A stretch of DNA of 47,411 bases from Patescibacteria group bacterium. GTDB lineage: Bacteria > Patescibacteriota > Microgenomatia > Levybacterales > UBA12049. The notes below the pieces were generated by a model. It saw only the letters and a program-made list of their open reading frames with translations, ran no database searches and was not told the DNA's origin. Location of the stretch: the NCBI GenBank assembly GCA_030917445.1, contig JAUPUR010000016.1:1-47411 (forward strand), in the 5' to 3' direction. This document shows, one piece after another, positions 1 to 47,411 of the stretch. Position 1 is the first letter of the stretch. Each line of letters opens with the position of its first letter. Position numbers and translations under genes: made by a program.

Positions 1-20
1 ATTTTTTTTATTATCCATAA

Positions 21-311
21 TTATCCTCTTTTCTCTTTTGAGTCATCATCATGACTGATGAGGTTTTTAACAACTTTAGCTACTGTTAGGAGTGAACTAG
101 CTTTTAAACCCATTGTTACTGAAGAAAAAGATGCGACTGGTTTTGAAATACTTTCAGTAATTGTTCCAGTATCATCAAGAACTTTATTTGTTTTTTCAAT
201 TGTCCTTCTTACTTCTTTCAATATGTAATAGACCTGAACTCCAAGGACTACAAGTAATATTGTCAGAACAATAATAACAAAGAATAAAACAATTTGTACT
301 GTATCTACCAT
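21..311 (-). CDS. Small membrane-anchored protein, DUF948-like (hypothetical)
   Basis: 96-aa ORF with ATG at 311. One N-terminal TM helix (VQIVLFFVIIVLTILLVVLGVQVYYIL) is followed by a charged helical segment. The family resemblance is from memory only. Confidence 0.55.
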   Translation of the reverse strand: MVDTVQIVLFFVIIVLTILLVVLGVQVYYILKEVRRTIEKTNKVLDDTGTITESISKPVASFSSVTMGLKASSLLTVAKVVKNLISHDDDSKEKRG

Positions 312-350
312 AGTGAGTAATATTTAGCTTACTGCACTCCCACATTACTG

Positions 351-989
351 TCAAGGAGTGGTCTTAACTTCTATTTTTCTCTGAATAATTGTTTCTCTAC
401 CAAATGCATTCACAGCTTTAATTATAATAACTGAAGGACCGGGAAAAACAGCAATCTGTTTAGTGAATTTTCCTTGTCTTGTCAAAACAACTGGAGCTTC
501 ATTTACTGTAACTGTTGCGCTCGGATCTGCTTCTCCGCTCACTTTAATATCTGTTGAGGTCACTTCATTTTCTTTTGGAGTCTCAATCACTAGTTTTGGA
601 TCAATAAACGCTGCTCTGTACTGAAAAAGTAAAAATCCTCCAAGAAGTACTAATGCAAGAAGAACAAGAAGGACTGATTGATGAAACTTTATTCTTCGTG
701 CGGGAAGACTCTCATCTTTCACAAATCCTTCAGGAAGTACTCTAAAACTCTTTTCTTCATCAAATTCTCGTCTAAAAAGAGCCATTATTTCTTTCACGGG
801 AAGATCAAGATACTCAGCATAATTTCGCACAAACCCTTGTGCGTATGAACTTGAAGGCAATTTATGATACTCTCCCTTTTCAATCGCTGAAAGAAATGAC
901 GAGCGTATTTTTGTTTCTTTTGCCACATCTTCAAGTGTTAAATTTCTTTGAAGCCTCGCTTCCCTAAACCTTTGTCCAATTCGAATCAT
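351..989 (-). CDS. rodZ: RodZ-like protein: N-terminal XRE-type HTH, central TM helix, C-terminal beta-rich domain
   Basis: N-terminus IGQRFREARLQRNLTLEDVAKETKIRSSFLSAIEKGEY..LPSSSYAQGFVRNYAEYL matches the RodZ HTH layout. TM segment SVLLVLLALVLLGGFLLF. ATG at 989. Confidence 0.6.
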   Translation of the reverse strand: MIRIGQRFREARLQRNLTLEDVAKETKIRSSFLSAIEKGEYHKLPSSSYAQGFVRNYAEYLDLPVKEIMALFRREFDEEKSFRVLPEGFVKDESLPARRIKFHQSVLLVLLALVLLGGFLLFQYRAAFIDPKLVIETPKENEVTSTDIKVSGEADPSATVTVNEAPVVLTRQGKFTKQIAVFPGPSVIIIKAVNAFGRETIIQRKIEVKTTP

Positions 990-1004
990 AAAATGAAAAC
1001 CTTT

Positions 1005-3158
1005 TTAAGCAGAGTGTTGATCTTGGAGACTTGTCAAATACTCATCTGCATTACGGACGAGAACATCTCGTGGTTTTGAACCTGCACCCGGACCAATAAT
1101 TCCAGACTCTTCTAATTGATCAATTATTCGTGCAGCACGTGAATATCCAATCGCCATTTTTCTCTGCAGAAATGATGCAGATGCAGTATCAAATTGACAG
1201 ACGATTCTCACCGCTTCTTCAAACATGACATCTCTTCCATCTCCTGATCCTTCACCTATTCCTGCTTTACCTCTTCCGCCACTAACTGGCTGAGTAAGTA
1301 CTTCTTCTGTATATTCAACTGGGAAATTACTACTCTTTAAGAATTCAACTAACTTCTTCACTTCTTTTTCAGAAACAAAAGCACCCTGAATTCGTGTTGG
1401 CTTTGAAGATTCAGGTGGAACATAAAGCATATCTCCTCGACCAAGAAGTTTTTCTGCGCCTGGTCCGTCAATTATTACACGAGAGTCAATCATTGATGAG
1501 ACGTTAAAAGCAATCCGACATGGAATATTTGCTTTAATCAAACCTGTAATAACATTCACGGAAGGACGCTGTGTCGCGATAACAAGGTGAATACCTGTTG
1601 CACGAGCCATTTGAGCGAGACGAGCAATAGCATCCTCAACCTCGACAGGGGCAAACATCATAAGGTCTGCTAACTCGTCAATCACTATAACAATGTATGG
1701 AAGAGCTTGAAATCCAGATAATTCATTGTACCCTTCAATATTTTTTACACCACGTTCTGCAAATAATTTATATCGACGATCCATCTCCGTCATACTCCAC
1801 TTCAGTGCCGAAAGTATCTTATCCACTTCAACAATAACGGGAGTTAACAAATGAGGAATACCATTATATGCAGTAAACTCTACTCTCTTTGGATCAACGA
1901 GAATAAGTTTTACCTCTTGCGGAGATGCTCTAAAGAGAAGGGAACAGATAAATGAATTTACCAGAACCGATTTTCCAGATCCTGTTGTTCCAGCTACAAG
2001 AACGTGAGGCATTTTGGCTATATCAGCAATTAATGGACTTCCAGAAACATCAAGTCCCATAGAAACAGCAAGTTTATTCTTTGCTTTCTGCATAATGTTT
2101 GAACTAAGCATCGTACGGAGAGTAACAACTTCTAGAGATCTATTTGGAATTTCAATACCAACAAGATTTCTTCCGGGAATAGGAGCTTCAATACGAATTT
2201 GACCAGTCGGAGCTTCAGTTGCAAGAGCTAAGTCATTTGCAAGTGATGTAATCTTTGATACTTTTGTGCCAAGTGCTATTTCAAGTGCGTACTGAGTAAC
2301 AGCAGGCCCCAAATTAACTTCAGCTACACGAGCATCTACACCAAAGCTTTGCAGAGTATCCTCAATTTTTTTAGCGATCTTATTGATATCCCCTCTTTCT
2401 GCCTTTGCTCCTGGATTTTCTGCAAGTAGAGACAAAGGTGGATACTCCCATATTCCATTTCCAGTTTCTGAAAGAACATTTGAGACAAGTTTTGCAGAAA
2501 TGAGCTCTTCTGGCTCTTTCTTATTTATAACAGGAGCAGGCGCACCCTTACCAAGTGGGGGAGACTGATCAACCTTTTGGCCACCTTTTATTGAGATTGG
2601 CCTACTTCTATCAAGCAGTGAGGTCTTCCCATCCTTTTCACTCTTTTGGAAAAGTGATGTAGGGAACAACCTATGTATATTTCCACCCAGCATCTGAAGA
2701 AACTGGAAAATTTCGTCAACCGATGTATCAAAAAACACAATATTTCCTACGATCAGTCCACCTATAAAAATAACTGAAGCTCCAGGAGTGGTAACAATGT
2801 TTTCTAAGATCTCAAACATTCCTATTCCAATTGATCCACTTTGAGTAAGACCCAGAAGTGATACAAAAAAAACAAGAAACCCAAAGGCAACGTGAGCTTG
2901 AGAAAGAAAGAATTTTTTAAAATGAAGCATGAAAAATGCAAAAAAGAAGAAAATAAACGGAAGAAGAAAAGCAACTCCACCAAATTTATCAGAAATCATA
3001 TCATTCAATGATATTGCTGAAGAACCGCTACGAGTAAATGAAATAAGAAGAAGTGCACATGCTAAAAAAAGTCCAACAGCAAAGAGGTTATAGATTGTAT
3101 TTTTCTTTAATTTTACTTTTCCCGATCGTCGTCGGGTTGGGCGGCGTTTTGATTTCAT
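1005..3158 (-). CDS. ftsK: DNA translocase FtsK/SpoIIIE
   Basis: N-terminal TM helices. Walker A GTTGSGKS, Walker B VIVIDELADLM, and a C-terminal gamma winged helix (ASASFLQRKMAIGYSRAARIIDQLEESGIIG). The ORF-track start at 3194 is TTG. The first ATG (MKSKRRP) is at 3158. Confidence 0.94.
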   Translation of the reverse strand: MKSKRRPTRRRSGKVKLKKNTIYNLFAVGLFLACALLLISFTRSGSSAISLNDMISDKFGGVAFLLPFIFFFFAFFMLHFKKFFLSQAHVAFGFLVFFVSLLGLTQSGSIGIGMFEILENIVTTPGASVIFIGGLIVGNIVFFDTSVDEIFQFLQMLGGNIHRLFPTSLFQKSEKDGKTSLLDRSRPISIKGGQKVDQSPPLGKGAPAPVINKKEPEELISAKLVSNVLSETGNGIWEYPPLSLLAENPGAKAERGDINKIAKKIEDTLQSFGVDARVAEVNLGPAVTQYALEIALGTKVSKITSLANDLALATEAPTGQIRIEAPIPGRNLVGIEIPNRSLEVVTLRTMLSSNIMQKAKNKLAVSMGLDVSGSPLIADIAKMPHVLVAGTTGSGKSVLVNSFICSLLFRASPQEVKLILVDPKRVEFTAYNGIPHLLTPVIVEVDKILSALKWSMTEMDRRYKLFAERGVKNIEGYNELSGFQALPYIVIVIDELADLMMFAPVEVEDAIARLAQMARATGIHLVIATQRPSVNVITGLIKANIPCRIAFNVSSMIDSRVIIDGPGAEKLLGRGDMLYVPPESSKPTRIQGAFVSEKEVKKLVEFLKSSNFPVEYTEEVLTQPVSGGRGKAGIGEGSGDGRDVMFEEAVRIVCQFDTASASFLQRKMAIGYSRAARIIDQLEESGIIGPGAGSKPRDVLVRNADEYLTSLQDQHSA

Positions 3159-3164
3159 ACTACT

Positions 3165-3194
3165 AGTATAAGAAGTTTTTCCATCATAACACAA
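3165..3194 (-). promoter_or_regulatory. Putative sigma70-type promoter of ftsK (TTGTGT-18-TATACT), -10 box 6 nt from the ATG
   Basis: Minus strand reads TTGTGTtatgatggaaaaacttctTATACTagtagtATG. No SD sequence. The geometry implies a leaderless mRNA. Confidence 0.35.
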
Positions 3195-3221
3195 CTAGCC
3201 TCGTAGTGCATATTTGGAGTC

Positions 3222-4925
3222 CTACACCTCAATTATTACAGGAAGAACAAGAGGTCTTCGTCTAAATTTTCTAAAAATATGCTTACTTGATACCTCTTCC
3301 AATTGTTTTCTCAAATGCACCCAGTTAGTCACTCTCCCTTTTTTACTTGAAAGTACTGTTTTAATTTCTTTCATCAGTGTACCCTGGAGCATTTCACTTT
3401 CTTTTGGTAAAAAACCTCTTTCAATGATATCTGGTGTACCAGATAACTGACCGTCAGAAGCATTTATCTCAATCATCAAAATAATAATACCGTCTTTTGC
3501 CAGTTTCTCTCTATCTCTGAGAACAAATCCCTCAACTTCCTCACCTGAAACTTGATCAACATAAACATTCTTTGTCTGAATTCTTCTACCAAATGTTATT
3601 CCTTCTTTGCTAAAAATGACTTCTTGTCCATTTTCAAGAAGAAGAACATCTTTTGCTTTATACCCCATTTTCATGGCGAGTTTTTGATATCCCAAAAGAT
3701 GCTTATAATTCCCACTAATAGGTGTAATGTAGCGAGGTTTTATAAGTGACATCATCAAGAGATGGTCTTGTTGTGATCCGTGACCTGATACATGATAGAG
3801 AGTTCCCTGCCCAGAGGTCAAAACTGTTGCTCCTCTTTTGGCGATTGTATCTATCAGCTGATTGACAGGCTCTTCATTTCCAGGAATAGGATCTGCGGAA
3901 AAGATGACAATGTCATCAGGTGTTAATTTAACATCTCGATGCTCTCCTTCTGCAATTCGAGTTAGCGCAGAATTTTCCTGACCTTGACTCCCAGCTGCAA
4001 TCATTACAACTTGTGAATCTGGATAATTTGGTAGATGTTCTAGTTCAATAATTGTTCCATCTTTAACTTCTAAATACCCTGCACGCTTTGCAACATCTGC
4101 AACTTTGATTAGCGACCTTCCAACAAAGCAAACTCTTCTCTTAAAGCGTTCAGAGGCAGCAATTATTTGATTTATACGAGCAACATTTGACGAATATGTT
4201 GTAACAATCAGCTTTCCCTTACAGTGTTGGAGCGCATTCTCAAATGATTGCTGTAATCCATCTTCACTTGGAGTGTGTCCTGGTCTATCCGAACCAAGAG
4301 AATCAGTAAGCATAGCCAACACCCCCTCATTCCCAACTTTAACAATACTTTGAAAATCCATACGTTGTTGATCATGGGGAGTAAGATCTATTTTAAAATC
4401 ACTCCCATGATAAAAAATACCTGCAGGAGTACGAATAACAATATTAGTACTATCTGGAACAGAGTGAGTAATTCGAATTAAATTAATAGTAAAACTACCC
4501 AGTGAAAGAGGTTTGTCATGGAATTCAACAGTTTTCACACTTGGATGCATCTTAAATTCTCTTAATTTTTCATTTGTCAGCGCAGCAGTAAAAGGTGATG
4601 CAAAAACAGGAATCTGGGGAGGTAGTTGTGGGAGGATATATGGAACAGCTCCAATATGATCTTCGTGGCCATGGCTCAAAATCATACCTACAATTTTTTT
4701 CTTTGTTTGAAGCAGATAAGTTATATCAGGAAGCAAGAGATCAACACCTAACATTGAAGCATCTGCAAAACCTATTCCACAATCAACAATGAGTATTTCA
4801 TCTTTGTATTCATAAACATACATGTTTTTTGTGACATCTTCCATTCCACCAAGTGGAATAAGAGAAAGGGAGGGTGTATTGGACACTCTTTGTGGTGGGT
4901 TTTGGTTTGTTTTTTCCATATCCAT
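3222..4925 (-). CDS. rnj: Ribonuclease J (metallo-beta-lactamase / beta-CASP)
   Basis: HGHEDHIGAVPYIL motif and LIPLGGMEDVTKNMYVYEY..ILIVDCGIGF N-terminus, about 560 aa. The ORF-track start at 4937 is TTG. In-frame ATGs are at 4925 and 4919, and 4919 fits a leaderless start. Confidence 0.92.
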   Translation of the reverse strand: MDMEKTNQNPPQRVSNTPSLSLIPLGGMEDVTKNMYVYEYKDEILIVDCGIGFADASMLGVDLLLPDITYLLQTKKKIVGMILSHGHEDHIGAVPYILPQLPPQIPVFASPFTAALTNEKLREFKMHPSVKTVEFHDKPLSLGSFTINLIRITHSVPDSTNIVIRTPAGIFYHGSDFKIDLTPHDQQRMDFQSIVKVGNEGVLAMLTDSLGSDRPGHTPSEDGLQQSFENALQHCKGKLIVTTYSSNVARINQIIAASERFKRRVCFVGRSLIKVADVAKRAGYLEVKDGTIIELEHLPNYPDSQVVMIAAGSQGQENSALTRIAEGEHRDVKLTPDDIVIFSADPIPGNEEPVNQLIDTIAKRGATVLTSGQGTLYHVSGHGSQQDHLLMMSLIKPRYITPISGNYKHLLGYQKLAMKMGYKAKDVLLLENGQEVIFSKEGITFGRRIQTKNVYVDQVSGEEVEGFVLRDREKLAKDGIIILMIEINASDGQLSGTPDIIERGFLPKESEMLQGTLMKEIKTVLSSKKGRVTNWVHLRKQLEEVSSKHIFRKFRRRPLVLPVIIEV

Positions 4926-4954
4926 AGTATAGTTCAAATAGCTTATCGAGACAA
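4926..4954 (-). promoter_or_regulatory. Putative promoter of rnj (TTGTCT-17-TATACT)
   Basis: Minus strand reads TTGTCTcgataagctatttgaacTATACTATGGATATG. The -10 box abuts ATG 4925 and lies 6 nt from ATG 4919. Confidence 0.4.
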
Positions 4955-4963
4955 GCTAAAGTA

Positions 4964-6124
4964 TTACCATTGAGGTAAATATTCTTTCAAATTAGTATCA
5001 TTGACTCTTACAGCTGTAACCTTACCTTCAACAATCTGACGTGCCACTTTTCGGCACATTCCTTGAATTGTTCTTTCAAGTGATCGAATTCCAGAGTCAA
5101 AACCCAAAGGACGAATAACACCTGGCCATACTGTTTCATCAATGACGAGATTTTGATCACTGAGACCTGCTTCTGTTCGAATTTTGTTAAATAAATATTT
5201 CTTAGCAATCACAATTTTTTCTTCGTCTGTATATGATGGCATTTGAATAATCTCCAGACGATCAAGAACAGCAGTAGAGATACTACTAGTATTATTGGCA
5301 GTAGCAATGAATAATACATTTGAAAGGTCAAATGGATAATCAATATAATGATCAGTAAAAGCGAAATTTTGCTCTGGATCTAAAAGCTCTACAAGAACAC
5401 CCATAATATCTGCACGCGCTGACTCCGTTACACGATCTAATTCATCAAGGAGAATAACTGGGTTACTTGACCTTGCATGAAAAAGTTTTTTAGTAACAAA
5501 TCCAGGCTCTGCATCAGGGAACGCTTTTGATTGACCACGGAGTGCTCGTGAGTCTGCCATTCCTCCAAATGGAATTCGCTCAAACTTTTTACCCAATGCT
5601 TCTGCAACTGATGAGGCAAGTGTGGTTTTACCTGTGCCAGCCAGTCCTACCAAACATAGAATTGGTGCTCTTTGGACAATGTCCTGTCTTTGTTGTTTCA
5701 TATTTAAAATAATAGTAGCTAGATAATCTAAGATACGGTTTTTAATGACATCTAAACCATAATGATGGTTGTCCATCACTTCTTTTGCCTTTACAAGATC
5801 AAGAGTATCTTGCGTATGTATTCCCCATGGGAGACCGACAACCCAATTAACATAATTTGCTGTATTTTCATATTCAAGTATATAATTTGCGCTCATAAAT
5901 CCAGAACTTGCTCTTAATAGTGCAAGTCTCGATACTCGTTCAAGAAGGTTTTGTTTCAAGACATCCGGAAGCTGAGCTTTTTCAACTCTTTCACCTAGTT
6001 TTCTAATTTGATCATTGGACTCACCTTTGCCTGTGGTTGTTGTAAAAGAAGATGTCGATGTATTCTGTTGTTGTGGAGTTGATCCATCAGCAACAGGAAA
6101 TGTAGGTAGGGCAGAATCTATCAT
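4964..6124 (-). CDS. Lon-family AAA+ ATPase module lacking both the Lon N-domain and the protease domain
   Basis: Colinear with Lon from GLPWG..HHYGLDVIKNRILDYLA through Walker A GLAGTGKT, Walker B VILLDELD and LLDPEQNFAFTDHY to SLERTIQGMCRKVARQ. It stops at ..LKEYLPQW, where Lon normally continues into the Ser-Lys protease domain. Confidence 0.8.
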   Translation of the reverse strand: MIDSALPTFPVADGSTPQQQNTSTSSFTTTTGKGESNDQIRKLGERVEKAQLPDVLKQNLLERVSRLALLRASSGFMSANYILEYENTANYVNWVVGLPWGIHTQDTLDLVKAKEVMDNHHYGLDVIKNRILDYLATIILNMKQQRQDIVQRAPILCLVGLAGTGKTTLASSVAEALGKKFERIPFGGMADSRALRGQSKAFPDAEPGFVTKKLFHARSSNPVILLDELDRVTESARADIMGVLVELLDPEQNFAFTDHYIDYPFDLSNVLFIATANNTSSISTAVLDRLEIIQMPSYTDEEKIVIAKKYLFNKIRTEAGLSDQNLVIDETVWPGVIRPLGFDSGIRSLERTIQGMCRKVARQIVEGKVTAVRVNDTNLKEYLPQW

Positions 6125-6167
6125 TAGTTAATCATACTAAGTTTAGCTCAAAATCAAAAGAGAGCTT

Positions 6168-8558
6168 TTAATAGTGGGTTTTACGTCGAGGATTGGTTCT
6201 ATCTGTTTGACGACGTTCTCTTTCAAATTGTTGTGCTAATGGGTGCTTTGCTCGAGTTGGATCAGCACTTGCGTTTGGACCTTGGCTTGAATTTGATCGA
6301 TCTGTTCTCATAGGTCGATCAGCACGTGGAGCTCTAAAATCTCTTCTTGGAGCACTAGTCTCTCTTCTAAAATTATCTGGAGGGCCAAAGCGTGGTCCCT
6401 GATCTCCACTACCACCTCTGTCTCTATTACCCTGATTTCCTGTATCGTCCGCACTTTCATCAAGCTTCATGGTTAAGTTGATTCTACCTTGATCATCAAT
6501 TTCACTCACTTTAACTTTTACAATATCACCAAGATGAACAACATCTTCAGGACTCTTTATAAATCCTTGACCCATCTTTGAAACATGGACCATTCCTTCT
6601 TTCCCTGGTAAAATCTCAACAAATGCTCCAAATGGAAGGATCCTTTTAACAGGACCTTCAAAAAGTTCCCCTGCCAAGACTTCTCGAGTCAATCCTTTAA
6701 CCCATTCGACGGCTTTCTGAACTGCTTCTTCAGATGTTCCTGAAATTGTTACTATTCCGTCATCTTCTACATCCACTGTTGCCCCCGTTGTTGCAATAAT
6801 GTTCTTAATAACTCGACCACCAGGACCAATAACTTCTCCAATTTTTTCAACAGGAATAGTTACTTGTTCAATCTTAGGTGCGAATTCAGAAACATTTTCT
6901 CTCGGTGCTGGAATTGCTTTTAACATTGTCTCAAGAATTGAAAGACGAGCTGTTCTTGCTCTCTCTAAAATCTCTTTAACTTGTACATCAGTCAATCCTG
7001 GAATCTTTACATCCAACTGAATAGCTGTAATACCTGAGTCAGTTCCAGCAACTTTAAAGTCCATATCTCCAGAAAAATCTTCAAGACCAATAATGTCTGT
7101 TAAAAGTACATAATCTTTTTCCTCAGACATCATTCCAATGGAAATTCCAGCAACTGGTTTGAGAATTGGAACTCCAGCATCCATGAGAGCAAGAGTCGAT
7201 CCACATGTTGAAGCCATCGAACTTGAACCATTCTGAGAGAGGACTTCGGAAACAATTCGAATTGTGTATGGAAATTTATCCTGTGAAGGAATAACAGCCA
7301 TTAATGCTCTTTCAGCCAAAGCTCCATGTCCAATTTCACGTCGTGAAGGTGTCCCTATTCTCCCAGCTTGACCAAATGAGTATGGTGGACCTGAATAGTG
7401 ATGAATATATCTTTTACTCTCTTCTCCTTCTGCTGATTCAATAAGTTGTTCCATTCGAGGAGATCCTAAGGTAACAATTGAGAGTGCTTGAGTAAGACCT
7501 CTTTCAAAAAGTGCAGAACCATGTGTTCGAGGTAAGAATCCAGTTTCTGCTGTAATTGTTCTAATTTCATCAATTTTTCTTCCATCCGGTCTTTGCTGCT
7601 TCTTTACAATATTACTTTTAATAATCTTAAACATGACATACTCAAGTGCTTGTGAGAATGTCTTTTTATCTAATTGTGTTTCAGGATTAATATTTTTTTC
7701 ATGCTCGTAAATTTTTGCAAGAAGATCATCTGTCTCTGATCCTCCACCTTCTTTATTTGCTCTACCTGCAATGAGTGATTCTACTTCAGCTTTATATGCT
7801 TTTTCAATAATTTTTACTGCGTCGTCAACAAGAACATTTCTCGAAACTTCAAGCTTTGGAAGACCAACTTTTTTAACAAGATCTTCAATAGCTGCAATCA
7901 TTTTTTGAGTTTCTTTATGAGCACTTACTACTGCACTATGTACGATATCTTCGGAAACCTGAAGTGCACCAGCTTCAATCATCACTGTGAGGTCTTTACT
8001 TTGTGAAACGACTATATCCAAATCAGATGTACTTCCTTCAGTTACAGTTGGATTAAAAATAAGTGTTGAGTCTTCACCTTCTGGATTTTTTACTGCACCC
8101 ATGCGAATTGCTGCAATAGGACCCTTCCATGGGATTGGAGACATCGCAAGAGCTGCAGAAACTGCGTTGAGGGATAAGATATCAGGTTCATGTTCTCCAT
8201 CTACAGAAAGAACAGTAATAACCACCTGTACTTCATTTTTAAATTCCTTTGGAAAAAGTGGTCTGATAGATCGATCAATCAATCTTCCAGTCAAAATAGC
8301 GTCATCAGTTGGTCTTCCTTCTCTCTTTACCCAACGACTACCTTTAATACGTCCACCTGCATATAATTTCTCTGTATATTCAACACTCAGTGGGAAATAA
8401 TCAAGGTCAGTTCGAGCGTTTCCTGCAACAACAGTTACCAAAACGACAGTCTCACCCAACTTAGCAAGCACTGACGTAGTTGCTTGTGGAGCAAGTTTTC
8501 CTGTTTCAAATATAATTGTTTTACCTGCAAAATCTACAGATACAGAGGTTTTTTCCAT
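6168..8558 (-). CDS. pnp: Polyribonucleotide nucleotidyltransferase (PNPase) with a 97-aa Arg/Pro/Asp-rich C-terminal tail
   Basis: Two RNase PH-like halves, KH (IGEVIGPGGRVIK) and S1 (GMVHVSKM) domains. The ATG overlaps the rpsO stop by 1 nt (TAATG). Confidence 0.96.
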   Translation of the reverse strand: MEKTSVSVDFAGKTIIFETGKLAPQATTSVLAKLGETVVLVTVVAGNARTDLDYFPLSVEYTEKLYAGGRIKGSRWVKREGRPTDDAILTGRLIDRSIRPLFPKEFKNEVQVVITVLSVDGEHEPDILSLNAVSAALAMSPIPWKGPIAAIRMGAVKNPEGEDSTLIFNPTVTEGSTSDLDIVVSQSKDLTVMIEAGALQVSEDIVHSAVVSAHKETQKMIAAIEDLVKKVGLPKLEVSRNVLVDDAVKIIEKAYKAEVESLIAGRANKEGGGSETDDLLAKIYEHEKNINPETQLDKKTFSQALEYVMFKIIKSNIVKKQQRPDGRKIDEIRTITAETGFLPRTHGSALFERGLTQALSIVTLGSPRMEQLIESAEGEESKRYIHHYSGPPYSFGQAGRIGTPSRREIGHGALAERALMAVIPSQDKFPYTIRIVSEVLSQNGSSSMASTCGSTLALMDAGVPILKPVAGISIGMMSEEKDYVLLTDIIGLEDFSGDMDFKVAGTDSGITAIQLDVKIPGLTDVQVKEILERARTARLSILETMLKAIPAPRENVSEFAPKIEQVTIPVEKIGEVIGPGGRVIKNIIATTGATVDVEDDGIVTISGTSEEAVQKAVEWVKGLTREVLAGELFEGPVKRILPFGAFVEILPGKEGMVHVSKMGQGFIKSPEDVVHLGDIVKVKVSEIDDQGRINLTMKLDESADDTGNQGNRDRGGSGDQGPRFGPPDNFRRETSAPRRDFRAPRADRPMRTDRSNSSQGPNASADPTRAKHPLAQQFERERRQTDRTNPRRKTHY

Positions 8559-8827
8559 TAGTCTTTTAATCCAATCTTCTTTTTAATATCAGAGGAGCGG
8601 GCCTTATCGACCTTTACCAAAAAATTAAGAAGTCTTCGTCTTTTAGCGATCATGGAGAGAAGTCCACGTCTACTGTGAACATCATGAGCATGATCTTTTA
8701 GATGATCTGCAAGTCTTGTAATGCGATGAGTGAGAAGCGCGATCTGCACCTCTGGACTGCCAGTATCTCCATTTGCGGTCTGAAAGTTCTTAATTATATC
8801 TTGTTTTTGTGTCGTTGAAAGCGGCAT
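8558..8827 (-). CDS. rpsO: 30S ribosomal protein S15
   Basis: 89 aa. GDTGSPEVQIALLTHRITRLADHLKDHAHDVHSRRGLLSMIAKRRRLLNFL is the canonical S15 pattern. Confidence 0.96.
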   Translation of the reverse strand: MPLSTTQKQDIIKNFQTANGDTGSPEVQIALLTHRITRLADHLKDHAHDVHSRRGLLSMIAKRRRLLNFLVKVDKARSSDIKKKIGLKD

Positions 8828-8835
8828 AGGCTTGT

Positions 8836-8865
8836 ATTATACCAGAAAGAAGCCAAGAATCGCAA
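8836..8865 (-). promoter_or_regulatory. Putative promoter of rpsO-pnp (TTGCGA-18-TGGTATAAT)
   Basis: Extended -10 TGgTATAAT lies 8 nt upstream of the rpsO ATG. No SD. Confidence 0.35.
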
Positions 8866-8874
8866 CCAGCTTTA

Positions 8875-9795
8875 TTAAACAGTGGTAGACCCTTTATAAA
8901 CTTTTGGCGTTAACCAATCTGAAGGAGGTTTTTGTGCTCCGCGATTGTCTTGTTTTACTTCTTGTCTTGGTTGTTCTTGTGGACGCTGTGCTCGTTGTTC
9001 ACGTGGTTGCTGTTGCTGCTGATGTGGTTGATCACGACGTTCTTCTCGTCTTGGAAGAGATGCTGATTGTACGCGGACTGCACCACGTTTCATCAAAATA
9101 GCTGCAATTTCAAACGCTAAATATGATGTTGCTGGACTTTGAAAATTACTTGTTGCTGATGTAATTCCAGCAAGAAGATTTTGTGCAGCATCGATATCAA
9201 TATCCATTTCAAGATTTAAAAGGAGATCAGCAACTTGTTCAGAAAGAGAAGAGAATTTTGGTGAAACAAGCACAATTTGACCAAACCCTTCGTTTTTATC
9301 TGAATTATCAATATTAACAATAGTGACATCTTTTAACGCTTCTTCTGATAACAAAACATTAAGATCTTGCATTGTCTGTGTTCCAATTGCAAAAACAAGG
9401 TCAGACTTATCTGCTCCACGCTTGAATTCAACATCTGTTTCAGAAAAGGTCAATCCAGTTTCACCAGCTTTAACAACAATATTCAAAAATCCGCCATCAA
9501 TTGTATATGATACTTTTTCAATTTCTCCTTCTCTGTAAGGAAATGAAACAACAAGATCTCCTGTTGATCCTTCAGTAGCTCCTTTTACTTTATCTATTCC
9601 AACAAGAGATGAAAGTTCAACAATTGCCTCTGTAGGTGAAAGTACTGATGCTTTTTTATTAAGTGAGTTAAGTGTTAAGTAAAGTGATAGTGCAGCTGCC
9701 ATTTGGTCAACTGTGGGATTTGCAGACACAGCAATAGAGACAGTGTTACTGCGTGCAATTGTGTCCTTAATTCGTTGAAGTGATGTATTGTCCAT
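8875..9795 (-). CDS. Degenerate DHH-domain protein (NrnA/CnpB-like position, catalytic motifs lost, no DHHA1 domain) with Gln/Arg/Pro-rich tail
   Basis: DHH-fold colinearity, but motif I reads SANPTVDQMAAA (expected H..PD.D..GS). Motif III reads IDNSDKNEGFG (expected IDHH..N..FG). Motif IV reads GITSATSNF (expected GI.TDTG.F). The last ~66 aa are low-complexity Q/R/P. Confidence 0.6.
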   Translation of the reverse strand: MDNTSLQRIKDTIARSNTVSIAVSANPTVDQMAAALSLYLTLNSLNKKASVLSPTEAIVELSSLVGIDKVKGATEGSTGDLVVSFPYREGEIEKVSYTIDGGFLNIVVKAGETGLTFSETDVEFKRGADKSDLVFAIGTQTMQDLNVLLSEEALKDVTIVNIDNSDKNEGFGQIVLVSPKFSSLSEQVADLLLNLEMDIDIDAAQNLLAGITSATSNFQSPATSYLAFEIAAILMKRGAVRVQSASLPRREERRDQPHQQQQQPREQRAQRPQEQPRQEVKQDNRGAQKPPSDWLTPKVYKGSTTV

Positions 9796-9806
9796 AATAT
9801 CCTATA

Positions 9807-11267
9807 TTATTCATGGGATATTACCACATCTCCTACCTGAAAGTCAAGCAAAGGGGAGATAATTATGCCTGCTTCATTACCCTTTTCTATCTTAGATATT
9901 GGATTTTTACCAACACGAAGTGAGTTAATTTGAGTCTCACCAATAACCTCATCTCCACGCATGATTCTAGCCTTGTCACCTCGAGCGATTCTCCCATCAA
10001 GAACCTGAATTCCAAGTGCAAATGTTTTTTCAAATGGAAATTTTGCTAGTACCCTTGCTGTACCATAAATCTGCTCTATCATCGCAAGTGCTTTCCCTTC
10101 TAAAACCTCAGAAATCTCGTCCAATAGTTCATAAATAATAGTATAATTTTTCATCAGAACTTTCTCTGTTCGCGCAAATTTTGCAACCTCTGGTCTTATT
10201 TTTATTCCAAATCCAATAATAAGCGCACCAGTTGATTTAGCCATAAGAACATCAGCTTCAGCAATTTCACCTGTTTTTTGTGTAATTATATTTGCTTTTT
10301 TTGGAAGTGCTTGAATAATAGCCTCAAGTGAACCTTCTGTATCTGCCACAAGTATCATAGTTAACTCATCTCCAACTTTTCGTGCTGCGAAGGCCTCTTC
10401 TAGAGTTAAAGATGCTTGAATCTTCTGAGCATCTTGTATAGCTTCATGAACATTTTTTGAAATAATACTTCCAACACTTGGAACTGTTGAAAAGCCACTG
10501 ACTTCAGCTGCCTGACCAATGGTCACTTCTGATACTTGTTTGCCATCATCCGTGACAAGTGATCTTACTCTAAAGCTCCCATTTTCAGAAAATACATCAT
10601 CGCGAACACGCAATGTTCCATCCTTAATTATCACAGTTGCTCTTGGCCCACTTTTTGAATCTAATTTTGATTCAATAATAATTGCTCGTAAGTCTGCATC
10701 TGGTTTTGCAGTTGTCGGATGATCATTTTCGCTCATTTGCTGTACAAGAAGTATAAGATCCAAGAGTTCTTTTATGTTTGTTTGTGTTTTTGCCGAGACT
10801 TCAATTACTGGAACATCTCCACCCATTCCTTCAAGAAGAATATTTTCACTTAAGAGTTGTTGTTTTACTTTTGTGGGATTTTTGGTAGGAAGATCAGACA
10901 TAGTAAGAACGACTATAAATGGAAGCCCTGATGTTTTTAACAGCTGAATACTTTCCCGTGTTTGAGGCATAATACCATCGATCGAGGAAATAATGAGAAG
11001 ACAAATATCTGCAGCTTGGGCTCCTCTTGATCGCATTTTAGTAAATGCTTCATGACCGGGAGTGTCTATAAAAGTTATCTGTCTTTTAACTTCATCATGT
11101 AAAATCTCAACTGAAGATGCTCCTATTTTCTGAGTAATACCACCATGTTCACGCTCTGCAATAGATGATTGGCGAATAGCATCAAGTAGTGTTGTTTTAC
11201 CATGGTCAACATGACCTAAAACGGCTACGACTGGAGGATAAAATGTTGTTGAATTTTCTGTTGCCAT
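9807..11267 (-). CDS. infB: Translation initiation factor IF-2, short form
   Basis: G-domain VAVLGHVDHGKTTLLDAIR, DTPGHEAF. The ORF-track start at 11300 is TTG and abuts the nusA stop. The first ATG is at 11267. Confidence 0.93.
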   Translation of the reverse strand: MATENSTTFYPPVVAVLGHVDHGKTTLLDAIRQSSIAEREHGGITQKIGASSVEILHDEVKRQITFIDTPGHEAFTKMRSRGAQAADICLLIISSIDGIMPQTRESIQLLKTSGLPFIVVLTMSDLPTKNPTKVKQQLLSENILLEGMGGDVPVIEVSAKTQTNIKELLDLILLVQQMSENDHPTTAKPDADLRAIIIESKLDSKSGPRATVIIKDGTLRVRDDVFSENGSFRVRSLVTDDGKQVSEVTIGQAAEVSGFSTVPSVGSIISKNVHEAIQDAQKIQASLTLEEAFAARKVGDELTMILVADTEGSLEAIIQALPKKANIITQKTGEIAEADVLMAKSTGALIIGFGIKIRPEVAKFARTEKVLMKNYTIIYELLDEISEVLEGKALAMIEQIYGTARVLAKFPFEKTFALGIQVLDGRIARGDKARIMRGDEVIGETQINSLRVGKNPISKIEKGNEAGIIISPLLDFQVGDVVISHE

Positions 11268-11300
11268 AATGATGAATGATTTCCGTAAGCTCGCATACAA

Positions 11301-12467
11301 TTACTTTTCTTCGTCGCTTACCGACTCTTGAATTGTTTTATTTTCTTCAACAAGTACTTCTTGAGCTATTTCTTCAACAGCTTCTATACTAGGTGTCTCC
11401 TCAAGACTCTCTGCTTTTATCTCTTCTTCAGAATTAACTTCTCCTACAGGAGCTTCTTCTACAACTTCTTGAGCTATCTCTTCAGTAACTTCTTCTGGTT
11501 CAGAAACAACAACTGGTGATTCGTTTCCTTCAATTTCAATTCTGTATCCTGTAAGTTTTGATGCAAGTCGCACATTTTGTCCTTCTTTACCGATCGCAAG
11601 TGATAACTCTTCTTGTGGAACAAAAACTTTAGCAACTTTTTCGTCTTCATTTAACTCAACTCTTACTTGCTTTGCAGGGGAAAGTGCTGCAGCGATATAT
11701 GATGTTGAATCATCTTGCCATTGAATAATATCAATTTTCTCTAATCCATTAAATTCTTGAATGATTGCTTGAACACGGACACCTTTTTGACCAACGCAAC
11801 TTCCTACTGGATCAATTCCAGGTTGACCTGAATAAACAGCAATTTTTGATCTATTTCCAGGCTCTCTCACAATTGCCTTAATCTCAACGCTTCCTTGTGC
11901 AACTTCTGGTACTTCTCTCTTAAAAAGTCCTTCTAAAAGACCATTGTCAGATCGAGAAACAATAACTTCTTCGCCCTTCAAACCTTCTCTAATTTCTTTA
12001 AGATAGACAACAATTCGTTGATTTTGATGATATTTTTCAGATTGAATTTGTTCTTGGATAGGCATAAGTGCTTCTGCTTTTCCAATATCTACGATAATAT
12101 TAGGACCTGCAAAACGAAGAACAGTTCCATTGACGATCGTTCCCATTTTAATTCTAAAATCGGAAATAATTGCTTCTTTTTCTTTTTCTCTAATCTTTTG
12201 TAAAATTACTTGTTTTGCAGTTTGTGCGGCAATTCTTCCAAAACCTGGAGGAGTGACATCTTCACCATTATGAAGAATTTTTGCTTCACCAGTATTTGGA
12301 TTTAATTCTGCAGCGAACTCCTCTACAACAATATCTGGATGATCTTTTCGATACGCTGCAAGAATCGCATTTTGGACTGTATCTAACACGACCTCAACAT
12401 CAACTCCTCGCTCAGTTGCGACTTGGTTGAGTGCTAAGGCAAATTCACTTCTTTGTATTGCTGGCAT
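11301..12467 (-). CDS. nusA: Transcription termination/antitermination factor NusA with acidic C-terminal tail
   Basis: N-terminal domain, S1 and two KH domains (VGSCVGQKGVRVQAI, LAIGKEGQNVRLASKLTG). Glu-rich ~70-aa tail. Confidence 0.95.
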   Translation of the reverse strand: MPAIQRSEFALALNQVATERGVDVEVVLDTVQNAILAAYRKDHPDIVVEEFAAELNPNTGEAKILHNGEDVTPPGFGRIAAQTAKQVILQKIREKEKEAIISDFRIKMGTIVNGTVLRFAGPNIIVDIGKAEALMPIQEQIQSEKYHQNQRIVVYLKEIREGLKGEEVIVSRSDNGLLEGLFKREVPEVAQGSVEIKAIVREPGNRSKIAVYSGQPGIDPVGSCVGQKGVRVQAIIQEFNGLEKIDIIQWQDDSTSYIAAALSPAKQVRVELNEDEKVAKVFVPQEELSLAIGKEGQNVRLASKLTGYRIEIEGNESPVVVSEPEEVTEEIAQEVVEEAPVGEVNSEEEIKAESLEETPSIEAVEEIAQEVLVEENKTIQESVSDEEK

Positions 12468-12476
12468 AGTCTGTTA

Positions 12477-12505
12477 AGTATACCAGATCTCACGTGTAGC
12501 TTCAA
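12477..12505 (-). promoter_or_regulatory. Putative promoter of nusA-infB operon (TTGAAG-17-TGGTATACT)
   Basis: Minus strand reads TTGAAGctacacgtgagatcTGGTATACTtaacagactATG. The -10 box is 9 nt from the ATG, with no SD. Confidence 0.45.
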
Positions 12506-12517
12506 CCTAAGAGTTTA

Positions 12518-13597
12518 CTATGTACAGATCCCTTGGACAATACTTTCAAAAATATTTGCAAGCCTACTTACACCTCGTACTTCTACATCGTAATATGTAC
12601 TAGATTGGCCAGATGGTGTTGTTGCAACAGATTTCATCAGAGTTCGAAGTCTATCACTTGAATCTACAGGAGACACAAAATAACTATCATCTTCACCACT
12701 CCGAGTATCATAAACAACAACTGAGTAGACTTTACTTTCTCTCTTTAACTGAGCTGTTAAATCTGTACGTGGATCAAGCTCTCTTGCAAAACATTTTTGG
12801 TATGGTCCAGTTGATGTTTGTCTTACAGGTGAACATGAACCCAAATTTTGATCAACAATACTATCTGCGCCTGATCTTTCTGGAACGCCATCTGAAAAAA
12901 CTATTGTTACGTAGTTGTAATCACGAAAATACGATGTTCTTTCTTGAGCCCTATCAAGTCTATCTATAGCTACTTGAAAACCCTGACGCATATAGGTTCC
13001 CCCTAAACCTCCTTGAATAAGAGTATTGACTGCTTGATCAAAGGTAGTCTTATTATCTCTATATTTATTTAAGGCTACGATTTCACGAACACCTCTTGTA
13101 CTTCCATAAGAAAAATCTGTATATGAGCCAAAAGCATACAAACCAATTCCAGTCTCTGGTTGCAATTTATCCTTGAGTAATGTCAATGCACGCTTTAACT
13201 CAACGGTTTTATCTTCAAACTGCATTGAAGCGGATAAATCTGCCAAAACTAAAATTGCAGTTCTATTCAAGCAAGCAGTCGGTGTAACAGTAACTGAAGG
13301 TGACACTGAAGGAGAAGGAACAACCGTTATAGAAGGGATGCGTGTAGGTGTTGGGGTGAAGGTAGGAGTAGGTGAAGGCTTGATTCGAATATCGACTAAT
13401 TGGAGAGAATTTTCAGAACTTCGATTTGCTGACTCCTCATCAATAATTACTTGATCCGACGCTTTTGGATTTGGGCTCAATTGAGGAGTCAGTCCGCCTG
13501 TAAGAGCAAATGCACCAGCCATTGCTGTTGCTAAAATAAATAACACATAGATACTGCCACTTCCTCTAAATGTACGAAATAATAGTTTTCTTTTCAT
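12518..13597 (-). CDS. Membrane-anchored/secreted von Willebrand factor A (vWA) domain protein with Pro/Thr/Ser linker
   Basis: N-terminal TM/signal anchor, PT-rich linker (PSPTPTFTPTPTRIPS..SPSVSPSVTVTPT). MIDAS-type DxSxS (LVLADLSASM) and a downstream VTIVFSDGVPE. Confidence 0.75.
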   Translation of the reverse strand: MKRKLLFRTFRGSGSIYVLFILATAMAGAFALTGGLTPQLSPNPKASDQVIIDEESANRSSENSLQLVDIRIKPSPTPTFTPTPTRIPSITVVPSPSVSPSVTVTPTACLNRTAILVLADLSASMQFEDKTVELKRALTLLKDKLQPETGIGLYAFGSYTDFSYGSTRGVREIVALNKYRDNKTTFDQAVNTLIQGGLGGTYMRQGFQVAIDRLDRAQERTSYFRDYNYVTIVFSDGVPERSGADSIVDQNLGSCSPVRQTSTGPYQKCFARELDPRTDLTAQLKRESKVYSVVVYDTRSGEDDSYFVSPVDSSDRLRTLMKSVATTPSGQSSTYYDVEVRGVSRLANIFESIVQGICT

Positions 13598-13603
13598 ATC
13601 ACT

Positions 13604-13632
13604 ACTCTAAGAGCAACTCCATTTAGTGTCAA
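13604..13632 (-). promoter_or_regulatory. Putative promoter of the vWA gene (TTGACA-17-TAGAGT), -35 overlapping the upstream TGA stop
   Basis: Minus strand reads TTGACActaaatggagttgctctTAGAGTagtgatATG. The -10 box is 6 nt from the ATG. Confidence 0.4.
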
Positions 13633-16034
13633 GAAACAACGATATTAAATTCATTGTTTTCAACTGAAACAACAATGGTGCTCCCTCTCACTATTTCATT
13701 TGAAAGCATTTTTTTTGAAATGAGATCTTCAAGTGTATCTTGTATATAACGTCTTATTGGACGGGCACCGAACTGTGGATCAAATCCGTCAAGCGAAATT
13801 TTTTCTATCACTTTATCGCTAAATGAAATATTTATATCCTTTTCTTTCATTCTTAAAATAAGTTCTTCAAGAAGTAGCTTTGATATTTTTGCAAGCTCAT
13901 CAGTATTTAATGGTCTAAATGTCACAATATCATCAAATCTATTTAATAATTCTGGTTTAAATAACTGCTGAGTTTGAAGAAAATCTACAAGCTTTTTTGA
14001 ATCAAGAGTTCTTCCATTTTTAACTTCTTCGCTAATATACGCGGAACCAGCATTTGATGTTGCGATAATAATAGTATTAACAAAAGAGATAGTTCTACCC
14101 TTATTATCAGTGAGTCTTCCATCATCAAGTACTTGCAAAAAGAGATCTAAAATTCTTGGATGTGCTTTTTCAAATTCATCAAGAAGAACTAAAGAATAAG
14201 GATTGTCTTTTACCTTCTCTGTTAACTCACCTCGTTCGTCTCCATCACCAGGAGCTGAGCCTAACAATCTCTTTTCACCACTACTATCAGCGTATTCACT
14301 CATATCAAGCCGTATCATGGAGCGTGTCCCACCAAAATATATTTCAGAAAGTGTTTTTGCAGTCTCTGTTTTACCCACACCTGTTGGACCCAGGAATAGA
14401 AACGAAGTTGGGCGTTTTTTATCAACCATTCCTGATCGAAGTCTTCGAAGTGCCTGAGAAAGGACTTTAATAGCCTCATCTTGACCAACAATTTTTTTAT
14501 GAAGTGTTCCTTCTAGATTGAGCAGTAATTCTTTTTCTTTTTGATCTGGTTCAGAAAGTGCAATATGTGTCTTATCTTCAACAGACTTTGTCACTATTTC
14601 TGCTGTAACATATCTTTTTTTTGTAAAACTCATAACAGGGGAGGATGATTGGAGAACTCTTTCTGCAGTATCTTGAAGAAGTCTAATAGCACTTCCAGGA
14701 AGCTGCATATCTTGCATATATCTATCTCCTAGAGCAACTGCTGCAACAATCGCATTGTATGTAATTGCAATTGATGACCTTTTCTCAAGATCAGTACTAA
14801 ACTCCATCAACATTCTTCGAGCTAACTCTTCTTCAGGCTCGGTAAGAGTTATTGGAGTAAAAAGTTGAGCAAGTGGCTTACCTTCAAGGTAGGTTTTGAA
14901 ATTCCCTGGAGTAATGGATGCAACAATTGGAAATTCACCACTCTGTAAATATGGATACAGAGCTCCAGAAAGATCCATAGAGAATGATGAAGATCCTAAA
15001 ATGTCTTGCAATTCTGGGATATACATGATCACATTTCCTGAATGAGATACCTCTTCAATAATAGCTTGAAGCCTTGTTTCAAGATCTCCTCTGTTTGCTG
15101 CGCCTGCAATAAGTGGCCCTACAAGAATTTCAAGTATTTTCTTGTGTCTTGTATGTGGAGTACTTTTCCCTGTATAACTATCAATTGCAAAACGCCTCAT
15201 TATTCCTTCTTTTCCCGATCCTTGCTCACCAACGAGAAGAATATTATTGTTTTGTGGCTTTGCCAGTGTTTCTTGAAAAAGTTCAAACTCTTTCTCACGT
15301 CCGAAAACGGATGTATTTTTCTGCATTGCATCAAAACTAAAATCTCGGGTATATTTCTGAGTCTCAGGAGTCCATCCAGTTACTAGGCCATCTCCAACGC
15401 CACTACCACTTAAATGTACTTCTAATTTTTGAGGTTTCTCTTCATTCTGGAACTTGAACCTTGTCCATCTCAAAATATTCATAAAATCACTTTCTCTAAG
15501 TTTTTTTGAAAGAAGTAGTTTCACATCTTTCTCAACATACAGAATATATGCTGCTAAAATGTCTGCAGTCGTTATGTACGTTCCATCGACAGACTTTGCG
15601 AGTTTATAAGCGTATTTAATGAGAGTACCTGCATCGATTTGACTATGAGGCAATTCTTGAGGCGAAATCTGAGCTCTTTCAAGAAGAAAATGTGCTTGTT
15701 TTGTAGATAGTAAATGAACAACGAGGTCTTCAGCAGATTCTGAACTGTAGAGAGCATATAAAACAGCTTGAGTACATGCTGCAATCGCTTCCTCTTCATT
15801 TATATTTTGCAATGTCTGGGCAGGTTTTAAACGAGATACTTTGTAGCGATAAAAAATCTCTGTCATGAGAAAAATATTGAGAAAAAATAAAGGCAAACTA
15901 TAATCGCCTTGTTGTGACAAAACCCCAAAGAGAACCAGTAATAAACAAACAAAGATAAAAAGTCTGACCGTACGTACTAGTGCTGATCTATAAAAAGCAT
16001 AGAGAGTAATAAATTGTTTTTGTGACGCTACCAT
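13629..16034 (-). CDS. Membrane-anchored Hsp100/Clp-family double-AAA+ protein with degenerate D1 ring and no pore-loop aromatics
   Basis: Two N-terminal TM helices and a Clp_N-like repeat region. D1 Walker A is GEQGSGKEG (Thr->Glu), D1 Walker B is IMYIPELQ (Asp->Pro), and the D1 pore loop is AGAANRGDLE (no Tyr). D2 is intact for ATP binding (GPTGVGKT, LVLLDEFEKAHP, GARPIRR), but its pore loop is GSAPGDGDERGE instead of GAPPGYVGYEEGG. Confidence 0.85.
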   Translation of the reverse strand: MVASQKQFITLYAFYRSALVRTVRLFIFVCLLLVLFGVLSQQGDYSLPLFFLNIFLMTEIFYRYKVSRLKPAQTLQNINEEEAIAACTQAVLYALYSSESAEDLVVHLLSTKQAHFLLERAQISPQELPHSQIDAGTLIKYAYKLAKSVDGTYITTADILAAYILYVEKDVKLLLSKKLRESDFMNILRWTRFKFQNEEKPQKLEVHLSGSGVGDGLVTGWTPETQKYTRDFSFDAMQKNTSVFGREKEFELFQETLAKPQNNNILLVGEQGSGKEGIMRRFAIDSYTGKSTPHTRHKKILEILVGPLIAGAANRGDLETRLQAIIEEVSHSGNVIMYIPELQDILGSSSFSMDLSGALYPYLQSGEFPIVASITPGNFKTYLEGKPLAQLFTPITLTEPEEELARRMLMEFSTDLEKRSSIAITYNAIVAAVALGDRYMQDMQLPGSAIRLLQDTAERVLQSSSPVMSFTKKRYVTAEIVTKSVEDKTHIALSEPDQKEKELLLNLEGTLHKKIVGQDEAIKVLSQALRRLRSGMVDKKRPTSFLFLGPTGVGKTETAKTLSEIYFGGTRSMIRLDMSEYADSSGEKRLLGSAPGDGDERGELTEKVKDNPYSLVLLDEFEKAHPRILDLFLQVLDDGRLTDNKGRTISFVNTIIIATSNAGSAYISEEVKNGRTLDSKKLVDFLQTQQLFKPELLNRFDDIVTFRPLNTDELAKISKLLLEELILRMKEKDINISFSDKVIEKISLDGFDPQFGARPIRRYIQDTLEDLISKKMLSNEIVRGSTIVVSVENNEFNIVVS

Positions 16035-16357
16035 ATTAAGATGAGAACTGTTAAGACTGGAAAAAGTAAAAATCCACCCAAAAGAAAAAGCTCCACAAGT
16101 AACAATCCTGCAAATAATAAAAGATCTACTACTATGAATATTGTTTTTACAGCTATTCCCATCCCTAGTGAAAATCCAACAAGCCCTTTTCTGTATTCAT
16201 TTTTAAGCGGTTGAAAATAGGTTCTGAGAAAGAGTGGAAGTGAAAAGAGTTGAAAAAACGCTTGATTTAATGAAAGAAAATAATCAAGCATTCTCGAAGG
16301 TACCTCAAAATACCAAAACCTAAAGAAATATAATGGGAGTGTGAGCAGTAATGGCAT
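16028..16357 (-). CDS. Small polytopic membrane protein (hypothetical), 7-nt overlap with downstream Clp-like gene
   Basis: 109-aa hydrophobic ORF with ATG at 16357. Its stop TAG overlaps ATG 16034 (ATGGTAG). Confidence 0.5.
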   Translation of the reverse strand: MPLLLTLPLYFFRFWYFEVPSRMLDYFLSLNQAFFQLFSLPLFLRTYFQPLKNEYRKGLVGFSLGMGIAVKTIFIVVDLLLFAGLLLVELFLLGGFLLFPVLTVLILIW

Positions 16358-16400
16358 GTTTCACTTAAAAGTATAAGTGCTTTTGAGGCAAAGAACAAGT

Positions 16401-19055
16401 TTAGTTTACTGCAGCGGAAGCAGAGGGAACTGAAGGTTGTTGAGGTTCTTCTTTTTTCAAAAATGGCGGACTAAAATCTGGAGTAGCAAACTGAGCCTGC
16501 TCTTGTGGCAGCGGTAAAGATTGACCTACACTACTAGGTGATTGTGGAGGAGTAATAGGTTGAGGAATTGAAGAATCTACCACATCTGTTTTTATCTCAT
16601 TTGACTGAGTTGTCACTGTTGGAGACTGCTCTTGATTCACCTGTGTTCCAGCACCTTTTGCAAAAACAAAAGTTGCTTTTGTACTATCGTAATCAATAAG
16701 AATAGTATCTCCTGGTACAAATGATTTATTTATCAAGAGAAGTGCTATCTGATTCTCAATCGAAGTCTGTATCAATCTTCGAAGCGGACGAGCTCCATTC
16801 GCAGGATCGTATCCTTCATCAGCTAGTTGTGCAAGAGCTTTATCTGAAGTTTGAATATGATAACCTTGTTCTTCAAGAAGTTTGGCGGTTTTTGAAATAC
16901 CAAGCTTTGCGATTTGCGACATATCTTGTCTTCTCAAAGGTTTAAAGATCACAACATCATCAAATCTATTCAGAAGTTCTGGTCTAAAGAATTTTCTTAA
17001 TTCGCCATTTACCATACTTGATAATTCAGCAAATTGCTTATCAAAGCTTTCTTGTGTTGAACCTGATGGAGCTTCTGATTTTTCTGACAATTGTTGTTGA
17101 ATAAGAGCACTTCCAATATTTGATGTACAAATAACAATTGTATTCTTAAATGAGATTGTATTACCTTTATTATCAGTTAATCTGCCGTCTTCAAGAAGTT
17201 GAAGTAAAATATTGAATACATCAGGATGAGCTTTCTCAACCTCATCTAACAAAACTATTGAGTACGGTTTTGAACGAACTGCTTCTGTCAACTGTCCACC
17301 TTCTTCATATCCCACATAACCTGGAGGTGCCCCTATGAGCTTTGCAACTTCATGTTTTTCCATGTATTCACTCATATCTAATCTCACAAAAGCATCATCT
17401 TTGCCAAAAAGAAGTTCCGCTAATGCTTTTGCTAATTCAGTCTTTCCGACTCCTGTTGGACCAAGAAAAATAAATGAAGCGATTGGCCGATTTGCTGGAG
17501 CCAAACCGATTCTTCCACGTCTCACTGCTTCTGAAACGGCTTTTACTGCCTCGACCTGGTCAACGAGTCTCTCATGGATTTTGTCTTCCATCTTAAGTAG
17601 TTTTTGACTTTCATCTTCAGTTAGTTTTGTGATTGGAATTCCAGTCCAATCTGATACTACTTTTTCAATATCTTTTTTTACCACTTGGGTGTCTTGTCTT
17701 TTGCCTCCACCATTTGCAAGCTTCACTTCTGCAGCAGCCTCATCGAGAAGATCCACTGCCTTATCAGGAAGATATCGTTCTCCAATGTATTTTTTAGACA
17801 ATTTAACCGCAGCAACAAGAGTATCCTCTGGAAGCGTCACTCCGTGGAATTTCTCATATTTCCCCTTTAAAACTTTAAGCATTTCAACAGCAACATCTTC
17901 AGTTGGTTCTTCTGCAATAATTGGTTGGAATCGACGCTCAAATGCTTTATCCTTCTCAAAATGTTTTCTATATTCAGTTGTGGTCGTTGTACCAATAATC
18001 TGCATATGACCTCGTGCTAAATGGGGTTTTATTATATTGGATGCATCTAATGCTCCATCAGTATCACCAGCACCAATAAGAGTGTGAATTTCATCAATAA
18101 AAAGAATTATTTGACCTTCTGAAGCAATTGTTTCATTAATAACACCCTTCAACCTTTCTTCAAATTCTCCTCTATGTGACGCTCCCGCAACTAGTGAAGC
18201 AAGATCTAGTTGAAATATCTTTCTTCCACTTAATTCCTTTGGTACTTGAGATGAAACAATTTTAAGTGCAAGTCCCTCAACAATTGCTGTCTTTCCCACA
18301 CCTGCTTCTCCTATGATAATCGGATTATTTTTTGTTCTTCTCAGAAGGATATGAGTAAGTCTTTCTGTCTCTTTGTCTCGACCTGCAATTGGATCGAGTT
18401 TTCCTGCACGAGCCTCTTCAGTCAAATCAATAGCAAATTGTTCAAGGACAGATTTCTTTCCACCTTTTGCAAAGTTACCTGTTTTTGTGATCTTTTCAGT
18501 TAATGCCTGTCTTGATATTCCTTTATCTTGAATTTTCTTCGCAGCTTCGAGATCACTATTGCAAAACACAAGAAGTAAATCCTCTGGTGTCACAAAACTT
18601 GCATTTCTCCCCTCAGCCTCTCTATATGCTTTTTCAAAAAGTGCAGTTGAGTCATTACTCAAAGTTGGCTGACCACTAAAAGTCCCTAACTGCTCTTTGC
18701 CTTGAAGTTCTTGTGCGAGTTTTGCGACATCAACATCAAATTGTTCAAGGAGTTTAAAAACAGCTTCATCATACAAAAGCCCAATGAGTAACTGATCAGG
18801 TTCTATAAGTGGTTGTCTAATTCTTTTTGTCTCATCTTGGGCGTGATGAAGCACTTGAGTTGTCCGAGAATCAAGATGAGAAAGAGCTGATAAATTTTGT
18901 CTAAATGACGGATCCATCCGTGAACCTACAGCAGAAGACTGCCCAGGATCACTCGGCGGTGTTTGTGTATCGGAAGGAGTATTCTGATGAGTATTCTCAG
19001 GAATTTGTTGCTCTCCTTTTTGATCTTTATGTTGGCTGAACAGGTTACCAAGCAT
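16401..19055 (-). CDS. Hsp100/Clp-family double-AAA+ chaperone (ClpA-like architecture: no M-domain, no IGF/L ClpP loop) with disordered N- and C-terminal extensions
   Basis: Clp_N repeats. D1 has GEAGVGKTA and ILFIDEIHTLIGAG. D2 has GPTGVGKTE, VLLDEVEKAHPDVFN, GAPPGYVGYEEGG and GARPLRR. Only ~10 residues lie between DEAAAEVKL and VVSDWTGIP, where the ClpB M-domain would sit. Confidence 0.9.
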   Translation of the reverse strand: MLGNLFSQHKDQKGEQQIPENTHQNTPSDTQTPPSDPGQSSAVGSRMDPSFRQNLSALSHLDSRTTQVLHHAQDETKRIRQPLIEPDQLLIGLLYDEAVFKLLEQFDVDVAKLAQELQGKEQLGTFSGQPTLSNDSTALFEKAYREAEGRNASFVTPEDLLLVFCNSDLEAAKKIQDKGISRQALTEKITKTGNFAKGGKKSVLEQFAIDLTEEARAGKLDPIAGRDKETERLTHILLRRTKNNPIIIGEAGVGKTAIVEGLALKIVSSQVPKELSGRKIFQLDLASLVAGASHRGEFEERLKGVINETIASEGQIILFIDEIHTLIGAGDTDGALDASNIIKPHLARGHMQIIGTTTTTEYRKHFEKDKAFERRFQPIIAEEPTEDVAVEMLKVLKGKYEKFHGVTLPEDTLVAAVKLSKKYIGERYLPDKAVDLLDEAAAEVKLANGGGKRQDTQVVKKDIEKVVSDWTGIPITKLTEDESQKLLKMEDKIHERLVDQVEAVKAVSEAVRRGRIGLAPANRPIASFIFLGPTGVGKTELAKALAELLFGKDDAFVRLDMSEYMEKHEVAKLIGAPPGYVGYEEGGQLTEAVRSKPYSIVLLDEVEKAHPDVFNILLQLLEDGRLTDNKGNTISFKNTIVICTSNIGSALIQQQLSEKSEAPSGSTQESFDKQFAELSSMVNGELRKFFRPELLNRFDDVVIFKPLRRQDMSQIAKLGISKTAKLLEEQGYHIQTSDKALAQLADEGYDPANGARPLRRLIQTSIENQIALLLINKSFVPGDTILIDYDSTKATFVFAKGAGTQVNQEQSPTVTTQSNEIKTDVVDSSIPQPITPPQSPSSVGQSLPLPQEQAQFATPDFSPPFLKKEEPQQPSVPSASAAVN

Positions 19056-19061
19056 ATATTA

Positions 19062-19090
19062 ATTAAATACTAATGCCCCCTAAAGAGCAA
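19062..19090 (-). promoter_or_regulatory. Putative promoter of the Hsp100 gene (TTGCTC-17-TTTAAT)
   Basis: Minus strand reads TTGCTCtttagggggcattagtaTTTAATtaatatATG. The -10 box is 6 nt from the ATG. Confidence 0.3.
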
Positions 19091-19094
19091 GTCC

Positions 19095-22000
19095 TTATGT
19101 TTTCTCTTCTGCCTCAAGTGAAGGATTTAATATCTCTGATTTTTTTATTGAAATGTCTACTTTTGTCTCCTCACCCTCTTCTATTGCTTTAAGTGTTTCA
19201 AGCGCCATTTTTCCAGCCTCAAGTTTTGCTTTCAAATATCCTATGACTTCTTCTTTACTAAATCCACCTATCAGGAGGAAAGGGAGAATATCTCGAACAA
19301 GATCTAGTCCGTCCTGCACATCATTTGGATTTGAAGATGACAGAAGATTTATTACATCAGTGATTTGTTTTTGATCACCTTGAATCCACTCTTCTCTTGT
19401 TTGCTCATTTTCGCCAAGTTTTGGAACATCTGAATGAAGATAAATTTCGTACCACATCTTTTTCACAGCTTCATAATCATCAAGACTTACCTGCTGCAAT
19501 CGATTTTGAAGTGGGAGTATAAAAGGAGAGAATTTTTTTGATCTTTGTTTTTTATCAAAACCGTCAATAATTCTTGAAGCTATCGGATGCTTCAAACCTT
19601 TTTCCTTAATTACTTCTTTATAAAAACTCATGGTTTTATCAATTGTTTCTTTTGATGGAGTAAGAAGTGTCATAACAATATACTGAGCAAGTGGATCTCC
19701 ACTCTCAGACGATTTCATAACGAAGGTTTGAAGTTCATTTGCTTTCTCCTCGGTCAATGTCCCTTTTGTCATCTGCAAAAGTTGAGAAGCAAACTCGTGT
19801 GAACTTTCTTCTTGATGAAGTCTCTCTATGAGTTTGGTTATCTCTATCTTCTCAGTTGCAGTCCCTATTTCCTGTGGACGAGATAATTTATTTGCAAACC
19901 GTATCATCTCATTTCCTTGAAGTTGTCTCACTTCTTGAATAAAATTATTTAATCTCTCTACAAAAGCATCCTGCTTAAGTTCTGATGAATGAAGAGTTTT
20001 TTGAATTTCTTTTTCATCAGATGACAAGGTGTCTGTATTTGTTTGATTGACTGAATTTTCTACAAATTGAAAGAATGTTAATGCCTCACTCTCAGATAAT
20101 GATTCACTCTCTGTAAGTGATGTTGCACTGAGAAGTGACTCAGCAGTTTTATTCCCTTTACTACTTTCCCTTTGGAGTTGTTGACGGATCTGTTCATATT
20201 TTTCTTTTTCAGATGGTATTAACGTCTCAGGATGTGCGAGTGATGATAATACTTGAGAAACAATATGATCTTGTGAATTATTTTTTTCGTATTTTTCTTT
20301 TTCGAAAATCACAATATCTTTCATTGTTGGAAGTGTTAAATTTACAAGATTTAATATATCCCCATCATTTTGTATATTTGATGTGGAAACTGGAGATGAA
20401 TTAATAAGAGTTGGAGAAGTTAAAATTGAATCTGTCTGTGGTCTATCTGACGAATCTGATATTTCTCGTGCAACATCTGCAGACATATGCCTAACAGTTT
20501 GCGTTGATTTTCTCTCAGTATCAAGTAAAGTTTCATCTTCTTCAATTTCTTCCTGAACATCTTCCATAACACTTTTTCCAGCTTCAAGTTTTGCTTTCAA
20601 ATATGCAACTATCTCTGTTTGACTAAATCCACCTATGAGTAGGAAAGGCAATATATCTGCAACTTCTTTCATACCTTCTTCAATATCTGATTCATTTTGT
20701 GAAGTAAGGAGGCTAATCGTTTTTTCTATCTCAGTCATATCAGACGTAATCCATTCTTTGCGTGTTTGTCTTCCATTAATATTTTCAGGGACATCTAATT
20801 CTTTATAATTTTCTTTCCACATCTTTTTTACAGCTTCATAGTCATCAAGACTTACTTGCTGTATTCTGTTTACAACAGGGAATGTGCCCGCCTTAGCTTT
20901 TACTGTTGCAGACAATGGAACGGAGACCATTGTTGATTGCTTCTGAGAGATAAGTCCAAGAAGTAGTGTTGCAAGTGGATCACCTTGTTTCTTTGCTTCC
21001 TCAAGTTGAGTTCTTATTTTTTCTGAATCCCAATCTGCTGTGCTTGTTGAATTCTGAGTTCTTTGAAGAATTTCAGTCGCTAAAGGATTATTCTGACTGC
21101 TTGATTGAAGTAACTCTGTATGTATATTCTGTATATCTTGTACTGATAGTTTGTTCTCAATTGATTTAACAATTTTTGTTGCTGTCTGATTTCCTGATTT
21201 ACTTTCTTTAATAAGTTTTTCGTAAAGACTTTGATACTGTATACGCTCTTTTTCATTCTGAATTAACTCTGAGTGTGTTATCTTCTCGAGAACATTTGTT
21301 AAAGCAACTGTTTGAGAGACTTGAGACGAGGAAGCAGTTTTCAGGATTTCAGTCGCTAAAGGATTCCCTAGTGACTGTGCCTTTATTAATTCTTGCTGTA
21401 CGAATTTCACCTGCTCAACTGAGGTAGACTTATCTAGTGACTCTTTAATCAATGTTGCTAATTGATTTCCTGATCGACTTGCGTCAGTTATTTTTTCACG
21501 AAGTTTCTCGTATTGTACTCTCTCTTTTTCAGTTGAAATTTTTTCGGTATTTGATAACTTTTGAAGAACAGATTGTAGTGAAGTTTGCTCTTTTGTTTCA
21601 TTAGTGACAGAGGAAATATTACTTAAAATTGTTTTGACATACTCCTTACTCGAATTTGAAACAGTATTTAATTTTTCTCTTATCTCAATAATTTTTTCTC
21701 TTTCTGATGTATTGGTGACAGTAGATGGATTTGCTAATTGTTGAAGAATTGTTTGAAATGATTGATTAGATTGTGTTGAAGTATTACTTGATGAATACGA
21801 GGCAATTGTTCCAGCTGCATTGAGAATTGATGTAGAAATCTGATCTCCCTGCTTACTTTGTGCAACTAAGCTTTCTCGAATTTGTCTAAATCTTTCTCTC
21901 TCAGCAGGTGTAGATACTTGTGTTGGATTTGCAATATTTTTAAGGATATTACTCGTTCTTTCTTTTTCTCTCTGTAATACTGCTTTACTTGTTATCTTTT

Positions 22001-23357
22001 CTTTTTCAAACCGGGCAATATCTCTCATGGTAGGGATAGATAGTGAAGTGAGTTGTGATATCTTTGTTGTTTGTGAGCGAGCAATAGACGTTGGTCTATT
22101 AACTTGAGTTTTTTGTGAGATTGATGTTGCACGAGGAATCTCGCGCGCAAGACCTGTATTCGCAGGCGCAGTATATTTTCGAGCAAAAGGAAGATTGCGT
22201 GCAAGACCTGTATTCGCAGGTCCAACCGGTACAATAGGTGTTTTTGGATTTGCAGGTGGAATTATACGTGAATTTATAAGACCTAACATCTGTTTGTATG
22301 CTGGGCTTTCTCTATAATTAAATGACATCATATAGTCTAAAAATATTTGTAAGAGAATAAATGGCAGAATTATTACAATCCAAAGCATAATCAATGAAAC
22401 CAAGTAAAGAGCAAATGTATCGGGGAGATTGACACTATTATTAATGCCAACCTTTTGTCCTGGTCCACCAAGGAGAATATTGACAGCTGTTGGATAGATT
22501 ATTTGAGATTTATCACCGATCCCTGCAGGATTGAAAAAAAGTGGAAGACTTGTCTGCCATAATCTCACAAGTCCTGAAAGAAATATCGCAAACAGCGGAG
22601 CATACATTAGCCATCTAAAAAATTCACCAATCCAAATCTTCCCTGTATTTCTGACAGGATAAAAAAGTAGAAGTATAGGAAAAACAGGCGAAATAATAAG
22701 GAAAAACCATAAAATAATCTTTCTGATAATGAGGAGAATTGCCATCACGTAATACGTAAAAGCAGTTAGCTTTACAAAAAGTAGTGAGGTGAAAGCTGTT
22801 TCGTCAAATTCTGTTCCAAACCGCCGTAGTCCCTCAAATGTTCGATAATCAAATCCAATAAAGAGTAAATCTCTTGATGAAATAATAGCTCCTTGAGGGT
22901 TACGCAAGAAAAATCCTTGAAAGATATCAATAATTTGATACAAAAACTGCACGAGTGAAAATGAAAATGTAACAAGTAAAATGACAAGGAGGAATCTAGG
23001 TAAAAATCTTTTAGCTGACAAGCTTTTTCCTCGTGTCACAATAAGAATAAATGAGGTGATCATAATAACCACAAGGAAAAGCGCAAAGACTATTCTCTGG
23101 ACAACCTGCCAAAATGGAATAAGTGGATTTGTAGCATTATCATAATTTTGCGCAGTCCATCGATAATCTCTCAATGTCCAATCAAGAAGCATTCCTGATC
23201 GCGATGCATTTTTACCAATTTTTGTCACCTCTGCGTCTCTTATCCAGGCTCCAACTTGTGGAAGCTCATCTTCTTGAGCGTGTACTGGTTGAGGAATCAA
23301 GAAAAAGATAAACGCAATACTCAGTACAAGTAATAATTTAGGCAGCAGTAATTTCAT
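19095..23357 (-). CDS. Giant (1420 aa) polytopic membrane protein: signal peptide, ~6-8 TM N-terminal domain (possible VirB6/TrbL-like role), ~1050-aa repetitive helical extension
   Basis: Signal peptide MKLLLPKLLLVLSIAFIFFLIPQPVHAQ and a hydrophobic block to ~aa 345. Ser/Thr/Gln/Glu/Lys-rich repeats and a duplicated 117-aa domain follow. The ATG is 2 nt after the stop of the pilin-like gene. Confidence 0.85.
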   Translation of the reverse strand: MKLLLPKLLLVLSIAFIFFLIPQPVHAQEDELPQVGAWIRDAEVTKIGKNASRSGMLLDWTLRDYRWTAQNYDNATNPLIPFWQVVQRIVFALFLVVIMITSFILIVTRGKSLSAKRFLPRFLLVILLVTFSFSLVQFLYQIIDIFQGFFLRNPQGAIISSRDLLFIGFDYRTFEGLRRFGTEFDETAFTSLLFVKLTAFTYYVMAILLIIRKIILWFFLIISPVFPILLLFYPVRNTGKIWIGEFFRWLMYAPLFAIFLSGLVRLWQTSLPLFFNPAGIGDKSQIIYPTAVNILLGGPGQKVGINNSVNLPDTFALYLVSLIMLWIVIILPFILLQIFLDYMMSFNYRESPAYKQMLGLINSRIIPPANPKTPIVPVGPANTGLARNLPFARKYTAPANTGLAREIPRATSISQKTQVNRPTSIARSQTTKISQLTSLSIPTMRDIARFEKEKITSKAVLQREKERTSNILKNIANPTQVSTPAERERFRQIRESLVAQSKQGDQISTSILNAAGTIASYSSSNTSTQSNQSFQTILQQLANPSTVTNTSEREKIIEIREKLNTVSNSSKEYVKTILSNISSVTNETKEQTSLQSVLQKLSNTEKISTEKERVQYEKLREKITDASRSGNQLATLIKESLDKSTSVEQVKFVQQELIKAQSLGNPLATEILKTASSSQVSQTVALTNVLEKITHSELIQNEKERIQYQSLYEKLIKESKSGNQTATKIVKSIENKLSVQDIQNIHTELLQSSSQNNPLATEILQRTQNSTSTADWDSEKIRTQLEEAKKQGDPLATLLLGLISQKQSTMVSVPLSATVKAKAGTFPVVNRIQQVSLDDYEAVKKMWKENYKELDVPENINGRQTRKEWITSDMTEIEKTISLLTSQNESDIEEGMKEVADILPFLLIGGFSQTEIVAYLKAKLEAGKSVMEDVQEEIEEDETLLDTERKSTQTVRHMSADVAREISDSSDRPQTDSILTSPTLINSSPVSTSNIQNDGDILNLVNLTLPTMKDIVIFEKEKYEKNNSQDHIVSQVLSSLAHPETLIPSEKEKYEQIRQQLQRESSKGNKTAESLLSATSLTESESLSESEALTFFQFVENSVNQTNTDTLSSDEKEIQKTLHSSELKQDAFVERLNNFIQEVRQLQGNEMIRFANKLSRPQEIGTATEKIEITKLIERLHQEESSHEFASQLLQMTKGTLTEEKANELQTFVMKSSESGDPLAQYIVMTLLTPSKETIDKTMSFYKEVIKEKGLKHPIASRIIDGFDKKQRSKKFSPFILPLQNRLQQVSLDDYEAVKKMWYEIYLHSDVPKLGENEQTREEWIQGDQKQITDVINLLSSSNPNDVQDGLDLVRDILPFLLIGGFSKEEVIGYLKAKLEAGKMALETLKAIEEGEETKVDISIKKSEILNPSLEAEEKT
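19155..19505 (-). repeat. Copy 2 of intragenic 117-aa domain (NRLQQVSLDDYEAVKKMW..ILPFLLIGGFS..YLKAKLEAGK)
   Basis: Similarity to 20520-20870 is visible at both protein and DNA level. Example: cagcttcataatcatcaagacttacctgctg versus cagcttcatagtcatcaagacttacttgctg. Confidence 0.9.
20520..20870 (-). repeat. Copy 1 of intragenic 117-aa domain (NRIQQVSLDDYEAVKKMW..ILPFLLIGGFS..YLKAKLEAGK)
   Basis: Same length as, and colinear with, 19155-19505. The offset is 1365 nt. Confidence 0.9.
22147..22220 (-). repeat. Direct 20-bp repeat gcaagacctgtattcgcagg, two copies 54 nt apart (encodes PANTGLAR twice)
   Basis: Exact copies at 22147-22166 and 22201-22220, inside the giant ORF just after its TM domain. 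Confidence 0.9.
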
Positions 23358-23359
23358 TT

Positions 23360-23665
23360 TTATCGGGAAAATCCAGGTATAGCTAAAATATCAATCAATA
23401 CAACCTCAATAAAGAGATATCCAAAAATTGCAAGAAGAAGACCCAAGATTGCATAAAAAATATAACTTTTACCTGAGTTGATCTGAGAAGGATTCCCCCT
23501 TGATGTTAAAATGACATACCCGCCAATTATGACGAAAAGAAGTGCAACTCCCCCAATAAGACTCAGTCCAATAGTATAAAATCTTCCGATAAATTGAATT
23601 GGATCAATAGGCAGACACCCTATCTGGGTCATTGTTTCATTGACTGGGCACATAACATACAGCAA
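23360..23665 (-). CDS. T4SS-pilin-like (VirB2/TrbC-type, CPR 'T4SS_pilin' family) two-TM miniprotein
   Basis: CP..GCLPIDP..F cysteine motif, then TM1 (LSLIGGVALLFVIIGGYVIL), TSRGNP, and TM2 (IFYAILGLLLAIFGYLFIEVVL). No room for a signal peptide, because a stop lies immediately upstream. The start is TTG 23665, or ATG 23653 or 23632. Confidence 0.6.
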   Translation of the reverse strand: MLYVMCPVNETMTQIGCLPIDPIQFIGRFYTIGLSLIGGVALLFVIIGGYVILTSRGNPSQINSGKSYIFYAILGLLLAIFGYLFIEVVLIDILAIPGFSR

Positions 23666-23692
23666 ATCCGTTATAAACGGCTACTTAAGAAA

Positions 23693-23721
23693 AGTATAGA
23701 GTCTTCGTGGGGAAATTACAA
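23693..23721 (-). promoter_or_regulatory. Putative promoter of the pilin-like/giant-protein operon (TTGTAA-17-TATACT)
   Basis: Located in the 66-nt spacer after the dnaJ stop. A small hairpin CCGTTtataAACGG follows before the start codon. Confidence 0.35.
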
Positions 23722-23731
23722 TTTGAAGATC

Positions 23732-24601
23732 TTAAAACCAACTTTTTTTACCATTTTCTTTTTCAAAATTCTCTAGAAGTTCTTTTTGTTTTTTGTTAAC
23801 AGACTTTGGAATAACAATTTTAACTCTGACATAATGATCACCTTTATTTGTACTTTGAAGTCGCTGAACACCCTTTCCCCTCAATCGGATGAGAGTCTCA
23901 GGTTGAGTTCCTGGAGGAATCTTAATACTAATTTTTTCATCGATTGTCTCAATCTCGACTGTATCTCCTAATACTGCTTGAGGAAATGATATTTCTTCAA
24001 TGGTAACGATATCAGATCCCTCCCTCTGAAATCTTTTATCAGCAGCTACATCAAACACAAGATCAAATTCACCAAACCTCATTCTCACTCCCGTATCAAC
24101 ACCAGGAGGAATTTTTATTTTTTGTTTTTTTCCATCAATATTTACTTCTTTTTCAGCTCCTTTAATTGCTTCTTGGAATGTAAGGGAAAGTGAGTATACT
24201 GGCCTTCTTTGACGGCTACCAAACGGTGATGCTCCACCAAAAAATTGTTCAAAAATATCAAATGGATCTGAAAATCCTCCAAAATCCTGAGATTGACCGT
24301 TTCCGCCTGTTGAATATGAATAAGAGAATGGCCCATAGCGGCCACCCTGCCCACCAAAAGGACCACCAGCTCCAGCATTTTCAAATGCGGCTTCACCATA
24401 CTGATCATATGCTTGACGTTTACTCACATCAGACAAAACTTCATAAGCCTTTGTAATTTCTTTAAATTTACTTTCTCCTTCTTTTGTTTTATTTCGATCA
24501 GGATGATACTGAAGAGCAAGTTTCCGATATGCCTTTTTTATCTCATCTTGAGTTGCTGATTTAGCGACACCTAAAACTGAATAATAATCATTACTTGCCA
24601 T
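23732..24601 (-). CDS. dnaJ: J-domain co-chaperone, class B architecture (J domain, G/F region, C-terminal domains, no zinc finger)
   Basis: [21 protein letters not shown], then a G/F-rich stretch. The whole 289-aa product has zero cysteines, so the CxxCxGxG repeats are absent. Confidence 0.9.
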
Positions 24602-25034
24602 TTGCTTGTTCTCCTTCTTGGTTTTTTCTTTTCTTTGAATTCAGTCTCGTATTTTCTTTTGCTGTATCAAGTGCCACTCTAATTTCAGCCACCATTTTAC
24701 TCCATTGTTCAGGCGACATCCGACGAGTTGGTTCAACTGGTGTCAATGTCTGATCACTTAACCATGATGGTTCTTTCTCATTGAATGTGTCTTCTCTATC
24801 AGTTTCACGACTAACTTCAGTATTTGGGTTCGCCAGCAGAGCTCGCTCCTTGTGAAGTCTATCTATTTCATCTCGTTGTGTTGAAAAAGGTTGTCCCATA
24901 TTACTTAATCTATCAATTTCTTCGCCGATAAGGTAAATCTGAGTATCAATTTTCTCAATTCTTTGTATTACGTCATTATCAAGTGAAATAGGAGTCAGAG
25001 GAGGCTCAACGAATTCGTTATTTTTTTCCGTCAT
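24591..25034 (-). CDS. Hypothetical 147-aa charged/coiled-coil protein inserted between dnaK and dnaJ
   Basis: The ATG at 25034 overlaps the dnaK 3' end by 17 nt (ATGACGGAAAAAAATAA). The stop overlaps the dnaJ start by 11 nt. Without this ORF there would be an untypical ~416-nt gap. I recognise no motif. Confidence 0.55.
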
Positions 25035-26919
25035 CAACAACTTCTCCTTCCACCGGCTCATCAGATGATTTTGCCTCGGAAGAAGTATCTGAAGCATCTT
25101 GTGTTTCAGAAGGTTGCTCAGCTTGAGGGTTTTGAGACATTGCTTGCCCGACTTTCTGAAGACTTTCTGAAAGTTCCTGTGTTTTTGTCTGTAACTCTTC
25201 TTTTGTTCCAGTATCTAAAATTCCTTTTAGATTTGAGATTTTCTCACCTACTTCTTTTTTGAGATCTTCACTGACTTTATCTCCTGCATCTTTAAGAGAT
25301 TTTTCAGAAGTAAATATCAATGCATCTGCCTGATTTTTAGCTTCAATTTGCTCTTTCTTTTCTTCATCTTCCTTTGCATGGAGTTCTGCTTCTTTGGTCA
25401 TTCTTTCAACTTCCTCTTTTGATAGGCCTGTTGAACCTGTAATTTTGATACTTTGCTCTTTTCCAGAAGCTTTATCTTGAGCTTTTACATGTAAAAGTCC
25501 ACTTGCATCAATATCAAAGGTAACTTCAACCTGTGGCATTCCTCGAGGAGCAGGTGGAATACCGTCTAAAATAAATCTACCGAGTGACTTATTATCCTGA
25601 GCCATAGGGCGCTCTCCTTGCAAAATATTAATTTCCACTTGAGTTTGATTGTCAGACGCAGTTGAGAAAACTTGAGATTTGGATGTTGGGATGGTGGTAT
25701 TTCGTGGAATAAGTGGTGTAGATACTCCTCCAAGTGTTTCAAGTCCAAGAGTTAAAGGTGTGACATCTAAAAGAAGGACATCTTTGACATCACCTGAAAG
25801 TACTCCACCTTGTACTGCAGCTCCAATTGCAACAACTTCATCTGGGTTAACAGATTTATTTGGCTCTTTCCCAAAGAATTGAGAAACAGTTTCAACGATT
25901 TTTGGCATCCTTGTCATACCACCTACAAGTACAACCTCATCAATATCTGCTGCCTTCAGTGACGCATCACTGAGAGCTTTTTCAACTGGTTTAAGTGTTT
26001 TCTGAATAAGTTCATCAACAAGACTCTCTAACTTTGCCCGTGAAAGTGTCATGGTCAGATGAAGAGGACCTGCTGATCCTTGAGTAATAAATGGCTGATT
26101 GATTTGAGCTTCTTGAGAAACAGAGAGTTCAATTTTTGCTTTTTCAGCAGATTCTTTCAATCTTTGAAGTGCTTGTGGATCCTGTCTTAAGTCCACAGAA
26201 TTTTCCTTCTTAAATTCATCAGCAATATAATCGATTATAACTTGATCAAAATCATCTCCCCCAAGATGAGTATCTCCATTTGTGGACTTAACTTCAGTTA
26301 CTCCATCGCCAAGTTCAAGGATTGAGATATCAAATGTACCTCCACCTAGATCATAAACTGCAATTGTATGTGCATTTTTCTTATCAAGTCCATATGCAAG
26401 AGCTGCAGCAGTTGGTTCATTAATAATTCTCTTAACTTCAAGTCCAGCAATTTCTCCTGCCTGCATCGTTGCTTGTCTCTGACTGTCGTCAAAATATGCT
26501 GGAACAGTAATAACCGCTTCTGTTACTTTTTCACCAAGATAACTTTCCGCGTCAGCCTTTATTTTTTGAAGTATTTGTGCAGAAATTTCTTGAGGTGTGT
26601 ATGTTTTTCCATCTACTTCAACAACTGCCATATCATCTCTTCCGGCTTTGACAGTATAAGGAAGAAGTTTTATGTCTTTCTGTACGGAAGCATCACTAAA
26701 TTTTTTCCCCATAAGACGTTTGACAGAAAAGATTGTTTCTCTTGGCTTCAAAACCATCTGACGTTTTGCAACGTCTCCCACAACATGTGTTTTAGGATCT
26801 ACAACTGATGGAATAACATTTCTTCCTTCAGCTGAATGAATAACTTTGGGAGATCCTCCCTCCATTACTGCGACACATGAGTTTGTTGTACCTAAATCAA
26901 TTCCAATTATTTTTCCCAT
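25018..26919 (-). CDS. dnaK: Molecular chaperone DnaK (Hsp70)
   Basis: [31 protein letters not shown]. 633 aa. Confidence 0.97.
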
Positions 26920-26925
26920 AATTTA

Positions 26926-27390
26926 TTATTCCTTTTCTCCATTCCCAACGATTACTTGAGCTGGTCTTAAGAGCTTATCATGTAAGAGGAACCCTGCACG
27001 TACCTCTGATATAACAACCTCTTTTTCTCCATTTTGTGTTGTAATAACTTCCATGTGAGTAGGATCAAAATGTTGACCGATAGTCTCCATTCGAATTATT
27101 CCTTCTCTTTTAAGCGTATCTAGAAATTGTTGAGTACAGATCTTAAGCGTTTGATCTTCACTATGCAGACCTGCCATAAGTAATGTATCCAAAATTGGCA
27201 AAAATCGCAAGATTATATCTTTATTCGCTGATCTTATGAGATCGCCTCTTTCATCTCTAACCCGCTTTTCAAGGTTCTGATAATCAGCCAGTGCTCTTTT
27301 GTACTTGTTCTCCCATTCGCTTATCTGATCATCTTGAATTTCTTCTTCTTTTTCTTCTTCGTCTTGAATTTGTGTTGTATCGTCTGTCAT
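26926..27390 (-). CDS. grpE: Nucleotide exchange factor GrpE
   Basis: ALADYQNLEKRVRDE coiled coil and a C-terminal beta domain. ATG 27390 lies 1 nt after the hrcA stop, and the longer ORF-track start would overlap hrcA. Confidence 0.9.
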   Translation of the reverse strand: MTDDTTQIQDEEEKEEEIQDDQISEWENKYKRALADYQNLEKRVRDERGDLIRSANKDIILRFLPILDTLLMAGLHSEDQTLKICTQQFLDTLKREGIIRMETIGQHFDPTHMEVITTQNGEKEVVISEVRAGFLLHDKLLRPAQVIVGNGEKE

Positions 27391-27391
27391 T

Positions 27392-28129
27392 TTACCAACC
27401 CTTTGCCATTGATTCAATAAGTGTTCCAAAATAACGAACTGTTGGAACTACCGTCGTGTAATTTAACCTTACAGGACCGATGACGCCAATTTCTCCAGAA
27501 CCATGCTCTGGTGTCTCATAATGAGTAAATACAAAACTATATGGACCTGTCAACTCCTGTCCAAGCTCATCCCCCATCAATATATAAATATCCTCACCCA
27601 TGGTTGCATACGGTTGTTTACATAATTTATGAAAATAATCGTATTCATCAAGCGTTGAAAGTAAAGCTTTTGTGATATCTATATCAAAAAACTCTGGCAT
27701 ATCTAAAATGTTTGCATATCCTGAGGTAAGAACATCACCTTCATTTGTTGTTGCAATTGCAAGTGCACCTGTTTTATGTGCAAGTGATTTTGTTGCTTCT
27801 TTTAAAAATCGCTGCATAGTCTCACGGTAGTCCCAAATTTTTTCTTTGAGCGCAACTTCCTCAACTGTTGAAAGGACTTTCTCTTTCATTAACTCTTTTA
27901 CATAAAATTTCATTCCCATTGGAGTAGGCACACGACCTGCGGATGAATGAAGCTTTTTTAAGTAACCAAGTTCTGAAAGTCTTACCATTTCATTTCTGAT
28001 TGTGGCTGGTGATGCACTTAGACTATACTTCTTTTCTAAAGTCTCAGATCCCACAGCATCAGCTGTATTAATATATTCTTCAATAATTGCTTTTAAAATA
28101 TGTACCTGTCTTTGTGTAAGATTATGCAT
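27392..28129 (-). CDS. hrcA: Heat-inducible transcription repressor HrcA (short, 245 aa)
   Basis: LTQRQVHILKAIIEEYINTADAVGSETL..SPATIRNEMVRLSELGYL..HSSAGRVPT. A cognate CIRCE element lies directly upstream. Confidence 0.9.
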   Translation of the reverse strand: MHNLTQRQVHILKAIIEEYINTADAVGSETLEKKYSLSASPATIRNEMVRLSELGYLKKLHSSAGRVPTPMGMKFYVKELMKEKVLSTVEEVALKEKIWDYRETMQRFLKEATKSLAHKTGALAIATTNEGDVLTSGYANILDMPEFFDIDITKALLSTLDEYDYFHKLCKQPYATMGEDIYILMGDELGQELTGPYSFVFTHYETPEHGSGEIGVIGPVRLNYTTVVPTVRYFGTLIESMAKGW

Positions 28130-28144
28130 AAATGTAATACAGAA

Positions 28145-28171
28145 TTAGCACTATAATATCAGGAGTGCTAT
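28145..28171 (-). promoter_or_regulatory. CIRCE operator (HrcA binding site)
   Basis: TTAGCACTA-TAATATCAG-GAGTGCTAT versus consensus TTAGCACTC-N9-GAGTGCTAA (16/18 arm positions). It begins 15 nt upstream of the hrcA ATG and overlaps the -10 box. Confidence 0.88.
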
Positions 28172-28181
28172 TTTTTGTCAA
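28153..28181 (-). promoter_or_regulatory. Promoter of hrcA-grpE-dnaK operon (TTGACA-17-TATTAT)
   Basis: Minus strand reads TTGACAaaaaatagcactcctgaTATTAT. Interleaving with CIRCE is the classical arrangement. Confidence 0.55.
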
Positions 28182-28225
28182 TATTACTTTTTGAAGAAAA
28201 AAAGAAATTCTATACAATAATAAAT

Positions 28226-28567
28226 ATGAGAAGAAAAAACAGAAAATTACTCCATCTCTTCCTTGCACTTCTAAGCGGAGGAAGTCTTTTGGCGTGTATT
28301 CTACTCCTCTCCCCAAAGTATGCATTTGAACTACCATTTTTCAACATACCTATTCTCATCATTTTTTTCATTCTTCTTCCATGCTTTCTTTTCTTTGGAA
28401 TCTCTTTTGCAACAAAAAGCCGGAAACATGCGTATCTTATTACATTTTTCGTCCTTGTTTATCTTTTATTTAGACTCTGGGGGTTGACTCACCCCTTTTT
28501 CTTCTTCCTCCTCCTGGCACTCTTTCTCACCTTAGAGCTTCTCTTTACAAGTAAAAACCATTCCTGA
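28226..28567 (+). CDS. Hypothetical small polytopic membrane protein
   Basis: 113 aa from ATG 28226 (MRRKNRKLL..), with 3-4 hydrophobic helices. The ORF-track start at 28175 falls inside the hrcA promoter. Confidence 0.5.
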   Translation: MRRKNRKLLHLFLALLSGGSLLACILLLSPKYAFELPFFNIPILIIFFILLPCFLFFGISFATKSRKHAYLITFFVLVYLLFRLWGLTHPFFFFLLLALFLTLELLFTSKNHS

Positions 28568-28569
28568 GC

Positions 28570-28598
28570 TTGTTTGAGGCTGGGCACTCTGGTAAAAT
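28570..28598 (+). promoter_or_regulatory. Putative promoter of metG (TTGTTT-17-TGGTAAAAT)
   Basis: The extended -10 ends 5 nt before the metG ATG, consistent with a leaderless transcript. Confidence 0.35.
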
Positions 28599-28603
28599 GA
28601 GGT

Positions 28604-30019
28604 ATGAGCAAATTTTATATAACTAGTGCAATTCCCTACGTAAACGGCAAACCACATATTGGCCACGCACTTGAATACTTTCAGGCAGATACAGTTAAAA
28701 GATTTCACAAACTCCTCGGTGAGGAAACACTTCTCCTATCAGGAGCAGATGAAAATGCACTTAAGAACGTTCAAGCAGCAGAAAAAGAAGGTACAGAAAC
28801 TCAAGCCTTTTTAGATAAAAATTCACAAGTATTCAAAAACGCTTTTAAAACTCTTGGCGTCGAACTGGATATTTTTCAGCGTGGATCAGATAAAGAAAAA
28901 CATTGGCCAGGGGTACAAAAACTTTGGCAGCTTTGCCTAGAGAGCGGCGATATATATAAAAAATCATACGAAGGACTCTATTGTATTGGATGTGAGAGTT
29001 TTAAGATTGAAAGTGAGTTAACCCCTGAAGGTTTGTGCCCCGATCATCTCAAAAAGCCTGAACTAGTTAATGAAGAAAACTACTTCTTTAGACTCTCCAA
29101 GTATCAACAAGAGATTATAGATCTCATTGAGTCAAACACCTTGCGAGTAATACCGGAGAACAAACGCCAAGAAACTCTTTCTTTTATAAAATCAGGACTT
29201 GAAGATTTTAGTGTTTCAAGATCTGTAACAAGAGCTAGAGGAATTGGAGTTCCTGTTCCAAATGATGCACAACAGGTTATGTATGTATGGTTTGATGCGC
29301 TAACTATTTATATGACGGGAGTTGGATTTGGAACAGACGAAGAAATGTGGAAAAAATGGTGGCCAGCCGATATTCACGTTATTGGAAAAGATATTAATCG
29401 GTTTCATACAGTCTACTGGCCAGCAATGCTTCTCTCTGCCAAACTACCACTTCCAAAGACAATCCTCATCCACGATTTTATTATTAGTGGTGGTCAAAAG
29501 ATGAGTAAAACTCTTGGAAATGTGATTGATCCATTTGAGATGATCAACCAATTTGGACTTGAACCATTTAGATATTTCCTTCTCTCACAAATGCCAATTG
29601 ACGATACAGGTGATTTTACTGTCGAGAGATTTAGAGAAGTGTTTCAAGCGAATCTAGCAAATGGACTGGGCAATCTCGTCGCAAGACTTGCCAAACTCGC
29701 TGAGAATAACCAAATAACTCTGGAAGATAATACCCTATCAATTGATACAGAAGTCATAAAAGCTTTAGAAACCTTTAACTTCAGTCTTGCACTTGAATCA
29801 CTATGGAAAAGGATGACTGTCCTTGACAAAAAACTTAATGAAACAAAACCTTGGACCCTTCCACCATCTGAAGCAACACCTCTACTTATTGAACTTGCAT
29901 ATGAAGTTCGAACTATTGCCTACAATCTACAACCATTTATGCCTGAAACTGCAAAAAAGATCCTTGATCAATTTAGTGGTGAGATAAAAGCTCAATCTCC
30001 ACTTTTCCCACGCATATAA
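28604..30019 (+). CDS. metG: Methionine--tRNA ligase (short form)
   Basis: ITSAIPYVNGKPHIGHALEY (HIGH), KMSKTLGN (KMSKS), and a CIGCESF..CPDH knuckle. Confidence 0.95.
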   Translation: MSKFYITSAIPYVNGKPHIGHALEYFQADTVKRFHKLLGEETLLLSGADENALKNVQAAEKEGTETQAFLDKNSQVFKNAFKTLGVELDIFQRGSDKEKHWPGVQKLWQLCLESGDIYKKSYEGLYCIGCESFKIESELTPEGLCPDHLKKPELVNEENYFFRLSKYQQEIIDLIESNTLRVIPENKRQETLSFIKSGLEDFSVSRSVTRARGIGVPVPNDAQQVMYVWFDALTIYMTGVGFGTDEEMWKKWWPADIHVIGKDINRFHTVYWPAMLLSAKLPLPKTILIHDFIISGGQKMSKTLGNVIDPFEMINQFGLEPFRYFLLSQMPIDDTGDFTVERFREVFQANLANGLGNLVARLAKLAENNQITLEDNTLSIDTEVIKALETFNFSLALESLWKRMTVLDKKLNETKPWTLPPSEATPLLIELAYEVRTIAYNLQPFMPETAKKILDQFSGEIKAQSPLFPRI

Positions 30020-30022
30020 CCT

Positions 30023-30829
30023 ATGATTGATATTCACTGTCATCTTAATTTTCACTCATTCGAAAAAGATTATGAGCAAGTAATCAAAAGAGCTCACAAC
30101 GCAGGTGTTACGCGAATTATTAATGTCGGGACAAAAATTGATTCGAGTGAATGGGCAGTCAAGCTTGCTCATGAGTTTGATAACCTTTATGCCATTGTCG
30201 GCGTCCATCCTCATCATGCAGACAAAATAGAACTCTCGAATACTTGGCTTGAAGAACTAAGAAAAATTGCTTTAGAAAAAAAGGTAATAGGAATCGGCGA
30301 AATTGGCCTTGATTACTTTTCATACAAATCAAATGGCATTGTCGATCCTGCTCTTCAAAAAGAAATCTTTTCTTTACAAATTGAACTAGCACATGAACTA
30401 AATCTTCCTCTGCAAATTCATAATCGACATGCTGGAGAGGATGTTATCAAAATGCTTAAGGAAAGAAAAAATCTTCTACAAAATATTCCAGGCATGTTCC
30501 ATTGTTTTGCAGGTACTATGGACGTACTTAAAGATGCTCTTGATCTTGGATTTTATATTGGATTTGATGGCAACAGTACATACAAAGGTCTCGCACCAGG
30601 TGAAAGTGTTTCATTAAGTGAGCAGATCGCATATACACCTCTTGACAGAATAGTTACAGAAACAGATAGTCCTTACCTTACTCCACTCCCACATCGAGGC
30701 CAGCGGAATGAACCAGCCTATGTTATACTCGTTGGGCAGCATATAGCTTTGGTCAAAAATAAACCTTTTGAGCAAGTAGTAGAACAAACTACTAAGAACG
30801 TCTATACTGTATTTAGTCGTCTTCAGTAA
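30023..30829 (+). CDS. tatD: TatD-family metal-dependent hydrolase/DNase
   Basis: MIDIHCHLNF (HxH), GEIGLDY, HNRHA and ETDSPYL motifs. metG-tatD adjacency is common. Confidence 0.9.
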   Translation: MIDIHCHLNFHSFEKDYEQVIKRAHNAGVTRIINVGTKIDSSEWAVKLAHEFDNLYAIVGVHPHHADKIELSNTWLEELRKIALEKKVIGIGEIGLDYFSYKSNGIVDPALQKEIFSLQIELAHELNLPLQIHNRHAGEDVIKMLKERKNLLQNIPGMFHCFAGTMDVLKDALDLGFYIGFDGNSTYKGLAPGESVSLSEQIAYTPLDRIVTETDSPYLTPLPHRGQRNEPAYVILVGQHIALVKNKPFEQVVEQTTKNVYTVFSRLQ

Positions 30830-30833
30830 TAAT

Positions 30834-32327
30834 ATGACCTCATTTTTTGATAAAATTTTTACCCGTTATCCAATAAAAACCAAGCGAGCATTGGAAATCT
30901 CAATCGGTTTTGCATCATGGAGTGTTATTCTCTCTCCTCTTTGGGGATCGTTTCTTATTCCAGCCTTTCTTGCTTACTTTATACTTTTCTTTGATATTTA
31001 CTGGTTTTACAAATCATACTCTCTTGTGATCAACGCATATCGATCAAGTCAACGAATTAAAAAAGCTGAAAAAGAAGACTGGGTATCAAAAGCAAAAGTA
31101 CTTCCAGGTTTTGATAAGGTACATCATGTTCTCATCATGACAAGCTACAAAGAAAGTATTGAAAAAATGAGAACAACACTTGAGAACCTTACTCGCCAAA
31201 CACTCTCCCCTAAAAAATTATTCGTCGTTCTCGCTATGGAAGAGAGAGAACAAGAAGCAAAAGAAAAAGCAAGTATTCTCATAAAAGAATTTAAACCCTT
31301 TTTTGGAGATATGTTCGCAACATACCACATTGATGCACCTGGCGAAATTAAAGGAAAATCCTCAAATGAAGCATTTGCTGGAAAAGAAGCTCATGAAATT
31401 CTCTATCTCAAAGGCAAACTTGATATTGAATATGCAACAATCTCATCTGTCGATGTTGATTCAATATTTCATAAACATTTCTTTGCTTATCTCTCATACA
31501 AATATCTTGTTGATCCTCAGAGATATCATAAATTTTGGCAAACTGCCACAGTCTTTTACAACAATATTTGGAAAGTTCCCGCACCGATTCGAATTATTTC
31601 ATTCTTTGGAAGTTTGTGGAGGATTTCACTTCTTGTTCAAGGAGATAGACTTATTACACAATCAACTTACTCGCTTTCATTCAAAATGCTGAGAGATATT
31701 GGATTCTGGGATGCAGACGTTATACCTGAGGACTACAGAATCTTTTTCAAAGCATTCTTTAAATTAAAAGGGAAAGTCTGGGTCGAACCAATATTCCTCA
31801 AGACATCAATGGATGCAGCGTACTCACACGGATATATTAATAGTCTAAAAAACAAATATCACCAAGAAAGACGTTGGTCATGGGGTGTCTCTGATGACCC
31901 GCTTTTTATTAAATGGTGGTTCACAGTTCCAAATGTACCGTTTTTGAGAAAAACAGTTATGGTCTATCATGTGGTTATGGACCACTTCCTCTGGCCTGTA
32001 AATTGGTTCATTATAACCGTCGCAGCTAATGTTATGCCTTTTATCAATCCAGCTTTCTCTCGAACATCTCTTGGATATACACTTCCAAGCTTGGCCGGAT
32101 TTATTCTCACAGCGTGTATAGCTGCTATTTTTGCAATGATGTTTTTGGATTATAAAAACAGACCAGAGAATACCCAGCTACCACTTCACCGTAAAATATT
32201 CTTTCCGCTTGAATTTATCTTAATGCCAATTGTTGGATTTTTTCTTTCAGCATTGCCAGCACTTATTTCACATACGCAACTCATGCTTGGAAAGCGTATG
32301 GAATATAAAGTGACTGATAAAGCATGA
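30834..32327 (+). CDS. Integral-membrane processive family-2 glycosyltransferase (cellulose/chitin/hyaluronan-synthase-like)
   Basis: N- and C-terminal TM helices flank a cytoplasmic GT-A domain. It has SVDVDS (DxD-type) and HQERRWSWG (QxxRW) motifs. Confidence 0.75.
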   Translation: MTSFFDKIFTRYPIKTKRALEISIGFASWSVILSPLWGSFLIPAFLAYFILFFDIYWFYKSYSLVINAYRSSQRIKKAEKEDWVSKAKVLPGFDKVHHVLIMTSYKESIEKMRTTLENLTRQTLSPKKLFVVLAMEEREQEAKEKASILIKEFKPFFGDMFATYHIDAPGEIKGKSSNEAFAGKEAHEILYLKGKLDIEYATISSVDVDSIFHKHFFAYLSYKYLVDPQRYHKFWQTATVFYNNIWKVPAPIRIISFFGSLWRISLLVQGDRLITQSTYSLSFKMLRDIGFWDADVIPEDYRIFFKAFFKLKGKVWVEPIFLKTSMDAAYSHGYINSLKNKYHQERRWSWGVSDDPLFIKWWFTVPNVPFLRKTVMVYHVVMDHFLWPVNWFIITVAANVMPFINPAFSRTSLGYTLPSLAGFILTACIAAIFAMMFLDYKNRPENTQLPLHRKIFFPLEFILMPIVGFFLSALPALISHTQLMLGKRMEYKVTDKA

Positions 32328-33826
32328 AAAATCTATCCAAACTTGAAAAATGTAAAGAGTTTTGGTACCTCCTTTTCATAATTTGTCTTTTCTTTTTCCT
32401 CCGATTGCCTTCACTCATTGAGCCATATTGGTATGGAGATGAAGGTATCTATGAGGTACTTGGTGCAGGAATTTCACAAGGAAGAATACTTTATGCAGAA
32501 ATCTGGGATAACAAACCTCCACTACTTTATATTTTCTATGCACTCGTTGGAGCAGACCAATTTAATATTCGCCTCCTTTCTCTCTTGACGGGAATTGCAA
32601 CTATTCTTTCATTCTTTTCACTCTCACAAAAATTATTCAAAAGAACTTTCACGACTCTCATTGTAACGACTGTTTTCGCTATTGTTTTTGGACTTCCAAT
32701 TATTGAGGGCAATATCGCCAATGCTGAAAACTTTATGCTCCTTCCAATACTTCTTTCATTTTCAGTTTTTGTATCATTTTTTACTCAAAAGAAAATTTCA
32801 TATCTCAATAGTAAAAAGTTAGGATATCTTTTTTCTGGGTTTCTCCTTGGTTTTGCATTTCTCATAAAAACTGTTGCCCTTTTTGACTTTGCAGCAATAA
32901 TTTTTATTGCTATTATCGCTACGTTTAATGAGCAACTCTCCATTAAAAGATTCCTTCCCCAATTTCGAAAAATTTCACAGGAACTACTCTATCTCACTCT
33001 TGGATTTGTATCTCCATTGCTCATTTCCCTCCTGTACTTCTTAAGTGTTGGAGCATTGACACAGTATATCGATGCAATTTTTCTTTCTACAGTTGGGTAT
33101 GTAGGGTTTAATAATACTTTTTTTATTCCCCAAGGACTTCTCATCTCAAAAGTGATTCTATTAATCCTTTTTATCTCAATACTCTATTTAGTGAGAAAGA
33201 AAATATCATTTACATATCTTTTTATCTTTGTCTGGGTTGGTTTTTCAGTCTTCAATAGCTTCTTTTCTCATAGACCCTACACCCATTATTTGATTATCCT
33301 CCTTCCAAGCTTATGCCTACTTTTGGGACTTTGTCTTGAAGAATTACAGAGAAAAAGACTCATTGCTATCGGATCATTTATTTTTATTCTCTTTTTAGTT
33401 CTCAATTTCTTCAACCGATGGAGCTATACAAAAACAGTTATGTATTATCCAAATTTTGCTCTTTTTGTAACGAATAAAAAATCTCTTCATGATTACCAAT
33501 CATTTTTTGATAGAAGAACTCCACGTGATACAGAAGTTGCACTTTATGTTAAAAATCATCTGGCAAAAAATGCACATGTTTTTTACTGGGGCAACTCTGC
33601 ACAAATGTATAGGCTAAGTAACAAATTACCTCCTGGTCGTTTCACTGTTGCATATCACATAAAAACAAACGAGAATACATTGGAAGAAACATATGATGAT
33701 CTTTTACGTGTCAATCCAGAATATATTATTGTCCTTCCAGACATGGGAGCTTTTCCTTACCCAATGTACAACTATGTTCACAAACTAACCATTCAAGATA
33801 TTGAAATTTATGAACGAATTTATTAA
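32324..33826 (+). CDS. GT-C fold glycosyltransferase (ArnT/PMT_2-like, polyprenyl-phosphate-sugar dependent)
   Basis: ~12 TM helices. First loop reads FLRLPSLIEPYWYGDEGIY...DNKPPLLY, typical of the ArnT/PMT family. ATGA overlap with the upstream GT2 gene. Confidence 0.72.
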   Translation: MKNLSKLEKCKEFWYLLFIICLFFFLRLPSLIEPYWYGDEGIYEVLGAGISQGRILYAEIWDNKPPLLYIFYALVGADQFNIRLLSLLTGIATILSFFSLSQKLFKRTFTTLIVTTVFAIVFGLPIIEGNIANAENFMLLPILLSFSVFVSFFTQKKISYLNSKKLGYLFSGFLLGFAFLIKTVALFDFAAIIFIAIIATFNEQLSIKRFLPQFRKISQELLYLTLGFVSPLLISLLYFLSVGALTQYIDAIFLSTVGYVGFNNTFFIPQGLLISKVILLILFISILYLVRKKISFTYLFIFVWVGFSVFNSFFSHRPYTHYLIILLPSLCLLLGLCLEELQRKRLIAIGSFIFILFLVLNFFNRWSYTKTVMYYPNFALFVTNKKSLHDYQSFFDRRTPRDTEVALYVKNHLAKNAHVFYWGNSAQMYRLSNKLPPGRFTVAYHIKTNENTLEETYDDLLRVNPEYIIVLPDMGAFPYPMYNYVHKLTIQDIEIYERIY

Positions 33827-34163
33827 ACCAATTCTACTTGATAAAATTATAAGATTGACACTTCTGATTTCTTTAGGATTACTTTTCTTGTCACTACTCA
33901 TCGTCGGAATATTTTACACAAGCTTACCTCCATTTATTCCACTCTTTAATCAAATGCCATGGGGAGAAGGTCGCCTTGCACCTACATGGATGTTTTTTCT
34001 TTTACCAGCTGTAACTATCTTTATCGCGATACTCAATATTGCTATCACAAAATTTATATATGAAAAAATGCCGCTTGTTGCAAGAATGCTCCATACTACA
34101 ACACTTCTTCTCAGTATTTTTACAATCATCTTTATTTTTAGAAGTATAAGACTTATAATTTAG
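33810..34163 (+). CDS. Small hypothetical membrane protein
   Basis: 117 aa from ATG 33810 (the ORF-track start at 33801 is TTG), with 3-4 TM helices. Embedded in the glycan cluster. Confidence 0.5.
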   Translation: MNEFIKPILLDKIIRLTLLISLGLLFLSLLIVGIFYTSLPPFIPLFNQMPWGEGRLAPTWMFFLLPAVTIFIAILNIAITKFIYEKMPLVARMLHTTTLLLSIFTIIFIFRSIRLII

Positions 34164-34164
34164 C

Positions 34165-35226
34165 ATGCTTATCGTCACACTTTTACCATTTATTCTCTCA
34201 CTTTGCATAACTGCAGTACTCACATGGCTCCTTCTCCCTCTAATTAAAAAATATGGCCTTATTGATGACCCAAAACTCCATAAACATCCAGGAATTATTC
34301 ACACCAAACCAATCCCGCGCGGTGGTGGATTACCATTCTTTGTAGGAATACTACTTGTCTCACTTATACTTCTTCCATTTAACACTCAACTTTCAGCAAT
34401 ATTTCTTGCAAGTGCAATTGCGCTAATAGTTGGATTGATTGATGACAAATTTAATGCAGAGTCAAAAGATATTAGTCCTTATATAAGATTTCTTGTCAAC
34501 ATTTTATGTGCAACCATAGTAGTCGGAAGTGGAGTTAGTATCTCATTTATTACCAATCCATTTGGCGGAATACTCCATCTTGATACTATTTTAATTCCAC
34601 TACTTAACATTCCAATTGGAGATGTCATTGCAGGGCTTTGGATAATCTGGGTTATGAATATGCTCAACTGGAGCAAAGGTGTTGACGGACAAATGCCTGG
34701 AATTGTAGCGATATCTGCCCTAGTCATTGGATTACTTAGTCTTAGATTTACTGGGGGTGTGATAGATGCCCAATTGTCTTTCATCATTGCAGGAAGTGCT
34801 GTTGGATTTCTCATATTTAATTTTTCCCCAGCCAAAATATTTCCAGGATACGGCGCAACATCTGTCTATCTTCTATTGGCAGTTGTGTCTATTTTTTCAG
34901 GCGCAAAACTAGCTACTGCAATTCTTGTCATGGGAGTCCCAATTGTTGATGCTGTTTTCACAATTATCAGACGACTCATAAATAAAAAATCTCCTTTTAA
35001 GGGAGATCGACTACATCTCCATCATATTCTCCTTGACCTAGGTTACTCCCAAAGACAAGTTGCTTTTGCATATTGGGGATTCTCAGCTCTTCTAGGAACA
35101 GCTGCGTTAACACTTGAAAATAAAAGTAAAATTTTTGCACTCATTATGCTTCTGGTTATAGTCACGGGTGGATTACTTTTTTTACACTTTATGGTACGCT
35201 TAAGGCATGAAAAAGACGTTTCGTGA
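34165..35226 (+). CDS. Polyprenyl-phosphate N-acetylhexosamine-1-phosphate transferase (GT4, WecA/MraY family)
   Basis: 10-11 TM helices. GLIDDKF, NMLNWSKGVDGQ (the NxxNxxDGxDG position), and DRLHLHHILLDLGYS (WecA-type HIHH motif). Confidence 0.85.
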   Translation: MLIVTLLPFILSLCITAVLTWLLLPLIKKYGLIDDPKLHKHPGIIHTKPIPRGGGLPFFVGILLVSLILLPFNTQLSAIFLASAIALIVGLIDDKFNAESKDISPYIRFLVNILCATIVVGSGVSISFITNPFGGILHLDTILIPLLNIPIGDVIAGLWIIWVMNMLNWSKGVDGQMPGIVAISALVIGLLSLRFTGGVIDAQLSFIIAGSAVGFLIFNFSPAKIFPGYGATSVYLLLAVVSIFSGAKLATAILVMGVPIVDAVFTIIRRLINKKSPFKGDRLHLHHILLDLGYSQRQVAFAYWGFSALLGTAALTLENKSKIFALIMLLVIVTGGLLFLHFMVRLRHEKDVS

Positions 35227-36151
35227 TTATTTAAGACTTCTCCGTCCTCGACAATGGATTAAAAATCTAGCAGTATTTGCTGCCATTACTTTCAATGGTC
35301 AACTATTTAATATTGTGACACTTGAACAGGTCTTTGCAGGCTTTATTGTTTTTTGTGCAACATCAAGCGCGATCTATGTTATCAACGATATTTTTGATAT
35401 TGAGAAAGATAGACTACATCCTTTTAAAAAATTTAGACCTCTAGCAAATGGAGACATCCCAATCCCAGTGGCACTAGTAATTGCTCTTGTTTTGGGAACA
35501 AGTGCTGTCATTGCAAGTTATTTTATTTCAGAAGCATTCTTTCTTATTACTCTTGTCTATTTAATCCTACAGTTATCATATTCAATTGTTCTTAAAAATA
35601 TTGCGGTAATCGATATTCTTGCACTCGCTGGAGGATATATACTTCGAGTGTGGGCTGGAGAATTTTTAAGTGGATTTCATATTTCAGTTTGGTTATTGCT
35701 GACTGCAATTTCACTCTCGCTCTTTCTCGCTATAGGAAAAAGACGATCTGAACTTACCCTTGTTTCGCAGCACTCAAGTGCGCATATAGCAGCAATGAGA
35801 AAATCATTGTCACATTATTCAGAAAGACTTCTTGATGTTTATGCATCAATTTTTGCGACATCTACGTTTATCTCATACTCACTTTTTACGTTTCTTGAAA
35901 ATTCACGACGTTTTTCAATAACTAATGATTTTCTTTTTCCGGACTTTCTTCCCGGTTACCTTCAAAGAAAATGGCTAATGATAACAATTATTCCAGTAGT
36001 ATATGGACTGATGAGATATTTACAGGATATTTACGAAAAACATGAGGGAGAAAGTCCTGACAAAGTACTTCTTTCTGACAAACCTCTTTTAGCTACAGTT
36101 ATTACATGGATAGTCATGGTAATTGTCATTATTTATATTATCCAAGCCTGA
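35207..36151 (+). CDS. UbiA-superfamily prenyl-phosphate phosphoribosyltransferase (decaprenyl-phosphate phosphoribosyltransferase-like)
   Basis: LRPRQWIKNLAVFAA and NDIFDIEKDRLHPFKKFRPLANG match the DPPR-synthase (Rv3806c-type) signature. The start overlaps the WecA-like gene by 20 nt. Confidence 0.72.
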   Translation: MKKTFRDYLRLLRPRQWIKNLAVFAAITFNGQLFNIVTLEQVFAGFIVFCATSSAIYVINDIFDIEKDRLHPFKKFRPLANGDIPIPVALVIALVLGTSAVIASYFISEAFFLITLVYLILQLSYSIVLKNIAVIDILALAGGYILRVWAGEFLSGFHISVWLLLTAISLSLFLAIGKRRSELTLVSQHSSAHIAAMRKSLSHYSERLLDVYASIFATSTFISYSLFTFLENSRRFSITNDFLFPDFLPGYLQRKWLMITIIPVVYGLMRYLQDIYEKHEGESPDKVLLSDKPLLATVITWIVMVIVIIYIIQA

Positions 36152-37015
36152 TTATTCCTCTTTTCTCGCATATTGACTACTAATCCAACCTTCATCCCCA
36201 GTGGTTAATTTAATTTTGTACCAACCAGGAGCTTCATCTAAAATATCAAACGTATCACCTGGATTCACACGACCGATTTCATCAGAAGATGTTGATGCTG
36301 TTTGTCTAACTCTCAAAAATCCATTTGGTGTTTGAAGGATTGTTATTTTTGTAGGCAAAGAAACTGGAGTAATAGTGGCAGATGGAGAGGCTGTTGGACT
36401 CACTGTAGGCGTTGGCGTTGCGATAACACCATCTTCATCTACCCCGAGGTAAACTGATGCAACTAATTTATATCCATTTGGTGTGCGAATTCTTACTCTT
36501 TTTTCCGTGTAACCAGTTTTTTTAAGAATTATTTCATGATCAGACTCTGTAACATCTTTTAAAAGAATAGGTGAGAACCCCGATGGAGTATTATCAAGAA
36601 GGACTTCTGATTTATCTGGTTTCGAGATAACAAGTAGCTCCCTTTTGTTACCCTCCTTTAACGGCTCCAGAGTGATAATACTTCCTTCACTAGTTGCTCC
36701 TTTTCCAAATTTTCTATCAACAACTGTAAGTACTGATTTAGAAATTGTGATCTTTTCTTGAAACTCTGAAAATCCTCCAGAAAGAGGTACTATCCTTATT
36801 GTATACTCACCAGTTCTGAGCATATCTTTGGAGTCACATTTGCAAAGTGGAGTTTTTCCAATTGATTTTCCATTTATAAAAACCTCACTCTGAGGCGAAG
36901 ATGTCACCTGCAATGCTCCTTTTTCATTTCCTCTTAAAATAATTGACTGAACAATAAGAAAAGCAACCGAAGCAAAAATAAATGAAGGTATAAGAATAAG
37001 AAGAGCTTTTTTCAT
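36152..37015 (-). CDS. Anchored surface protein with two PEGA-like domains, PT linker and C-terminal SH3b-like domain
   Basis: Signal anchor, SSPQSEVFINGKSIGKTPL and SKPDKSEVLLDNTPSGFSP (PEGA-type). Linker TPTPTVSPTASPSATITP, then GFLRVRQ..GDTFDILDEAPGWYKIKL (SH3b). Confidence 0.7.
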   Translation of the reverse strand: MKKALLILIPSFIFASVAFLIVQSIILRGNEKGALQVTSSPQSEVFINGKSIGKTPLCKCDSKDMLRTGEYTIRIVPLSGGFSEFQEKITISKSVLTVVDRKFGKGATSEGSIITLEPLKEGNKRELLVISKPDKSEVLLDNTPSGFSPILLKDVTESDHEIILKKTGYTEKRVRIRTPNGYKLVASVYLGVDEDGVIATPTPTVSPTASPSATITPVSLPTKITILQTPNGFLRVRQTASTSSDEIGRVNPGDTFDILDEAPGWYKIKLTTGDEGWISSQYARKEE

Positions 37016-37065
37016 TGATAATACAGAGTAGTACTATACCAGATGGTTCATGCTTCGTAAATAAT

Positions 37066-39324
37066 TTAAGCTTTCACAATACCAAAAACCTCAATCTCTC
37101 CACCACAGTACTTTATTATCCTGTCACATGCATCTTTAAGTGTCTTTTCTATTTGATCTGGAGAGATATCATATATTCCATCTACATTTACATAAAGATT
37201 TTTTGTCTCAAGTGTGACTGCAGTTCTTTTACTATCTCGGAAATTGAAATCGATATTATATCCACCAACTTTATCAAAATAAGCGATCTCTGTTGATTTA
37301 TACGAAGTCTCTTCCGAATCACCTAAAAGCTCTATTTTCTCTCCCTCTTGTGCAAATCTTAAAACTGTAGGGAAAAGTATAGAGTCAAAATCAAACGCTC
37401 CTATGGAAATTTTACTTTCAAGTACCACCATATTATATGCATCAACACAGGTATTAACGGTGTAGAGACCTTTTCCTGTCGCCAACCGTCTCAGAAGAGC
37501 TTCAGGGGACGGTCTTCGAGAATGATAATCAATTCCCATTTCTTTATAAAGTTTTCTATATTGCAATACCTCAGGAATTGTATTTATATCTTCAGTTGTA
37601 AGTGAAGAAAATGAACTCACTATTCTTTCTTTTTCTTCTTCTAAGTTTTTATCTATCTTTTCAATTGTGACACCTTTAATAACTGCAATACCTACTGATA
37701 TACTTGGAAATTTCTCAGAAACTTTCTGATCTATATGAAAATATCCTGTGTTTTTTAAAAGTGTTATCGGTGCATCGTTATTTTGCTTTAAAGATATATT
37801 CGAAACATCCTCAAATCGGGAACGAACAAAATCTTTATCAAGTGATAAGATAAGCCAACCTGCTTTTGGCCCATGTGATTTCCCAAGCAACGCCTGATAT
37901 AAAGCACCAAATGCATCTTTAGATGGAACATTTAATTCCTTTGACTTTTCATAAATTGCTTTTTGAAATGATTCAGGATCCCATTCTTCTAGCATCATGT
38001 CACTAACTTCTTTAAGAAATTTCTTTTGTAAATCATTCAAATCTTTCGCAGAAAGGGGGATCTCTTTTTGCACGGTAAATTTCTCATTTTCAGAAGCAAA
38101 TCTATCAACCCAAATACGCGCATATTTTGCCCATTCTTCGAGACCTTCTTTCTCAATATATGACTTCATATTAGGCATCTGGACAAACTGTGCTAGTGCT
38201 GAAAAACGGATTTGGGGAGGAAGTGTAATACTTTCATTCACCTGAGAAAGCTCAAAGATTCTTGCCATTTCCTCATCTGAATTTGACTCGTAAGCCAAAG
38301 CATATCTTTGGTATTCGTCAAAAAGTTTTGGGATCACATCTGGTTCATATGGATCAAAATTAGTTTGTTTTCTAATATCCATTTTAACAATTAAAAATCT
38401 GACAAGTTCTGGCGGAAGGATTTCTACCATATCAGCAGCAGCAAAACCACGACCTTTTGAAGATGACATTTTTTTACCTCCAATCAACATAAACTCATAA
38501 CTAACGGGGTAGGGTACATCATAATGGAATACTCTCTCACAAAAAAGTTTTGCCATATCATGTGATCCACCGGCACTCATATGATCTTTTCCAGCTCCTT
38601 CAACAGTTACACCAATTGCTTGCCACTTAGCTGGCCACTCAACTTTCCATGGAAGCTTTCCTCTCATCTCTAATTCGTCACTAAAGGGTGATACCTTACC
38701 TTCGTATCCACAACCCTTAGTCCACTCTGTTGCATCGACTGGACATCTATAAAAGACTTTTTCACCATCCCAATTAAAAACTCTTGTTGTTGAAACTTTC
38801 TGGCAATTTTCACAGTACACCTGAAAGGGATACCAATCAGATGGAAGATCTTTTTTATACATCTCTTTATAGATCTTTCTTATTTCCTCAGCGTTATCAA
38901 GAACAACTTTTATTCCAGGATTCATTTTCCCTGAGGTATACAGATCTTTAGTCCAAATTATTTCAGGATGGCAACCAATTTTGTTAAATGCTCCTTTAAA
39001 CTCATACGCATAATACTCAGCAAAATCTTTATACCCATCTACTGGAGATGGAATTTTGTATAAAGGCATACCTAAATATTTTTCAAAAATCTCTCGAGGT
39101 AAATAAGAAGGGATATCATCCATCGGATCGTGATTTTCAAAAACGTATGTATATTTTGTATTTACTCCTGCATCTTTAAGTGATTTATAAACGAGGTCAT
39201 GAAAAACAACACCAAGTAACGATCCTACGTGAACTCTTCCTGAGGGTGTTTTCATATCATCTACCCACTCAAGTGGTAAATTTCTTTTCTTTAATTGTTG
39301 TGCTACTTCGTCTGCCCAAAACAT
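37066..39324 (-). CDS. lysK: Class I lysine--tRNA ligase fused to a C-terminal B3/B4 (PheRS-beta editing-domain-like, COG3382-type) domain
   Basis: Class I LysRS: TPSGRVHVGSLLG (HIGH-type), KMSSSKG (KMSKS), ~525 aa. The extra ~225 aa read IPEVLQYRKLYKEMGIDYHSRRPSPEALLRRL..LYTVNTCVDAYNMVVLESKISIGAFDFD..FRDSKRTAVT. The ORF-track start at 39369 is TTG, and the first ATG is at 39324. Confidence 0.88.
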   Translation of the reverse strand: MFWADEVAQQLKKRNLPLEWVDDMKTPSGRVHVGSLLGVVFHDLVYKSLKDAGVNTKYTYVFENHDPMDDIPSYLPREIFEKYLGMPLYKIPSPVDGYKDFAEYYAYEFKGAFNKIGCHPEIIWTKDLYTSGKMNPGIKVVLDNAEEIRKIYKEMYKKDLPSDWYPFQVYCENCQKVSTTRVFNWDGEKVFYRCPVDATEWTKGCGYEGKVSPFSDELEMRGKLPWKVEWPAKWQAIGVTVEGAGKDHMSAGGSHDMAKLFCERVFHYDVPYPVSYEFMLIGGKKMSSSKGRGFAAADMVEILPPELVRFLIVKMDIRKQTNFDPYEPDVIPKLFDEYQRYALAYESNSDEEMARIFELSQVNESITLPPQIRFSALAQFVQMPNMKSYIEKEGLEEWAKYARIWVDRFASENEKFTVQKEIPLSAKDLNDLQKKFLKEVSDMMLEEWDPESFQKAIYEKSKELNVPSKDAFGALYQALLGKSHGPKAGWLILSLDKDFVRSRFEDVSNISLKQNNDAPITLLKNTGYFHIDQKVSEKFPSISVGIAVIKGVTIEKIDKNLEEEKERIVSSFSSLTTEDINTIPEVLQYRKLYKEMGIDYHSRRPSPEALLRRLATGKGLYTVNTCVDAYNMVVLESKISIGAFDFDSILFPTVLRFAQEGEKIELLGDSEETSYKSTEIAYFDKVGGYNIDFNFRDSKRTAVTLETKNLYVNVDGIYDISPDQIEKTLKDACDRIIKYCGGEIEVFGIVKA

Positions 39325-39349
39325 GTGCTTTATTATAAGTGATTGCTCG

Positions 39350-40315
39350 CTATTTCGAAAGTTTTTCAAAACCTTTCAAAAATGATGTTGCCATCTCCCC
39401 TAAATCACTTATATTGTATCCTCCTTCCTGAACAAGTAGAGTCGGTACTTTTAATGTTGAGATGTCTTCAGCCATCGATTGATAATATGGTATTGTTAAT
39501 TGAAATCCCCCAATTGGATCGTGTTCGTATGTGTCAAATCCTAAAGACACAATGAGATAATCGGGTTTAAATATCCGAATATCTGAAAGAGCACGCTGTA
39601 AAAATTTCTGATATTTTTGAGGTGTCGTTCCCAACGGAAGAGGATAATTCATTGTATACCCTTCTCCCTCTCCCCGTCCTTTTTCATCACTAAAACCTGA
39701 ACTATATGGGAATTTTACTTTTGGATCTGCATGAATTGAAACGTACAATACATCTGATCTGTCGTAAAAAAGATTTTGTGTTCCATTTCCGTGATGGAAA
39801 TCGACGTCAAGAATTGCTACTTTTCCATGTTGTGCTAAATAATGCGCTGCAATCGCGGCATTATTAAAGTAACAATAACCCCCCATCATTTTTTGCTCAG
39901 CGTGATGACCAGGAGGTCGACAAAGTGAATAAACAATATTCTCACCACCGATAATGAGTTCTGCTCCTGTTAACGCAACATTGACAGAACTATATGCTGC
40001 ACCATAAGTGCCTGCAGTAATAGGAGAGTATGTATCCATTATAAAATATGAGGGATACAATATCTCGTCATCACGTAATCTTTTTGACCTTGTTCTGACA
40101 AAATCAACATATACTTTTTGATGAAGCGCATGAATATGATCTAATGAAAATCTTCTTGGTGACATAAAAGACGTAAAATTATTATTTTTTAACGTCGTCA
40201 CTATTGACTCAATGCGATCAGCTTTTTCAGCGTACGACTCTTTAACCCCATCATATATCTCATATGGAGGATTATGTTCTTTATGTTTTTTTGTATAAAT
40301 AATTGGTAATTTCAT
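39350..40315 (-). CDS. Histone-deacetylase-family Zn amidohydrolase (protein-lysine or acetylpolyamine deacetylase)
   Basis: CRPPGHHA, DVDFHHGNGTQ, GFDTYEHDP. SD GGAGG lies 7 nt upstream of the ATG. Confidence 0.9.
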   Translation of the reverse strand: MKLPIIYTKKHKEHNPPYEIYDGVKESYAEKADRIESIVTTLKNNNFTSFMSPRRFSLDHIHALHQKVYVDFVRTRSKRLRDDEILYPSYFIMDTYSPITAGTYGAAYSSVNVALTGAELIIGGENIVYSLCRPPGHHAEQKMMGGYCYFNNAAIAAHYLAQHGKVAILDVDFHHGNGTQNLFYDRSDVLYVSIHADPKVKFPYSSGFSDEKGRGEGEGYTMNYPLPLGTTPQKYQKFLQRALSDIRIFKPDYLIVSLGFDTYEHDPIGGFQLTIPYYQSMAEDISTLKVPTLLVQEGGYNISDLGEMATSFLKGFEKLSK

Positions 40316-40359
40316 AAAATTTCCTCCTGCCAGCCGGCCGGACTGACAGTTCTCTGATA

Positions 40360-41394
40360 CTAGCTCCTTGTCATTCTTAGCATTGTATCAACTTGCACTG
40401 GGTCATAAAAGCTTTCTATGACATCCCGTGGCATATACATAAATGTGAAGTCACGAAGACTTCCTTCTGGGACATCTTGTCCATCGTTAACAAGAACATT
40501 TTGGACAATAATTTGAGGTGCACGCTCTCTACTTGGGACTATCAATCCTGCTCCTGCACCTGCACGATCTGATCGAGACTGAAAATTGCATTCAGCATAA
40601 ATAAGTGGCAATCCATTCCCTCCATGCCTAAAATCTGAAAGAATTCGACTATTAAGCATAGCGAGAGTCGCTGTCATAAGACCCCTTCCTGCATATTCAT
40701 CTCTTGTTCTCCATTCAGTATTTTCAACAAGATGAAGGTCACCTTCTCTCCCAGGGATTGATAATCTTTCAGCCATTGCTGCACTTACGATAGTACCATT
40801 ATCATGAACAGCACTAAACCAGACATCTCTATCAGTTGGGTCAGTTGTTCTAGATCCATCAAGCCTTCGCCTAAGTGCATCTACCTCATGTCTCTCCCAA
40901 CCAAAAGTCGGTCCCCAAAGACTATGTAATTGATCAACCTGATCCTCTTGAATAGAATCACTAAAATGTAGTCCGGATTCAACGACACTTCTTACCCTTT
41001 CAAGTGGATTACTCCGCATAACATCTGACTCCGTTGCTGATATCATCTGTTCTGTCGACGTTAATTGCTGCCTACTCGCTGAATTTTGTGCAAAATACAC
41101 TAAATATGCATTTTCTTGAGAAAATTCTTGGAGTGGTACAGCAACTTCTAATAAATGCTCAAACTCTGTTCCTGCAACAGCTTCAACAACTTCTTCACTT
41201 ACTACACCACGAAGTACCCCACGAGAAATCTGCGGATGATTTTCCACAATGGAGCTCACTCTCCTCACGTTTCTTCCGACTTCATCGAAACTTGAAGAAA
41301 AACGAGTAGCGTTTCCATAAATTCGATCATATGGTCTTCTTGTAACTCCAGCACTTCCTGTACTAGAAAATATTTGTTCTTTTTCTTGATTCAT
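40360..41394 (-). CDS. Hypothetical 344-aa protein, nearly lysine-free, C-terminal half GNAT-acyltransferase-like
   Basis: Strong SD AAAGGAGGTG with a 6-nt spacer before ATG 41394 (the ORF-track TTG at 41421 is unlikely). GNAT-like strand/helix pattern VHDNGTIVSAAMAERL..LHLVENTEWRTRDEYAGRGLMTATLAML..LIYAECNF..AGAGAGLIV. One Lys against roughly three dozen Arg. Confidence 0.75.
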   Translation of the reverse strand: MNQEKEQIFSSTGSAGVTRRPYDRIYGNATRFSSSFDEVGRNVRRVSSIVENHPQISRGVLRGVVSEEVVEAVAGTEFEHLLEVAVPLQEFSQENAYLVYFAQNSASRQQLTSTEQMISATESDVMRSNPLERVRSVVESGLHFSDSIQEDQVDQLHSLWGPTFGWERHEVDALRRRLDGSRTTDPTDRDVWFSAVHDNGTIVSAAMAERLSIPGREGDLHLVENTEWRTRDEYAGRGLMTATLAMLNSRILSDFRHGGNGLPLIYAECNFQSRSDRAGAGAGLIVPSRERAPQIIVQNVLVNDGQDVPEGSLRDFTFMYMPRDVIESFYDPVQVDTMLRMTRS

Positions 41395-41416
41395 ATTTTT
41401 CACCTCCTTTTTCAAA

Positions 41417-41444
41417 CACAAAAAAACCCCTTCTGAGAGGGGTT
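41417..41444 (-). terminator. Intrinsic-terminator-like hairpin B (AACCCCT-ctcaga-AGGGGTT + TTTTTgtgttt)
   Basis: 7-bp stem with a U-tract on the minus strand. It ends ~7 nt before the SD of the lysine-free ORF. Confidence 0.6.
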
Positions 41445-41455
41445 ACTTTTACACG

Positions 41456-41478
41456 AAAAAAGCCCCTCTTATGAGAGG
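41456..41478 (-). terminator. Weaker terminator-like hairpin A (CCTCT-cata-AGAGG ggc TTTTTT)
   Basis: 5-bp stem followed by a T6 run. Its 3' arm AGAGGGG can alternatively pair with CCCCTCT of hairpin B. Confidence 0.4.
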
Positions 41479-41516
41479 TTTTTCTTGTTTGCTACTAATG
41501 TAACACGTGTTTGCAT
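41469..41516 (-). other. Candidate 15-codon leader mini-ORF MQTRVTLVANKKNLS*
   Basis: The ATG is 9 nt downstream of a consensus -10 box. Two adjacent Lys codons (AAG AAA) lie just 5' of hairpin A. The stop TAA sits in the loop of hairpin A. Confidence 0.25.
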
Positions 41517-41525
41517 AAGAAATTT

Positions 41526-41553
41526 ATTATAGTCGAGAAATATTTTTTGTCAA
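41526..41553 (-). promoter_or_regulatory. Consensus sigma70-type promoter TTGACA-16-TATAAT, -35 overlapping the murB TGA stop
   Basis: Minus strand reads cTTGACAaaaaatatttctcgacTATAATaaatttcttATG. Both hexamers are perfect. Confidence 0.6.
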
Positions 41554-42518
41554 GTTGTCTCTTGAATCATTACTTCAGGAGTAGGATAAAACCCAAATGT
41601 TTGATGAAATGTATCTTTAATATCATTGATAATCTCTATGATATCTTCTGACCTTGCCTGACCTACATTCACGATATAATTTGAATGTTTTGGAGACACT
41701 TGTGCACCTCCGACCTTTTTCCCTGTGAAACCAAGTCTGTGGATAATATATCCCATGGAGATCTTTCCATGCCATTTTTCATCACTTATCTTCTTAACAT
41801 CCGGCCAAATACCTAGTATCGTGTCCACCTCATCCTTTTTAACAATATTCATATATACTGAACCGCAAGATGGATATTCCATTGGATGGTTTTTTTCACG
41901 ATATGCAATATTTTCATGATATGTCTGCCATGCTTTTTCTACTTCTTCTTTTGTTCCAGCTCGTAACTGAAAAGTAACTGATGTTATAAGAAATGAAGGA
42001 TTATCTTTAAAGATACTGTGTCTATAGGAAAAGCTGCACTCCTCATTCTTAAAGGTATATAGACGTTTATCATCTGATACATAATCAATTGATGATACTT
42101 CTAAAACAGTATTTCTTATCTCTGAACCAAATGCCCCAGCATTCCCCCTCACTGCACCTCCTACCGTACTTGGAAGGCCACCAGCCCACTCAAGGCCAAC
42201 CAAACCTTTTCTAAGTGCATACTGTAGAAGAGTGTCCATACTTTCACCTGCAAAAACTTTTATAACATCTTTACCAACAAGTTCACATCCAGAACCATCC
42301 CCATGTAACCATAAAACTAATCCATCAAACTGCTTATCGGAAAGAAGAAGATTTGCTCCCATTCCGAGGACAAGAAGATTCTCTATTTTATTGTCTTTTC
42401 TATACTCAAGTGCATTTCTTATATCTTGTTCAGACGTCACTTCAATAACAGTTTGTGCTTTACCACCAATACGATAATAAGAAAGAGAAGAAAGAGGAAT
42501 GTTATAATGCAGTTTCAT
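41550..42518 (-). CDS. murB: UDP-N-acetylenolpyruvoylglucosamine reductase
   Basis: FAD-binding YYRIGGKA, GMGANLL, GGAQVSPKHSNYIVN. 322 aa. Confidence 0.93.
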   Translation of the reverse strand: MKLHYNIPLSSLSYYRIGGKAQTVIEVTSEQDIRNALEYRKDNKIENLLVLGMGANLLLSDKQFDGLVLWLHGDGSGCELVGKDVIKVFAGESMDTLLQYALRKGLVGLEWAGGLPSTVGGAVRGNAGAFGSEIRNTVLEVSSIDYVSDDKRLYTFKNEECSFSYRHSIFKDNPSFLITSVTFQLRAGTKEEVEKAWQTYHENIAYREKNHPMEYPSCGSVYMNIVKKDEVDTILGIWPDVKKISDEKWHGKISMGYIIHRLGFTGKKVGGAQVSPKHSNYIVNVGQARSEDIIEIINDIKDTFHQTFGFYPTPEVMIQETT

Positions 42519-42536
42519 GTAATGAACTGTATTGTA

Positions 42537-43004
42537 CTACTTTACGGAGACGACTGTGTAGAGTACTTTTCCTGCAGGAGCTTCAACTTCAACTTGTTCA
42601 CCAATTTTTTTACCCATTAAAGCTTTGCCGAGAGGAGACTCATGTGAAATCTTTTTTTCTGCAGGATCTGCTTCCCACTCTCCAACAAGTCTATAAACTT
42701 CTTCTTTGCCATTAATATGAATTGTTACTTCAGATCCAAGCACAACACTAGCGTGTTCCCCATTGTTTTCTTCAATAATCTGTACTTGCTTGAGCATTTC
42801 TTCAAGTTCGTCAATTCTACCATCAATAAATGCAAGTTCTTCTCTTGCTGCTGAGTACTCAGCGTTTTCAGAAAGATCTCCTTGATTTCGCGCATCAGAG
42901 ACTCTTACTACCACTTCCGGGCGTTTTATTTTAGCAAGTTCTTCATGCTCTTTTTTTAACTCTTCAAGTCCATCTTTTGTGAGGTATATTTTTTTAGAAT
43001 CCAT
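42537..43004 (-). CDS. greA: Transcription elongation factor GreA
   Basis: YLTKDGLEELKKEHEEL...GDLSENAEYSAAREELAFIDGRIDELE coiled coil plus a C-terminal FKBP-like domain. Confidence 0.95.
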   Translation of the reverse strand: MDSKKIYLTKDGLEELKKEHEELAKIKRPEVVVRVSDARNQGDLSENAEYSAAREELAFIDGRIDELEEMLKQVQIIEENNGEHASVVLGSEVTIHINGKEEVYRLVGEWEADPAEKKISHESPLGKALMGKKIGEQVEVEAPAGKVLYTVVSVK

Positions 43005-43010
43005 AACTTA

Positions 43011-43046
43011 AATAAAGAAAATCTCTCTTTTTTTGCAGAGAGATTT
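43011..43046 (-). terminator. Terminator-like hairpin in the greA 5' leader (AAATCTCTCT-gcaaaaaa-AGAGAGATTT + TCTTTATTT)
   Basis: Perfect 10-bp stem at 43019-43046 plus a U-rich tail. It lies between the predicted greA promoter and the greA ATG, which is 14 nt downstream. Confidence 0.5.
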
Positions 43047-43067
43047 GTTATCCTTAATTCAAAAACG

Positions 43068-43096
43068 AGTATAAAGAAATAAAAAATGTTTGTCAA
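43068..43096 (-). promoter_or_regulatory. Promoter of greA-murB (TTGACA-17-TATACT)
   Basis: Minus strand reads gtaTTGACAaacattttttatttcttTATACTcg. Confidence 0.55.
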
Positions 43097-43155
43097 TACA
43101 AGGCTAAACGACCTATAAAAAATAGGTTAACCTCATAAAAGCAGTATTGATTTAG

Positions 43156-44019
43156 TTATAATAAATTTGCTTTTTTTATTCTTCGATAATATTCAGATAA
43201 AACAATCATTTTCTTATCATTTGGATGAAAAAATAGTGCATTGTTAGTCACATTTTCAGTTGTTTGATGTCTTTTAATGAAGCTAAGTTGAACTATCCTT
43301 AAGAGATATTCAAACCACTGAAGATATTTCATAGTACTCATATTTTTACGAATAAATTTGCGACTTTTCCCAGTAAGACTATTTGCAAGAAAGTCACCAA
43401 CCCATATATTTTGACGGAGAAATCGCTTGTAAGTACCACCTCTTTCAAATAGTGGTTCAATTTGAGCTATCTCACGAGCAGTATAGATATTTCTTGTCTT
43501 TCTAGAAAACATTAATTCTTCTTCAGAAAGGAACATATTGAGACAGATTTTATCAGGAGCATATTTTTGATTTCTCCTCCTGAGATTTCCTGTTAGACGT
43601 AAAAATAAAATACAAAAAAAACGAGTAAAGTAGATATATTTTTTTTGAGTAATAATAAAGAAATCGATATCACTTTCTCCTGAAGCTGCACCTGCCCCAA
43701 GACTTCCACTCAAACCAATAAAATAGATTGTCGGTATCCATGAAAGATTTTCAGCTATTTTTTGTGCTTTTTCTAGCTTGGCAGCAAAAATATCTTCATT
43801 TTTTTGTCGAAAAATAGCAGTATTCTTCCTTCCTTTCAGAAAAAAATAATCACCATTTCTGTCTATCTCATTGGCAATACTCAAGTATTTTTCAATTGTT
43901 TTTTTAGATGTTTTTTTTGAAGAATGAAAATAATAGTATATTTCATCTAAAGTTAACGGAAATGAGAAAATATCACTATAGTGGAGTGTTTGTAATAATT
44001 TATTTTTACCATCGCCCAT
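43156..44019 (-). CDS. Hypothetical protein with Pol-beta-superfamily nucleotidyltransferase motif
   Basis: GLSGSLGAGAASGESDIDFFII fits the G[SG]-x(9-13)-DxD signature. ATG 44019 overlaps the SBP gene stop by 14 nt (the ORF-track start at 44052 is TTG). Confidence 0.62.
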   Translation of the reverse strand: MGDGKNKLLQTLHYSDIFSFPLTLDEIYYYFHSSKKTSKKTIEKYLSIANEIDRNGDYFFLKGRKNTAIFRQKNEDIFAAKLEKAQKIAENLSWIPTIYFIGLSGSLGAGAASGESDIDFFIITQKKYIYFTRFFCILFLRLTGNLRRRNQKYAPDKICLNMFLSEEELMFSRKTRNIYTAREIAQIEPLFERGGTYKRFLRQNIWVGDFLANSLTGKSRKFIRKNMSTMKYLQWFEYLLRIVQLSFIKRHQTTENVTNNALFFHPNDKKMIVLSEYYRRIKKANLL

Positions 44020-45520
44020 ATTTTGATAGAACCTGTGACACGCCTTGGGCAAGTGTGTCTACTGCAGTTTGGATTGAAGATGCATTTTCTACAGAACGAA
44101 CAGTATTCCCTAAATAAGTATTCATCTGAGTATTGATGCCATCGTCATATGTATCACTGACAAAGTAGCTTGAAACAGCTTTTTCACCTTGGGATACAAA
44201 TGGATAAATTTGAGTATTGTTTTGGAGTGTCTGAGCGAGATCTTTTCTCGCATAAAGTTCACCAAATGCTCGTGTTTTTGCAGATTCAGTATAGAATTTT
44301 TCTGCAGTTGTTCGTTGAGCTAAATATTTCATGAATAACATTGCTTCTTTTTGATGAGGACTTTTACTTGACACACCATCTACCCAATAACTTGCAATAC
44401 TCATCTCTCTTCCCGGAAGACTTGGTACTGGGTGAACTGTATATTTTAATTCTTTATTTAATTCACTCAGAGCAAAAATATCCCATGAATACCCAAAATA
44501 CATTGCTAGATTTCCTTTTGCAAAGGCAACAAGTGATGGATCTAATGTGCCTGTCCAAACACTTCCTTCACCACTCGAAAACGCTCTATAGAATTCAATT
44601 GCTTGAGCAGCATTTGCCTTTGTCTTATCAAAATTTGAAAAGTCTGTGCCATTTTGTGCCATAAGAAGTGCAATTATGTCAGGAGCATGAGTAATATTGT
44701 CATATGTACCTAAAGCTGCACCCGCAGTTTGAATTTCACCAGCTTCATTTTTTACCGTCAATGCTTTTGAAGCCACAATGAAATCATCCCATGTTTTTGG
44801 GACGGCTGTTCCATTGCTTTCAAAAATATCCGTATTAACGAAAAGAGCCAATGTATCAAAACCTAATGGAATTCCATATATCCCTCCATTACGAATTAAA
44901 TCTCTTGAAACGACGGGAAAGTATGTTTGTTTAAAGTCTTCTGGTGAAACAACGTCTGTACTCAATGGACTAAGAAACGAACTCATCATACCAACCCAAC
45001 TATTATGAAATCTATAAATATCTGGTCCTGATCCTTCACTCAATTGAGTAGAAAGACTTTGCCTATACTGTTTTATATCTTTTCGAATATATTCAATTGT
45101 TATTGATGGGTTTTCTCTTTGAAAATCATTAATAAGTCCTTGCATAACAGACTTATCTTCCCACAGACTCCAATATGTCAAAGTAACTTTTTCGGCTTCT
45201 TTTTCGCCAAAAAACGGAACAACAAATCGAACAATGAGGAAAACAACTAAAAGAACTGCTATTAATGCACCGACGATTTTTAGAATTTTAGGAAGAATAG
45301 ATTGTGAAGGAGGCTTGGGAAGAGTGCCATCTGTTCCAGCAGGTACTCCTTGAGGAGGAATTGGTGTTACTGACGCAGGAACAACAACGGGAGGAGTAGC
45401 CGACTGAGGAATTGATGGAGATTGCGTAGGTATCTGAGTGTTCGAACTCTCACCAGCTGTATTTACAGAACCAGGAGGGTCTTGTGTTTTATTCTGATTG
45501 AAAATGACATTTTCATCCAT
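44006..45520 (-). CDS. Membrane-anchored extracellular solute-binding protein (ABC-type, family 1, sugar-like) with Pro/Ser/Thr/Gln-rich N-terminus
   Basis: TM anchor ILKIVGALIAVLLVVFLIV, then TLTYWSLWEDKSVMQGLINDFQRENPSITIEYI, typical of SBP_bac_1. No permease or ATPase genes are adjacent. Confidence 0.82.
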   Translation of the reverse strand: MDENVIFNQNKTQDPPGSVNTAGESSNTQIPTQSPSIPQSATPPVVVPASVTPIPPQGVPAGTDGTLPKPPSQSILPKILKIVGALIAVLLVVFLIVRFVVPFFGEKEAEKVTLTYWSLWEDKSVMQGLINDFQRENPSITIEYIRKDIKQYRQSLSTQLSEGSGPDIYRFHNSWVGMMSSFLSPLSTDVVSPEDFKQTYFPVVSRDLIRNGGIYGIPLGFDTLALFVNTDIFESNGTAVPKTWDDFIVASKALTVKNEAGEIQTAGAALGTYDNITHAPDIIALLMAQNGTDFSNFDKTKANAAQAIEFYRAFSSGEGSVWTGTLDPSLVAFAKGNLAMYFGYSWDIFALSELNKELKYTVHPVPSLPGREMSIASYWVDGVSSKSPHQKEAMLFMKYLAQRTTAEKFYTESAKTRAFGELYARKDLAQTLQNNTQIYPFVSQGEKAVSSYFVSDTYDDGINTQMNTYLGNTVRSVENASSIQTAVDTLAQGVSQVLSKYGRW

Positions 45521-45569
45521 AGGTACCTTTAAGTATAGTATAATACCTTAAGAAAGTGCTCGCAATTCT

Positions 45570-47006
45570 ATGAAACTACGTCTTCCCATCCCTTCACAGT
45601 TAAAAAAACACAAAAAAGTTAATACGCTGCTTTTATCATTTTTTTGGTTTTTTCTCGGTGCAGGAATTGGACTCTTCTTTTTTTCAAGTTTTGTCTATAT
45701 TTACTATAAAAACACTTATACAGATAAGGTTTATCCTGGTGTTTACGTAAACAATGTTGATTTCGGTGGTAAAACAGAGGATCAAGTTAGAACATTTTAT
45801 GATCAAAAAAACAAATCTCTTGCTTCAAAAAAAATAATATTTCGTGCTGATGATACTGTTGCCACTCGATCCGCGACTGAACTTGCACTTGGATATGACA
45901 GCAATCTTCTCTCCTCTCAAGCATACAGTATCGGTAGAAGCAATAACTTTTTCTCAGATGTGACACGAATTTTCGAATCCTATACCAAAGGAATTCATCT
46001 CAGTGAAGCATATACATACTCAGATAAAATGCTCCTTGAAACATTACAACCATTTCAACAAGCTATCGATGTCGAACCAATAAATGCAAGTTTTACATTT
46101 GAGGACGGTAAAGTTACTGAATTCACCTTTAGTAAAAATGGAAAAAAAGTTGCAGTTGATGAAATAACACATATATTAAGAGAAAAAACTATCCCAACAC
46201 TGCTTGCAAACAGCTCCTCATTTACTCTCATTCTTCCCATAAAAACATTTGAACCAGATATTACGACAGAGGAAGTCAATGATATGGGTATTAAAGAAAG
46301 AATTGGTGTTGGTTCTTCCTTCTTTACAGGATCGATTCCTAATAGAATTTATAATCTTACACTCGCATCCGAGAAAATCAATGGTGTACTTATTAAACCT
46401 GGTGAAATCTTCTCATTCAATAAAGTCATTGGAGATATTTCTACAAATACTGGTTATAAACAAGCATATGTCATTCAAAATGGACGAACCGTTCTTGGTG
46501 ACGGTGGTGGTGTATGTCAGGTCTCTACTACACTTTTTAGAGCGATCTTAAATACAGGACTACCTATTGTCGAGCGCAATCAGCATGCCTACAGAGTAAG
46601 CTATTATGAACAAGATCTTGGACCAGGAATAGATGCTGCAATTTACACTCCCACAGTTGATTTTAAATTTAAAAACGATACGGCACATCATATTCTCATT
46701 CAAACGATAGTTAATCCAGAAAATTCTAGTCTTACTTTTGAACTTTATGGAACAAGTGATGGAAGAACTGCAGAAATTAGCAAACCTGTTATTTCATCAC
46801 AAAGTCCTGCACCCGAACCGTTATATCAAGATGATCCTACGCTACCAAAAGGACAGATAAAACAGGTTGACTTTGCCGCATCTGGAGCAGTTGTCTCATT
46901 CAAACGTGCAGTTAAAAAAGATGGGAAAGTCATTATCGACGAAACCTTCACCTCTCGATATAGACCATGGCAAGCTGTCTTCCTCCGTGGCACAAAAGAA
47001 GGATGA
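45570..47006 (+). CDS. VanW-family protein (TM anchor, PG_binding_4-like, VanW domain, G5-like C-terminus)
   Basis: GYKQAYVIQNGRTVLGDGGGVCQVSTTLFRA is the VanW core. C-terminus reads YQDDPTLPKGQIKQVDFAASGAVVSF. Confidence 0.88.
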   Translation: MKLRLPIPSQLKKHKKVNTLLLSFFWFFLGAGIGLFFFSSFVYIYYKNTYTDKVYPGVYVNNVDFGGKTEDQVRTFYDQKNKSLASKKIIFRADDTVATRSATELALGYDSNLLSSQAYSIGRSNNFFSDVTRIFESYTKGIHLSEAYTYSDKMLLETLQPFQQAIDVEPINASFTFEDGKVTEFTFSKNGKKVAVDEITHILREKTIPTLLANSSSFTLILPIKTFEPDITTEEVNDMGIKERIGVGSSFFTGSIPNRIYNLTLASEKINGVLIKPGEIFSFNKVIGDISTNTGYKQAYVIQNGRTVLGDGGGVCQVSTTLFRAILNTGLPIVERNQHAYRVSYYEQDLGPGIDAAIYTPTVDFKFKNDTAHHILIQTIVNPENSSLTFELYGTSDGRTAEISKPVISSQSPAPEPLYQDDPTLPKGQIKQVDFAASGAVVSFKRAVKKDGKVIIDETFTSRYRPWQAVFLRGTKEG

Positions 47007-47411
47007 AAACACAGATCCACATATATTCCCATCAACAAAAATCCTTAAACTCGGTTGATTTTCCATCAAAAACCGTCCTTATTGGTGGATGTTTTGATAT
47101 GTTCCATCATGGACATGAAGCTTTTATCAAAGCAGCAGCGAACACAGGGGAATTCCTTGTTTTGATTTTAGAAAGCGATAAAGATATACAAAAAAGAAAA
47201 GGCCCCACAAGGCCAGTACAAACTCAAGAATTACGAGCACAAAAAATTGCAGCACTGGGCATTGTTGATGTAGTTATCTGTCTACCTCCTTTCATGACTG
47301 ATAAAGATTATGAAAATATTGTTTCTTTGGTAAAACCTGCTATAATCGCTACTACAAAAGGTGACCCTTATAGGACATACAAAGAACTTCATGCACAAAA
47401 ATTTCATGCAG
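47003..47411 (+). CDS. Cytidylyltransferase-like nucleotidyltransferase (HxGH family), 3'-truncated by window end
   Basis: Not in the ORF track because the frame stays open to the edge. ATG 47003 overlaps the VanW stop (ATGA). My translation is MKTQIHIYSHQQKSLNSVDFPSKTVLIGGCFDMFHHGHEAFIKAAANTGEFLVLILESD.., containing the GxFDxxHxGH motif. Confidence 0.75.
   Translation, partial: MKTQIHIYSHQQKSLNSVDFPSKTVLIGGCFDMFHHGHEAFIKAAANTGEFLVLILESDKDIQKRKGPTRPVQTQELRAQKIAALGIVDVVICLPPFMTDKDYENIVSLVKPAIIATTKGDPYRTYKELHAQKFHA

Follow-up and report, generated by a model that had tools for sequence, protein, structure and literature searches.

What controls the operon that lies behind murB on the minus strand of this Patescibacteria contig, and why is the short gap between the two so densely packed with signals? 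The window, that is, the whole 47,411-nt stretch of DNA analysed here, contains 3' of murB a 159-base regulatory leader (41395-41553, minus strand), and each feature that an initial annotation had listed in it is indeed present, at the coordinates given below. From its sequence, its conservation in relatives and modelled folding, we consider it about 80% probable that the leader attenuates transcription by means of a translated leader peptide, with the ribosome as the sensor of charged tRNA-Lys.

The first gene of the operon (40360-41394, minus strand) encodes a lysine-depleted GNAT-fold protein of 344 amino acids with 34 arginines. The protein had been called lysine-free, but it does contain one lysine (K5). 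It is followed on the same strand by a gene for an HDAC-family amidohydrolase that is closest to acetylpolyamine amidohydrolases (39350-40315) and by a gene for a class-I lysyl-tRNA synthetase (LysRS) fused to a B3_4 domain (37066-39369), the first 20 nt of which are shared with the end of the amidohydrolase gene. Lysine accounts for 0.3% of the GNAT-like protein, compared with 3.9-10.3% in the 32 other ORFs of the window. Across the family, the lysine content is 2.8% where the leader is present, 5.1% where it is absent and 7.2% in neighbouring genes; the difference between proteins with and without leader has a p value of 0.015 that is not corrected for phylogeny. A Foldseek search with a model of the GNAT-like protein returned generic GNAT matches only (SpeG, AAC(6'), Naa60 and, weakly, FemX), which point to no particular function.

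The GNAT-like protein is encoded at 18 genome loci and 34 metagenome loci, and a matching leader lies directly upstream of its gene in about 30 of them (27 non-redundant), which are spread over several CPR phyla from Microgenomates to Saccharibacteria. Mini-ORF, in-frame Lys-Lys codons, alternative pairing and terminator are thus found again before orthologous operons. A motif scan covering both strands of 451 kb detected the leader only upstream of the GNAT-like gene, while its upstream neighbour varies (murB, greA, tRNA-His and others). Downstream, the amidohydrolase gene adjoins the GNAT-like gene wherever the contig continues past the latter, and this pair is the constant cargo of the leader. 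The proposed link to LysRS holds for the window operon but less so for the family, as LysRS lies downstream in only about one third of the loci.

At the upstream end of the leader, a -35 hexamer TTGACA (41548-41553), which overlaps the murB stop codon TGA (41552-41550), is separated by a 16-nt spacer from a -10 hexamer TATAAT (41526-41531). This is the sole 12/12 promoter match in 9.5 kb, and a TTGAC-type -35 element is seen in most related leaders. The mini-ORF (41469-41516) encodes MQTRVTLVANKKNLS in 15 codons, from an ATG at 41516-41514 to a TAA stop at 41471-41469. Since its ATG lies 9 nt past the -10 box and is not preceded by a Shine-Dalgarno (SD) motif, the mini-ORF of the window is probably leaderless or nearly so. 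The relatives resemble it: an SD-like motif precedes the mini-ORF in 2 of 27 leaders versus the GNAT-like gene in 20 of 27, and in about 24 leaders the ATG is the first one after the best predicted -10 box, at a distance of 2-14 nt. The 10-bp palindrome AACACGTGTT, to which the initial annotation had drawn attention, is present but at chance level: the window has 53 perfect palindromes of this length, and the closest relative (L001) has lost this one. A role as a protein-binding site is not supported.

The regulatory Lys codons of the window are codons 11 and 12 of the mini-ORF (AAG at 41486-41484 and AAA at 41483-41481, together 41481-41486). An in-frame Lys-Lys or KxKK occurs at codons 8-17 in 30 of 30 leaders, whose mini-ORFs range from 14 to 29 codons, although a single leader has only 2-4 Lys codons. 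AARAAR hexamers fall about 38 times into frame 0 of the mini-ORF in the related leaders, but only 4 and 3 times into the other two frames. The distance from the ATG to the Lys codons takes seven values (7-14 codons) over 24 sequence clusters and the frame is always kept. Moreover, the peptide of L001 is conserved relative to that of the window, the changes being synonymous or conservative. Region 1, which includes the Lys codons, is rich in A, in part as a forced consequence of the complementarity that links it, step by step, to the U-tract of the terminator.

Two hairpins follow on the minus strand. Hairpin A (CCTCTC/GAGGGG, 41478-41463) carries the mini-ORF stop codon TAA in its loop and is followed by CT6, whereas hairpin B (AACCCCT/AGGGGTT, 41444-41425) is the stem of an intrinsic terminator with a T7 tract. 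Both score as terminator-like on both strands, and the 125-nt leader folds with -39.9 kcal/mol (z = -5.5 compared with shuffled sequences). An intrinsic terminator lies between mini-ORF and first structural gene in all leaders. The leader can be divided into four regions: region 1 (AAGAAAAACCTCTCA, 41472-41486) is the 5' arm of the 1:2 hairpin, region 2 (AGAGGGGCTTTTTT, 41456-41469) is both the 3' arm of hairpin A and the 5' strand of the antiterminator, region 3 (AAAAGTAACCCCTCT, 41436-41450) serves the antiterminator as its 3' strand and the terminator as its 5' arm, and region 4 (AGAAGGGGTT plus the T-tract, 41420-41434) is the 3' arm of the terminator. The SD motif of the first structural gene (GGAGGTG, 41401-41407), 6 nt before the ATG at 41394, is unpaired in every predicted fold. 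Hairpin A had been thought weak; it is in fact a longer 1:2 helix that takes in the Lys codons.

The alternative pairing of AGAGGGG with CCCCTCT comprises 7 bp with 5 G:C pairs, as had been claimed. In one sequence alone this is weak evidence, because two hairpins with similar stems, such as A and B, will automatically have a 3' arm in the first that can pair with the 5' arm of the second; its weight comes from conservation in the relatives. In the window, the 2:3 antiterminator consists of 7 bp plus 5 bp (-12.5 kcal/mol). For the terminator, conservation is visible as covariation: 92.6% of cells are paired, six pairs are changed on both sides and none of 500 shuffles is as good. RNAalifold on the MAFFT alignment of the 27 leaders recovers the terminator only, and it finds no consensus structure in 48-nt windows around hairpin A. 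On MAFFT columns the antiterminator core has 74.6% of cells paired, which is no better than shuffles. Column-wise covariation is not obtained for helices 1:2 and 2:3 in this alignment because the helix registers differ among subgroups, and the GGGG:CCCC core is almost invariant. In place of column covariation, we used permutation tests that compare each leader's own partner strand with those of other leaders. The 2:3 duplex reaches -15.0 with its own partner versus -12.2 +/- 0.46 with partners from other leaders, and the 1:2 duplex -13.7 versus -10.9 +/- 0.48 (0 of 5000 permutations in each case). Leaders with atypical terminators (L015 with GGCCC, L028 with GCGC, and L016) show matching changes in regions 1 and 2.

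The spacing of these elements is consistent with control by a translating ribosome. In the 27 leaders, region 2 (GAGGGG) begins 45-57 nt past the ATG (median 49) and, counted from the first base of the last Lys codon, a median of 12 nt further on, an offset that would place it just past the leading edge of a ribosome stalled at that codon. The stop codon either precedes region 2 by 0-3 nt or follows the first base of that region by 6-37 nt, and in every leader it lies at least 24 nt before region 3. The two conformers of the window, hairpins A plus B or the 3' arm of A paired with the 5' arm of B, were compared by equilibrium folding in which the ribosome is represented by a mask only. Free of ribosomes, the terminator conformer is favoured (-26.6 vs. 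-24.4 kcal/mol); with K11 or K12 in the A site, the fold flips to the antiterminator (-14.1 vs. -12.5 and -13.2 vs. -10.1, respectively). With the ribosome at a Lys codon, the 27 leaders have a median modelled terminator probability of 0.02, compared with 0.99 when it has reached the stop codon, and a full switch is modelled in 18-19 of them with three ribosome footprints. The equilibrium model does not yield the full switch in the remaining 8-9 leaders, some of which have very stable terminators. In L003, L021 and L045, three of these leaders, region 2 pairs instead with the 5' end of the ORF.

The recurrence in about 30 loci, the kept frame and the modelled stall switch favour the 1:2 / 2:3 / 3:4 attenuation logic with a Lys-codon sensor that the initial annotation had put forward, and our best reading of the leader is a trp-type, probably leaderless, Lys-tRNA-sensing attenuator. 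Transcription would begin a few bases before the ATG at 41516, and a ribosome would load on the 5'-proximal, SD-less start codon and trail the polymerase. When Lys-tRNA(Lys) is ample, the ribosome would clear codons 11-12, run on to the stop codon, which lies in the hairpin A loop, and mask region 2 (AGAGGGG), so that region 3 (CCCCTCT) would pair with region 4 and the resulting hairpin and T7 tract would end the transcript at about 41420. If no ribosome were present, 1:2 and 3:4 would both form, again leading to termination. When Lys-tRNA(Lys) is scarce, the ribosome would stall with AAG or AAA in the A site, covering region 1 and leaving region 2 free; the ensuing 2:3 pairing would block the terminator and allow read-through into the genes for the GNAT-like protein, the acetylpolyamine-amidohydrolase-like protein and, in the window genome, LysRS. 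Owing to its lysine depletion, the GNAT-like gene would still be translatable at low Lys-tRNA, and the presence of LysRS in the operon would close a feedback loop on tRNA-Lys charging.

Several other explanations must be weighed against this attenuator. The initial annotation itself had cautioned that the two hairpins may be tandem terminators of greA-murB; they could also act bidirectionally, with promoter match and mini-ORF being fortuitous. Their terminator-like scores on both strands and the T6 tract that hairpin A has of its own in the window fit such a role. However, the promoter lies 5' of the hairpins, placing them inside the transcribed leader, and most relatives have no uninterrupted T-tract at region 2. 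Synteny is decisive here: the ATG and the in-frame Lys codons recur before the GNAT-like gene behind unrelated genes such as tRNA-His or greA, and the element thus travels with the GNAT-like/deacetylase operon whatever the upstream gene and is not a murB terminator pair. We regard this as the least probable of the explanations considered. The foremost of the alternatives, though in itself very unlikely, is an RNA switch of the riboswitch or T-box type that operates independently of translation. Its ligand (tRNA-Lys, lysine or a protein) would be bound by the conserved AAGAAG and the G-rich segment, and the ORF would have no part in it. The operon contains a LysRS gene, and T-boxes are well known for controlling genes of aminoacyl-tRNA synthetases; base pairing between AAG and the anticodon of tRNA-Lys is conceivable in principle, and the RNA is, judging by its z score, strongly structured. 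Yet an Rfam search of positions 41000-42000 of the window with E values up to 10 revealed neither a lysine riboswitch (RF00168) nor a T-box (RF00230); the best matches in this permissive search are a microRNA model and Phe_leader (21.7 bits compared with a gathering score of 55), and in nine related loci tRNAs alone reach the gathering score. The leader is just about 100 nt long and exhibits neither a Stem I platform nor a T-box bulge. Furthermore, the frame from ATG to Lys codons survives indels, and the stop codon keeps a consistent position with respect to region 2; an RNA-only sensor would account for neither. We reject this reading because of the size of the leader, the lack of model matches and the kept frame.

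Two further explanations retain a role for the mini-ORF. The peptide might be an arrest peptide similar to SpeFL or TnaC, or a micro-protein, whose lysines either sense a small molecule, for example a polyamine, or are themselves the substrates of the GNAT and deacetylase enzymes. The similarity of the regulated enzymes to spermidine acetyltransferases and acetylpolyamine amidohydrolases speaks for such a peptide, as does the control of a polyamine gene by SpeFL; in addition, lysines are the only conserved residues of the leader peptide. Arrest peptides require a conserved exit-tunnel sequence, however, whereas the leader peptides vary outside the Lys cluster, both in sequence and in length (14-29 aa), their stop position is not fixed, and the residues that follow the cluster are determined by RNA region 2. 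Such a peptide is accordingly very unlikely, ranking behind the RNA switch. Finally, the attenuator might work as proposed while the stall reports a general loss of functional tRNA-Lys (through cleavage by an anticodon nuclease, defective modification or inhibition of LysRS) and not the supply of lysine. A ribosome reads only the availability of the Lys-tRNA ternary complex, and LysRS is part of the operon; in addition, AAG makes up 73% of the Lys codons in the leaders whereas AAA makes up 79% in the genes of the window, which could indicate a single isoacceptor. The preference for AAG may, however, reflect pairing (G-C or G-U in helix 1:2) and not decoding. This variant, which we rate as highly improbable and below the arrest peptide, refines the main explanation and does not truly compete with it.

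The Lys-tRNA-sensing attenuator has its closest counterpart in the trp attenuator of E. coli (trpL; Rfam Trp_leader, with the His, Leu, Thr and Phe leaders). Like the latter, the leader would follow the four-region 1:2 / 2:3 / 3:4 logic. Both have a short ORF with two adjacent regulatory codons inside region 1, a stop codon between regions 1 and 2, from where a terminating ribosome would mask region 2, and an intrinsic terminator just 5' of the first structural gene. Here, in contrast, the codons specify lysine, an SD motif is missing, the start codon lies beside the -10 box, the hosts are CPR/Patescibacteria and the genes are non-biosynthetic; similarity in sequence or covariance model to the Rfam leaders is absent. 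We know of no leader-peptide attenuator that senses Lys codons, and a literature search found neither such an attenuator nor an earlier description of this leader. The pheST operon of E. coli is an aminoacyl-tRNA synthetase operon under the control of a leader-peptide transcription attenuator (pheM). There, codons of the cognate amino acid provide feedback from tRNA charging, as they would in the window operon, but LysRS is only the third gene here and present in about a third of the loci, whereas the GNAT-like/amidohydrolase pair is constant. Precedent for a leaderless sensor comes from mycobacteria, where leaderless polycysteine short ORFs form the first cistron at six loci and stalling at Cys codons controls downstream genes (Canestrari et al., bioRxiv 10.1101/834739). 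The leader described here would share the leaderless sensory first cistron and the stalling at codons of a single amino acid, and in both cases one sensor design is found at several loci, but it would respond to Lys instead of Cys and serves one operon type instead of six loci. The output differs as well: the mycobacterial Cys "ribulon" acts by unmasking a downstream ribosome-binding site, whereas here the SD motif is never sequestered in the predicted folds and the competing structure is an intrinsic terminator. The lysine riboswitch (L-box, RF00168) and the Lys T-boxes of lysS/lysK would have in common with our leader the signal, i.e., the status of lysine or tRNA-Lys, and the choice between terminator and antiterminator, and T-boxes, too, govern genes for LysRS. 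They rely on direct contact between RNA and ligand or RNA and tRNA in leaders of about 180-250 nt, as opposed to about 100 nt with a conserved reading frame in the present case.

Attenuation by leader peptides is a long-established mechanism. The cases described come from cultivated phyla and respond to Trp, His, Leu, Thr/Ile, Phe, Cys and the like, while lysine is known to be sensed by riboswitches and T-boxes. If the proposed reading is true, lysine joins the amino acids that are sensed by the ribosome, and leader-peptide attenuation is at work in CPR bacteria, where its message is probably leaderless. In these ultra-small and mostly uncultivated organisms, almost no gene regulation has, to our knowledge, been worked out. 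Tentatively, and with more doubt than confidence, we infer a wider role: the leader might act as sensor in a lysine-starvation "ribulon" that spans the CPR. It would then be the first leader-peptide attenuator specific for Lys and, among Patescibacteria, the first cis-regulator defined that senses an amino acid, with the GNAT/amidohydrolase cargo marking an undescribed response or salvage pathway for lysine or acetylated amines in lysine-auxotrophic episymbionts. As part of the same proposal, lineages whose locus lacks the leader would use an ACT-domain regulator instead; in these, the leader appears to be replaced by a divergently transcribed regulator with an aspartokinase-like ACT domain. 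One operon would then be served, for one signal, by two unrelated sensors. The leader also offers a concrete way into an enzyme system that is uncharacterised, strictly paired and remarkably poor in lysine. This GNAT/amidohydrolase system should turn on as Lys-tRNA falls, which would bear on how auxotrophic symbionts cope with the supply from their host.

On the minus strand of the window, greA (43004-42537) and murB (42518-41550) are followed by an ORF for a GNAT-like protein (344 aa; 41394-40360), an HDAC-family amidohydrolase gene (40315-39350) and a gene (39369-37066) whose product joins a class-I LysRS to a B3_4 domain. The 159-nt gap between murB and the GNAT-like ORF, here called the leader, contains every feature that the initial annotation had listed for it: the promoter TTGACA-16-TATAAT (41553-41526), the sole 12/12 promoter match in 9.5 kb; a mini-ORF encoding MQTRVTLVANKKNLS before its stop codon, with the ATG 9 nt past the -10 box; hairpins A (41478-41463) and B (41444-41425), trailed by T6 and T7, respectively; the segments AGAGGGG and CCCCTCT, complementary over 7 bp; and the SD GGAGGTG. 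With 53 palindromes of 10 bp across the window, the one singled out there is at chance level, and the nearest relative lacks it. The 125-nt leader fold reaches -39.9 kcal/mol (z = -5.5 vs. shuffled sequence). Since the stems of hairpins A and B are alike, their interlocking follows almost automatically when one sequence is viewed alone, and hence the question is decided by comparison with relatives. CAAACAC near the mini-ORF 5' end (41505-41511) can also pair with GTGTTTG right after the terminator T-tract (within 41395-41425), and in the full-length fold this pairing encloses the entire leader; the related locus L001 has the two segments unchanged, which leaves no covariation by which to judge the pairing. 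Just upstream of greA, within 43019-43096 (minus strand), lie a TTGACA-17-TATACT site, which is also strongly promoter-like (11/12), and after it a 10-bp hairpin with a terminator score on both strands.

The GNAT-like protein has about 95 homologs, all from CPR/Patescibacteria where a name is given (Levy-, Woese-, Blackburn-, Davies- and Saccharibacteria). Among the related loci retrieved by profile-guided scans (18 genome and 34 metagenome), about 30 (27 non-redundant) have the same layout right before the GNAT-like gene. A TTGAC-type promoter is followed by an ATG a few bases past the -10 box, an ORF of 14-29 codons, a G-rich segment and, with a T-tract, a CCCCTC/GAGGGG terminator. When both strands of 451 kb of locus sequence were scanned with a loose motif, one element per locus was found, solely before the GNAT-like gene. 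One locus (L010, ~1090-1285) has a second hairpin and T-tract ~100 nt past the first terminator, ahead of the GNAT-like gene. In the two most divergent loci (L044, ~130-290; L047, ~4790-5000), a 5' region of at least 47 nt with a hairpin precedes the Lys-Lys mini-ORF, which is not leaderless there, and purine-rich GGAGGA sequences lie past the Lys codons.

The adjacent Lys codons 11 and 12 of the 15-codon mini-ORF in the window (41486-41481) have counterparts among the relatives. The frame was anchored at the ATG that comes first past the best -10 box, which was picked blind to the ORF. In this frame lie ~38 AARAAR hexamers; the other two have 4 and 3. The distance from ATG to Lys takes seven values (7-14 codons) among 24 sequence clusters, is always a multiple of three and is never interrupted by a stop; taking only the seven length classes as independent, the probability by chance is ~5e-4. 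The Lys cluster usually reads x-K-K or K-K-x-K-K. An SD-like motif precedes 2 of 27 mini-ORFs vs. 20 of 27 GNAT-like genes, and the usual SD space of the mini-ORF is taken up by the -10 box. If translated, the mini-ORF would therefore be read from a leaderless or nearly leaderless message. The regulatory Lys codons of the leaders (window 41481-41486 and leaders of L001-L047) are AAG in 73% (56/77), the opposite of the window genes, where AAA accounts for 79% (811/1023). Constraints from base pairing, or reliance on a minor isoacceptor, could cause this preference.

Three pairings are considered: 1:2 (hairpin A), 2:3 (antiterminator) and 3:4 (terminator, hairpin B). The initial annotation had proposed conservation and covariation as a check. 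The Lys codons recur in frame and the terminator covaries (92.6% of cells paired, six pairs changed on both sides, 0/500 shuffles equal), but column-wise covariation for 1:2 and 2:3 was not recovered, MAFFT/RNAalifold giving the terminator alone. The GGGG:CCCC core is nearly invariant among leaders. As a substitute, the duplex of each leader with its own partner was compared with duplexes formed with the partners of other leaders (5000 permutations). Own partners gave -15.0 vs. -12.2 ± 0.46 kcal/mol for 2:3 and -13.7 vs. -10.9 ± 0.48 kcal/mol for 1:2, with 0/5000 permutations as good in either case. Atypical terminators are accompanied by matching changes in regions 1 and 2 (e.g., L015 with GGCCC, L028 with GCGC, and L016). 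Region 2, defined in each sequence as the best partner of the terminator 5' arm, starts 45-57 nt past the ATG in 27/27 leaders (median 49). Counted from base 1 of the final Lys codon, its start lies at a median of 12 nt, just past the front edge of a ribosome stalled on that codon. The stop codon is positioned either 0-3 nt before region 2, as in the window, where it sits in the loop of hairpin A, or 6-37 nt past the region 2 start, and is always at least 24 nt from region 3. Region 1, the best partner of region 2, overlaps the Lys codons in ~23 of 30 leaders.

In a model of the window's leader that runs from the ATG through the terminator stem, the conformer energies agree with the switch envisaged in the initial annotation. 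Without a ribosome, A+B (-26.6 kcal/mol) beats the antiterminator (-24.4), while the antiterminator beats the terminator with codon 11 (-14.1 vs. -12.5) or codon 12 (-13.2 vs. -10.1) in the A site. A ribosome that has reached the stop codon masks region 2, and the terminator alone can form. A footprint slid over 30 mini-ORFs gave the same pattern, the terminator probability reaching its minimum on the Lys codons or shortly before them and being back up 2-4 codons later; the modeled median for the 27 non-redundant leaders is 0.02 at the Lys codon and 0.99 at the stop. Under three footprint sizes, this equilibrium model predicts a complete switch in 18-19 of 27 leaders. The exceptions are very stable terminators, for which an equilibrium model is uninformative, and leaders that pair region 2 with the ORF 5' end (L003, L021, L045).

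Conserved in-frame Lys codons, geometry, own-partner pairing and the switch model make Lys-sensing ribosome-mediated attenuation, as initially proposed, the best-supported mechanism. The caveat raised with it, that the hairpins might simply be tandem terminators of greA-murB, is a weaker explanation and fails on synteny: the element stays with the downstream operon, whereas upstream of it Microgenomates-type loci have murB or greA and Saccharibacteria have tRNA-His. Because the upstream neighbor varies, the hairpins are part of the downstream operon. Nucleotide identity between the window and L001 is higher in the leader (79%) than in the GNAT-like gene (75%) and murB (69%). A T-box or riboswitch is likewise weaker and fails on leader size, the lack of any matching Rfam family and the conserved reading frame. 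That same frame might encode an arrest peptide or functional micro-protein, yet this option fails because the related mini-ORFs show no peptide conservation outside the Lys cluster. Sensing of tRNA-Lys damage instead of lysine supply would be a refinement of the attenuation model, inseparable from it with these data.

We consider it probable (roughly 0.8) that the leader is a trp-type transcription attenuator in which a ribosome, probably on a leaderless message, would sense Lys-tRNA(Lys). Among described systems, the nearest are the trp and pheST attenuators, with which it would have the logic in common, and the mycobacterial leaderless poly-Cys short ORFs, with which it would share the leaderless sensor, although these act on translation while the leader would act on termination. 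Full-text literature searches turned up neither a leader-peptide attenuator for Lys nor an element of this type from CPR bacteria.

Several loci without the element (L006 5260-5913, L031 4260-4907; also L017, L026, L027 and L030) carry a divergently transcribed gene for a ~215-aa protein whose C-terminal ACT domain is most like that of aspartokinase (weak, E ~1e-5), and the shared intergenic region contains the operator-like repeats TTGTTACAT and TTTTACAT. These loci may use this gene to control the same operon by another amino-acid-responsive route.

The GNAT-like and amidohydrolase genes adjoin in nearly all of ~50 loci, the amidohydrolase immediately second; in the three exceptions (L028, L041, L051) nothing beyond the GNAT-like gene is matched. 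About one third of the loci have LysRS after the pair. The window LysRS (37066-39369) is archaeal-type, its start overlaps the amidohydrolase gene end by 20 nt, and it ends in a B3_4 domain, a fold known from the editing/tRNA-binding domain of the PheRS beta subunit; L001, L010, L030, L045 and L046 likewise have a B3_4 match after LysRS. AlphaFold models the GNAT-like protein with confidence (pLDDT 92) and predicts a generic GNAT fold for the C-terminal half, with SpeG, AAC(6') and Naa60 as top matches; the amidohydrolase is nearest to acetylpolyamine amidohydrolases (PDB 9gkz, E = 1e-82). The GNAT-like family is lysine-depleted, arginine-enriched and devoid of conserved Lys. The window protein, initially described as lysine-free, contains one lysine and 34 arginines (0.3% K) vs. 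3.9-10.3% K in the other 32 long ORFs of the window. Across loci, median K content is 2.8% with the leader, 5.1% without it (Mann-Whitney p = 0.015, uncorrected for phylogeny) and 7.2% in neighboring genes. A response to lysine limitation would be in keeping with a Lys-poor first cistron that can be translated under Lys-tRNA shortage and, in the window, with the LysRS gene after it.
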